Position numbers and translations under genes: made by a program. A stretch of DNA of 63,149 bases, filler included, from Octopus bimaculoides (Eukaryota): assembly GCF_001194135.2 (NCBI RefSeq). It is 6 parts of 5 records of this genome, joined end to end, with 100 filler letters (N's around TTAATTAATTAA, not from the genome) between each part and the next. Parts side by side here need not be neighbours in the genome. Positions count along the whole stretch, not along the records: positions 1 to 26,472 come from NC_068989.1; 5 more parts are not named here. The stretch is one strand, 5' to 3'. The notes under the pieces were generated by a model, which saw only the letters and a list, made by a program, of their open reading frames with translations, searched no databases and was not told the DNA's origin. Below, piece by piece: positions 1-63,149 of the stretch (position 1 is the stretch's first letter; each line of letters begins with the position of its first letter).

Positions 1-125
1 AGCAGGAAGTTTAGACAGTGTCATGTGACAACTTGCTGGGGCTGCCTACTGGACCCTAGCAGCGGGAAATTTAGACAGTGTCACATGACAACTAGCTGGG
101 GCTGCCTGCTGGAGCCTAGCAGCAG
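1..125. repeat. 60-bp tandem repeat (two copies plus start of a third; truncated by window edge), in an intron of the YjbQ-like gene
   Basis: 1-60 and 61-120 align without gaps with 7 mismatches. Followed by TATAAAA at ~127, so possibly the U3 region of an LTR. Confidence 0.85.
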
Positions 126-694
126 ATATAAAAAGGGGAACTTGACATGACGATCAGTCGGACGCTGACACTCGATGCTGCATCGAAGAGGCCAGGGAAT
201 AGAAGAAAGAAGACATGCACCCAACACCAGAGCTGAAGACACCTGTCCACTTGCAACAAACTGACATCCCATTCAGAGGGAAGCTGGCCCTCAGACTCCT
301 GGGATGCAAGACATCACTATCTTACTGGAACCTTGTTGTAACCGACGGAGTGCCATGGTAAATACAGTAACTTTAAATTGGAATGGAAAAATTCTTTAAA
401 ATTATTCTAAATTTAGACCAGATTAAGTAAATCAAACTAAGTCCCTCTCAACAACAACATTTATTATCATCATTATTATTTACTAATATTATTATCATCA
501 TTAACATTCTATTGTTCTTGAATATCCATTGTAAAAAGGTCTTAATTCCTTAGAGGCTAGGTGTTGTGGAGAAAAACCATTTTTCTTTTCTAACAGAATC
601 TGAAGAAATTGCAACCAAATTTAAGAAAATAAAACTTGATTTCAATGATATAAAAATTGCACAAATGTATTTGAAGGAATTAAAATAAACTTAC

Positions 695-714
695 CGCACA
701 TCAGAATCCCAATT
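695..714 (-). CDS. yjbQ: UPF0047/YjbQ-family gene, coding exon 3 (20-nt micro-exon, NWDSDVR); gene continues beyond window start
   Basis: Acceptor tttttacctcttgcag and donor GTAAGT. Phase 0 start fits exon 2. Peptide matches the family segment NENWDxDVR. Confidence 0.9.
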
Positions 715-1801
715 CTGCAAGAGGTAAAAAAGGGAAATTATAGTTCCAAGAAAATATAAACAATTATATCAAAACAAAACTAATTCCACCAAAGACATCT
801 CTACATGTCAGACATAGGAGTCACTTCTCCAAGACATTTTATTCACTTATTTATATCCAAAGCTGTTATTTGGATCCAATTCAGTCCTTATGATCAAAAC
901 TATTCCAGTCATAAGCACCTTGTCTTTTAGAAACAAAATCCTAACCTTTTTTCTTTCTTTTCTTTTAAAACATTCGTAAATTACACAATGCTCCCACTGT
1001 ATACAACAGTGAAGTTTAAATGGATTTGGGTCATCAGTGATATGTTAAAAGGACATCACAGAGCCTCGGATGGGATCCAAAGAAGTGATTCCCCAATTAA
1101 TATTCTCCTTCTAACAAGATGCTTTCTTTAATTTTCATTCAGATATTTACAGGTAAAATACAATCTTGTCTTCAGTTAAATTTTCAGTGATAAAAAAAAA
1201 AGCAAATAACTGATACTCCATAATAATAAACTAGATTTCAATACGTAATTTAAACAAAATATTTAGCAAATTTTGAAATCTAAACATGAAATCTTTTTTG
1301 CTAAAATAAATGAAATTCTAATACCAAACATTTCATTTGATCAAAACTTAGATTATATAATCTAACAATAGTTATTGGCAACAAACAAACTTGCTGTATT
1401 AAATGGCAAATATTTACTCTTACTAAAAAGTATTGGCAACGAGAGTAAATAGTTAAGAGAGAAAACGTAAATGTGAGAACATTCCAGACAAAATGGTCTC
1501 CACCAAGCACGACATAACAGCCATGAGGGCCACATTGTGACATCATTCAACATCAGGTGAGCCACACTATAAAAGAAATTGAAGGTAATTTGTTAGGCAT
1601 ACCATTGAGAAAAGTCCTACAGGCTACATGTGACCCCGTGGCCATAGTCTGCCCACAACTGGTCCCCACTGTTAACCAAGCTAACAATTCTAATGACAAT
1701 ATATTAGTTATCAACATATGAAATGAATAAAAGAAATATTTGAATAAAGTGAAAATCATATTGTTATAAATGAATATGTAATACGAAAATACAAAACTTA
1801 C

Positions 1802-1836
1802 TTCATTTAATCCAATGCTGGCAGATGTATGTTTAA
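1802..1836 (-). CDS. yjbQ: UPF0047/YjbQ-family gene, coding exon 2 (35 nt, (I)KHTSASIGLNE)
   Basis: Acceptor attttctgttttag and donor GTAAGT. Phase 1 start fits exon 1. Encodes the hallmark HTSASxxLNE motif. Confidence 0.93.
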
Positions 1837-3492
1837 CTAAAACAGAAAATAGCAAATATGTCACACACTGACAAACCACAGCACTTTATAACTAATTCTG
1901 AGACTCTTCTAATATTTTCATTAAAATCTATTATAATCAAAGAAGTGTAAACGAGTACATATTTTGTCCTCCGTTATTCATGTCTACACAGTAAACAAAG
2001 TGTGCGAATAAATATCTGGCTATTTCCATCTGCAGAACAGTCTTAATATGCTATGTGTATAATGATGGCAAAGCACAGACGCCTGGAGTCTTGGAATAAC
2101 ATTTGTGGACTGTCTCTCAATTCTCTAATGTTTTTGTCTTCAATTTACTTAGCTAAATGAGTGATAATTACAGATGTACTCACTCACTAATTATTGCAAA
2201 CAACAAATTTATCAAGATTTCTAACTCTAATAATCAACTAAACTAACATGGAGTCTAAGAAAAACTTGAATCTTGAGAATATTGATAAAATAGAAGCAAG
2301 GCTAATTATACATTTTAACTAAAATAATTGTTTATAGATTTCATTAAGTCTAAACTTATTAAATCAAATCATTGAGCTATTTGGCATTAATGCAATTATC
2401 AAAAGATACTCTAGGTCCTACAATTACAAACTGTTCAATTGAAAATTTAAAGCCTGCTGCTTTAAATATGTCCAAGTTTAACTAATTGTAACGTGTGCAA
2501 CATCTTGACTGATGATAAGCGACAGATTTTATAATTTCACATGATTATTGTGGGCTGGATAGGAAACTCTTTCATTTAACTACCTGCCTCAGCACGGCCG
2601 CACTCCAATGAGTGAAACCAGTAAAAAATAAAAGTGGCGAATTGACAAAGTCAACATAGTATTGGGCAGAGGTAAAGAATACGCACACCACCTGGTTTCG
2701 ACGGAAACCCTAACCCTAAACACCGGGTGTGAGTATTCTTCGCCGAGCAATGTCTTTTCTAGAGTTTAGTGTTCTGAGTTCAATTTTTGCCTTTTAACCT
2801 TTCGGAATCAATAAAGAAGTAGTCCCGTTGTAAAGGGCTCTTTCTCTCTCTCTCCCAAGAATTGAGAGCCTAAGGTAATACAAGGTGGATGTTGCCATAC
2901 AAAATCTGGTTCAGTGGTCAGAAATAGACTGGACAATGAAAAGAATCCCTGTCCAGACAGTTACACTGCCTCGCACACAATTGTCTTGCTCTTCTGAGTG
3001 TTCAATATGGTTCTCAACGAAGTGGTGGGGGCGGTTGTATAGACCTGGGACAACAAATCTTTTACGAAGATTAAATAAAATGTGAAAATAACGTTCGTAT
3101 TAAATATATGAGATACGACATTCGTGCCATACAAATAAATCCTCAATTAATCATATCGCCTGCCGTTTCATGAGATATTAAGAAAGCAAATAAACAGGTG
3201 ACCGGTTTCGACTGATTTATTTTAGTTTCAACCGTTACCTCTTCTAATTTATTTTGTCACTGAAATAAAGTCAGAGCAGAATTGACCTCTACGGCGAAAG
3301 ATTGTAGGATTAGTGTTTGGGAAAGCAAAGTTCACAAAACTGGGGGAAATCATTCGCATGTTTCTGCTTAAAGTCACGACTTGGTTTGATAAATAATGAA
3401 TGGAAATAAAGATTCATTCTTTGAATATTTCCAAATAAGGAAAGATGTATCGGTTTACTTAATGGGAAAATATAAAACAATTTCAATCTTAC

Positions 3493-3628
3493 TCAGGATA
3501 TGAAGTAGGCCATGCTTTAAATTACGGATTTCTGGCATCGAGTTTTCCACTTCGTTCTGAATGAGATGACATCCTCGCTTTTTCGGTGGAACAGAGATGA
3601 TTCTTTGGTGCCAAACTGGAACCGACAT
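3493..3628 (-). CDS. yjbQ: UPF0047/YjbQ-family gene, coding exon 1 (MSVPVWHQRIISVPPKKRGCHLIQNEVENSMPEIRNLKHGLLHIL)
   Basis: ATG at 3628 in gaaaATGt context, 45 codons + 1 nt, donor GTAAGA. WxQxxIxxPxxxRGCHLI matches eukaryotic UPF0047 N-termini. The three exons join in frame. Confidence 0.92.
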
Positions 3629-5377
3629 TTTCGCCGCAAAGTAAATTACGATTTATCTCCCTTTATTTCAAGGGAGATAACTAAAAGCTCGGCTTGGAAC
3701 TGTTGCACTTTCAAAGAAATCTTTTTTTTCTTTTTCTTTGAAACGTTCTCAGCTAGTATTGTAGAAATATTTGAGGCGAAAGGGTGCCACTCTACCATTT
3801 CAAAGGTTGGCATTCTTATCTCTCTGGTGACAAGTTTTAGCCCTCAACGTCCATTTTGTTGCTATGTAGAAGTAATTTCTTTAGTTAATACATTGTCTGG
3901 CAACTGTGGTGGGATAAAAGTCATCCTTCCGTTCTGAAGTAATAATAATAATAATGAATTGTTGTATAAAGCTCAGACCCCTTATGTTATGGTTTACTCA
4001 AAAGAGAAAGGGTTACAGCCCATAACTTTTGACAGCATTTCTGAGACTTGGTTCCACAGCTCACAACAGAGCTGACTCTTCTAGAGTGACGTAGGTGTTA
4101 AATTTCAGGAATGAATTCAGTTCAACAAGAACAGTCCCTCCAACAGATTTACATTGTTTCTGTCGACCAAATTTCTCTCGTAAAACAAATGAATGAATGT
4201 ACCTTGTCTGACGTCATCACTCCTCCTATACCTTGTGCCTTATCCCTCCCCCCCCACTTCTGATCTATCCTCCTTCCTCACCTTTCCATACTGATATTTC
4301 CTCACACCACCACCCTTATTCATTACCCACTGCATTCACTCCTACCTCGATCCTTAACCATCTCTTACTCCTCCCCTCACACTCTTATGAAAGTACCCAC
4401 TCTCTCCTCTGCTCCCCACGTCCCACTCTCTGCCTCTCATCTCTTATGCACACTTTCTTGTACCCAGACACTTTGCTCTGGCATTCCCTCACTCCCATCT
4501 ACTTCCACTCCCCTCTATATATCAAGTGGAGAGTAGCCATGTCTCTCCTCTATAGTAGGAAGCCTATGCTTGTCCCTCTATCATACTTTAGCCTTTCAAC
4601 TGGCATAAAAAAAAACACCACCTCCCCCTCTCAAATACTTCACCCACCCATCCCCACTCAGTAGGAAGAGATTTTCTCTTGCAATTTACTTACCAACCTC
4701 ACTAGCGCCAGTGGCAAGAGAACACCCGTCCAGTAACACTTTGCAAAATGGTTGGTTTTTAAGGAAGGGCATCCAGACCGCCTTACTCACCATCGAAGGC
4801 ATTTTGTGTGTATGTGTTTGTCTGCACATGCGCAAAGGTGTGTATGTTTGTGTCTCCTTGTCTCGACATGTTAGTTAGGGTTAGTTGTGTGTAGCTAAGA
4901 GAGAAAACATGTTAAAAAGACGGGTCGGTTCCTCTCCAATTTTTTTGTAAATTCTTAAATATATCTCCTTCTCTGTATATATATACTACCAAACAAATAT
5001 GATTTTTATTGAACTCCTAATACTTTTTGTTCAATACTCTCTTGTAAACTGTTTTTAACATTTTCTTATTATTATCAAAGAATGTATATATGTATTTTAA
5101 TACTTTTGTGACAACCAGTACTTAGTACAACAAAGCTTTACATTTTACTTTTGACAATCTTTTTCTAAAAAAGTGAATAAACATCTTTAAAATTGCATTT
5201 TCAAACCATCTTTCATATATATTTCCACTCGTGCGGTATCTTACAACTTTACTTTCTTATAGATATATATATATATATAGTGCGTGTATAAACACAAACA
5301 TTTTTATGCAAACACACACGTGTATATAATTCATATAAATACAAACATATATATTTATATAACCACAAATCCCTTCA

Positions 5378-6740
5378 GGTAGAAACTCCATATGATGTAC
5401 CCAGTGTAAACTATGGACACATAAAAAGTGCAGCAATATCAAAGGAAGGTTAACTGAGAAAGTAGTTTTTGTGTGTGGTAGAAGAACAGGTGCAATATTC
5501 ACTGGAAATGTGCAGAAAACAACTTCTGCCACATTCCAGGGAGAAAAACTAGAAGTAGTTGATAGCTTCCATTACCTAGGTGACCAAGTCAGTAGTGGGG
5601 CAGGGTACACTGAAAGTGTAGCTGCTAGAATAAGAATAGCCTGGGCAAAGTTCAGAGAGCTCTTACCTCGGCTGGTGACAAAGGGTCTCTCGCTCAGAAT
5701 AAAAGGCAGACTGCATGACGCATGTGTACGAACAGCCATGCTACATGACAGTGAAACATGGGCCGTGACAGCTGAGGGCATGCGTAAGCTCGCAAGAAAT
5801 GAAGCTAGTATGCTCCAATGGATGTGTAATGTCAGCGTGCATACTCAACAGAGTGTAAGTACCTTGAGAGAAAAGTTGGACCTAAGAAGCATCAGATGTG
5901 GTGTGCAAGAGAGACAATTGCGCTGGTATGGTCATGTGACGAGAATGGATGAGGATAGCTGTGTGAAAAAGTGCCACACCCTAGCAGTTGAGGGAAACTG
6001 TGGAAGAGGTAGGCCCAGGAAGACCTGGGATGAGGTGGTGAGACATGACCTTCGAACATTGGGCCTCACCGAGGCAATGACTTCTGACCGAGACCTTTGG
6101 AAATATGCTATGCTTGAGAAGACCCGACAAGCCAAATGAGACCATAACCCGTGGCCTTTGCCAGGAGTGTAGTCAGCCCACTTATGTGTACCTTTCCTTC
6201 ATTTCACACTAAACTCTGCTTGCGAAGACCTGTTGAGGCAAGTGAAATCAAAATCAAATCAAATTTGCAAATTCAATGACTGGCACCCATGCCAGTGGAG
6301 CGCTAAGGGCACCGTCCAAACGTGACCGCTGCCAGAGCAGCTGACTGGCTTCCGTGCCCGTGGCACGTAAAAAGCACCATCCAAACGTGTTTGTTATCAG
6401 CATTGCCTTACTGGCACTTATGCCGGTGGCATGTGAGAAAACATTCGAGTGAGGTCGTTGCCAGTGCTACTGGACTGGCTCCTGTGCAGGTGGCACGCAA
6501 AAAACACCACTTGAGTGTGGTTGTTGCCAGTACCAGCTGAGTGGCCCTCGTGCCGGTGTCACGTAAAAAGCACCCACTACATTCTTGGAGTGGTTGGCAT
6601 TAGGAAGGGCATGCAGCTGTAGAAACTCTGCCAGATCAGATTGGAGCCTGGTTTAGCCATCTGGTTCACCAGTCCTCAGTCAAATCCTCCAACCGATGCC
6701 AGCATGGAAGGCGGACGCTAAACGATGATGATGATGATGA
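5378..6740 (+). mobile_element. 5'-truncated RTE-clade LINE: PHD-like Cys/His segment, RT C-terminus/thumb, 3' UTR with ~65-bp tandem units, (GAT)n tail
   Basis: Single frame 5378-6139 with one stop: CTQCKLWTHKKC...FHYLGD...RLRWYGHVTRM...GRGRPRKTWDEVV...DRDLWK. The 3' UTR is shared with other copies in the window. Confidence 0.9.
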
Positions 6741-7864
6741 TACCTGCATCTATATATACACATATAAGAACTGCATGAATTTACCAAAGCATTTAAAACA
6801 TTTCCATTTACCAAACTGAGGTGGAAGCCAGCAGAAGTCCTGTATAAAAAGAAACTATTACTTGACATGAAATTTCTGATGGATTCAATAGATCCAAATG
6901 TGCTTTCTTTTGGCAGAAATTGAAAAATAACCATTTATGGAGGACAAACCTTCTCTTGAGATAAACTTCAATACACACACACACACAAGAAAAAAGCCAA
7001 TTCTTTTTATTCTATGCAAGAAATTATCTTGGAAGAATGAAACACCAATTTATGAAGTTAGAGTTTTATTCTCAACGGAATTCACAGGGATGTTACAAAA
7101 AATAAGTTATCTTTGCTGAAACTCTACACAAAAATTATATATTTTTTACAAAAAATTTTGTAATTTTTTTTTTTCTTTTTTTAATATCAGCCAGTTTGGT
7201 CCTCACAACTTGTGTGATGCCAGAGAATACACAAAGAAAACCTTGAAGACACTACTTCTACTCTCAATGTTTGGATCATGACTGAGGGATTAATACAACC
7301 ATACTGTGTCATGACAGCCATTAATCCTGTAGAATGGACAAGACAGTGAAGTCTTCCATAAATGAGGAACAGAGATGTCAACTTCAATTCTTTACAAATC
7401 TCCAGAACCAAACTTAGCATCATGACCAAAACCACGAGTAAGAACTTCATAGACATATCATCCGTTATATCTGAAATCTATAAAAGTTAATTGAAACAAC
7501 ATTAATTCTTTCCACTCTGACACTCTTCTAACAGATTGTCCTTGGAGGAAATATTTTCTGGACATGAGAGCAGCTCATGGACATTCTAATCCCTTGATAT
7601 TAAGTTTCTTTCTCATAAGGCATTGTCTTATCTAGTTCAATGAAGTTAATGTCAAAAATGGTAAGAAAACCAGGAAAATCATTGGTGCAATTGTTGATTA
7701 ATATGGCAAGTTTCAGCTGCTACTGCGTTGTATGACAAGTTTAAATAAAAACCTTTTAATTCTGTTAGTCTTTCAAGAGTTTTACAGTTCTATATTTAAG
7801 AGATGAGGAATTATGTACATTATTTACATTTGACAGATATTTGTCCTCATCTTGTTTGTTGTTA

Positions 7865-7908
7865 ACACAACGTTTCGGCTGATATACCCTCCAGCCTTCA
7901 TCAGGTGT
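7865..7908 (-). ncRNA. Minimal type I hammerhead ribozyme fold
   Basis: ACAC-CUGAUGA-A-GGCUG(gagggtatat)CAGCC-GAAAC-GUU|GUGU. Intact core, 4-bp stem I, 5-bp stem II, palindromic ACGU stem III. Confidence 0.75.
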
Positions 7909-7997
7909 ATTGGGGAAAACTGACCTGAATAATAATAATAATAATAATATCGAAAAATACCTTAGGAACGAGAACCAAAGTTCGAAATTTCCCCAAG

Positions 7998-8041
7998 ACA
8001 CCTGATGAAGGCTGGAGGGTATATCAGCCGAAACGTTGTGA
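7998..8041 (+). ncRNA. Minimal type I hammerhead ribozyme fold (inverted twin)
   Basis: ACAC-CUGAUGA-A-GGCUG(gagggtatat)CAGCC-GAAAC-GUU|GUGA. Same core, one mismatch in stem I. Confidence 0.7.
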
Positions 8042-8744
8042 TAACAACAAACAAGATGAGGACAAATATCCGTCAAATGTAAATAATGTATCAAGAGTTT
8101 TGTTTTGAACTAAACTGAATAAAGATTATAAAACCCTGCCTATAAATGATGCTGTTGTGTAGCACCAGGTGAGCCCTGAACAAAAAGTCCTCTGATACGT
8201 TGGTCGTTAGCTGAATGATAAGGCACAAACTACAAATCTATCTTCCTAATTATACTGTGTCTCTAAAGACATGCATTTAGGAAGAATAAGCATGCAGGCT
8301 GATTGTGGTACTCTTCATGATCCAGTTTATTTTTGTAAGGGAAGCTGGAATATTATTTGTGAAGCAGTTGTACAAAAAGATGAAGTTCAAGGAAGAGCTT
8401 TTGCAGTTGGCACAGTGATGTATATATACATGTATGTGTGTGTGTGTATATGTTTGTGTGACGTATGAAGTGTTTAAGATGATGTTACCATATTACATCT
8501 TTCGTTAACTTTACTATTTGAAATCCAGGTTTTGAGTGCACTGAAATCTCCCTCAATCTTGGTGCAGGGTACTCTACCTGGATTGTGTAACCTAGAATAT
8601 AATGCAATAAACAACTGCTTGTTTTGTACCATACAAAAGAATCAACAACTTGACAACATACTATCTCTTGTTAAGGAAACTGGTGTAGAAGCACCATAAT
8701 CAACTGTTACAAGAGTTTACAAGAGATGCCTTACAGAGGAATAA

Positions 8745-9990
8745 TTACAGACGTATTAAATTGCTGGGCCAGGTGATGAAAGTCACTGAAAGAGTCATAG
8801 ACGAAGTAATTAAGAAGAGAGTTAACCCAGATGAAACGCAGTTTAGTCTCGTGCTGGAAAGAAACCCTACTGTTGCTCTCTTTATAGTTTGGCAACGACA
8901 GGAGGAATATTTAGAAAAGAGTCAGTTGTTCTTAGCATTTGTCTTAGTCTTTGAGAGGGTGCCTCACTGTCTCATCTGGGGGTTGTTGCAGAAGCTAGGA
9001 GTAGAAGATTGGCTAGTGAGTCCCAGTCAAATTATGTACAGGGGTGCTGTCAGCAAAGTGGGTTAGCAATGAGTTCAGTGATGAATTTAGAGTGTGCAGA
9101 GGTAGGTGTGTTCATCAGGCTTTGGCTGTCAATCCACTCATACTCAACATGGTCCTCCAAACCAGAAGACTTAAAAACTGGCTACCCATGGGAACTCCTC
9201 TATGCTGATGACCTTGTCCTTATGAATGAAACTGTAGTAGAATTAAAAATGAAAACTTCAGGTGTAGAAGCAAAACCTGGAATCAAGGGGTCTTAAAGTT
9301 AACTTAGCAAAGACCAAAGTTCTAGTTAGCATGAAAACAGACAGGACACTAACCTGTTTGGGTAAATGGCCCTGTTCTATATGTAGATAAGGTGAAGGTA
9401 GAAATTTTATATGGTGTATTCAAGGCAGACTATGGACACTAACAGGTACAGTGGAATCACAGGAAGGTTAACAGAGAAAGTAGAATATGTGGCAGATGCA
9501 TAGATGTAATAAACACTAAGAGCACAAGGAAATTAGATGTTCTGGAATGCCTGGTGAGCTTCCTACATGTTGCAAATAGTTTCAGTCAGCTGAGTGATCT
9601 AATTAGCAGTGGAGGATGAAGCTTTAAAAATATAGTTGCTAGAATAAGAACTGTACAATGCCTATGTACAGACATCAATGCTACATGGTTGTGAAACTTG
9701 AACTGTGAAGACCAGAAAGAAATGAAACCAACATGTTCTGATGGATGTGCAATATCAGTGTGCATGTAGAACAAAGTACAAATGTGGTGAAAGAGGCATC
9801 AAATGTGGTGTAAAGGAGAGAAAACTGCTGGTTAGGGTTATGTGGATGGGGTTAGGGTGACTATATTAAGGAGTGTTGATTGCTAAATGTGAAAGAAGCC
9901 TAAGTAGGAGGGGAACCCAGGGAGACATACGATGAAGTGGTGAAGATTGACCTCTCAGACGAGAGGACAGGCGACCAAGATGAATGATGT
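8745..9990 (+). mobile_element. Degenerate RTE-clade LINE (RT region)
   Basis: Frameshifted RT motifs: IKLLGQVMKVTERV, FERVPHCLIW, ELLYADDLVL, GKWPCSIC. Confidence 0.8.
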
Positions 9991-10189
9991 CCTATGCTTC
10001 AGAATAATTATCCATCTCAGCAGAGTTGAAGTTTTGCCAAACCTTTCCCCACCTCAACCCATTCTTGTGTGGTAACCTATTTCCTTCCTTCACTTTGCCT
10101 CCAGTGAACTAGTCCTCTCTGCATCCAGCTCATCCTCTCTTTCGAATCATGTCACACCATTCTCATACACTCCTTTAAGCAACTGCTGG

Positions 10190-10399
10190 ATGCCCTTCCT
10201 AATGCCAACCACTCCGAGAGTGTAGTGGGTGCTTTTTACGTGCCAGTCTGGTGGTACTGGCAATGGCCACGCTCAAATGGTGTTTTTTTGCGTGCCACTT
10301 GCACAGGAGTTAGTCCAATGTTTTGTTTACATGCCACTGGCACAAGTGCCAGTAAGGCAAAGCTGGAAACGATCGCACTCAAATGGTGCTTTTTACGTG

Positions 10400-10400
<1 letters not shown>
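10190..10400 (-). mobile_element. RTE 3' UTR fragment
   Basis: Reverse-complement match to the 3' UTR of the 5378-6740 element (ggatgcccttcctaatgccaaccactcc...gtgcttttacgtgcc). Confidence 0.7.
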
Positions 10401-10439
<39 letters not shown>

Positions 10440-10979
10440 TAATCTGGCTATTTTGAAAGTGTGCATTTCTAGTGTTGCCTTTCATCAGAGAATGTCATTT
10501 GTACAATGAATACAAGACCTGAACTGCTTCAAGTATTTTATGAATGGATACTGGTCAGACCTGTGACAAGGGAGATAACAATGGATAAACCTGTGCTTAT
10601 CATTGCTGTTGCTGTGGCCCTTGCAAGTTTCTCCTCATCAAAACGTGTATTTTCTTGGAGTATTTGTAAATGGGGATGTCCATTAGTGGTTATCTGGACA
10701 TATTGGAAAACACATTTATCAGTGTTTTAGCATTCATTTTGTAAACTGACATTTTTTGATGGTGCTTGTACATGTTGGTAAGAACATTTCTATGTCACTG
10801 ACCAACATTGAAGCCACACAACCCCTTCATGTCTAGCCGGTTACTTATCCTCTATGTTAAACAATGTTTAAGACTGCAAGATAACATCTTAGAAAGATTT
10901 GTCTTAAATTTCTTACAGGCCAAGTGACTGCATATAAGAGGAGCATTCTTCCACTCCATAGGTGTTGCCTTACCTAACA

Positions 10980-11010
<31 letters not shown>

Positions 11011-12199
11011 TGATGCCAATCATTTGAAAGTTCACTCTTGTGCTTCCCACTGACTCCAATTACACCAGATTTTACAGAACAGAAGGTGAAGGAGCCTTTA
11101 GATAACCAACTGATTTGCTGTTAATGATGCACTGTTTGTTATCTTTTGTCATTAATAATGCACCAATAAAGATACTAAACATTTTGGACCCTTACTCTGG
11201 ACAGGCACAGATATAAACAGCATCAACATAAAAGTGTTAAACTACAAAAAATAAAAAGTCACACAAGCAATTCTTCCTAGAGAAATAAATCTACTTTAAA
11301 TCTTGTCTCCAATATTGGTAACATTTTAAAATCTGGAATGTCTCATTGTCTGTTACCTTCATTTTATTTTTTTTTGTCTTCTTTCACATTTTCTTCTATT
11401 TTCATTGAAATCAATGTTCTGAGTTTATAATTGGTAGCAGATTCTTATTGAAACAGAAGACTGCTACCCCTGGGTGTTTATGAAATGGTAATGAGAAAGT
11501 GATAAATGTGGAGTGCTGATGAAAAAATATCTACATTAGTATTTGCTTGAAATCAATAAGAAATAATCAAGAAATAGTTATTTATTCTGAGAAAAACAAT
11601 CCATGATTTGATATAATTTCTTACATAACCACAAAGCTTTCTGATTTATAAGGAAACGTAAAAGACACTTGTTTTGTATTTGTGAAGTGAAATAGTTGTA
11701 CATGACGCTGATCCAACAGCCAAAAGATTCTTAAGTAGTTTCATGATAACATGCTAGCATTAACCCTTTAGCAATTAAATTGGCCAAATCTGGGCTCTCA
11801 CATCTACCCTACAATGTAATCCTAAAAATACTTTATTGCATTTGAATCTATAAAAAGTGATGATCTAACGATACAAACAATACACAAATACCAGACATGA
11901 TAGAAATGCAGGCTAAATTGTTACTGCATTTATATATTAATGTTAAGGGCTTCAAAAATTATCTCTACAAATCATATTAAAATGGGTTGTGCTTTGAATC
12001 TTAAAAATAATCTTTGTCTTCAGGTGGTCAACCATTGCCAAACAGAAACTACGGTATTAATGGACTTTCCTCCAAGAACTATATTCCCATTTGACACCAT
12101 CATCACAGGCCAAACACGGGAGGGAACTGGCTGGAAGTAACCAACATCAGTTTATCTATACAGCCATGGGTTACACATGTTATGGCCTCATGTAGATCC

Positions 12200-12560
12200 A
12201 TGGAGCTTGGCATCCTGAGCTCAGTTTTTGTCATATCTCCTTCTACTTGGTCAAAAAAAAAAGACATTTGACCTCCCTTCACCCAAATATCAGCTTGGCA
12301 CAGACCAGTGCAGTCTTATCTCTAACACACAAAGGCTCATCTGATGTTCTCTCTTTCTTTGGGGGATTATACACTGACATTAGACATCCAACAGAGCATG
12401 CTTGCCGCCTCATCTTTTTTTCTGCTTTCAGCCTTCACACATTCTGTGCATTGTGTGTGATGTTGCACACAAGGCTCCTGACATCTGTACTTGATTTCAA
12501 AGGAATCCTTTACTGCCAAGAAAGGTAACAGTTCTCCAAACCTTCCATGCCCACCTCCTC
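12200..12560 (-). mobile_element. Degenerate RTE LINE 3' ORF fragment
   Basis: Minus-strand ASMLCWMSNVSV and RLHW remnants, homologous to 5800-5940. Confidence 0.6.
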
Positions 12561-12814
12561 CTAATTCTGGCTAATTACACTTGCACAACCACCATTTCTG
12601 ATGTTGATTTTTATACCACCGGAGACACCAACCCTATACTGATGCACATTAAGAGTCCCAAAGGATTAAACTGAGCAGAAAAGATGACAGACTGGGTTTG
12701 TTATAACAAAGAATACATTTAATAATTATCTCTCTACACTTATAAGAAATGCTTGCATTTTTCTTTTTCTTTAAAGATGTAACAAACTAAAATATTCTAA
12801 TGTTGGCACAAGGC

Positions 12815-13005
12815 CAGCAATTTTCAGGGGAGGGGGGTAGTTGATTACATTGACCCCCAGTGCTCAACTGGTACCTATTTCACCAACCCCAAAAGGATGA
12901 AAAGTAAAGTCAGCCAAGGAAGAATTTGGACTCAAATGTAAAGAGCTAGAAGACAAAATGCCACTAGGCATTTTGTCCAACCTGCTAATGGTTCTGCCAG
13001 ATTAC
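12815..13005 (-). mobile_element. tRNA-derived SINE (family also at 43195, 56140, 57470)
   Basis: gattacattgacccccagtgctcaactggtac...ccccaaaaggatgaaaagtaaagtc matches the other copies. Confidence 0.65.
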
Positions 13006-15923
13006 AGTTCACAACCTTCAATGCAAAGTGGGGTTACCTTGGTATAAGATCTAACATGCTTCAGAGTATATATATATAAATCTTGATTAAACATTTTTTA
13101 TTCCACTACTTTGTGAAAAATGAATTTTTTGTAGTTTGTTTATTATTTTGGATTCCTGAAAATGAGATTATTAAAATTGTGAAAAAGTAAAAGAAAAAAG
13201 AGAGGTAATAGTAAAGAAGAGAGAAAGATAAAGTGAGAGCAAGATAAAGGGCTTCTTTATAAAGTTTATTCCTTTGAATTACATTGATATAAAGAAACAC
13301 AGTTTTGAAATGTCATTTTTAAGAGTTAACTTCTAAATAATAAATGTAGAGAAACCAATATATTTGATCAGTGGCAGATAAATATGGGAGAATATTCCTC
13401 TCTGAAGATCGTAACAGATGAAGATGACAAGGAGGATTCCACTTGAAAAATTTCCAACCACAACAATCAAAACTAAAGAATATTTTTTAGTAACAGACCT
13501 TGAAAACTACCGTTCCAAATTGCAAAGTCAATGGATATGAAAAGGAACCAATGAACACTACCACCACCAATGACAGAGATAAGAGTTGTAGTAGTAGTAG
13601 TAGTAGTAGCCATAATAATAATAATGATAATTGTAGCAGTACTAATTGTTACAGTAATCAGAAAAGCATAAGGTTAAAAGCCAATAAGTTAAATAAAACA
13701 AACTTCATGAATGACATTTATAGAGAGGATGAAATATGAATGACAGTGAAAATGTTTGACAGCAACGAATAGGAAAAGAAACAACACAACAAAGAAAAAT
13801 ATTAAGAAAAAAAACAAAGGTGAGTTGTGTTTCTAAATAGATTTTTTTCTCTCTCTCTGATAAATTCTAATATTAATAATCAAAATACAAAGATGGTTAT
13901 ATGCTAATTACCTAGATGCTTAAAATGTAAGAAAAACATGAAAATTAGGGAGCAGAGTTTGGTGGACCACAAAGTGTGATAATCTTCCATAGAACGACTC
14001 TGGCTTCTCCAGCTGCACACAAAAATAACCATGGATATCACACAATTATTATACAATGTATAAGCATTAGCGTTATTAAGTGTACATCTCAGGCTCAGCT
14101 TATATATGTGTGTATGTTATATATATATATATGTGTGTGTGTATGTATGTATATATTGCATTTCTATGAATATATTCTACAATATGATATGGCTTAACAA
14201 CACATTATGATGACAAAACTATTCATGGATGCTCAGAACTTTTGACTTTATAGCCATTCCATTATCATTGGAATTTCTGATTAAATTTGTCTATACATAC
14301 ATACATACAGATACATACGCACACACACACACACACACACATATATATAAGTGTGTGCACATATATATATATATATATTGAAAACTTTAATGAACATTCT
14401 GAGCAAATTATTTCAGTTCTATAGCCTTAGATCAGAAAAAGATACACTTCAAAATAATGGAAATGAAAGCTAAAATGAAATTTGAGTGACAAGTAGATTC
14501 CTGTCACAAAACTGTGCAGACAATGTGACACAACAGAACTGATATCATTCTTGAGATGCACCAAATTCTCAATCAGGATTTTATTTGATATCTCTACAGA
14601 AACTCTTGAAATCTTGTCTGTTGCTTCCTAATCCCTAAGAATTGAAATCAAGAATTTTTACAAGGGCCCTACACTAATAAGGATATCAATAGAGAAAGTA
14701 AAGAATAAAGCTTCTCCACATTTCTCAAGTTATCTTCTGCTTGTTGTTATTGTGCATTTTTGCTAGCAAGCTGAATAAAATTTAACTTTACCATTCATTT
14801 TAATTATTTTCTGAATTTTAAACTGTGATAAATTTAGTGTGTGTGTGTGTATGTGTGTGTGTGTTTTATTAAGAAAAATAAGTAGAATCATTCTTTGCTG
14901 TCAGTGTTTTGAAGATTATGAAAGACAAAAGCAATTTTAACAAAAACTTCAAAACACATATGAACACATACAACAGTAAATCATCCAAAATACCAAACCA
15001 AAGTCTAGATTAATAATAGAAATGTTTTAAAATATTACTTTTAATTATGTAGCCATTAATGTCTATTAGATGTCTCAAGCATTTCGTTTGCTTTGTTGTT
15101 GTTTATTGTTAGAGTTGCTTATCTTTTTATAAATATTTCCAGGTTAGAAATAGATTTTTCAACTAATGTTAATTCTTATTCAAAAGGACCAATCAAATTT
15201 ACACATAAATACTCTAACTACAATTGTCATAATAATAATAATAACAACAATATTATTATTAATTATAATAATAAATGGCAAACAAAATAAAAATCAACAA
15301 TAATAATAGTGTTTATGGTGTTGATGATGATGAGGATGATGGTGATAAAGATGATTGCTGGGTTGAGCTGAAAAACAGGGAAGGACTGGATGGGACCAAG
15401 AACTAGTTATCAGTCATTGGTTTCTTTTAAGAATATTCAAAGAAGCACCGGATGGAGCCAAACATGAAAAGTGGAACTGAAATCTTCCAAAGTAGGGCTA
15501 ACTAAAGAGTAATTTGATACAAGAATACATGAGGAATAATAAAGAGATGAAGTCAGCTTGCTCTAAAGGTGATTAGAGATGGGGGTGTGGGGTGGAATCA
15601 CAACACAGTTACAGTTTTATATGTTATACAAAGCAAGCTGCTTAAAAGATATTGGGGGGAGAATGAATGCTGCAAGGTTACCAGTTGTCACCAAATAAAT
15701 AGGCTTAAAATACATTTTTGGAAAAACTAGAACAAAATGAGTTCCTTCTATCAGCAGTTATTGTTTCCACTTCATTTCAAATGAAAATTGAAATAAAATA
15801 AAATGCAAATTTAGAATTCTTTTTCTGCACCTGCAGTGTTTTTTAACTGAATTGTGGGATAGAACTAACTATATATATATGTATGTATATATTAATATAT
15901 ATATGTATGTATGTGTCTGTGTG

Positions 15924-15972
<49 letters not shown>

Positions 15973-16663
15973 TTTGCACACTAAGAAAACAAATTATTTA
16001 TAAAGGCAGGAAAAGAGCAAACACTGACGTGAATGCTCATAAGTAGCTGAGGAACAAAACTCAGCATCATTATGTTATTGAGTCTGCCAATTCAATAAGT
16101 TAGTATTGCCCTGTTTCTGATTGAGACCAAAAGGGCAAGGAGAGGAAAAAAAAACAAAACATTTTAAACAGAATAGAAGAATATTAATGTTTAAATATAT
16201 CAAATGATAAACAATCAACAGTAAACAACTATTTTCAAATGAACTCCAGCAAATTAGGTTTAAATTAAAAAAAATAAAACATGTAATCTTGACCAATCTT
16301 TTATGTCTGTGTGGGTTGTCTTCCCATTTGAAGAGAAACATTACAATGTTCCCCACTTATAATAACCAAACCTTTTCAGGAAAATGGCAAGGAATTTAAC
16401 AGGAATATTTGGGGAAAAAATAAATGGAAGTTCAGATAGAAATTAACCTTCCTTTCTCCGACACTAAAAATATCGTGATAAATCCCAAAATATCTTGTGT
16501 TTATGGCAAAATATGTAAAGAATTAAAGTAAAATTTAAAATCTCCTACACCCTGCCCACTATAAATGAACAGTAGAAATGGCATCAACTAGGGTGATGGC
16601 TCAGTGCAGAATGTAAGCAGTACAATATAACAAATAAACATATATCTGTATATACATACAGAA

Positions 16664-16698
<35 letters not shown>

Positions 16699-16939
16699 NN
16701 NNNNNNNNNNNNNNNNNNNNNNNNNNNNNNNNNNNNNNNNNNNNNNNNNNNNNNNNNNNNNNNNNNNNNNNNNNNNNNNNNNNNNNNNNNNNNNNNNNNN
16801 NNNNNNNNNNNNNNNNNNNNNNNNNNNNNNNNNNNNNNNNNNNNNNNNNNNNNNNNNNNNNNNNNNNNNNNNNNNNNNNNNNNNNNNNNNNNNNNNNNNN
16901 NNNNNNNNNNNNNNNNNNNNNNNNNNNNNNNNNNNNNNN

Positions 16940-16971
<32 letters not shown>

Positions 16972-17513
16972 ACACACATACATGAATCAAGATACAAATG
17001 TGTTCATTATTATGTATGTATGAATGTATATATATATATATTTGTGTATGTAAATGTGCCTGTAAGTGCATATGAAGATGTTTGTATTATATATTGTTAA
17101 ATGATATTCATGTGTAAATATATGCATACATGGATATATATGTGTGTATGTATGTGTTTGTGTGTATGTATGTATACACATAGATATTCATACACGTGAT
17201 TGTGTATGAAAACATATACATGTAGTTCAAGTTTATCTACAACACTGCCATAGTGAAATGGTATAAAATAGTGATGAAATGGCAGAAAACTATTTTAAGT
17301 TCACACAGGGATTTTTTTTTTTCAATAACAGAATGTTGTATTTGCTCCATAAAGAATTCTCTTTGAAATTTTTCTCCGCAACATTTTTTTTTTTTAACTT
17401 TTTTGAAATTTTTCTTCTTTCTGTAATCTATATCAAACTTTCACAACCAATCACCAGAAAATAATGATGAGCCAGGACAGTTCATGAAATGAGGGGGAAA
17501 ACAAAACTGGTAA

Positions 17514-18593
17514 TTAGTTATGACCTCTGCCAAAAAGCATGCTCTGTTGATTCGGCATCCCTCCGCTATTCAGTCTGTTTTGCGAGTAGTTTTGCACACC
17601 AAAGTTCTGCTGGTTTCCGCCGTAATAATTTGGTTGGTTGTCATTTCGTCCACCCATTCCACCACTACATCGAGAGGAAGGCCCACCTCCCATGCTACCA
17701 TTCATTACACCTACTGGATTTCGCATGAGACTGTTTACGGCATTTCCGCGCATTCCAATATTATTGCGGCAATTTGCATTACCCAGTAAACTAGGAAGTC
17801 CACTGGTTCCTCCACCTCCTCGGTTCATTCCATTACCACCGCCGCCACCTCCACCTCCGTTACCGCCACTCATCATGGACCTCCCTCTTATCTGTTGTCC
17901 CATTAATGGTGCTGCGGAATTCCCACGCATAGAGGAAACACCTCGAGGAAACCGGCCACGTCCTCCCTCAGTAAATGTGAAACCACCGTAATCGTTGGCA
18001 TAAAACTCTTCAAAATTGTGAGGATCGTAAGGTTCAATGACGCCTTTCGGAGGTGCAGCCTCCAGGAGCTGATAGATATGTCTTATACAGTCTGTGACCA
18101 CAGGTGGATGTCCAGACATCGCAACAACGCGATCTGTAGACTGGGGACAGCATAATGAGTAAATTTTGATATTGGCACCGGTTTTTTCGCGCAATTCTTT
18201 AACTTTAAAGCCAGCTCTGCCAATTATACAACCAGCTTGACTCTGATGAACCAAAATTCGCACTTCGCAATCAAAATCCTGACCGTTTTTGTATTGTTTA
18301 TATTCTTCCAATGAGGGAATGATATCCAACAAACATTCCAGGGCAGTTTCGAGGTCAGTACTGACGGTTAGGATTCTTTCCGGTCCCGAACAATCGGGGA
18401 CTGTGATATTTGCTTTGAAGTCGTTTCTTAGTCTTTTAATGTTGTTACCACCTTTGCCTATGATGGCACCGGCATTTTTACTCTGGAGTAAAACACGGAC
18501 ATCGATCCGTGTTTTACTTCCACGTGGTCTCTTCATAGCAGAGCAATCAACGTCTTCGAGAGGTCGTTTTGTCAGACCTTCTTTGTTTTCCAT
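17514..18593 (-). CDS. HNRNPK: hnRNP K-like protein, 359 aa, single-exon CDS: N-terminal KRP NLS-like motif, KH1, KH2, then G/N/M/Q-rich low-complexity tail; no KH3
   Basis: KRPLED...KRPR; VRVLLQSKNAGAIIGKGGNNIKRLR...PDCSGPERIL (KH1); DFDCEVRILVHQSQAGCIIGRAGFKVKELRE...CCPQSTDRVV (KH2); PYDP...DYGGFT. All correspond to hnRNP K-specific segments. Confidence 0.93.
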   Translation of the reverse strand: MENKEGLTKRPLEDVDCSAMKRPRGSKTRIDVRVLLQSKNAGAIIGKGGNNIKRLRNDFKANITVPDCSGPERILTVSTDLETALECLLDIIPSLEEYKQYKNGQDFDCEVRILVHQSQAGCIIGRAGFKVKELREKTGANIKIYSLCCPQSTDRVVAMSGHPPVVTDCIRHIYQLLEAAPPKGVIEPYDPHNFEEFYANDYGGFTFTEGGRGRFPRGVSSMRGNSAAPLMGQQIRGRSMMSGGNGGGGGGGGNGMNRGGGGTSGLPSLLGNANCRNNIGMRGNAVNSLMRNPVGVMNGSMGGGPSSRCSGGMGGRNDNQPNYYGGNQQNFGVQNYSQNRLNSGGMPNQQSMLFGRGHN

Positions 18594-19129
18594 ATCTCCA
18601 ACACAAAAAATTATATATCCAAGTTACCGCTGACAACGGAGTGTAATATTTTGAGGGTTGCTGATTAATAACAATTTAAGGAAATATGATATAGGACAAA
18701 GAAAAAAAAAACAAAATAAAGCAAAGCAATTTAAATAAAATATTTGACTCTGGGAAGAAATAGTAACTGTTGAAATCGGTTGAGGGGGAGAGGAAGTAAA
18801 AATGTAAAAATATGTATTGTGATAAAGTGATGTGGTTGTTATTTGAAATAAAGCAGTAAAGTTAAAGAGATGTAGGAGCGGAAGGTGTGTTCCTTCTTCT
18901 TTGATTATTGGTTTTCAAAATAATTACACAGAAATTAAAACAAAATAGAGTCTTGGTAGTGGGGTAAAATAGTGAAAGAGGAATTAGTTTTTTGAATTTT
19001 CAAAACACGTTATCTGTAAAAAGTGAATGCAGAATTGTCAGAAATAGACGTTTAAATTTGTTTGGTATAACAGGATTATTTTGAAGGTTCATAAATAACG
19101 TGACGCGTGATTAAAGACGCCAGAAATAC

Positions 19130-19215
19130 CTGTAAGTCAGTTGACAACGGCAGCAATAAACAGAAAAAGCGAATCTGTCAACAAAAAAGCCAGGATTCGT
19201 TAAGATGGCCGCCAA
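19130..19215 (-). promoter_or_regulatory. Putative TSS and non-coding first exon of the hnRNP K-like gene, with YY1-like motif
   Basis: AAGATGGCCGCC at 19202-19213 in a CpG-containing patch. Candidate donor CAG|GTATTT at 19130/19129. Candidate acceptors at 18596 (ttttttgtgttggag, 2 nt before ATG) and ~18662. Boundaries uncertain. Confidence 0.45.
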
Positions 19216-19422
19216 ACAGGCAGCTTTTCTACCTCCAGTATTAGAGATGCTTATGTTACTCCCCACACGTTGACACCACCACAAGCTTGGCACAGCACAC
19301 AACCCTCTATGCTACACATAACATTGCACACAGCATTTAGATTAAACTTTAGGTTGCACACGTTTATATTACATACTTAATATTGCATACATTTATATAT
19401 TACAGACTTTACACTGCACATA

Positions 19423-19456
<34 letters not shown>

Positions 19457-20709
19457 TAAACTTTACACTGTATACAACATTTATATTACAGATTTATATT
19501 GCAGACATCGTATAACATACATATTACCAGGATATATATCACCTGTGTTGCTAACTGCATAAAATTAATATATACAGTAGTTTGTGCACTCACTCAAAAT
19601 ATACCTATAGCTTTCATGTGTTAAAAATATAATTTACAGTACAATCGAAACAATCGTTTATAAGCATTTTTTTAATGCTGGATAATATCAAAATTATTTT
19701 TTTCTGCGATTTAAAAAGAAAAAATCTTTCTCACTCTTAATTTGTTTTTATCAGAATATAATACGAAATAATTTTTAAAAGTAAATAAAGATATTTTCAT
19801 TTTTTTTAAGTATATTATTTTGTTGCATGCAGTTTATAAACAAGAAATTAAAAAGGACTTTTATGTCAGTCAAGGAAACAAATCACCCACCATTTTATTA
19901 TTTATTTTGAAAAGCGTTTTACGATGAGAAAAACAAAATAATAGTAAATAAATCGCTGTTTCTAACAGGGGAAACGGTTTTTCACAAACGTAACAGGTAG
20001 AGTTATAGAAATATAGGCATTCTTTCGATATATATTCTATTTTGTGATCATGATATAATGCCACTGACTGGATTCGAAACTTTATACATAGCCATTGACC
20101 ACACGCCTTGGCAACCACACCCCATTTTTATATTTTTTTAAATTCTTTCGTTTCGTTTCGGAATTCCATTTCTGAATTTTGCTTGTTGCGCTCGAAAGGA
20201 CGAGTTTCCCACTGAACTGTATCAACACAAACATAAATTCACATTCACTTACACGTGAATGAAAGAAAAGACAAAGATTAAATACAAGTGGTGTGAAATA
20301 TAAAAATAGATAATTTTACATACTTATTCATGTAACTACAAGGTTAAATACTAATAGACGTGCGTCTCTCTCTAATATAGCTGATTGAGAATTTTTTCCT
20401 GCACGATGTTACCCAATCCGTAGTTGACAAGAAGTATGTGACTAACAGTCGTATTTTTCTTTGCTTTAAGAGATTTTAAAATGCTATAACATTTTCAAAA
20501 TATCTTTGGCACAGCCCAATTATTTGTCCAATTATTGCTCGCAAACTTTGAGAGATTGCATCTTTGATCTTGAAAATTGCATTTAAAAAAGTATGTTTTT
20601 ATAGATTTCAATCTGATGTCAGAGCAAAGTGCGCGACCTGGGGGACAACCAAGCGTACATGCACACACACAAAAATCTAAACACACACACACACACACAT
20701 ATATTAAGT

Positions 20710-20865
20710 AATAATCGGTGGAAGTTACAGAGGGATTGAAGGGCCGAGAGCTTCGTGTATTAGCACTTACCAAACTGGTTTTTTAATTGAATTTGAAACC
20801 AGTTTGATAAGTGCCAATGCTCGAAACTCTCGGCCCTTGAGTCACTGTTACTTCTGCCGATTATT
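20710..20865. repeat. Imperfect inverted repeat / MITE-like hairpin (~68-bp arms, ~13-nt loop)
   Basis: taatcggtggaagttacag...ccaaactggttt versus aaaccagtttg...cttctgccgatta. Confidence 0.85.
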
Positions 20866-21224
20866 AATAATTCATATATGATGGAATCTGGCGTCGAAAA
20901 CGATGTATGAGTTCAGTTTTTTTTTTTTTGAGCAACCTGCAAAAAGATTTGTTTGTAGAGATAAAATGTTTGTGTTGTGCATTAGCTCTCTCTCTCTCTC
21001 TCTTTCCATTGTATCGACTTTGCCGGAACAGGGGCTCCGTGTATCATAGGTCAGGTGTCAAAGTGATTGCAGAGCAATGGGCGATAAATGCTCAAGAACG
21101 CAACGCACCATCCAGCCTAGGAATCGAAACCCCGATCGCATGAGCAACTACCCTAACAACTAAGCCATGCACCCTCAGCAACTTGTTAAGGGCCACTGAC
21201 CAAATTTGTGGTTGGTGCAAAGTC

Positions 21225-21840
21225 CCTTTTCGACTTAAGGTGACATGGTAGTGGAATAGTGTAGCTGACAAGGTTATTAGAGAGAAGAAAAGAGCCTGGA
21301 AGGACTAGAAGTGTGGTGGTAACAGGGAACTGTATCAGACAGCCAGAAGGGAAGCTAGGAGATGGGTATATTTAGCCAGGGGAGGAGCAGTAAAGAAGCT
21401 TGCAAATATTCTGCAGCATGAGGACCAGAGGCTCGAAGTGTTTCAGATTGCAAAACAGTGTGTGAGCAAAAATTGTGGTGACATAGGAGAGAAGTGTGAC
21501 CACATAGATGATGGTTCGCTTGCAGTTAATGATTCTGCAAAGAAAGAGGTTTGGAAATGCCATTATGGAAGGCTACTAAATATAGAGAATGCATGCGAAA
21601 AGGTGAGTCTGCCTAATGTAGACCCAACTGAGGGACCAGCTATCTGAATCAACAGTAGCTTGGTAGATAAAGCAATTAAAGATATGAAGACAGGGAAAGC
21701 CNNNNNNNNNNCCCCCCCCCAGCTCATCAAGAATCAATGCTGAGATGATTAGAATATCTCGCAGAGTGGAATATGGCCTCAGAATTTTTGCATAAACTGG
21801 CATTGCAAGCAAAGTTGGTACAGAAACATCTGTAACATAT
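21225..21840 (+). mobile_element. RTE LINE fragment (inter-domain region / RT start)
   Basis: VWKCHYGRLLNIENA...VDKAIKDMKTGKA. Confidence 0.75.
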
Positions 21841-22089
21841 AAAAAAAGGGTTAAAGAATTTTCTTTATCTTCTTTCCATTGGATTATTTACTCTTTGCCA
21901 AACCCACTTTATGGTGTGAATTGGATTTTCTACACCTGAGGATTTCCAGCTTTGGCCTGGAACCCGACTGTGTTGATAGCTCAGTATTTGGGTTGAGTGC
22001 TTCTCTGGAAATACCCCAACTTTACACCCTAGCAGGACCTTATATATATCTATATGAATATGAATATTCAATGCATTTTCTGTTTCATC

Positions 22090-22640
22090 TCCATCATGTA
22101 GCATCCGTTTTCCATGCTGACAATGGTTAGACAGTTTAACTGGGATAGGTAAGCTGGAGAGCTGTACCAGGATCCAATCTGCTTTGTCTTGATTTCCCCA
22201 GCTGGATGCCCACCACTCCAAGAGTGTAGTGGGTGTCTTTTACATGGCATCAACACTGGCCATGACTACGATTTCACTTGGCTCGATGCGTCTTTTCAAG
22301 CACAGCAAATTACTCAAGGTCACAATCACCTGTTCTCACCTTTGTGAGACCCTACATCAACAGATCATGCTTCACCATCTTGTCCCATGTCTTCCTGGGT
22401 CTACTTCTTCCACAGGTACCCACCACACTTGAAGATTGGCACTTCTTTACATAGTTATCCTCGTCCATATGCATCACATGACCACACCAGTGCAGTCGTC
22501 TCCCCTGCACACTGCATCTGATATCTCTCATGTCCAATTTTCATCTCATGATGCTTACACTCTGTCATACATAAAGAAACAGTGACAGCATGACAGCAAT
22601 GTCTGTTGCTACAAACATTGTATGCTGTCACACATACACT
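22090..22640 (-). mobile_element. RTE LINE 3' end (ORF end plus 3' UTR)
   Basis: RLHWCGHVMHMDED...GRSRPRKTWDKMVKHDL followed by the family 3' UTR. Confidence 0.8.
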
Positions 22641-22712
22641 CACAATGGTCTGTATGAGTGTGTAGTAGAATGTGGAGGTTTTTTTATGGCTCTTCTGTCC
22701 TAAAATTACTTC

Positions 22713-23039
22713 CAGCGGTGTATATTTCGTTTGTCACTGTTATTTATGACATATTTCATCTCAGTTACGTTTGTATGAATAAACAAATGTATCTGAAGCA
22801 CGTTTACTTCATGGCACCACCATAATCTTTCGTGCATTTCTACTGCTTTCAGTTTTTTTTTCCTGTTTTTCAGCTACTATTTTCGGAAATACTTTTTTGC
22901 CCCCTCTCCCTCCAATTTCTTCATTTTGCACTTTTTTCCGTAACTCTAACCCTAAAACCCTAACCCCCTAAAGCTAAAACCAGTACAAACGCATGAACAA
23001 TGTCATAAATAACAGTGACAAACGAAATATACACCGCTG
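22713..23039. mobile_element. Non-autonomous element with 40-bp perfect inverted repeats and internal (TAACCC)-like repeats
   Basis: 22713-22752 is the exact reverse complement of 23000-23039. taactctaaccctaaaaccctaacccc lies at ~22941-22968. Confidence 0.75.
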
Positions 23040-23599
23040 ATAGTTGTTGTTGAGAAACAACGGCAGTAATTTTATTCAGCTGAATACACGTCATTGATTG
23101 GTTGAAATATGACAACTTTAACACGAAATAACTTTGAAAATATAAACTTTTCTCAACAACACTAAGAGTAAAAGATGTTCTATATGACACATTCTACCAG
23201 TGTCCGAAGTTTGAAAGTGTTTAGCTACAAAATTTTAATTTCTCCATCTGCCGTTGAAAGAGAAAAGATCCAAGAAATTAAATCTAATAGCTTTCCTTAA
23301 GATTTTAACATTAACAAAATTGCTTACTTTTACATAGAATTGGAAATGACGAAACTGAAAAAATAACAAGATTACCAATGGCCATTTTGTCACAAACGTT
23401 TTATTAGGAACAGTTCTTAAGAAATGTTAAAATGCTTCTGGTTAGATTTGAAAACAATAATGAAAAAAAAAAAAAGTCTTCTGTCTTTTTATGAAAAATT
23501 ATTGTTATTCTTAATAAAGGCACAAGGTTATTTTTGGTAGGGAATAAAGAGATTTAATTGAACCAAGTATATTATTGGTGGTTATTTATATTCACCAAA

Positions 23600-23795
23600 A
23601 AAAGCACCTGTGCTGGTGCCTCATAAGAAGCACCCAGTCCTCACTCTGTAAAGTGGTTGGCATTAAGAAGGGGGTCTCCAGCCATAGAGACCATTCCAGT
23701 ACAGAAGATTGGAGCCTGGTGTAGCTCTTCAGCTTGCCAGCTTCTTGTGAAACTGTCCAACCCATGCCAGCATGGAAAAACGGACATCAAATGGG
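23600..23795 (+). mobile_element. RTE 3' UTR fragment
   Basis: Matches 6570-6720 in the same orientation. Confidence 0.65.
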
Positions 23796-25504
23796 TGAAT
23801 TGAGAAATTAGTGAATGAAGATTTACCATTGAGGAAAAATCAAGAAGCTTAGGTTGAGAGATATTTGGTGAAATCAAAGAAGCCATCATGGAACTTTCTC
23901 TGGAGGAGAAAAACTCTAGATATACTTTCTTTTGTATACATATTCCAATGTATTTCCAACTTAAAGCAATCTAAATCTCTAATGCAAGCTGCTGTGGTAG
24001 GTTGAAAGTTATCTTAAAGCTCACTCTCTGCTTCCTTGGACTTGATGACAAAATATTGAATGTCAAGAACAATAACATTCTGAAGAGGCATCGACACTTA
24101 AACAGCTGCCGGGAGGTCAATGCTAGATTCATTATTGGACGTGTGTCTCGAAGAGAGTGAATTTTAACTTGTTAATGTTTGTGTGTTAATATTGGCAAAG
24201 TTGTTGTTTTGGTACCACTGACTGGAGTTGATTTGGTAAAAGCAACAAGTTCTAAGGCTACTGGATCCAGTCAAAAACTACAGATTTAACACCCCATGAT
24301 GATGACTATACATTTGAAGGTAAGTGTGTAAAGCCATATTTATCTAATTATAATATTAGACTCATATGGCTTTATGCCAACAGAAGTAATATTAATCTGA
24401 ATAGCTCTCTCTCTCTATGCAAAGGGTTTGCACCCACTGAAGTCAGTAGATATCTATTTGAATAGTAAAAAGAAACCATGGCTTGGATCTAATGACAGAT
24501 TCAAATAATAATAATAACAATAATAATAATAATAATAATGTGTAGCACACACACACACGTTCTATTCATTCCCTTTCAGAACCAAGTTATGGGCTATACA
24601 TAAATACAAAAGGTAGTTGTTATGGTGCAAAGATGAAGATCATTGCGCTTAAACAAACCCATAATGATTAAAAGCATGATGAGAGGATAGTTGCCAGAGA
24701 AAGAGTAGTTTAAAAGACTCTACCCCCTTCATCTCGGTCTCCCCTCACCTTCACTCTCTTCCCCATACACCCACTCACACATCTCCCTCTTTCCCTCCCT
24801 GCCTCCTTCCCATATCCACACACACACACAACTGACTTGATAAACTGCCAAACCACCAGCCGTAGATGTCAGTAGTTCATATTCTGTTACAATTTTGCTG
24901 CTCTGTAGAAATGGTTGAAACAGAGAGAAATTCTCAACAGCTCAACCTCTATAAATAGGCACCTACACAGGGTAGGTGTATTTCAAAACTTTATGCTAGT
25001 TACAGAAATGGAAAATTGAAGAATATTTGGCTTGTGTGCAATGCTGTGTTCAATTCCTCTTGTCAATAAAAGTATTTTCTAGATTGACATTTCCTACACA
25101 TATTGCTTGAAGATGATTCTAATGGTTATAATGGATTATAGAACAAGTCTTCACTACCACACTGAACATAGGAAAATATCGAAAGGATTCTTCAAGAAAT
25201 TTTCTCAAAGCAAAAAAAAAAAAAACCTGTCAAAGCATTTTCTTTTCCCGGATGGTGGTCCAAGTCATGGCAGATGAATTTTCTTTATTTAATAAAAGAT
25301 AACAATTGTAGAATATGTAGATCTAATGATTGGTTGAATAACTTTTTTTGATTGAAACATGAGGGAATGCCTGGCGCCAAAAGTTCACAGAAGATTCTTT
25401 GATATCATCACAGAAGGAAACATCCAAGAAACGTAGTTTGTGGCAGTTCTGTAGGATCCTAAATAAAATATAATAATAATAATAATGATAACAATAGTAG
25501 TAGT

Positions 25505-25700
25505 AGTAGTAGTAGTTTCATTGAAATTGGAAAAAATGTGGCATCTCAAGTTTGTTACAATACCAGTGATTGTAGGATCACAAGGAATGGTCAAAAAAGA
25601 ACTGACCTATATACACAGTCTTCAGACACTTCCCAAATACCAAGGATGTCCAACTGCTCCAAATTACATCCATATTCAGCAAAATTTATCAAATCTTCAT
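25505..25700 (+). mobile_element. R4/Dong-like LINE 3' remnant
   Basis: KLEKMWHLKFVTIPVIVGSQGMVKK, homologous to 54900 and 59500-59560. Confidence 0.6.
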
Positions 25701-26079
25701 TACACACAGTCCTAAGGAGAGACAGAAACGATAGGCAAATAAACACATAATAATAAGCACAACAGAGGCAGACTCATTGAAGAATCTCTACTCTCGCCCC
25801 CCACCATCATCATTTCATGTCTGCTTCCCATGTTGGTGTCGGGTGAATGATTCATCATGGCCTGAGTTAGTTCTTGTTTAGATTTACTATCTTCCCACCC
25901 AAGTTAAAGATCATATCTCAACCATGTTTCATTTAGGGAATAGTTTCTATGACTGCCTGTGCTAATACCAACTATACAGAATACCGAAGGTGCATTTTAA
26001 TGTGGTACCAGTTCTAGAAAAGTTGTCAGATCCTCAATAAGCTTAAAGGGTCCTCCTGGGCGTACAATTTCTCCAGTTA

Positions 26080-26472
26080 TTCACCAAACACTTTATGACG
26101 GGCATCTATGTACCCCACAACATAGATTAGTAGTTAGCGACTTTGGGATCAAGGCAAAATGGGTGCCCAGAATTAGACAGGCTTGGAGAAGAAGGGTGTG
26201 GAAGCTTAAAGACCCTGCAAACGGACAGAGACTTAGAGACAAGTTACTTGAAGCATTTAACGAAATAGAAGGGGATATAGCATCATACAACGTGGAAGAC
26301 AATTGGAGATTTCTGCGGGACAATCTGTTGAAAGCCACCGACCAGATTTGTGGGTGGTGTAAGGTCCCCTCCCAACCCAGAGTAACGTGGTGGTGGAACA
26401 AGGAGGTAGACAGGGCTATTAGACAAAAGAAACAAGCTTGGAAGGACTGGAAGAACGGTGGTAGCAGGGAAT
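26080..26472 (+). mobile_element. RTE LINE fragment truncated by linker
   Basis: RRRVWKLKDP...LLKATDQICGWCK...TWWWNKEVDRAIRQKKQAWKDWK. Confidence 0.85.
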
Positions 26473-26572
26473 NNNNNNNNNNNNNNNNNNNNNNNNNNNN
26501 NNNNNNNNNNNNNNNNTTAATTAATTAANNNNNNNNNNNNNNNNNNNNNNNNNNNNNNNNNNNNNNNNNNNN
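26473..26572. other. Artificial 100-bp scaffold linker
   Basis: 44 N + TTAATTAATTAA (stops in all six frames) + 44 N. Confidence 0.92.
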
Positions 26573-26632
26573 TATACAACTTTGTATATAAAATAAATTT
26601 TACAAACAAACTTTTTAAAACATGAAAAAGGC

Positions 26633-26697
<65 letters not shown>

Positions 26698-26730
26698 GGA
26701 TGGATGAATGGATGGATGGATGGATGGATG

Positions 26731-26785
<55 letters not shown>

Positions 26786-27876
26786 CATACATATACGCAC
26801 ATATATATTTATATGTATATGTACGCGTGTATAAACACAGTACATATATGTGTGTGTATAGACGTTTTCACCAAAGCTATTGTCGGTGACTTCGAAGTTA
26901 TCAAATTTTTTTCTCGAAATGATTGACGTATACGCAGTCTACTAAAAAGTGTTTTGGTCCTTCAATTTTGCTTTCATATATAATTTCACATAAAAACAAA
27001 TATTAAGGACCCTGTTAGTGTACAGCATCAGAGCATTTTAGCTCTTATTTCTACCAATGTAGGTGTTTTCTAACACCCTAGTCACATTTAGTAACAATTA
27101 TAATTCTCCTTTTTGGTAAACACTGCAAACTGTAGTTTATATTAATTATATATATATATATATACATATATAAACAAAAGACGAAGACAGGTGTATAAAC
27201 AACAAACAAGTGTATTAGTTTGACGCTCGGGAAAACGAAAAAGTCTGTTACGTTTCGAACCTACGCTCTTTAACAAAAACAAATAAGAGAAAATAAACGG
27301 AGAGAAAATGAAAATATATATACGCGCGCGCACACACATATATATACATGTACATATAACTATACATATACATATGCATATATATATTGCTCTCTTTATC
27401 TTTTTATTTTTATATATTTACATATACACACGCTAATACACGACTTATAATCCCCAATCCTGTTCATACAACGACTGGGGCAAAACTAGTCGGTATACAG
27501 CACTTACTCGGTATTACCTGTATCCTCTTGGGTTTGGTTAAATCCAATACCCTCCTCAACCATATATNNNNNNNNNNNNNNNNNNNNNNNNNNNNNNNNN
27601 NNNNNNNNNNNNNNNNNNNNNNNNNNNNNNNNNNNNNNNNNNNNNNNNNNNNNNNNNNNNNNNNNNNNNNNNNNNNNNNNNNNNNNNNNNNNNNNNNNNN
27701 NNNNNNNNNNNNNNNNNNNNNNNNNNNNNNNNNNNNNNNNNNNNNNNNNNNNNNNNNNNNNNNNNNNNNNNNNNNNNNNNNNNNNNNNNNNNNNNNNNNN
27801 NNNNNNNNNNNNNNNNNNNNNNNNNNNNNNNNNNNNNNNNNNNNNNNNNNNNNNNNNNNNNNNNNNNNNNNNNNNN

Positions 27877-27907
<31 letters not shown>

Positions 27908-27999
27908 CAGGTTAAATTTTTCGTATTTTTTGCATAATTTTGTAATTCGACTCTTGACTTACAACTTTACTTCTTAGTTAACCGCTATCTTCTAGTTTT

Positions 28000-30400
28000 A
28001 TGTATCTTCTAATTTCTAATGTTTTGTTTAGTGCTAACTCATCGATATAACGAAGGGCCTCAATAATCTCATGCATAAACCTGCAATAATATTTTTCACT
28101 CCGAGAATTTGATGAGTTCTCATTAGTTCCTCACAAATACTTTCATTTTCTTTCATTTTTAACATTATTCTCACATTAGAAAAATGTTAAATAATTCTAA
28201 CATTAGAATAATGTTAGAATAAATCGTCTGGACAACTGACTTTACTGTACACACTTTCTTTTTCTCTAACACAGATCGGCATCCTTATGATATACAGACG
28301 GTTTATCATGGGTGAGTATGTCCCTACATCACTATAATTTTTCACACATTCATCATCAGGACTATTCATTCTATAGATTGTATTGTATTCTGTATTGGCC
28401 ACAACAACATATCTCATAGGAAGATATCGTGATGACATCTTCAAACAGCTACGCATGGTGTGGGTTGAATCTTTAATGTTAATTCCATAATACGAGCCTC
28501 ATTTATCACATCTAAGTGATCCAATCAAGCATTGTTCAGATCCCATCAACAAAAGTATAAGCAATTCACTGCAAGTATAAACATCATTATAGAGAAAACT
28601 GTCTGAGTCATTTTTGTCAGTCTGATATTTTGTTGCTATTTTCCGGTCCTAGATTGCAAAAACATACCCTTCGGAGTGAGAGCTAATATATCGGTTATTG
28701 ATCTAAATCACACTACTATGTTTATCTATGTTACATCGTCATTCTAAAGCTGTTTGACAAGATAGCCATTCATAACCATCTCCTGAAAAGTAGAATGTCT
28801 GATGATCTATTGCAGTAGAGCTATGAAAATGTATCTCTGGTCACTAAACAGGGTATCTTTCTGAAGAGTTCTTTCCAGTTCTCATGATGTTATATTCCTC
28901 AAATGTGAAAACTTGGTCCATAGGTACACCTCTGCTTTTGTTGGTTGGTAGATTTTGTCGAATGGTTAGGATTCTATTTGAATCGATATTCATATCCTGC
29001 TTAGATCAAGGCTCTGCTTCATACCATTCAATTTTTAACTTATACTTTCAGGTCTTTCAGAAAGATGTTTCGGTTTGATGTTTCTGTTTTCCTGTGAACC
29101 AATTAAGTATTGTTCAGATTCCACCAACAAAGGTATAAGGGATTCACAGCAAGTATAAATATCATCACAGAGGGCATTGTCTCCTTGAAATAGGTACTCC
29201 TACGATAGTTTATCACACCAGTGACAAAACACAACCACTCCTTGTATCTAACTTTATTCTCTCAAAAACACAAGAATAACCAAGTATTGAACTCCCAAAA
29301 CGAGGTTAGGTTGTCTATAATCCTGATTATGATCCCTGGAACTTTAGAAAATCAAATAGTTTCCAGGATACACAAGTGGAGAACAGACCCGAATGCTTTT
29401 GTTATGATGCAACCTGACCAGAACTAAGTTCCTCCAATGTCATTACACTTCTGATACACCCCTTAAGAATTTCTCCACACATTCCTCAGTTTCTCATTTA
29501 TCAGTAAATGTAGTGATATTGTTACTATCATACTGATACAAAAGGAATCAGTTCAGACAGGCTGTCAATATTTCCAACATTAAATTCTAGCATGTAATTG
29601 ATCCGTAGTTCTTTGCCATGCTTATGAGCTTTTTCTTTTTTTCTTTTCTTTTTTTTTTTCTTTTTTCAGTCAGACTTGTTTCAACCAATATCAGCCTTTT
29701 TGGTGCATTATATCTCTACTGAAATCTTCCTTGTGAAAGTCAATAAAATACCCTCGAGGGGAGGTACATATATTTTTGTATCAATAGCCAACAATCAAGT
29801 CTCTTCCTGGTGATTTTGTTTTTTATCCTGAAGCATTTCTCTTATAGTCTGTCTCAAAAATATCACCATTGATTCTCCATAATTTTGATGAAATTCACAA
29901 ACAATATTTCATCCAATTTCTTCCATCCCCACATCCTCCTGGTATAATTTCTGTCTTTCACTCCAGATTTTTTTCCAAAAAAATGATACTGCACCTTCCT
30001 AAGAAGGAGTTTCTGTGACCTTCATTTCTCTCATATCTTAGTAAACTCTCAATGATTTCACCGAATTGTTAATTATTTTTCCTATAGCTTCTCTCTTCTG
30101 ATGCCAGTGTTTCTCTCTGACAGCTTTTAAAGCCAGCTTCAAAGTGATCAATTTATATTCAAATTTATGTCATATTTTTTACTTGATGAGAATGCAGTTA
30201 CACGTTTACAATGTAACAAATACTGCCATTTAACTGATTAGTCTTCCATAAATCAACGGTCTTTTTCTTTCTTTTCTTCATATTTAAATCCATTATAGCA
30301 TTTTTGCTTTTGCCTTTGATCTTGTTTACTGCTTTCTTAGTTCTTGTTTATTCCTATAGTAACTTTGCTTATCAGTTGTGGAAATTGCATCTAAAGAAGC
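28000..30400 (-). mobile_element. Heavily degenerate, rearranged R4/Dong-like (REL-endonuclease) LINE
   Basis: Minus-strand remnants resembling FWxKIWSE, KNYxxITC, KAFxSV and FQGD. An ~85-bp segment is present twice (28505-28600, 29098-29180). Confidence 0.65.
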
Positions 30401-31465
30401 TTATATTTGCCAAAATGAAGGGACATTGCTTTGTTGTAAATATTACCTGTGTATTTTGCTAATCACTGTTAACATCAAGTCAGTGGATCTTTTATTAATA
30501 CTTGTCACGTGTAAATCTGTCTTTTGTGGGATATCACGAACAAATAACTTTTTCTAGGAGCATTTCATTAGAAAACACATTTCAATGATTATATTCTTCA
30601 CATTCCCAGCTCGTAATACACTTGTTACTATAGCGTGGCTGTTACTATAACGACCGACAGATAAATACAGGAGGTCAGCCTTACTGCAAGGTAACATAGT
30701 AACAGTCGGTACTAGGTCGTGTATATATTATGATGTATATTCTAAGGTTATGTTCGTTTATTGATATTTGTGTGCTATATATTTGAAAATTATTTCATCA
30801 ACCCTTGTCTTGCCTTCAACAAATATTACTGGTTGCAGTGATTGTTTTGTCATAAATTAATTCAGCTTTGGAGAAATTTCGAACCTGTATCTTTTTTTTA
30901 TTTAATTCCTGCCGCTAACAGAGGGATCTTTCACACAACCATTTAATATCAATTACGCAAGTTATTAAATTCATATTCAATTACGCAGGTCATTACGTTC
31001 ATAGTTAAACGCAAATCATTATTGCATTTATAATTTTAAAAGAATATAACATATTACAATTTTTTTAAGTACAACTAATAAATAACTGTTTAATATTTTA
31101 GATGTTGTTCTTCTCATGCTGTTCAGTCTTGTCACGCTGTTGTAGCGATTGTCTGGAGAGAGACTTCAAGTTTGTTACTAGTATACCCACAGTATTGAAT
31201 ATGATCAAAAGAATAACCAGTGATTTAATATACCTGATGGTTGTGGTATAGATGGCGGAGATGGTGTTTATAGCAAATTCAATGACTCAATTATGGGTGT
31301 TTAAACCGAGTTTCTGTGCGGCTACATGTGAGTATGTATGTTTGTATGAGAGTATATTTCTATGCAATATGTGAGAATGAATCTATGTATTTTTGCATGT
31401 ACATATGTATGAGTCCTTATGTTGCATGCATGTATAATAAATATATAGATTAATAGATACATACA

Positions 31466-31523
<58 letters not shown>

Positions 31524-31525
31524 TA

Positions 31526-32353
31526 CAGGGTGAATAAATTGTCATCTAAATTACGCAAAAATGATTATAACACTGACATCTCATTTTAACAGATATATTT
31601 ACCAAAATTACATTAAAATATCTTGAAATACTTTAGTAAATTTATTCAATAAAATTGCCATTGGTTTCAACCACGGCCTCCAGACGACTTCGGAGTCTCC
31701 TGCAGCTCATCTGGGCGGTCTCCTTGTTTAAGTTGGTGAATGCTGCCATAATCCTTGCTTTGATATTACAAACAGTTTTGTTGGTCTCTCGCTCAACTGC
31801 GCCCCACACATAATAATCAAAGGGGTTGCAGTCGGGGGAGTTAGCTGGCTAGATATTAGGGGTGATGTGGTCGCAGAAATTGTCTGGCAGCCATTGCTGG
31901 GTTCTCCTGTTTGTGTGACATGGTGCAGAGTCCTGTTGCCAGACATAGGATCTTCCAGCAGCCACCCCCTTTACCCGGGGCAGCATTACATCCTCCAGGC
32001 ACTTGATGTAGGCCTCCGTGTTGAGTCTGAGGTTGTGTTCGAAGATGAATGGAGGCATAACGTCGCCATCACGAATGATCATTCCAAACACCATGATGTT
32101 GACTGCATGTTTTATCACTTTCTGTACATGTCCTCAGATTGACACCCAAACACTCTGAAATGTTTGTATTAGAGCTTCCGGCGTGAATGCTAAGCAGTAC
32201 AGCATGTCGTTTCCAAATTTCTGGGAGAGTGAACTGTGTCTGGTGCTGTTTTTCTCACAGACGGTGCCCAACTGACTCTGCGTAGTCAGTAAAATCAAAA
32301 ACAATGCACATGCGCAAGATAAAGAAAAATAAAATGATGATAATTTACCCATT
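31526..32353 (-). mobile_element. Internally deleted Tc1/mariner transposon, DD37D (maT) family; transposase pseudogene ~31642-32118
   Basis: WQQDSAPCH...[W>TAG]PANSPDCNPFDYYVWG with 37 residues between D2 and D3. TA|CAGGGTG TIR start at 31524-31532. Degenerate opposite TIR at ~32335-32353. Confidence 0.88.
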
Positions 32354-32441
32354 GCAAAAATATATACATATATTGTGTGCGTGCACTTGTGTGAGTGTGT
32401 GTGTAATTATATTTTTTCATGAATGCATATATCTATGTATG

Positions 32442-32498
<57 letters not shown>

Positions 32499-33474
32499 NN
32501 NNNNNNNNNNNNNNNNNNNNNNNNNNNNNNNNNNNNNNNNNNNNNNNNNNNNNNNNNNNNNNNNNNNNNNNNNNNNNNNNNNNNNNNNNNNNNNNNNNNN
32601 NNNNNNNNNNNNNNNNNNNNNNNNNNNNNNNNNNNNNNNNNNNNNNNNNNNNNNNNNNNNNNNNNNNNNNNNNNNNNNNNNNNNNNNNNNNNNNNNNNNN
32701 NNNNNNNNNNNNNNNNNNNNNNNNNNNNNNNNNNNNNNNNNNNNNNNNNNNNNNNNNNNNNNNNNNNNNNNNNNNNNNNNNNNNNNNNNNNNNNNNNNNN
32801 NNNNNNNNNNNNNNNNNNNNNNNNNNNNNNNNNNNNNNNNNNNNNNNNNNNNNNNNNNNNNNNNNNNNNNNNNNNNNNNNNNNNNNNNNNNNNNNNNNNN
32901 NNNNNNNNNNNNNNNNNNNNNNNNNNNNNNNNNNNNNNNNNNNNNNNNNNNNNNNNNNNNNNNNNNNNNNNNNNNNNNNNNNNNNNNNNNNNNNNNNNNN
33001 NNNNNNNNNNNNNNNNNNNNNNNNNNNNNNNNNNNNNNNNNNNNNNNNNNNNNNNNNNNNNNNNNNNNNNNNNNNNNNNNNNNNNNNNNNNNNNNNNNNN
33101 NNNNNNNNNNNNNNNNNNNNNNNNNNNNNNNNNNNNNNNNNNNNNNNNNNNNNNNNNNNNNNNNNNNNNNNNNNNNNNNNNNNNNNNNNNNNNNNNNNNN
33201 NNNNNNNNNNNNNNNNNNNNNNNNNNNNNNNNNNNNNNNNNNNNNNNNNNNNNNNNNNNNNNNNNNNNNNNNNNNNNNNNNNNNNNNNNNNNNNNNNNNN
33301 NNNNNNNNNNNNNNNNNNNNNNNNNNNNNNNNNNNNNNNNNNNNNNNNNNNNNNNNNNNNNNNNNNNNNNNNNNNNNNNNNNNNNNNNNNNNNNNNNNNN
33401 NNNNNNNNNNNNNNNNNNNNNNNNNNNNNNNNNNNNNNNNNNNNNNNNNNNNNNNNNNNNNNNNNNNNNNNNNN

Positions 33475-33507
<33 letters not shown>

Positions 33508-34164
33508 TATATGTATGCATGTGCGTGTGTCTGTCATATATATACATACACACACATATATATACATATATATACATATATATATATACACACACGCACA
33601 TGTACATATACGTATATATGTATATGTGTGTACCTATGTATAAATGAATGCATTTATGTATGTATGTATGTATGTATGTGTGTGTGCATGTATGTGCATG
33701 TAAGATTGTATGCATGTATATATGAAGGTATGCATATGTTCTTTAGCTTTATTTTTAAAATTTCTTACCAACTGAAAAGGTTTCCAACCTAGCAACAAGG
33801 ATCTTTCGTTGGAATCCAGACAACGTCAAACAGGGTTGTCATGAGTGTGACTACAGATGCGCGCACATGCCTGCGAGCGCGCGCGCTTGTGTGTGTATCA
33901 GTATATTTGCACGCCTGTATATGTGCATATGTATGTGTGCGAGTGCTTTTGTGGACCTGCATATTTGCATATATGTATATATGTATATGAATGTGTGTGT
34001 TTTTGTGCTTAGGTATATGTAAAGCCTATATATATGCATGTGTACATATACAGACACGCATAATTATATGTATATTTGTATATGTATGCATATGTATATA
34101 TATGTGTATGTATATGTATATATGCATATGTCTATATATGTATATACAAGTTTGTATATGTATA

Positions 34165-34229
<65 letters not shown>

Positions 34230-34360
34230 NNNNNNNNNNNNNNNNNNNNNNNNNNNNNNNNNNNNNNNNNNNNNNNNNNNNNNNNNNNNNNNNNNNNNNN
34301 NNNNNNNNNNNNNNNNNNNNNNNNNNNNNNNNNNNNNNNNNNNNNNNNNNNNNNNNNNNN

Positions 34361-34397
<37 letters not shown>

Positions 34398-34444
34398 GCC
34401 CAAAGCTCGCAACAACGTTCTATTCCGTTATCTGATCGTAAAGG

Positions 34445-34590
34445 CTCATTGCTGTAGCTGCTTCTGTTGTTGCTGTTGCTGTTGCTGCTGTTGTTGTTAT
34501 TGTTGTCATTGTTGTTGCTGCTGTTTCTGCTGCTGCCATTGCTATTTTTGTTGTTGTTGTTCCCGCTGTTGTTGTCGCTGTTGTTAGCTT
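34445..34590. repeat. Compound (TGT/TGC)n trinucleotide repeat
   Basis: Directly visible; source of the poly-Cys and poly-Asn ORFs. Confidence 0.9.
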
Positions 34591-34909
34591 TTCTAGTATG
34601 ACCTCTGTAATATTCAGAAACACTACTGATCAGACGTTGATTGTGTTCAATGCTTTCGACCCAGTCGACGACAAAGACGTCTCCAGCTACCATCTCCACA
34701 TAATAACCATCCTAGTAACCGTCCCTTCGAGATAACCATCCTGTTGTGCAATGTCACATAAGTTGTTGATTTACCAATACAAAACATCCTATTTATTCAA
34801 GGATGATGTGTTCGTCTGTATATGGCCCCTTCTGTTGATTGAATAATTGAATATATAATCGAGAAGTAAGATGAATTTTGAGAATTGAGGGGGGGTCTCT
34901 CTCTCTATC

Positions 34910-34991
<82 letters not shown>

Positions 34992-35079
34992 ACACTCTCG
35001 CCCTCTGCTTTTAACCATACTATCACATAAACCTTTTTTCCACATCTCAGGTAGTTCCTATGGTTATCAAGCGCTAAGG

Positions 35080-35370
35080 CTTATAGCTTAGTGATTACAG
35101 TATTCCACTCACGATCGTAAAGTCGTGAGATCGATTTCTGGTGGCACGTTGTGTCCCTGAGCAAAAGCACTTTATTTCACACTGCTCTAGTCCAATCAGC
35201 CGGCAAAAATGAGTTGTACTTGTATTTCAAAGCTTCATCCTTGTTACATCCTGTGTCACGCAGAATCTCACTGAGAATTACATTTAACGGTACCCGTATC
35301 TGTAGAATGCTCAGCCACTTGCACATTAATTTCATGTGGAACACGCGTCGTCGTAACCGTCGGGGTCTCA
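35080..35370 (+). mobile_element. tRNA-derived SINE with CORE-like domain
   Basis: A-box-like tagcttagtg, B-box-like gagatcgattt, then gtgtccctgagcaaaagcactttattt. Confidence 0.55.
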
Positions 35371-35873
35371 GTTAGTTACGGTACCAAACAAAGATTATAC
35401 AACTGTAGGGGCTCAGGATTCTTTGGGCTCAGGCCCAAAATATTTAATCTGCACTGCTACAATGTCCTCCAACCCCGTTTGCTTTTTCCAGTTGAAGAAC
35501 TGACCATTTTCAGCTCTTTCCGCGTGGAGTATTGTAACCAAGGTCTTGTTTAGCCACAGTTTGATGTAACCAAAGCCTTCATTGAACTTGTTTTACAGTT
35601 TAGTTTTGTGTTCTATATTTAACTATATTTATCGTTCAGAACTAATTGGCAGACATCTAGATTTCCATTAATATTTGGGCACTGAAAGCAGAAGGGAGCT
35701 TTAAGATTACCACGATATTTACATGTTAAATTTCATGCCTTCTTTCACATATCTCTAGACATTTTAATACGACGAAATGTTACAGTTTATTAAAAATCTA
35801 TATTATTCACCAAAAACATGTTTATATATATTTTTATATACACACACGCACTCACATATATACACATGTGTAA

Positions 35874-35965
<92 letters not shown>

Positions 35966-36100
35966 ATGTATGTATGTATAAATTGCACTTCATAATTGAG
36001 ATTCCGATGAAGCTATAAGATGTTACTCAGGCAGAAACACCTGTAAGCTAATGAAGTTCATAAAATAATCGTTTATTCCTTTCTCATTGTCTTTTCTTAT

Positions 36101-36138
<38 letters not shown>

Positions 36139-36289
36139 GCACACATACACACACACTCACACATAATATATGTGTCAATGTATGTGTGTGTGTGTATGTA
36201 CGCACTCACATGCACACACTCACAGACACAGACACATACACTCACACTCACATACACACACCACCACCACACATACACCACGCACACAC

Positions 36290-36484
36290 ACAAAAGAGTC
36301 ACAAACCGAGCAAACCAGCAGGGGACTTAAGGGTAAGCCAAAAACGAGATGGTTGAATAATATACATAGTCTCAGTTGGTCACGCTTGGGAATCCAGCCG
36401 GAAAGCATAATGAGGGTTGCTTTTGATAGGAGCCTATGGAGGAGGAGCCTGGGGTGTCTACCGCCACAAACCACCCAGGAATAA
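36290..36484 (+). mobile_element. LINE 3' ORF end (RTE/RTE-X-like)
   Basis: KGKPKTRWLNNI...AFDRSLWRRSL...PPQ*. Confidence 0.65.
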
Positions 36485-36697
36485 TGGGCGGAGAAGTTAG
36501 ATGAATGGACCTTCATCTTTTATCTTTTACTTGTTTCTGTCATTAGACTACGGCCATGCTGGGCACCGTTTTGAAGAGTTTTTAGTCGAGAGAATCGATA
36601 TCGCTACTTATTTTATCGGTTTCTATTGCCGAACCGGTAAGTTATGCAGACGTAAACACGCCAACACTGGTTATCAAACGGTCGGTAGGATAGATAA

Positions 36698-36776
<79 letters not shown>

Positions 36777-37254
36777 TGCATGTGTGTGTATGTAAATAAT
36801 TAGAGAGAAGTTACATTTGCAAATATTTCTACTTACAAAATACCTTAACAGATAAACCAAAAAGAACTGAATACCTGAATCAACTTCACTATGTATGCTA
36901 ACAGATTCCATTGGCGAAGGTAATTCTCAGACGATGTGGTTGGCACCTTGGTTATACTAACGAGAAAAATATTACTCAGTACATTTTACAGCGTTTATTT
37001 ACTCAGTTGAGGTTTCGCTTGCTCTCTACTCTGACTTTTACGATAGGATTCAAGTTTCATTTAAATTTACAATATTAATTATCAATGACTTAAACTCCCA
37101 TTTTAACAAAAGTTAATGAGTTAAATTACTATCGGAGGTGAAATAAGTCTTGGGTGTCCGATACTGAATTTATTCAAATATTCTAGCCATTAGGATTTGA
37201 GTCTCCTTCGATCTATATCTACCTTTTACCATTGACTATTTTTTTTTGTTTTTT

Positions 37255-37575
37255 TTCTTGTGCGTATTCTACCGGTATATTTTGCCGAACCGCTATGTCA
37301 CAGGAACGTCAGAAAACTAGCTTCAGTTGTCAATCGGTGGTGACGGACAAACAAACACGCAAGCACACAACACACAAACACACACATATGTGAGTGCATA
37401 TATGTCGGTGAGTGTGCAACGGGCTTCTTTCAGTTTACGTCCACCGAATTCACTCGGAAATTTTTAGTCGGCCAGGGGCAACAGTAGAAGGCACTTGTCT
37501 CAGATATCACGCAGTAGGACTGACCCCGAAACCATGTGGTTGGAAAACAAACTTCCTACCATACAACCACGCCTG
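37255..37575 (-). mobile_element. tRNA-SINE (family of 56731-57165)
   Basis: Reverse complement of the 56731 copy (ccgaaccgct...gggcttctttcagttt...gaaaccatgtggtt). Confidence 0.75.
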
Positions 37576-37595
37576 CTTGTGTATGTATGTGTGTG

Positions 37596-37640
<45 letters not shown>

Positions 37641-37666
37641 NNNNNNNNNNTGTATGTATGTGTGTG

Positions 37667-37714
<48 letters not shown>

Positions 37715-38300
37715 GCAATTAGAAAATGGAGGAGAATATGCTGTACTCAACGACTTGTAGACAGTGTAATTGGATAGATACTATCCCTTAGTGGGTTGAA
37801 TCCTCAACCCCTAACTCTCTTGCATTATATATATATATATATATATATTGATAGATTTTGAGCAAAGATCATGCTAAAGATCATACCAAAAGGAAATATG
37901 TAGCAGAGACAAAGATATCCTGTCCGAATGTACCGCCTGAATGGTTATACAAGATATATTCTATACAATGAACCCAAGAGCCAGCTGGGTGCGTTAAACA
38001 GGGCGACGTACTAAGTGTCACATTTAAATTCGAGAACGCTCCTTGCTTTGGGATTCTCTGCCGTTATAACGTGACATAATAATTGAAAGTACTTGCAATA
38101 AATGGTGACCTCATTTACCCACGATGAAGCTCCGAAACAGGATACAGAATATAGTCACTAGTCTAGGGAAATTCATTATATTCAGTGACTATAAACAAGA
38201 GAAACACCTGTGGCAGGTGTTGCTATCAATCTGCAGATACAAATAAACGAACACACAGAAACGTGCTTATACATGCATATGTATACACACACATACATTC

Positions 38301-38432
<132 letters not shown>

Positions 38433-38471
38433 TGGAAATATAGAAAATCCTTGCTGCAGTATAATATATTG

Positions 38472-38596
38472 GAAAAAATGAATAGAAATGGTTTTTTCTG
38501 ATAATTTTTCCACTTTAATAATTAGATCTTTATTTATAAACGTCTTATTATTAAAGTGGAAAAATTATCAGAAAAACCATTTCTATTCATCTTTTC
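38472..38596. repeat. Near-perfect AT-rich hairpin (~48-bp arms, ~25-nt spacer)
   Basis: gaaaaaatgaatagaaatgg...ccactttaata versus tattaaagtgg...ccatttctattcatcttttc; one mismatch and one indel. Confidence 0.9.
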
Positions 38597-39299
38597 AAAT
38601 ATATAGAAATGCGCACACACACGCATATATGCAAGTATATACATATATTTACATATACGTGTATGTGTGTATGTGATTGTGTGTCTGTGTATGTGTGTGC
38701 ATGTGTGTGTGTGCGTGCGTGCGTGTGTGCTTCTGTGTGTGTCTTCATTTAGTAGACTCAGTTATTTCACAAGAAATAATCGTGTCTTCATATTTAGCAA
38801 TATTAGAAACGTAAATCTGAAAATAAGGAATTATTTTAAAAAATAATATGTATAGAATTCACATAGCTAATATTTTATTTTCTTTAATTATAAAGCAGCG
38901 CTTGAAGATTTTAATCGGTGATAATCGTGTATACTATAATTTCAGTCCTTTTAGAAATCGTCAGCATGATATAATCTGTGATTCGTATATTAAACATTTT
39001 GTGAAGATAATCTTTTCATTGCAGATGGAAAGTAATTAGTCTGGACAAAATTCCTGGAAGGCTGTTTTTCTTTTCTTTGTCTATACAGCATCAGCAGTTA
39101 AGCAATTACATATGTGTGTGTATGTACATATATAATGTGTATGTACATATATAAATGTATTATGTCGTTACATATATAAATGTATTATGTCGTTACATAT
39201 ACATATATATGTATATGATGTGGGAGAATGTACGAAAAAACAACAACAGACGAGGACAGGTGGTGTAAATAACAAAAGGATGTAATAATCGTTTACTCT

Positions 39300-39683
39300 T
39301 TTACTCTTTTACTCTTTTACTTGTTTCAGTCATTTGACTGTGGCCATGCTAGAGCACCGTGTTTAGTCGAGCAAATCGACCCCAGGACTTATTCTTTGGA
39401 AGCCTATTACTTATTCTATCGGTATCTTTTGCCGAACCGCTAAGTTACGGGGACATAAACACACCAGCATCTGTTGTCAAGCGATGTTGGGGGAACAAAC
39501 ACAGACACACAAACACATACACACATACATATATATATACATATATACGACGGGCTTCTTTCAGTTTCCGTCTACCAAATCCACTCACAAGGCTTTGGTC
39601 GGCCCGAGGCTATAGTAGAAGACACTTGCCCAAGATGTCACGCAATGGGACTGAACCCGGAACCATGTGATTCGTAAGTAAGC
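39300..39683 (-). mobile_element. tRNA-SINE (family of 56731-57165)
   Basis: Near full-length antisense copy with internal CA/TA microsatellite. Confidence 0.85.
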
Positions 39684-40109
39684 TACATGCATATATGGGT
39701 ACAGGACATCAAAAAACGTCAACAAAATGAGAAACGAGAACATGAAGAACAAAACACAGAAAACGAACTTTTTTAATCGAACAACGAAAAAAAACAAATA
39801 GAAAACGAGACAGGCGACATAAATAACATTCCCTTCATCAGTTGTCCCTGTTTTATATACTCCGCGTTTCGAAGGCAGGGACAAGAGGCGACTTCGTTAA
39901 AACAGTCCTGTCCCTACCTTCGAAACGCGGTGTAGATAAAACAGGGGGCAACTGATGAAGGGAATGTTCTTTATGTTGCCTGTCGCGTTTCTCTATTTGT
40001 TTCTTTCGTTGTTCGAAAAAAAGTTCGTTTTCTATGTTTTTGTTTTATATGTTCTCGTTTCTCTTTTTGTTGGCGTTTGTTTGATGTCCTGTACCCATAT
40101 ATGCATGTA
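39684..40109. mobile_element. Foldback MITE with ~190-bp inverted arms
   Basis: tacatgcatatatgggtacaggacatc...ttcgaaggcagggaca versus tgtccctaccttcgaa...gatgtcctgtacccatatatgcatgta; TA at both ends. Confidence 0.88.
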
Positions 40110-41088
40110 TATATACATATATATGTAGGTATGTACATATATGTATGTATATATGCATATATTTATATATTATTTATATTATGCATTTGTTTGTATGTAT
40201 GTTTGTACATGTATATGCATGTGTATGTGTGTTTGTATGTGTATGTATATGTGTACGCATGTGTAAGTGCATGTATGCATGTGTATCTGTATACATATGT
40301 GTGTGTGTATGTGCATGTGTGAATGTATGTATATATATGCATGTATAAGTATGCATATATAAGTGCGTGTATGTATGTATGGAGCTTTGACTATTTAAAT
40401 GTGGTGCAGATTTATATGTGTATGTATATGCAAATATTTGTATGTTTGTATGTATGTCTGTGTACACGTGCAAATGTGTATGCATGAATGTATATCTATG
40501 TGTATATATATATGTATATATGTGTATATTTATATATATATATATATATGTGTGTGTATATATACATATGTGTGTCTATGTGTGTGCATTTATGTATGTG
40601 TGTATATGTGTTTGTGTATGCCTGTATGTATATGTACATGTATGTATGCATATATGTGTGTGTGTACATGCAAAGGTATAATGGTCAAGATGCATATACG
40701 TTTATTGGTATTTGTATATACATGTGTGTATGTGTATATAAGCATATATGTGTGTATGTTTGTGTGTGTGTATACACCATCCCACCTGTGAAAACTGAAT
40801 AGGTGGCCTCACCACACATATCAACTTTTGACAAGAATACAACAGTACTGACCATTCCCAAATTTTCTATTTCGTTATTCGTGATAGACTTAAATCTTTC
40901 CCCCACTGTTCTGAATTATTATCAATCTTTTTTTTTTAAAATTTTATTTTTATCTATATATTTATTTTTTGTCTTGATTTCATTTACTGTTTTCTCTTCT
41001 CCTTCCCCTTCTTTCTTCCTTCTTCTTGTGGTGCTTCTTCTTCTTCTTCTTCTTCTTCTTCTTCTTCTTCTTCTTCTTCACACATGCT

Positions 41089-41188
41089 NNNNNNNNNNNN
41101 NNNNNNNNNNNNNNNNNNNNNNNNNNNNNNNNTTAATTAATTAANNNNNNNNNNNNNNNNNNNNNNNNNNNNNNNNNNNNNNNNNNNN
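41089..41188. other. Artificial 100-bp scaffold linker
   Basis: 44 N + TTAATTAATTAA + 44 N. Confidence 0.92.
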
Positions 41189-41199
41189 TATATATATCA

Positions 41200-41528
41200 T
41201 CATCATTTAATGTCCGCTTTCCATGCTAGCATGGGTTGGACGATTTAACTGAGGACTGGTGAACCACATGGCTGCACCAGGCTCCAATCTGATCTGGCAA
41301 AGTTTCTACAGCTGAATGCCCTTCCCAACGCCAACCACTCTGAGAGTGTAGTGGGTGCTTTTATGTGCCTCCAGCACAAGGGCCAGTCTGGCGGTACTGG
41401 CAATGGCCACGCTCAAATGGTGTTTTTTACGTGCCACCTGCACAGGAGTCAGTCCAGCAGCACAGGCAACGACCTTGCTCAAATGTTTTGTTCACGTGCT
41501 ACTGGCACAAGTGTCAGTAAGGCGGCGC
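41200..41528 (-). mobile_element. RTE 3' UTR fragment with (GAT)n tail
   Basis: catcatcatttaatgtccgctttccatgctagcatggg... antisense to 6300-6740. Confidence 0.8.
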
Positions 41529-41533
41529 TGTGT

Positions 41534-41575
<42 letters not shown>

Positions 41576-41597
41576 ATGTTTATATATTTGTGTATGT

Positions 41598-41639
<42 letters not shown>

Positions 41640-42477
41640 ATGTATATATATGTATATATTTATATACATGTGTATATATAAAACATCATCTACTTCAAAA
41701 ACAACTGACAAACAGTCTAGTTCTCAGCTTGAAAAAATCCAGAATAAATTAATGTTTCAACGAGGAAACCCTGGGTAGCTGTATCTCACAAGACTTCTGG
41801 TTTTTACTTATAACATTATTTTGTCCTCTCTTAGCTGATTGAGTGCAATTCAACTTATGTTGTTGGTACTGCTGTTAACTCCTATCCAAGTGATTGAGCC
41901 TCCTCATCTTGACAGGTGCAAAGGGTGCTGGTGCCTGAGGTGACAGTTCAGGCTAAGCATGTTACATGTATTTATGTAGGTGTATATATACAAAATTTGT
42001 TTAAGCATGCAGTTGATAGTGAATCCTTGTTACTGATGATGTGTAAAGATGCTGAAATCCTGATTAATTTCAGCACCTCTACTGGATGCTCTTCATCTGC
42101 GACTGATACATCTCTGTGCTTTTCAGCACTAGGCATCTATATGAAAAACTTTCTCAAGGTGAATACTGCAGTTTTGTGGATAATGATTGCATAATCCCTG
42201 TTCAATAATGTATGCAGACTTATTTTGAACCAGTATTGCTTCTATCATCAATAATGAATGGATAGAGAAATACGTAGGCTGGCAAGCAGATAATTAGATA
42301 GATATTAATGAAGTAAAGGTTGTTTGCCAACATGATATGGCAGTCCTGGTTTAGGACGAATATTACTTTAATTTAGCCCTTGGAGACATCATCTCCAGGT
42401 GGCTATATGACATGATCTGTATCCTTATATTTTCAAACAAGGGAATCTAGCACCCGCCACCCAGCTCAAAACAATAT

Positions 42478-42520
42478 CTGTGTATCGCGATTTCTGGGTT
42501 ATTTCTCTTCATCAGCACAA
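42478..42520 (-). ncRNA. Degenerate minimal hammerhead fold within a Penelope-like repeat (~42310-42560)
   Basis: UUGUG-CUGAUGA-A-GAG(aaauaa)CCC-A-GAAA-UCGCGA-UA|CACAG. Stem I and palindromic stem III intact; stem II disrupted. Confidence 0.5.
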
Positions 42521-42607
42521 TAATTGTTTGGCTAGAGGTGACGCTGCCAAATTCCCGTTCGAAATGTATAATTTTCAAAGTAACAACTAGTCACTGATTT
42601 ATAAATT

Positions 42608-42760
42608 AGAAAATTACTATTTTTAAATCTCACAACGAGAGATATTCAGCAACAGTACTTTGTAGTAAAGATTGTTTGCCAACATAACATGGCAGTCCTG
42701 GTTTAGTCCTAAACCAGGACTGCCATGTTATGTTGTGAGATTTAAAAATAGTAATCTTCT
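42608..42760. repeat. Nested foldback A-X-B-B'-A'
   Basis: Perfect 26-bp inverted repeat 42681-42706 / 42709-42734, plus 29-bp inverted repeat 42608-42636 / 42732-42760 with one mismatch. Confidence 0.92.
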
Positions 42761-42903
42761 GGTATTAATGAAATATCAATGGTGATGATATGCACACACA
42801 CACATATACCCTTCTGTAATTTCTAGCAACTTCCATTTTCTATTTTCTAGTATCCATAAATCTTAACTCCTGTTTCTTCAAAATATTTTCTTTCTCTCCC
42901 CAG

Positions 42904-43053
42904 AGTCGAATCATGCGTGATATGAGTCGCACCAGTGCACAAGGTGTTAGTCGTTCCCTGGGATATGGTTTTGTGAGCTTCCAAGAACACCAACATGCTT
43001 TGACTGCTCTTCGAAATACAAATAATAACCCAGATGTCTTTGGTTCAGATAAA
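42904..43053 (+). CDS. RBM28: RBM28 (Nop4 homolog) internal exon, C-terminal RRM (SRIMRD...SLGYGFVSFQEHQHALTALRNTNNNPDVFGSDK)
   Basis: Acceptor tttctctccccag, donor GTAAGC, 150 nt. Matches RBM28 SLGYAFxEFQEHEHALKALRxxNNNPEIFG. Confidence 0.95.
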
Positions 43054-43194
43054 GTAAGCAATCTTTTTACTAGACTCCATTTTGTGCTCAACCCTCCTCC
43101 TCCTCTTCATTGTAGATATCAAGGAGGAGGCAGAGATGAGGGGTCAACCCTTTTGTGTTCATATTACTGTCAACTGTAATTTATACCAGTATGC

Positions 43195-43335
43195 AACTGG
43201 TACTTAATTTATCAACCCCGAAAGGATGAAAGGCAAAGTCGACCTCGGAGGAATTTGAATTCTGAACATAAAGACAAACAAAATACTGCTTAGTATTTCA
43301 CCCAGCGTGCTAACGATTCTGCCAACTCACTGCCT
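43195..43335 (-). mobile_element. tRNA-derived SINE
   Basis: aactggtacttaatttatcaaccccgaaaggatgaaaggcaaagtcgacctcgg, as at 56215-56270. Confidence 0.75.
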
Positions 43336-44357
43336 ATACTTCTAAAAGTCTGTGATTGCTTCCATGCGTGCTTGTCTGTAATTTAATACAGCCAAACCGA
43401 TGCTTAATGGGAAAATACTCTGAATGTAAGAAACCCCTGAAATGTGAATACAAATGGAATAAAATAAAGTTTCATGTAAATTGAACCATAGATTCCTGAG
43501 ATACACAGTTTTTTGGGGGTTTGTTTCCACAAATTTAAGCAGTGAAACCTAGAGTTATTGGCCTTTATTGTGAACACTTAGATAGTTTTGTTNNNNNNNN
43601 NNNNNNNNNNNNNNNNNNNNNNNNNNNNNNNNNNNNNNNNNNNNNNNNNNNNNNNNNNNNNNNNNNNNNNNNNNNNNNNNNNNNNNNNNNNNNNNNNNNN
43701 NNNNNNNNNNNNNNNNNNNNNNNNNNNNNNNNNNNNNNNNNNNNNNNNNNNNNNNNNNNNNNNNNNNNNNNNNNNNNNNNNNNNNNNNNNNNNNNNNNNN
43801 NNNNNNNNNNNNNNNNNNNNNNNNNNNNNNNNNNNNNNNNNNNNNNNNNNNNNNNNNNNNNNNNNNNNNAGAAGGTTACAATTTTAACATCACAGATCCC
43901 TATGGATCACATAGGTTGTAATCCTTTGAAACATATGTAGGAATAAAGTATGCAGTTATAACATGCATTTTCTCCATTCCTTAAATTTTTAAATATACTC
44001 AAATACCCAAAATTTCAAGGAGTTTCTGCCTCAAAAACAGGAACTACACCACAGTTATTTTGTGTTCTTTGCTACCTTGGTTTCTATTAACCCATTTATT
44101 CTATCCGAAGAATTTTTATTCATTAAGATAGAAGAAATACATATAATTAAATATATATATATATATACCTCTGGCATTTGAGTACTCTTTTTTCCACCTT
44201 GTTGCACATTTATGTGCTTACTCCAGTGTGTATATCAACATCTCTTATCTGTTTGTATTATAACTTTATCAGATGTCACCATGTGGTAATATTCCATCAT
44301 CTAAAATATATATCAAGGGCTTCACTCCAGTTTTCAGTGTTTCATTCTATCTTTCAG

Positions 44358-44432
44358 AGACTTATTGTTGAATTTTCCTTGGAAAACAGGAAAGCTTTAG
44401 AAGTTAAACAGAAAAGATTGGATAAATCTAAG
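44358..44432 (+). CDS. RBM28: RBM28 exon (RLIVEFSLENRKALEVKQKRLDKSK)
   Basis: Acceptor tctttcag, donor GTAAGC, 75 nt, phase 0. Matches RPIVEFSLEDRRKL. Confidence 0.95.
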
Positions 44433-44764
44433 GTAAGCTGCTTTATTGTCGTCACAGGTGGTGGTCATGGTGCTGTTCATGGCAGTATTGGTGGTGGTAT
44501 TAGGGGTGGCTGCTATTTCTAGCATATCAATCAACCATGTTGAAGCATTCTCAGTCATTTTTTTCATATCGTGTAATTATTAAATGTTGGTTTTCGGGGA
44601 GGGGCAAGAAACTGAAGAATCATTGTGTGCATCATCATTTAACATCCTTATTCCTTGCTGGCATGGGTTTGACAAGAGCTGGGTAGCTAGAGTGCCACAC
44701 CAGGTTCCAGTGTCCCTTTTGGTTTGGTTTCCAATTTTGGGTGCCCTCTCTAACCCTTTTTTTT

Positions 44765-44965
44765 TCTTCGTTCAGTCATTTGAGTGCAGCCATGCTGGAG
44801 CACCGCCTTTAGTCGAACAAATCGACCCCAGCATTTATTCTTTGTTAAGCTTAGTACGTAGTCTATCGATCTCTTTTGCCAAACCGCTAAGTTACAGGGA
44901 TGTAAACACACCAACATCAGATTGTCAAATGATGGTGGGTAGGGGACAAATACAGACACACAAAT
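44765..44965 (-). mobile_element. tRNA-SINE 3' part (family of 56731)
   Basis: cagtcatttgagtgcagccatgctggagcaccgcctttagtcgaacaaatcgacccc. Confidence 0.75.
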
Positions 44966-44979
44966 ACATATATATATCA

Positions 44980-45780
44980 TCATCATCATCATCATCATCC
45001 TCATTGTTTAACGTCCGTTTTCCATGCTGGCATGGGTTGGATGGTTTGACTAAGGTCTGGAGAGCCAGCAGCTGCACCAGGCTCCCAATCTGATCTGGCA
45101 AAGTTTCTACACCTGGATGCCCTTCTTAACACCAACTACTCCAAGAGTGTAGTGGGTGCTTTTACATGCCACTGGCACGAGGGCCAGTCAGGCAGACTTG
45201 GCATCAACCACTTTCAGATGGTGCTTTTTATGTGCCACTGGCATGAGAGCCAGTCTGGGGGTACTGACTTTGGCCACATTTGGTTAGTGCTTTTTACGTG
45301 CTACCGACATGGTAGCCAGTCAAGTGGACCTGGCATTGACCATGTTTGGATGGTGCTTTTTATGTGCCACCAGCACGGGAGCCAGCCAAGAGCAGCGGCC
45401 CTAGCTATGATATTGGTTTTACTTGACTCAACAGGTCTTCTCAAGCATATTATATAGCCCAACACATTAAGGTATTCTTAACAGGGCCGCACAAGCGTGG
45501 ATGTGATCTCACTTTAGTTGCTGGGTCTTCTCAATCATAGTACATCCTCAAAGGTCCCGGTCTCCTGTCATTGCCTCTGGGAGGCCCAGTGTTCGAAGGT
45601 CATGCTTCACCACCTCATCCCATGTCTTCCTGGGTCTACCTCTTCCACAGTTAGGAAGTGGCACTTCCTCACACAGCTGTCTTCATTCATACATAACACA
45701 TGACCATACCAGCGCAGTCGCCTCTCTTGCACACCACATTTGATGCTTCTTATGCCCAACTTTTCTCTCAGGGCGCTCAT
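44980..45780 (-). mobile_element. RTE LINE 3' end: ORF end, 3' UTR with about four ~65-bp units, (GAT)n tail
   Basis: LREKLGIRSIKCGVQERRLRWYGHV...GRHGMRW, then the UTR. Confidence 0.85.
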
Positions 45781-46107
45781 ATATATATATATATATACAC
45801 ATATATACAACGGGCTTNNNNNNNNNNNNNNNNNNNNNNNNNNNNNNNNNNNNNNNNNNNNNNNNNNNNNNNNNNNNNNNNNNNNNNNNNNNNNNNNNNN
45901 NNNNNNNNNNNNNNNNNNNNNNNNNNNNNNNNNNNNNNNNNNNNNNNNNNNNNNNNNNNNNNNNNNNNNNNNNNNNNNNNNNNNNNNNNNNNNNNNNNNN
46001 NNNNNNNNNNNNNNNNNNNNNNNNNNNNNNNNNNNNNNNNNNNNNNNNNNNCGATATGTATGATTTATGATTTATTTATTTTTGTTCTTATTTCCTTGTG
46101 ACAACAG

Positions 46108-46347
46108 CAAGTTTTATCACAGAGGCAAAAGAAAGACATTTTTTCCAAGAAAGACAAGGGACAGCAGCCAACAGCCGGTGCCAAAAGAGAGAGATTCCAT
46201 GGTAAATCACAGAAACAGAAAATAATGCCATCGCATTTGGGACCAAAGAATCGTCATAGAGACAAAGGATTGCCTGTCGCTAAAGCAGGGAGGAAGATTA
46301 AAGAGAAAAGGATCAGAGAATTCCAAAGCAACCAAAAACAGAGTCAA
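46108..46347 (+). CDS. RBM28: RBM28 exon (QVLSQRQKK...MPSHLGPKNRHRDKG...QKQSQ)
   Basis: Acceptor caacag, donor GTACGT, 240 nt open frame. PSHxGPKxRxRDKG is conserved in RBM28. Confidence 0.9.
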
Positions 46348-46475
46348 GTACGTGTTATTTTTATCTTTTACTTGTTTCAGTCATTAGAATGTGGCCATGC
46401 TGGGGCACCACATTGAAGAATTTTAGTCGAATGAACTGACCCCAGTACTTAAATTTTTGTAAGTTTTAGTACTTA

Positions 46476-46636
46476 CCGTATTTTAACATGTATAAGGAAC
46501 CCGTTTTTTGTCAAAAATTAGGTTAAAAAAAATCTGGGAGTTTCTTGTACATGGATAGCATAATCCCTTACAAAACCGTTTTTCCAAATTTTAAACCTCA
46601 AAAATTACGGGGTTCCTTATACACATTAAAATACAG
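46476..46636. mobile_element. Tc1/pogo-type MITE with ~28-bp TIRs and TA TSD, nested in an antisense SINE (46360-46745)
   Basis: TA|CCGTATTTTAACATGTATAAGGAACCC ... GGGTTCCTTATACACATTAAAATACAG|TA. SINE sequence resumes on both sides. Confidence 0.85.
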
Positions 46637-46949
46637 TATTTTATCAGTCTTTTTTGCTGGACTGCTAATTGACAGGGATGTAAACATACCAACACCGGTT
46701 GTCAACTAGTTGGTGGGAAACAAACACAGACACAAAGAAACACACACATGTTAGACTTCTGAACTCAACACGTTTTTTTCTTTCATTCTCTCTCTATTTA
46801 TTTCTGCTTATTCTTTCCTGTCGAAGAGCATTGGCTCAAAATGTAAAAAAACTCTTAGAATATCAAATGTACATACACCTCAAATTCATGTTGTTCTGCA
46901 TTTGCACCTATCCCTCCACATTAATTACTGGTTTGTCTTGCTTTTTCAG

Positions 46950-47036
46950 AAACCACAAAAAAGAAAAGCATTGTCAGATACCTTTGATTCAATGGTTGCA
47001 AAATACAAAAAGAAGATGTTAAACATGTCGTCATAG
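46950..47036 (+). CDS. RBM28: RBM28 terminal coding exon (KPQKRKALSDTFDSMVAKYKKKMLNMSS*)
   Basis: Acceptor ttgctttttcag, phase 0. FxxxVxxYKxKxL matches the RBM28 C-terminus. Stop TAG ends at 47036. Confidence 0.88.
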   Translation, partial: KPQKRKALSDTFDSMVAKYKKKMLNMSS

Positions 47037-47232
47037 GCCATGTATTGATTGCACTGTCTTTGCTTTTTATGGTGAGAAACCATTGAGTGTGTGTGGTTCA
47101 ATCACGTTATCATCTTCATCATAGTGAAGGAGATTTTTCCCTCATTCAGCTACAGAACATTTTTAACACCAACAAATTCAAATGCAGATTTATATCGCTT
47201 GAAATGATGTCTTATTAAATATTACTGATTCA

Positions 47233-47238
47233 AATAAA
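47233..47238 (+). terminator. Candidate RBM28 polyadenylation signal AATAAA
   Basis: First AATAAA ~200 nt after the stop; U-rich sequence downstream. Confidence 0.55.
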
Positions 47239-47517
47239 ATCTGACATTGTTATCCAAACCAATACAAGGTTCTATTTTCTTATTGTTTTCCTTTTCAGTC
47301 ACATTATCTTCTTACAGCTATAAATCTGTTTCTCTTTGTAATACCACACCCTCTGTCATCCATCCCCCCACACCTAAATCCACATTCTCGCTCCTATTCT
47401 TTTCTCGTTCACGAAGCCTCCTTTAGTCTCTTCATTCTTGCAAGTTACTCAGTGACCTCACTAATGCTAGTGCTACAAAGCAAAAGCACTCAGTAGACTC
47501 TGCTGCTCCCACCGAGT

Positions 47518-48110
47518 CATCATCATCATCATTTAACGTCCACTTTCCATGCTGGCATGGGTTGGACGATTTGACTGAGGACTGGCAAGCCAGATGGCTG
47601 CACTAGGCTCCAATCTGATTTGGCAGAGTTTCTACAGCTGGATGCCCTTCCTAACGCCAACCACTCCAAGAGTGTAGTGGGTGCTTTTTACATGCCACAG
47701 GCATGAAGGCCAGTCATACGGTACTGGCAACAGCCTCACTCAAAAGGTGTTTTTTATGTGCCGCCTACATGGGAGCCAGTCCAGCGGCACTGGCAACAAC
47801 CTCGCTTGAATGATTTTCTAATGTGCCACCACCACAAGTGCTAGAAGGTGACTCTGGTAACGATTACGCTCAAATGGTGCTATTTACGAGCCACTAACAC
47901 GGAAGCCAGACAGCTGCTCTGGCAATTAACACGCTCGGACAGTGCTGTCAGTGCACCACTGTCGCAGGTGCCAGTCATCGTGTATGGTTCAATTACGATT
48001 TCGATTCCAATTTCACTTGCCCCAACAGGTCTTCGCAAGCAGAGTTTAGTGTTCAATGAAGGAGAGGTTGGCATGGGTGCCAGTCGTTGGATTTGGTTCG
48101 AGTCATCGTT
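47518..48110 (-). mobile_element. RTE 3' UTR copy with tandem units
   Basis: catcatcatcatttaacgtcc...aacaggtcttcgcaagcagagttt, antisense to 6200-6740. Confidence 0.8.
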
Positions 48111-48354
48111 GAAAATGGTTTAAATGGATTACATAGTTCCTCATCAGAATCTTAATATTCTTCAGTATATAGACGAAGTCTATTGCTTCCATCAACAACT
48201 TAGAGAACCATATGCATTAACCAGATCCAGCCGTATGATGTTCAGACCCTTTTACTCTTCTTTGCATCTTGTAATGTATGTTCTACACATACATGCAGGA
48301 ATTGTGGCGATTCCGGCATTCAGGACACTTTCATCCACAAAGCCATTATCTTGT

Positions 48355-48680
48355 TATCATCATTTAACGTCTGCTTTCCATGCTGGCATGGGTTAGACGG
48401 TTTGACTGGAACTGGTAAGCTAAGGAGCTGCAGTAGGTTCCAGTTTGATTTGGCATGGTTTCCATGGCTGGATGCCCTTCCTGATGCCAACCACTGCAAT
48501 AGTGTAATGGGTGCTTTTTACATGCCACCAGCATGGGTGCCATTTACATGACACTGGCAACGGCCACAACTACGATTTCACTTGGCTTGACAAGCTTTCT
48601 CAAGTACAGTATATCGCCAATGGTCTCTGTCACTTGTAGTTGCCTCCGAGAGGCCTGACATTTGAAGATCTTGAACACAA
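48355..48680 (-). mobile_element. RTE 3' UTR copy
   Basis: Same family as 47518. Confidence 0.7.
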
Positions 48681-48719
48681 AGTCCCATGACTCCAAGGAT
48701 CTTTTTCTTTCCAAGAGCT

Positions 48720-49735
48720 GAAAACATTCCCCCCCATCTTCCTCCCAGTTCTACAAGCTCAGAGCTGGCACTGTGAAAGGTAGGTCTGGAGAGATACTTG
48801 AGATGTTTGAGTGGAGACGTAGATGTGTGCTGTGTTCAAGAGGTATGATGGAGGGTAGCCTCAGCTAGACTGCTTACGGGCAAAGAACATAGATACAAAT
48901 TTTTCTGGGAAGGCAACAATGAAGGCCTAGGTGGTGTAGGTATTCTACTAGCAGTGAAATGGATGGATAAGGTCATTGAGGTAGTTAGAGATGTGATAGG
49001 ATTATTAAGCTAAGAATAACTGTGACATCTCTGCAACTGTTTTGCACACCGGATTTGCAGATGCTCAAAAGGACCATTTCTACGAATCTTTTCTGAGGAT
49101 CACCTTGACGACGACATTCTCATCATAGCAGCGACTTCAATGGACATGTTGGACATGGCAGCTATGGCTTTGCTTCCAGAAATGAGGAGGGGACAAAGCT
49201 ACTGGAGTTTTACTATGCTCATGGCTTACTGGTCTGCAACACCAACTTCAGAAAAACCGCCAACCATCTGATCACTTATCAATCTGGGGGACACACTGGC
49301 CAGATTGAATACATCCTCACCAGACAGGGGTAAATATATGCTCATAAATGCAAGATTCTTCCCAGGGGAAGAATGTATAACTCAACATAAGCTAGTGATT
49401 TGTGATTTCAGGCATAGGGCCAGAAAGATTCTGAGACACAAGTCAATATGGAGCCCAAGGGTCGCTCAAATGGGCAAAAATTTAGAGATATCCTCAATGA
49501 GACTTATGATGAGGAGGGAGATATAGATATATGATGCAGAGGACAACTGGAGGTTCTTACGGGACAGTCTTCTAACGGCAACAGACCAAGGGTGATGTGG
49601 TGGTGGAACAGTAACGTTGATAGGGCCATAAAGGAGAAAAGAGTGGGGTGATGACAAGGATCTTATCAGAAACAAACTAACCAGATTGAATACATCCTCA
49701 CCAGACGGGGATAAATATATGCTCATAAATGCATA
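48720..49735 (+). mobile_element. Degenerate RTE LINE 5' region (APE endonuclease)
   Basis: GKEHRYKFFWEGNNEGLGGVGILL...DRIIKL; DFNGHVG-, GLLVCNTNF- and QIEYILT-like remnants. Confidence 0.8.
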
Positions 49736-49817
49736 GACTCGGCTGAGTCTATTATCAAGATTGTGCCGCCTCCCTCCCTTAACAGGGAAAGGAAAGCTTG
49801 TTTTTTTTTCTGTGTAG

Positions 49818-50021
49818 TAGCCACACTGAAAGAAACAGTATGGAAGACACAAGTAAGCGGGATAGTGGTAGGTACCTTCGTCTCTCCGGCCAAGGGCTGG
49901 TCAACTTTTTTAGTTTCCACCTCGATAGTAAGATCAAGCTGGAGAAGAGATACCTGTCACTGGATATATTCGCGAAAAGATGGAAGCCAGTCATGAACTT
50001 GCTGCGAGTGACTGGAACCAG
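49818..50021 (+). CDS. Candidate 204-nt phase 2-2 coding exon of an unidentified gene
   Basis: Polypyrimidine acceptor ttttttttttctgtgtag(tag), strong donor CAG|GTAAGT, open frame SHTERNSMEDTSKRDSGRYLRLSGQGLVNFFSFHLDSKIKLEKRYLSLDIFAKRWKPVMNLLRVTGT. Product not recognised. Confidence 0.4.
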
Positions 50022-50612
50022 GTAAGTGGGGCCAGAAGGAAACGTAAAGGTTCGAACCTGGCGGTTGGATGCCTTTCCTTCAGTTACACACATTGCAAAA
50101 TTTGCAATTAAAAATGATTATCACGTTTAATTTTGAAATTTAAAAAGAGAAAAATATATAATTTTTAACCGCATGATATTTGTATATCATCATCCAAAAC
50201 ACTTTCGTTTGTAGTAAAGCAACTTCTTCGCCCTCTATGTTTGTTTGTCCCGTCTGTGTAAGGCTTCTGTAGTCTCCTTCAGAGAGACTTAGAAATATTA
50301 ATAACTCTATTTCTGAAAACCAGTGGATAGATTCCACTGAAATTAGATAAATAACCTTCGAACAGACAGTCAGTAGCGCCGCCTGGCTGGAGCTTGGCTG
50401 CTCTGCATTGACAAGGGGCAACACCCTGAAACTAGTCTAGTCTGCAGATGCCAAACCAGCAAGGGGAAGCTGCTGACCTCCCCTGTTCGAAGGTTATAAA
50501 GGACACAGGTTTCGTGTGTCACATAGCTAGCTAGAGGCGATGGCTTCTTGGAGCTAATTCACGGCAGCTTTCGTCCTAATTTTGGGACTGCCATGTTGGC
50601 TTGGCGATAACT

Positions 50613-50712
50613 NNNNNNNNNNNNNNNNNNNNNNNNNNNNNNNNNNNNNNNNNNNNTTAATTAATTAANNNNNNNNNNNNNNNNNNNNNNNNNNNNNNNN
50701 NNNNNNNNNNNN
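50613..50712. other. Artificial 100-bp scaffold linker
   Basis: 44 N + TTAATTAATTAA + 44 N. Confidence 0.92.
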
Positions 50713-50973
50713 TGCACTCATATATTTTCTTTCCTTTCAGGAAAAAAACAAAAAAAATCAGACTTTTACATCGCGCGATTCCAGTTTCCTGGACAGTTGT
50801 CATCACGGTTGTTTTGTACATTGCATGCATGTATCTCACAAGTGTACATCATTTCTTTGATTTTTCTTTGTGTGTGTTTGTGCCACATCTTGTGGGTGGT
50901 TTCGGTGGCCATCTTGCCTCAGGCGTCACTCCAATTTTCTATTTTCGTGCTTTCGGCACTCGAGGGGGAGCCA

Positions 50974-51369
50974 TGTAGTGACGCTTTAATAGCAGACGAC
51001 ATTTCCGAAAAGTTTATCCACGCATGCGCAGGGACTAGTTCCGGAATGAATACAGGAAGAGTCTCATGCGCATGCGTAGTCATCGACATCCAAGCTTTCG
51101 CGCTTCTTTCACTCTCTTTTGTCGCTGGCCGACGAAGGGCCTAGACGTCGCAGCAGCCTCTCTCCAACAACCCAACTCTGGAGCTACACAAATAACCACG
51201 AAACTTCATTGACGGCGTCTCAGTAACCAAAAGGGCGAAGTGCTGCCGAATTCTATTGTAATAAATATTGTTGTGTTGATAGTTCATAATCTGCGTTCCT
51301 GTTGTTTCTTCAAGAAATTTAATGTACGGAAGCGGAGTACACCTACTGGTGTATAACCACTTCCCTACA
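50974..51369 (+). mobile_element. 3' LTR of an LTR retrotransposon, preceded by its polypurine tract
   Basis: TGTAG...CTACA termini, PPT GAGGGGGAG at 50962-50970, AATAAA at ~51261. Homologous to 53819-54226. Confidence 0.8.
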
Positions 51370-52499
51370 CAAGCAACCCCATTGCACTGTCTCCAGTCAA
51401 ATTCGATTCAGTAACAATTAAACTATTGAACTGATGTACAGTTCATCCAATTATTCTTTTACAGCCAGAAGCTAGTCTAAGAACAAAACGGTGCACTATA
51501 ATAAAGGACTACACATATGTTAACAACTATTTCACTATGCTAGATCCGTAAAAATAACATACTGTACAAATATTTAGATTTTGGAAATGGCTTGTATATA
51601 CAAATATTCCTTTATCTGTTTCAGTCACTGGACTGCAGCCATGCTGTAGCGCCTCCTAAAATGGTTTAAGCCGTTCATATCGACCCCAGAACTTTGGTAG
51701 TTAATTTATTTGTCAGACCATGAAGCTACGGAACATAGACGAACATCGATATTAACTTAAAGATAGACAAGGACACACACATAAACAACCGCAAACACGA
51801 ATGTATACACATACTTCTGAGTCTTATGATGAAATTGAGCAATATTGCTTTCTTACATTAGAGCTGTAAAAAAATAACGCCATACTCTGACTGATCTGCA
51901 AATCCCTCAGCGTCGTGGGTGCAACTAAAATAATAGCAGAATCGACAGAAATCAACTAATTGGTATGCTAGGCTCCATTTTACACAAGTATATAATACGG
52001 AAGGGGAATAACTCTTTAATAAAGCGTAGAAGGGAGTTAACTCTTTAATAAAGCGTAGAAGGGAGATAACTTTTGCTTTATACATTCAAGTTCACGTAGT
52101 CTTTAAAATACGTACACGTACCTGTACTGCATATTTTCTTTTTGTGATATAGTTAAAGCCCATGCTACTTGTTTGTCTAATTTGCATAAGACGTAAGCCA
52201 TAGCACCGACTAACTGTTGAGTCGTTGTGCACTCTGTAATTAAACATCCCGTTTAGATGAACTAAACCTGTATTTTCTGAATTCTTGCGCCTCTAAACTT
52301 GAGTATACGTATGTATGCGCGCTCGCACCCACACCCACAAACACACACACACACACGCGCGCACGCATACATGTGTGTGAGGTTTGATATCAAAGTTAGA
52401 GATCTTTACTGAAGTGGACTTTGCAGATTTGGTCTGTGTGGAGGTTATGAAGTAACGTCGAGAAAGGAGTGTAAATAAATAGGGAACTATTAGTCTATA

Positions 52500-53050
52500 G
52501 TGACCAGAAATGGGTGAAGAGTGCTATCGATAGAGACAGAAATGTCAATGAAATTGATGATTGCAGTGATGGTGGTGGATTTGATAGTAGTGAATTCCAG
52601 TGTGGCGGTGGAAGAGACAAAAAGACTGAATTGTTCCTTTGTGAGAAAATTGGCCTCGTTACAAGCATCGATATAACTGCCACATATCTCCGGGTTCGGT
52701 CCAGTGAACTACGTAGAAACATATACGTCGATGTGATCCACAAACAAGTTACTCAAGGATATTCTGCTCACATGGTGGTCGTCATCTCAGAAGAAGAATC
52801 AGTTTAAAGTGAGGACGAGTTGAATGAAAAGTGCAAGAGCGCTAGATATGAAGGTGGTGTGCAGCACGGAAAAAACTGAAGAGCTTTCATATCCCTGACT
52901 ATGAAAGGACGTCTTCGTGGAAATAATAGTATCAGGAGTTGTGACATTTTGTAATGAGGAGCATAGGACGTTCATGGTGATGGAATGTAGAGCTGGACAG
53001 CATAGTTTTTGCTATAGGTATCGAAGACAGTAATCAGAAGCTGCATGTAA
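52500..53050 (-). mobile_element. Degenerate LINE (CR1/Jockey-like) 3' end
   Basis: Minus-strand ...HWNSL... pattern resembling LWNSLP termini; weak. Confidence 0.4.
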
Positions 53051-53109
53051 AGACAAGTTAAAGCTTTGGAATGGTCAAAATTGTTGCGTTTAGATAAGTT
53101 TAAAAATGT

Positions 53110-53450
53110 GAATCATAGTCAAACTTATCCTTGAAAATAACATATTTTTCCAATGGAAAGAATTACATTCAAATTAGAGGCACAGGGATGGGAACAAAAT
53201 TTGCTCACGTTTCTGCAAACTCCATAATGGGATACTTAGAAAAACAATTCTATCAAAGAGAGAGGAAAACTACAGCACTGAATTTAGAAGGTATATTGAA
53301 GATACATGGAAGAGATATCTTCATAAGCTGGACAAAATCTCTGGATACTCTGGAAGAATTCAATATCCTCCTGAACAATCTGCACCCAACTCTTCAATTT
53401 ACAAAGGAGATTTAACACTTCAACAGCACTTTTCTCACGGTAAAGCAAGA
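53110..53450 (+). mobile_element. Penelope-like element RT remnant
   Basis: YFSNGKNYIQIRGTGMGTKFAHVSANSIMGYLE...DIFISW...LNNLHPTLQFTKE, matching the PLE GxAMGxxxAPxxANxxMGxLE and LNxxHPxIxFTxE motifs. Confidence 0.85.
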
Positions 53451-53818
53451 GTTTTTATGTGAGTGACAGCAGTTACATTCACCAGATGCCTTCGCTAAGC
53501 CGGAATAATGTCTTCGCCACTTGACCCTTCTAACTTCTTCTAGGCCACCAATAGCTAGAAGAGAGATATCACAGACCTCCAACGAAATCTATTGTTCTCA
53601 ACAATATGTCTATCCTTCTAGCTAGTTTTGGATAGTAATAAAAACAAGAACTCTGTAAGCCAAAGTCAGTTAGTGAGAGCGACTTTGGTCGAGTTAGTTA
53701 TTGGATGGGAGTGAGTATTTATCATTGTTATACCTGTAAGGTTAGTGTTATTGTTTCCTGCTTGCAGGAATTATTAATTTTTTGTTGCGGTTTCCCGTAA
53801 GGGAAACATTGTTGAACT

Positions 53819-54226
53819 TATAGGAAAGTTGGTTATACATCATTAGATGTATACCTGACTTTCCTATATAAAATTATGGAATATATAACGGAACGCTGAA
53901 CTCCAGACTATCAACTTAAACAACATTTTATTCAGGTGGTAAATATATACATCTTTAGCTCTTGTTGACAGCTTCTATGTATGTGAGTATAGTTGTTGGG
54001 ATGTTGTTATGTAGATGTGAGCGAGCTGTCGGTTGTAAGTCCGAAAGATGGAGAGTGACAGCTATACACGTAAAGAGACTGTCTCCAGGTTGGAATGTCA
54101 GAGACACTGCTTGACACGTCTATGCTCTATTGCTGGCCAGCAAGAAAGAGAATGAATTGAGCGGGAACGCTTGCTTGTTTAATTCCACGCATGCGTGAGA
54201 CTACGCATGCGCACGGCGTTACTACA
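53819..54226 (-). mobile_element. Solo LTR with 4-bp TSD (AACT), related to the 50974 LTR
   Basis: Minus strand starts TGTAG at 54226. AACT at 53815-53818 and 54227-54230. Shares blocks ctggcc, tagacgt, aataaa...gttgatagt...gcgttcc and gtataacca with the other LTR. Confidence 0.82.
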
Positions 54227-54235
54227 AACTGTTTT

Positions 54236-54335
54236 NNNNNNNNNNNNNNNNNNNNNNNNNNNNNNNNNNNNNNNNNNNNTTAATTAATTAANNNNNNNNN
54301 NNNNNNNNNNNNNNNNNNNNNNNNNNNNNNNNNNN
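54236..54335. other. Artificial 100-bp scaffold linker
   Basis: 44 N + TTAATTAATTAA + 44 N. Confidence 0.92.
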
Positions 54336-54594
54336 TGTGTGTGTGAACGCACATATGTATGTATGTACCAACACGTTGTTTCCACAAAAACAAACCGTTC
54401 TGAATCAATCGACAGAAACAACAACAACAACAATAATAAGTATCATTTACATCTCTCACTTTCCCTCTTGATCGAATAAATCCAGTGATTTGGTAAATTG
54501 ATTGTGTAATCCATTATTGCTCAATGGAGCCATCCTCAGTAAAAACAACAACAATAATAATAATGATGATAATAATAATAATAATAATATATTC

Positions 54595-54938
54595 ACAGAC
54601 ACGACAGAGCTGGGACCTATATACACTGGAAGCTATGCCAGCATTATGGAATAGCAACAGAAAAAAGATGGTATAAACACACGCCAGAAAAGGTCACAGA
54701 AAACGAGAAAGCAACCATACTCTGGGATATGCCAATACACACAGATAGAGAAATTAAGGCAAATAGACTAGATATAGTTGTCAAAGATCATGAAGGAAAA
54801 AAATGCCTTCTAATTGATGTTTCAATACCAGCAGATGACAACGTTTCTCTAAAAGAAATGGAAAAACTTTCAAAATACAAAGACCTGGAAATAGAGATAA
54901 CTCGAATGTGGAATCTAAAAACAGAAACAATTCCTATC
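54595..54938 (+). mobile_element. R4/Dong-like LINE, restriction-like endonuclease region
   Basis: YIHWKLC...ILWDMPIHTDREIKANRLDIVVKD...LIDVSIP...EKLSKYKDLEIEI (PD..D..K-type REL); runs into an N gap. Confidence 0.88.
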
Positions 54939-55554
54939 ANNNNNNNNNNNNNNNNNNNNNNNNNNNNNNNNNNNNNNNNNNNNNNNNNNNNNNNNNNNNN
55001 NNNNNNNNNNNNNNNNNNNNNNNNNNNNNNNNNNNNNNNNNNNNNNNNNNNNNNNNNNNNNNNNNNNNNNNNNNNNNNNNNNNNNNNNNNNNNNNNNNNN
55101 NNNNNNNNNNNNNNNNNNNNNNNNNNNNNNNNNNNNNNNNNNNNNNNNNNNNNNNNNNNNNNNNNNNNNNNNNNNNNNNNNNNNNNNNNNNNNNNNNNNN
55201 NNNNNNNNNNNNNNNNNNNNNNNNNNNNNNNNNNNNNNNNNNNNNNNNNNNNNNNNNNNNNNNNNNNNNNNNNNNNNNNNNNNNNNNNNNNNNNNNNNNN
55301 NNNNNNNNNNNNNNNNNNNNNNNNNNNNNNNNNNNNNNNNNNNNNNNNNNNNNNNNNNNNNNNNNNNNNNNNNNNNNNNNNNNNNNNNNNNNNNNNNNNN
55401 NNNNNNNNNNNNNNNNNNNNNNNNNNNNNNNNNNNNNNNNNNNNNNNNNNNNNNNNNNNNNNNNNNNNNNNNNNNNNNNNNNNNNNNNNNNNNNNNNNNN
55501 NNNNNNNNNNNNNNNNNNNNNNNNNNNNNNNNNNNNNNNNNNNNNNNNNNNNNN

Positions 55555-55601
<47 letters not shown>

Positions 55602-55804
55602 CTTCCGCTAAAGGTAGTTCCTTTTTTTTCTTATTATTTTTTCTTGTTTGTTTTTCCTTTTTTTCTTGAAAACTTTGTTGTGTTTATTTGTTATAGCAAA
55701 GGTAGAAAAACATCAACGAAGCGTTAAACATATTTTGAAACCAGTTAAGACTGTTTTTTAAGATATTAGTCTCCTGGATACGGGAGGGAGATGAAAAAAT
55801 ATTA

Positions 55805-55985
55805 TGAAGATGATGGTGGTGGTGATGATGATGATGATGATGATGACGACGACGACGACGACGACGATGACAACAATAATTAAAATTATGGGAATGAGGA
55901 TGATGATGATGATAATAAGGAAGAGGGTAATAATGATTTTGGTGGTGGTGGTGGTGGTGGTGCTGGTGACAGTTATTGATGCTAT
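55805..55985. repeat. Compound (GAT)(GAC)(GGT)n trinucleotide array
   Basis: Directly visible. Confidence 0.9.
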
Positions 55986-56139
55986 TAATGTTGTTGTTGA
56001 TATATTACATTCAATTGGTAATTGAGAGGGAAGTGAATGTAAACTGCTCAGATATGCACTAATGTTAACTCCTAAAACCTGTTGATATTAATCAGTTCGG
56101 GTAACGGATTTATAGAACCGTTAAAACATCGGGCAAAAA

Positions 56140-56343
56140 TATATTTTCTACTCAAGGCACAAAGCCCGAAATCTTTGGGGAGGGGGCCAGTCGATTAGAT
56201 CGACCCCAGTACGCAACTGGTACTTAATTTATCGACCCCGAAAAGATGAAAGGCAAAGTCGACCTCGGCGCAATTTGAACTCAGAACGTAACGGCAGACG
56301 AAATAACGCTAAGCATTTCGCCCGGCACGCTAACGTTTCTTAT
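56140..56343 (-). mobile_element. tRNA-derived SINE
   Basis: Reverse complement of 57470-57705. Confidence 0.8.
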
Positions 56344-56730
56344 NNNNNNNNNNNNNNNNNNNNNNNNNNNNNNNNNNNNNNNNNNNNNNNNNNNNNNNNN
56401 NNNNNNNNNNNNNNNNNNNNNNNNNNNNNNNNNNNNNNNNNNNNNNNCCACAAGGGGCTAAACATAGAAGGGACAAACAAGGGCAGACAAAGGGATTAAG
56501 TCGATTAGATCGACCCTAGTACGCTAACGTTTCTTATTTCTTTATTGCCCACAAGGGGCTAAACATAGAAGGGACAAACAAGGACATACAAAGGGATTAA
56601 GTCGATTACATCGACCCCTGTGCGTAACTAGTACTTATTTAATCGACCCAGTTTTATCGACCCGAAGAAAAGGCAAAATTGATCTGAACTCAGAATGTAT
56701 GGAACCGGAAGAAAAGGAATCATTAGAATA

Positions 56731-56896
56731 AGGAGTGGCTGTGTGGTAAGAAGCTTGCTTCCTAACCACATGGTTCCAGGTTCAGTCCCACTGCGTAGCA
56801 TCTTTTGCAAATGCTTTCTACTATAACCTCGGGCCGACCAAACCCTTGTGAGTGGATTTGATAGACGGAAACTGACAAAAGCCTGTCGTGTGTGTT

Positions 56897-56943
<47 letters not shown>

Positions 56944-57165
56944 ATGTGTATGTATGTATGTATTTGTATGTCTGTGTTTGTCCAACACCATTGCTTGACA
57001 ACCGATATTGGCGTGTTTACGTTCCCGTAACTAAGCAGGCCGGCAAAAGAGCCCGATAGAATAAGTACTAGGCTTACAAAGAATAAGTTCTAGGGTCGAT
57101 TTGTTCGACTAAAGACGGTGCTCCAGCATGGCCGCAGTCATATGACTGAAACAAGTAAAAGAGGA
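56731..57165 (+). mobile_element. Near full-length tRNA-derived SINE with internal (TA)(TG) microsatellite
   Basis: A box TGGCTGTGTGGT, B box GGTTCAGTCCC; several antisense copies in the window. Confidence 0.88.
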
Positions 57166-57249
57166 GAAAAAAACTGTGATCGATACTCAACCAGTCTATC
57201 ATATGTTTTTATCCCTCGTTGGTCACATAGCGCTTTGCTTCGTTTTAGC

Positions 57250-57439
57250 TTAACTGACGCCACCCCAATGGCTCAGCGAGCAGGTCGACATTCCACCCCG
57301 TCATCGGAAGACTGGTCTGTCATAGGTTACATCCGTGTAGACTGCAACAACGTGAAAAAAAGACGTTTGATCGGTCCGGGAAACGAACTCACGATCAAGT
57401 GATAGCGAGTACACCACTCTAACCATTATGCCAAACGCC
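57250..57439 (-). mobile_element. tRNA-derived SINE head
   Basis: Minus-strand TGGCATAATGGTTAG (A box) and GAGTTCGTTTCC (B box); no full cloverleaf. Confidence 0.55.
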
Positions 57440-57469
57440 CTTCACATAGTAATTTTAATAATTGTATTA

Positions 57470-57705
57470 CTAAGGCAGCGAGCTGGCAGAATCGTTAGCA
57501 CGCCGGGCGAAATGCTGAGCGGTATTTCGTCTGTCCTTACGATCTGAGTTCAAATTCCGCCGAGTTCAAATTCCGCTCGACTTTGCCTTTCATCCTTTCG
57601 GGGTCGATAAATTAAGTACCAGCTCTGTACTGGAGTCGATCTAATCGACTGGCCTCCCTCCCCTAAGATTTCGGGCCTTGTGCCTAGAGTCGAAAAGAAT
57701 GATTA
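57470..57705 (+). mobile_element. tRNA-derived SINE with a duplicated B-box segment
   Basis: gagctggcagaatcgttagc...gagttcaaattccgcc gagttcaaattccgc...tcgactttgcctttcatcctttcgggg. Confidence 0.8.
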
Positions 57706-58827
57706 TAAAGCTAAACGGAAAATAAACCAATATGGAAAGTCGAAAAGGTGACATTGGTAAAGATATGTTATGTTACTAATATAGTATTTTTTCTTGCAAA
57801 TCAGCTGAGGAGAGGGGGAAGGGAGGAGGAGCAAGAGGAAGAGGATAGGGAAGAGCAGGAAAATAGGGGAGCAGGGAAGCAGGAGGAGGAAGTGATCAGC
57901 CAAAGTCATATTTCTTTATTTCTAATGAATTCTTTTTCCCCGAAGGTAATTAAATGAAATTTCACACCACGTTGCTAGAACCAAGGAATGATAATGCACA
58001 CACACACACACAGACACACACACACAAACACACACGATACATACACACACACACACACACCATATTGTTAGAAGCAAGGAATGATAAGGCCCTCTCACAC
58101 ACACTCACACACACACACACATATATACACGTGGATATACACACATACATATTCAGATTACGTGCGCGTACAAACTCGTACATGGACGAGAAAGAAAGAA
58201 AGAAAGAAAGAAGAGGAAAGCGAAGTGATGAAGTGTCGAAAACGAAGGCTAACACGTTGCCAAGACTAAACCCATCACACACACACACACACGCACACAC
58301 ATCATACCACACACAATGCACACGTACGCACAAACATATGGAGGCACGAATTGACACGCATATAGACACACACACACGTATAACACAGCATACGCCCGCA
58401 CACATCCTTTGTCCAACATTTCTACACGTATACACACGAAGACGAACGCACACGCACGCATGCGCGCACGCTCACACACGTCATGCCCAATATCCAGATC
58501 TGTCATTTATTAATTTCAATCTTGAAGGCATAAAACACATTATGGTTGATTACATTAGATTTCCAATACTTGCTCAAGACTTAAAGACTGTGGGGAGGGG
58601 GGAGTCAGGGCAGAGGGAGAGGGGGGAGGGTTAAAGATATCAGACATATTAAAAATATGATTTATTCCCGAGTCTTTAAGTAATACCAGCATAATCCACA
58701 CACACACGCACACACACACACACACACAGGCTCCCGTCTTGTTCATTATCAAAGGCTGAATAGGATAAAATTAAAATATAAAATTACATTCATAATAACA
58801 ATTCCTTTAAATAACAATAATAATAGC

Positions 58828-58873
<46 letters not shown>

Positions 58874-59194
58874 NNNNNNNNNNNNNNNNNNNNNNNNNNN
58901 NNNNNNNNNNNNNNNNNNNNNNNNNNNNNNNNNNNNNNNNNNNNNNNNNNNNNNNNNNNNNNNNNNNNNNNNNNNNNNNNNNNNNNNNNNNNNNNNNNNN
59001 NNNNNNNNNNNNNNNNNNNNNNNNNNNNNNNNNNNNNNNNNNNNNNNNNNNNNNNNNNNNNNNNNNNNNNNNNNNNNNNNNNNNNNNNNNNNNNNNNNNN
59101 NNNNNNNNNNNNNNNNNNNNNNNNNNNNNNNNNNNNNNNNNNNNNNNNNNNNNNNNNNNNNNNNNNNNNNNNNNNNNNNNNNNNNNNNNNNNNN

Positions 59195-59798
59195 ACAAGC
59201 GTAGACACGACAAGGTAGCCCAAAACCTCCACTGGCTACTATGCCGTAAGTGTGGATATGAGGTTACGGGTGCTTGGTACCAACATACACCGGAAAAGGT
59301 AATGGACGAAAAGGGGAGGGAAAAATTTTCTAGGACTTTGATTTCCAGACAGACAAGTTGTTAGAGCACCGAAGGCCGGATATAAAACAAAAGTTTCTAG
59401 TAATCGACGTAACAGTGCCAGGAGATCAACATACCATTATGAAAGAAAGAGAAAAAGTTGATAAATATGGAGACCTGAGAATTGAGATCGCTAAGATGTG
59501 GCAGCAACGAGAGTCAGACATAAAGGTTATCCCTATTGTCATCGGAACATTGGGTTCAATACCAGCCAATCTGAAAAAACATCTGAAGACTTTAGAAATA
59601 CCCTACAACCTAAGTGTACTGCAAAAGTCGGCCGGAGAAGAAGGCTATAAGTACCTGGGTGTCATTGAAAGAGATAAGATGAATGAACACAAAATGAAAG
59701 AAATGTACAAGAAAGAGTATTTGAGGAGAATTCGGTTTGTGCTTCAATTGAAGCTAAATGGCCGCTATAAGATTAGAGGGAACTCGAAAGTGGAGTAA
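59195..59798 (+). mobile_element. Rearranged R4/Dong-like LINE: REL region fused to an RT domain-7/thumb segment
   Basis: RHDKVAQNLHW...RRPDI...IDVTVP...EKVDKYGDL...LQKSA | GEEGYKYLGV...KEYLRRIR. Confidence 0.85.
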
Positions 59799-59809
59799 AA
59801 AAAAATAAG

Positions 59810-60076
59810 AGAAACAATTCCTATCATAGTAGGTGCCTTAGGTATAATAAAAAAATATTCAGACAAATACATAACAAAAACACCAGGACTTACAAATATA
59901 TATAACATACAGAAAATTGCACTACTGGGCACTGCACACATCCTATGCAAAACACTTTCAATACAGTAACCATAAGAGCATCACAGCAAACCACAGCACA
60001 TACCCAAGGCACACAGAGCTGCGCTCGGTAGTGAAGTGAAAGCACGCTATAAAAATAAAACTACTGAATAATAATG

Positions 60077-60114
<38 letters not shown>
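59810..60114 (+). mobile_element. R4/Dong-like LINE 3' terminus with (AAT)n tail
   Basis: ETIPIIVGALG...IQKIALLGTAHILCKTLSIQ*, short 3' UTR, (AAT)n. Confidence 0.88.
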
Positions 60115-60214
60115 NNNNNNNNNNNNNNNNNNNNNNNNNNNNNNNNNNNNNNNNNNNNTTAATTAATTAANNNNNNNNNNNNNNNNNNNNNNNNNNNNNN
60201 NNNNNNNNNNNNNN
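60115..60214. other. Artificial 100-bp scaffold linker
   Basis: 44 N + TTAATTAATTAA + 44 N. Confidence 0.92.
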
Positions 60215-60248
<34 letters not shown>

Positions 60249-61199
60249 TTTGATGTGTCATATCGCTATTCTCGTCAAGTTTGCTATTTTTCTTTTTTTT
60301 TTCACATTAAAAATGGAAAATTCTACTTAAATGGATTTTATAGCGTAAAGCATTGCAATTCTTTGATCATATACAAAAATAAATATGTATATATAAACAA
60401 GTGTAGCTATGTACTATAAATATGAGCGTGTGTATATGTGTGAAGGTACGTAAGAAACAGAAAATGCATATTTTTTTTTTATATTTCCAAAACCATAAAA
60501 TCTTTCTATTCTCTCTATCCTGTAGATGTTGGCAATAAGCTCAACGTTAAATCAATGATAGACTTAGACTTGTGGTTTAAATATTATTCCAAGCGTTTTA
60601 TACGATAAAGCAAATATTATCGTACATCATTTTTTTACTATGCAGATTATGAGCGTATTCAGACAAATAATAATATTATAATTGGGATATCAACAAATTT
60701 CATATCCACAAAATAAGATATTTATCTCGATAAAAGTACAGACACTTATTGTTTGGATGTGCTGTCCAACACAATAAATTTGTTGAAAGATGGCTAAATG
60801 AGGCGAGAATAACTCGAGTGAGTGGGCCTTCTCTGTGCTGGTACCTATAGGCTGAAGAGAGGAGCACTTGCCATTGTATTCTCGGGGAATAGGGTGGTTC
60901 AGAACCTGTGGGGTTCCTTGGTTGCCCCTGGGTGGTGTTTTCTTCTATTGCTGAATTTATTAATTTTTTTTTCTTAATTATTATTTGTTTTTGTATTCTT
61001 TGTCTGCTCTTTATCATTTTATTGTCCTAAATGCTTTTCGCGACTCTTGGAACCAATAATGAATTGTTATTGTTATCATGGAAACTTCCAGCGTTATTTT
61101 ACTGGGTATAATGGAAAAATTTCAGCTGCCCACGCTCAGCAAACTAAGGTGACACTTATCTATTGATCATGCTTCAAGAACCCGGCAGACATCTCTTGC

Positions 61200-62340
61200 A
61201 GTTCCAAGCAATTCCGATTTTTGTAGGTGTTCTATTTTTATATTTGTTCCAATCCTCACATTGGTAGTTGGGTAACTGAGACTTCACAATTGATATCACG
61301 TCCACTCTCTTCGTTGCCCACCACCTGCGTGAGTTCATCATAATTGTTCACTTTTCTTTCTCTTCGATCCTGTTGTCTCCAGAACATGCTATTTCAATTA
61401 TCAGGCACGTTTTTCTTTCCAATTCTCCACGATACTATCGGATTCCCGATGTTTAATCTGGTGGTCACACTGTACAATTGCATCCTAGAGAATTTTGCAG
61501 TCCTCATTCTCCGTAACTCTTTCTGGGATTTGCTCTTTCTAGGCCATAATTTCCACAAAGCTCTCAATTGATCATTCTTGCTACATTGTCATGTCACCTT
61601 TTCTATTCACGTTATGCCAATTTCGGCCATTCACTAACAATGTGCAAAAATGTTTTATCCCTCTCACCACACATTCTGCATTTATCGCTCTCAGTTTTTT
61701 TTATCAATTCTGCGTTTCAGATAGTTTGTCCTCAATGCTTGTTCTTGTGCCGCGCATATAAGTGCTTCTGTTTCTATCTTCAGGTCACTCTTCTGCATCC
61801 ATAACCACCGTCCTTATGTATGTCTTTCTGCTTGTACATCTTACAAACTGACCGTACATTTTCTTTCTTTTCTGTGCCATTTCTGCGCTTTAAATTTTTC
61901 TGTTTTAACACAATTATCAGTTCTGACGATGCCAGAACTCTTCATAAGCATCAACAATGGTTTCCGGGCAAGTTTTACATACCACCCTAAACTGTTTTCC
62001 TCATAATCCGGGCAACTGATCAAACCTCTCCCACTCCTTCTTCTGAACAAGTATAATATATCAGTGTCACTCTTGGGATGGAAGACTCCGTGTTCTGTCA
62101 ATAGTTTCCTTGTCTTCGTATCCATACTCATCAATTCAGTCTTTTACCAGTTTATGATTCCCGCTCCATACTTAAGGGATGTCATCGCCCATGTATTTAG
62201 AACTTGTGTTTTATTCCATTCACTCAATTTTTGAGCGCAATACCAATCATAGTCTTCAGAAATACTCTTTCTTCAACTGTTCTCTCATTTCTTTCTCCCT
62301 GATTTCATTGAACTCTTGTATGCCAATATAGTTTTCAATT
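61200..62340 (-). mobile_element. Degenerate R4/Dong-like LINE C-terminal half
   Basis: HPKSDTDILYLFRRRSGRGL; ETEALICAAQEQAL; CRMCGE...HIVS zinc knuckle; HDNVA. Confidence 0.85.
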
Positions 62341-63149
62341 TGTTTCATTACTTCCCTGTTTTGGTAATTCTATACGTGCCAGAGACTGCGAGCTACGAGG
62401 ACACCCCTGAGTACCCCTGAGGTATGTACGACAATGATTGTTGAGAATGTAGAATTGTATTAGTAGACCACATCAGGGATTGAGTTGAGGCTACCGTTTG
62501 TCGTATTTTCTAACCACTCGTTTAATTGACCCAGTCAATTGGATTGGTTTCCTGGCATCTAGAATTATTGTCTGACACTCAGTTCTCTAATTAGTCACGA
62601 AATGCAGTCAGCAATCCATGAAGCCTTGCATTTTATAAAGAATTTGTGGGAGACAAGAGTGTTGATGATATTTCCAGTGTTCAATATAGATCTTCTAGAG
62701 AACACTTTCCAGAAGCTTAGCGGATAAAGTAAAAGATTAGCCGTAGTAGAAAATGTCTTGCGATATTTAGAAACGTGCCTTAATATTTTGAGCTCAATTC
62801 TGACTGTTTTTTTTTGTGCTTCCAGCGGGGATGAAATAACAACCAGTCATTAACTGGAGTCGAAACAATCGATTCTACGTTGGAAATCAATATTTTAAGA
62901 AACATAAAGGATGGAAACTTCTCAACTGTTGGGACTAAGTGTTCATGATATTACACCGAAGTCTATTCAACTGATAAAAGGAATAAATTTATATTGAACA
63001 CTGGAAATATCGATTACAGCCAATCAATAGTTTACTATGACCATCTGATGTCTAACATTCATTTGAGACTTCACCGGAAAGGATAAACTAGCGGCGGTGG
63101 GTGGGTGGGTGGACAGAAGGTTTTCACCTGGAAAGTTAACACTAACAAC

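What the first reader, a model, noticed from the sequence alone, without database searches (positions are those of the whole stretch)
17514..18593. hnRNP K paralog with KH3 and the Pro-rich KI region replaced by a G/N/M/Q prion-like tail
Seen: KH1 and KH2 are intact and carry hnRNP K-specific linkers, but after DYGGFT the ORF runs ~150 aa of GGNGGG / NAVNSLM / NQPNYYGGNQQNF and stops. I found no KH3 motif (VTIPKDLAGxIIGKGG) downstream on the minus strand. Known: canonical hnRNP K has three KH domains and, in vertebrates, a Pro-rich SH3-binding KI region; G/N/Q/Y-rich tails are typical of TDP-43 and hnRNP A/B proteins and drive phase separation. Inference: a two-KH, condensate-forming RNA-binding protein with a non-canonical architecture, interesting in a lineage known for extensive RNA-level regulation.
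Basis: partly seen in the sequence, partly recalled or inferred. Interest (0 to 1): 0.78.

Follow-up and report, generated by a model that had tools for sequence, protein, structure and literature searches.

The report
Conserved KH3-less hnRNP K retrogene
This octopus gene is an old, intron-free copy of the RNA-binding protein hnRNP K that lacks the third RNA-binding domain and has been kept intact by selection in octopuses and cuttlefish; its glycine-rich tail is the ancestral inter-domain linker, not a newly acquired prion-like domain.

Summary
Window 17514-18593 (-) is one uninterrupted 359-aa ORF in Octopus bimaculoides, with two intact type I KH domains and a disordered 153-aa G/N/S/R/M-rich tail. 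No KH3 lies in the window.

The tail is not a replacement. It matches the KH2-KH3 linker of canonical cephalopod hnRNP K in order and in length, and it stops a few codons after the MMFG motif that precedes KH3.

All 11 parental intron positions across the homologous region are absent, while the canonical cuttlefish gene is a multi-exon, 24-kb locus.

Intact single-exon orthologues with the same C-terminus occur in O. vulgaris, O. sinensis, another Octopus, Argonauta and three sepiids. Selection is purifying: dN/dS is 0.04 for the KH part and 0.12 for the tail.

A non-coding first exon and its splice donor are conserved between octopods and sepiids. Sepia esculenta larval RNA-seq shows that 5'UTR intron spliced.

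The protein is most likely a nuclear two-KH poly(C)-binding protein. The Q/N content is modest, so the prion-like label is weak. Condensate formation, expression in Octopus, and presence in squids and Nautilus are untested. Gene models exist, but I found no description of it as a retrogene.

The parts
17514..18593 (-). Complete single-exon CDS (359 aa plus TAA) of the KH3-less hnRNP K paralogue
   Evidence: The ORF is. It is identical to the annotated protein P0001 on O. bimaculoides CM046609.1. None of the 11 parental intron positions is present.
18519..18569 (-). N-terminal basic bipartite motif KRPLEDVDCSAMKRPRG (aa 9-25), the position of the hnRNP K nuclear localisation signal
   Evidence: The motif aligns with KRPLE...MKRARG of canonical cephalopod hnRNP K. 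K9, R10 and R22 are nearly invariant in alignment A1. Its function as an NLS is inferred from my knowledge of human hnRNP K and was not tested.
18312..18506 (-). KH1 domain (aa 30-94), GXXG loop GKGG
   Evidence: Pfam KH_1/KH_2. AF2 models a beta-alpha-alpha-beta-beta-alpha fold with block pLDDT 84-91. G46, K47 and G49 are invariant.
18060..18269 (-). KH2 domain (aa 109-178), GXXG loop GRAG
   Evidence: Pfam KH_1 best stretch is aa 111-174. The AF2 fold is confident. Foldseek finds tandem KH matches, including PCBP2 KH1-KH2 (2jzx) at TM 0.78 normalised to the target.
17517..17975 (-). Disordered low-complexity tail (aa 207-359), homologous to the canonical KH2-KH3 linker; it ends 4 codons after MLFG
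   Evidence: Composition is. pLDDT is below 50. Colinearity is shown, by the tblastn HSP that runs through to G355, and by the shuffle tests. dN/dS is 0.10-0.12.
19130..19253 (-). Conserved block holding the putative core promoter and non-coding exon 1, ending at the donor ACAG|GTATTT (last exon base 19130); contains GGCGGCCATCTT at 19202-19213
   Evidence: Outside the CDS this is the only octopus-cuttlefish conservation beyond microsatellite matches. It is aligned and is also present in Argonauta. The homologous donor is used in a spliced Sepia esculenta RNA-seq contig. The transcription start site was not mapped. I call the motif YY1-like from memory only.
18750..19129 (-). Predicted 5'UTR intron; the donor is inferred by homology and the acceptor is uncertain
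   Evidence: GT at 19129-19128 is conserved in all species compared. The best acceptor candidate is a polypyrimidine tract followed by CCCAG| at 18750, conserved in 4 Octopus species. The AG near 18662 is lost in one species. No octopus transcript was available.
16699..16939 (.). Assembly gap (N) inside a (TA)n microsatellite, downstream of the gene
   Evidence: In O. vulgaris and O. sinensis the same flanks are joined by TA repeats only.

Best explanation
The locus is an ancient functional retrogene of hnRNP K.

Origin. A processed hnRNP K mRNA was reverse-transcribed and inserted at a new site in a cephalopod ancestor, before octopods and decapods (cuttlefish) split. It was probably the long isoform that includes the alternative linker exon. 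The copy ends, or was soon truncated, a few codons after the MMFG motif. It therefore keeps the N-terminal basic motif, KH1, KH2 and the whole KH2-KH3 linker, but has no KH3. It acquired, or landed beside, a promoter with a short non-coding first exon and a 5'UTR intron. These are still conserved.

What is shown:
- the gene lacks all parental introns;
- orthologues are conserved in sequence and architecture;
- both the KH part and the tail are under purifying selection;
- the gene is transcribed and its 5'UTR intron is spliced in Sepia esculenta.

What is inferred:
- the protein is nuclear;
- its back-to-back KH1-KH2 tandem binds C-rich single-stranded RNA or DNA, with lower avidity or a different binding register than three-KH hnRNP K;
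- the basic, G/N/M-rich disordered tail supports multivalent protein or RNA contacts;
- it acts either as a specialised poly(C) binder or as a modulator or competitor of canonical hnRNP K.
For: 1. Intron absence. The canonical Acanthosepion pharaonis HNRNPK gene spans 24 kb. It has 13 coding exons for P0003, plus an upstream MDLAKE exon. That places 11 intron positions in the region homologous to the paralogue. The paralogue CDS is uninterrupted in O. bimaculoides, O. vulgaris and O. sinensis, another Octopus, Argonauta, A. pharaonis and two further sepiids.

2. Separate loci. Parent and copy lie on different contigs or chromosomes.

3. Phylogeny. In an NJ tree of the KH1-KH2 region, the paralogue clade has 100% bootstrap support and the canonical cephalopod clade 100%. 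The two together have 95.5%, and each contains both octopods and sepiids.

4. Selection.
- O. bimaculoides against Argonauta: dS is about 0.63. dN/dS is 0.039 for the KH part (12 non-synonymous and 59 synonymous differences) and 0.115 for the tail.
- Octopus against sepiid: pN is 0.048 for the KH part and 0.19 for the tail, with synonymous sites saturated at pS about 0.8.

5. Shared derived features. The orthologues share the same truncation point. They also share the exon-1 block TGGAGGTAG...GGCGGCCATCTTAAC...TTTGTTGAC...ACAG|GTATTT.

6. Expression. Contig L019 comes from S. esculenta larval RNA-seq run SRR23936169 (PMC10571815). It joins exon 1 to a site 53 nt upstream of the ATG across a 543-nt GT-AG intron. 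The exact protein is indexed in 74 blocks of the sequence collection.

7. Protein features. There are two confident KH folds packed like PCBP2 KH1-KH2, followed by a disordered tail. In human hnRNP K each KH domain is individually active on C-rich DNA (PMC9709238).
Against: - No poly(A) remnant or target-site duplication is recognisable, so the retroposition is inferred from intron absence alone.
- The gene now has a 5'UTR intron, which must have been gained secondarily.
- How KH3 was lost is unresolved. MMFG lies inside a parental exon, not at an exon boundary. No relic of KH3 or of the parental 3' end follows it. No matching alternative terminal exon exists in the parental gene.
- No octopus transcript was found. 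The Octopus Logan contigs are colinear with the genome without a splice gap, so they give no transcript evidence.
- The sepiid RNA contigs also carry the unspliced intron and about 3.8 kb of colinear 3' sequence. The true 3' end of the mRNA is therefore undefined, and de Bruijn contigs need not represent single molecules.
- No squid or Nautilus orthologue appeared in the protein search.
- Inclusion of the cassette exon is not statistically secure (z 0.8-2.0; shared 5-mer p 0.04-0.09).
- RNA binding, localisation and any condensate behaviour are untested.
Confidence: 0.8

Rival explanations
1. One reading: an hnRNP K paralogue in which KH3 and the Pro-rich KI region were replaced by a newly acquired G/N/M/Q prion-like domain that drives condensate formation.
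For: KH3 is absent and the PPPPP motif is lost. N is enriched in octopods, at 14-17% against 6% in the canonical linker. Acidic residues are depleted, giving a net charge of +12 against +6 to +8. The tail is predicted to be disordered.
Against: The tail matches the canonical linker in length and is colinear with it. Its G, M and R richness is ancestral; the Haliotis linker is 38% G and 14% M. The Sepia orthologue has only 12% Q+N. The maximum is 24-25 Q/N per 80 aa, below the 30-per-80 cut-off as I recall it. No assay or PLAAC run was done.
Confidence: 0.08
2. Incomplete gene: KH3 exons exist further downstream, or in the assembly gap, and are reached by splicing from a weak internal donor.
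For: GT dinucleotides exist near the 3' end of the ORF (TTG|GTGTGC, GAG|GTCATA). The octopus mRNA was not observed here.
Against: No KH3 lies within the window's 17.5 kb downstream. None lies within 10 kb either side in O. vulgaris, O. sinensis and Argonauta, or within 6 kb either side in A. pharaonis. The gap is only (TA)n in sister species. The octopus GAG|GT site reads AGGAGC in sepiids. S. esculenta RNA contigs run straight through the stop codon and stay colinear with the genome for about 3.8 kb. The stop region and C-terminus are conserved across coleoids.
Confidence: 0.03
3. Non-functional processed pseudogene of hnRNP K, like the four human HNRNPK processed pseudogenes.
For: The locus is intronless and 3'-truncated relative to the parent. 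The human HNRNPK retrocopies are reported to be non-functional (PMC11288931). No octopus transcript contig was found.
Against: The ORF is intact in eight loci that span the octopod-decapod split, although synonymous sites are saturated. dN/dS is 0.02-0.12. The promoter/exon-1 block is conserved. A spliced transcript exists in Sepia esculenta.
Confidence: 0.02
4. DNA-level duplicate of hnRNP K that later lost all coding introns and its 3' exons, rather than a retrocopy.
For: The gene has a 5'UTR intron and a conserved promoter, which a fresh retrocopy would lack. No poly(A) tract or target-site duplication survives.
Against: This would need 11 independent, precise intron losses before the octopod-decapod split, while the parent kept its introns. 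The 5'UTR intron is not at a parental intron position: it lies 53 nt upstream of the ATG in Sepia, whereas the first parental coding intron follows codon 6.
Confidence: 0.06

Closest known systems
Canonical hnRNP K (the parent gene; cephalopod P0003/P0006, human HNRNPK)
   Same: The N-terminal basic motif, KH1 and KH2 are 66-71% identical over the aligned KH part. The G/M/R-rich linker has the same length and order. The paralogue groups with cephalopod hnRNP K in the tree.
   Different: There is no KH3. The poly-proline motif is lost, RGG triplets are fewer (1-2 against 3-6) and acidic residues are fewer. The CDS is a single exon, against 13 or more coding exons over 24 kb.
PCBP1 (hnRNP E1), the intronless retrogene derived from a PCBP2 mRNA in mammals
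   Same: It belongs to the same poly(C)-binding KH protein group. It is a functional, conserved, expressed gene created by retrotransposition of a processed mRNA of a multi-exon paralogue (PMC5829739; PMC11288931).
   Different: PCBP1 keeps all three KH domains and remains 86% identical to PCBP2. The cephalopod retrogene has lost KH3 and its linker has diverged strongly (pN 0.37-0.47 against the parent). It comes from a different lineage and a different parent gene.
Human HNRNPK processed pseudogenes
   Same: They are retrocopies of hnRNP K mRNA.
   Different: They are reported as non-functional (PMC11288931 citing Leopoldino 2007). The cephalopod copy is under strong purifying selection and is transcribed.
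RBMXL1, RBMXL2 and hnRNP G-T, retrogenes of RBMX (hnRNP G)
   Same: They are hnRNP-family retrogenes retained as functional genes, with their own expression patterns (PMC11288931).
   Different: They are RRM proteins and show no domain loss. The expression pattern of the cephalopod gene is unknown.

Membership tests
hnRNP K / poly(C)-binding protein family | Two N-terminal type I KH domains with intact GXXG loops | tested here: met
   Pfam KH_1 twice; AF2 folds; tandem KH Foldseek matches; invariant GKGG and GRAG.
hnRNP K / poly(C)-binding protein family | Third, C-terminal KH domain (KH3) after a long linker | tested here: not met
   The ORF stops 4 codons after MLFG. No KH3 is found by tblastn in the window or in any orthologous locus, and the positive control works.
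hnRNP K / poly(C)-binding protein family | Phylogenetic descent from hnRNP K rather than from PCBP1-4, Nova or IMP | tested here: met
   The best database hits are all hnRNP K. The paralogue clade is sister to canonical cephalopod hnRNP K with 95.5% bootstrap support.
hnRNP K / poly(C)-binding protein family | KI-type linker with RGG repeats and a proline-rich SH3-binding motif | tested here: not met
   The linker is retained and colinear. However, PPPPP is lost and only 1-2 RGG triplets remain, against 3-6 in canonical cephalopod proteins.
hnRNP K / poly(C)-binding protein family | Binding of C-rich single-stranded RNA or DNA | not testable with these tools
   Inferred only from conserved KH1 and KH2, and from data on human hnRNP K domains (PMC9709238).
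Functional retrogene (retroposed gene copy) | Lacks the introns of a multi-exon parent located elsewhere in the genome | tested here: met
   All 11 parental intron positions are absent. Parent and copy lie on different contigs or chromosomes.
Functional retrogene (retroposed gene copy) | Poly(A) remnant and flanking target-site duplications | tested here: inconclusive
   No parental 3' sequence or poly(A) relic follows the truncation point. At this age, with synonymous sites saturated, such marks are not expected to survive.
Functional retrogene (retroposed gene copy) | Intact ORF maintained by purifying selection across species | tested here: met
   Eight intact orthologous ORFs. dN/dS is 0.02-0.04 for the KH part and 0.10-0.12 for the tail.
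Functional retrogene (retroposed gene copy) | Transcription from its own promoter | tested here: met
   Met for Sepia esculenta, through a spliced RNA-seq contig, and supported by the conserved exon-1/promoter block. Not tested for Octopus, because no transcript contig was available.
Prion-like (Q/N-rich) domain | Strong Q/N enrichment (from memory, at least 30 Q/N in an 80-residue window) with few charged residues | tested here: not met
   The maximum is 24-25 Q/N per 80 aa in octopods and 19 in Sepia. The tail carries 14 Arg. PLAAC itself was not run.

The most novel reading that the evidence does not exclude
The KH3-less hnRNP K retrogene is a cephalopod-lineage innovation with its own function. 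It could antagonise or partner canonical hnRNP K on C-rich RNA. It could also act as a basic, low-complexity scaffold in nuclear RNA granules. Either role would add a lineage-specific layer to post-transcriptional regulation in animals already known for unusual RNA-level regulation.
Probability: 0.15. Interest if true: 0.7.

Novelty: new variant of a known kind. Interest (0 to 1): 0.45.

Why it matters
Functional retrogenes that survive for hundreds of millions of years are uncommon. Ones that also change the domain architecture of a core RNA-binding protein are rarer still. The review I read reports the human hnRNP K processed pseudogenes as non-functional, and I know of no functional hnRNP K retrogene. 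The nearest precedent is PCBP1, which keeps all three KH domains.

A conserved two-KH hnRNP K in octopuses and cuttlefish amounts to a natural KH3 deletion. It could show what KH1-KH2 and the linker do without KH3. It is also a candidate lineage-specific regulator in cephalopods.

For annotation, such loci should not be labelled simply as hnRNP K, nor dismissed as truncated models. The A. pharaonis model for this gene is in fact mis-built.

Tried and rejected
1. Truncation by intron read-through or intronic polyadenylation of the parent. Rejected: MMFG lies inside the parental exon GGMGQQGMMFGMEQTTTTQVTIPKD, not at its end.

2. An alternative terminal exon of the parent that encodes RSHNQYSD or matches the paralogue's 3' region. 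None was found in the 24-kb parental gene.

3. A frameshifted relic of KH3 or of the parental 3'UTR after MMFG. Local alignments were no better than shuffles, apart from low-complexity matches, and no KH3-like peptide appears in any frame.

4. Octopus transcript evidence from Logan contigs. L006-L010 are colinear with the genome across the predicted intron, so they say nothing about splicing. The canonical octopus genomic locus could not be fetched; only mRNA contigs were returned. I therefore took intron positions from the cuttlefish parent.

5. BLASTP of the tail alone against the canonical protein. With compositional adjustment only the first 33 residues are significant. Shuffle tests were needed to show colinearity of the rest. 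The cassette exon alone remains non-significant.

6. Rfam scan of the window: no hits.

7. Pfam on other long ORFs in the window: no hits.

Full report
**Where the window comes from.** The protein encoded at 17514-18593 (-) is identical to an annotated protein of Octopus bimaculoides. It lies on assembly GCA_001194135.2, chromosome record CM046609.1, near 0.93 Mb. On the same strand, upstream of the gene, the annotation places the 3' part of an F-box/LRR gene that ends near window position 25323.

**Observation check.**
- The region is one uninterrupted ORF of 359 codons.
- Pfam finds two KH_1 domains (E 8.6e-26). The best solved relative by sequence is PCBP2 KH1-KH2 (2jzx, E 9e-23).
- An AlphaFold2 model built on a 29-sequence alignment gives two confident beta-alpha-alpha-beta-beta-alpha folds, at aa 30-94 and 109-178. 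Residues 1-26 and 203-359 have no confident structure.
- Foldseek matches the folded part to tandem KH di-domains of PCBP2, IMP1-3 and Nova-1.
- The GXXG loops sit in invariant alignment columns.
- After DYGGFT come 153 residues with G 27%, N 14%, S 10%, R 9%, M 8% and Q 6%.
- tblastn with complete canonical hnRNP K proteins finds nothing in window 1-26472 except this ORF. The KH3 segment matches only the paralogous KH1. The same query finds KH3 at E 1e-30 in the canonical cuttlefish locus.
- The N gap at 16699-16939 cannot hide an exon. In O. vulgaris and O. sinensis the identical flanks are joined by about 40 nt of TA repeat.

**What the tail is.** It is not a foreign or new domain.
- Canonical cephalopod hnRNP K carries a 152-154-aa G/M/R-rich linker between KH2 and KH3. 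This holds for O. bimaculoides P0006, O. vulgaris P0004 and Acanthosepion pharaonis P0003.
- The paralogue's tail is 153 aa and runs parallel to that linker. The shared landmarks, in order, are:
  - EGGRG.(L/F)PRG
  - PLM..QIRGR
  - GLPSL.G..RNN.G
  - MNGSMG
  - GG.QQNF
  - GGM.NQ..M(M/L)FG
- The tblastn HSP runs without a break from residue 1 to G355.
- BLASTP with compositional adjustment supports only the first 33 tail residues (E 0.005 and 0.001).
- Shuffles that preserve composition give z about 10 for the whole tail and 4.5-5.7 for the remainder. None of 1000 shuffles reaches the observed score.
- The ORF ends 4 codons (octopods) or 8 codons (sepiids) after MMFG/MLFG. In the parent, MEQTTTTQVTIPKD and KH3 follow at that point.

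Relative to the parental linker, the tail differs as follows:

| Feature | Paralogue tail | Canonical linker |
|---|---|---|
| Poly-proline motif | lost | PPPPP present |
| D+E residues | 2-3 | 7-8 |
| RGG triplets | 1-2 | 3-6 |
| Asn content | 14-17% (octopods), 7% (Sepia) | 6% |

Q+N is 20-23% in octopods and 12% in Sepia. The densest 80-residue window holds 24-25 Q/N, below the 30-per-80 rule as I remember it. The prion-like label is therefore weak, and any tendency to form condensates is untested.

**The gene is intronless; the parent is not.**
- I reconstructed the canonical A. pharaonis HNRNPK gene (locus L013, about 24 kb) exon by exon with GT-AG boundaries. It has 13 coding exons for P0003, plus an upstream exon MDLAKE|G.
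- Eleven of its introns fall within the part homologous to the paralogue. None is present in the paralogue.
- The paralogue CDS is a single block in O. bimaculoides, O. vulgaris and O. sinensis, a fourth Octopus species, Argonauta hians, A. pharaonis and two other sepiids.
- Parent and copy lie on different contigs or chromosomes.
- The simplest origin is retroposition of a processed mRNA.
- The tail length, and a GLPSL.G..RN match inside the alternatively spliced 61-codon linker exon, suggest that the long isoform was copied. This point is not statistically secure.

**Age and orthology.**
- An NJ tree of 177 KH1-KH2 columns with 200 bootstraps gives the paralogue clade 100% and the canonical cephalopod clade 100%.
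- Their union, to the exclusion of other molluscs, has 95.5% support. Each clade contains both octopods and sepiids.
- The duplication therefore predates the octopod-decapod split. From memory that split is dated to roughly 250-300 Myr; I did not test the date.
- Single origin is reinforced by the shared truncation point and by a conserved non-coding block.
- That block, about 65-125 nt upstream of a conserved donor ACAG|GTATTT, reads TGGAGGTAG ... GGCGGCCATCTTAAC ... TTTGTTGAC. From memory the central motif resembles a YY1 site.
- Beyond microsatellite matches, it is the only non-coding similarity left between octopus and cuttlefish around the gene.

**Selection.** All values are Nei-Gojobori estimates.

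| Comparison | KH part | Tail | Synonymous sites |
|---|---|---|---|
| O. bimaculoides vs Argonauta | dN/dS 0.039 (12 N, 59 S differences) | dN/dS 0.115 (23.7 N, 43.3 S) | dS about 0.63 |
| Within Octopus | dN/dS 0.02-0.03 | dN/dS 0.10-0.11 | few differences |
| Paralogue, octopus vs sepiid | pN 0.048 | pN 0.19 | saturated, pS about 0.8 |
| Canonical gene, octopus vs sepiid | pN 0.065 | pN 0.055 | pS 0.47-0.64 |

The KH part of the retrogene is thus at least as constrained as that of its parent. The tail evolves faster but is clearly constrained. Against the parent, tail pN is 0.37-0.47, so most of the tail's divergence is old.

**Expression.**
- Sepiid contigs that encode the exact protein P0125 are indexed in 74 blocks of the sequence collection.
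- Two of the source runs, SRR23936169 and SRR19578114, are Sepia esculenta larval or juvenile RNA-seq runs.
- Contig L019 from SRR23936169 joins exon 1 (...CCAAAAACAG) directly to TTTGTGCAC..., 53 nt before the ATG. This removes a 543-nt GT-AG intron.
- Sister contigs from other runs begin with the same 30-mer and continue into the intron. That is the expected de Bruijn branch between spliced and unspliced forms.
- These contigs run through the stop codon and stay colinear with the A. pharaonis genome for about 3.8 kb. They show no splice out of the ORF.
- They do not define the mRNA 3' end, and assembled contigs are not single molecules.
- For the octopus window the donor (last exon base 19130) is inferred by homology. 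The acceptor is uncertain: the best candidate is at 18750, and the AG near 18662 is not conserved.
- I could not obtain any octopus transcript.

**Likely mechanism.**
- Shown: the protein keeps the basic N-terminal motif, a KH1-KH2 tandem and a basic disordered tail. All of these are under selection.
- Inferred from knowledge of hnRNP K and the PCBPs: it is a nuclear protein that binds C-rich single-stranded nucleic acid through two KH domains.
- Each KH domain of human hnRNP K is individually active on C-rich DNA (PMC9709238).
- Without KH3 it should bind with lower avidity or a different spacing preference. Without the poly-proline motif it should have lost SH3-type partners.
- It may act on its own targets, or it may compete or associate with canonical hnRNP K. 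These steps need experiments.

**Comparison with known cases.**
- The closest precedent is mammalian PCBP1, an intronless functional gene made by retrotransposition of a PCBP2 mRNA (PMC5829739; PMC11288931). PCBP1 keeps all three KH domains.
- Human HNRNPK has four processed pseudogenes, which are reported as non-functional.
- A full-text search found no paper that combines hnRNP K, cephalopods and retrogenes.
- Gene models for this locus do exist in public annotations under hnRNP K names.
- The locus is descended from hnRNP K but fails the three-KH definition of the family.
- I therefore class it as a new variant of a known kind: a retrogene of an hnRNP with domain loss.

**Open points.**
- How KH3 was lost is unresolved. 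The candidates are a truncated template, internal priming, or a later mutation.
- The taxonomic range beyond octopods and sepiids is unknown. No squid or Nautilus sequence appeared in the search.
- Expression in Octopus and all biochemical properties remain untested.

Noticed in passing
window 5471-6139 (+) and 26163-26472 (+): Two ORF fragments carry motifs that I recall from non-LTR retrotransposon ORF2 proteins (...GRGRPRKTWDEVVRHDL......RVTWWWNKEVDRAIRQKK...). Neither has a Pfam hit. Copies of the first element recur in the O. vulgaris and O. sinensis loci.
   Followed up: partly
window about 25323-26472 (-): The public annotation places the 3' part of a 577-aa F-box/LRR (FBXL-type) gene on the same strand, upstream of the hnRNP K retrogene.
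   Followed up: no
window 5377-6144, 6550-6766, 22041-22568, 23604-23791: An interspersed repeat family shows 70-86% identical copies within the window and in the orthologous Octopus loci.
   Followed up: no
L014 (A. pharaonis CAHIKZ030000677.1), gene model P0124 / CAE1232849.1: The deposited 401-aa model appears mis-built. It translates the non-coding exon 1 and an out-of-frame stretch of exon 2, then rejoins the true frame, so it loses the real N-terminus and part of KH1. The uninterrupted 375-aa ORF at 6794-7921 is the likely product.
   Followed up: yes
window about 17840-17870 (-), poly-Gly run in the tail: The length of the glycine run varies. The tail reads GGNGGGGGGGGNG in O. bimaculoides and has two more Gly in O. 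vulgaris and O. sinensis. Runs differ by 1-3 Gly among the otherwise identical sepiid proteins P0002 and P0125-P0127.
   Followed up: partly
window 17638-17991 (+): A 117-aa proline-rich ORF lies antisense to the tail. It is simply the reverse complement of the Gly-rich coding sequence, so it is almost certainly not a gene.
   Followed up: no
L001 and L005 (canonical Octopus hnRNP K mRNAs); L013 21156-21338: The canonical gene has an alternatively spliced 61-codon linker exon, present in P0006 and P0003 and skipped in P0004 and P0005. It also has a small DFST insertion after MDSKE in one O. bimaculoides isoform.
   Followed up: partly
window 13220-15974; L024 13660-17309: Non-coding blocks downstream of the gene keep 70-73% identity and the same order between O. 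bimaculoides and Argonauta hians. Their function is unknown. They could be 3'UTR or regulatory sequence.
   Followed up: no
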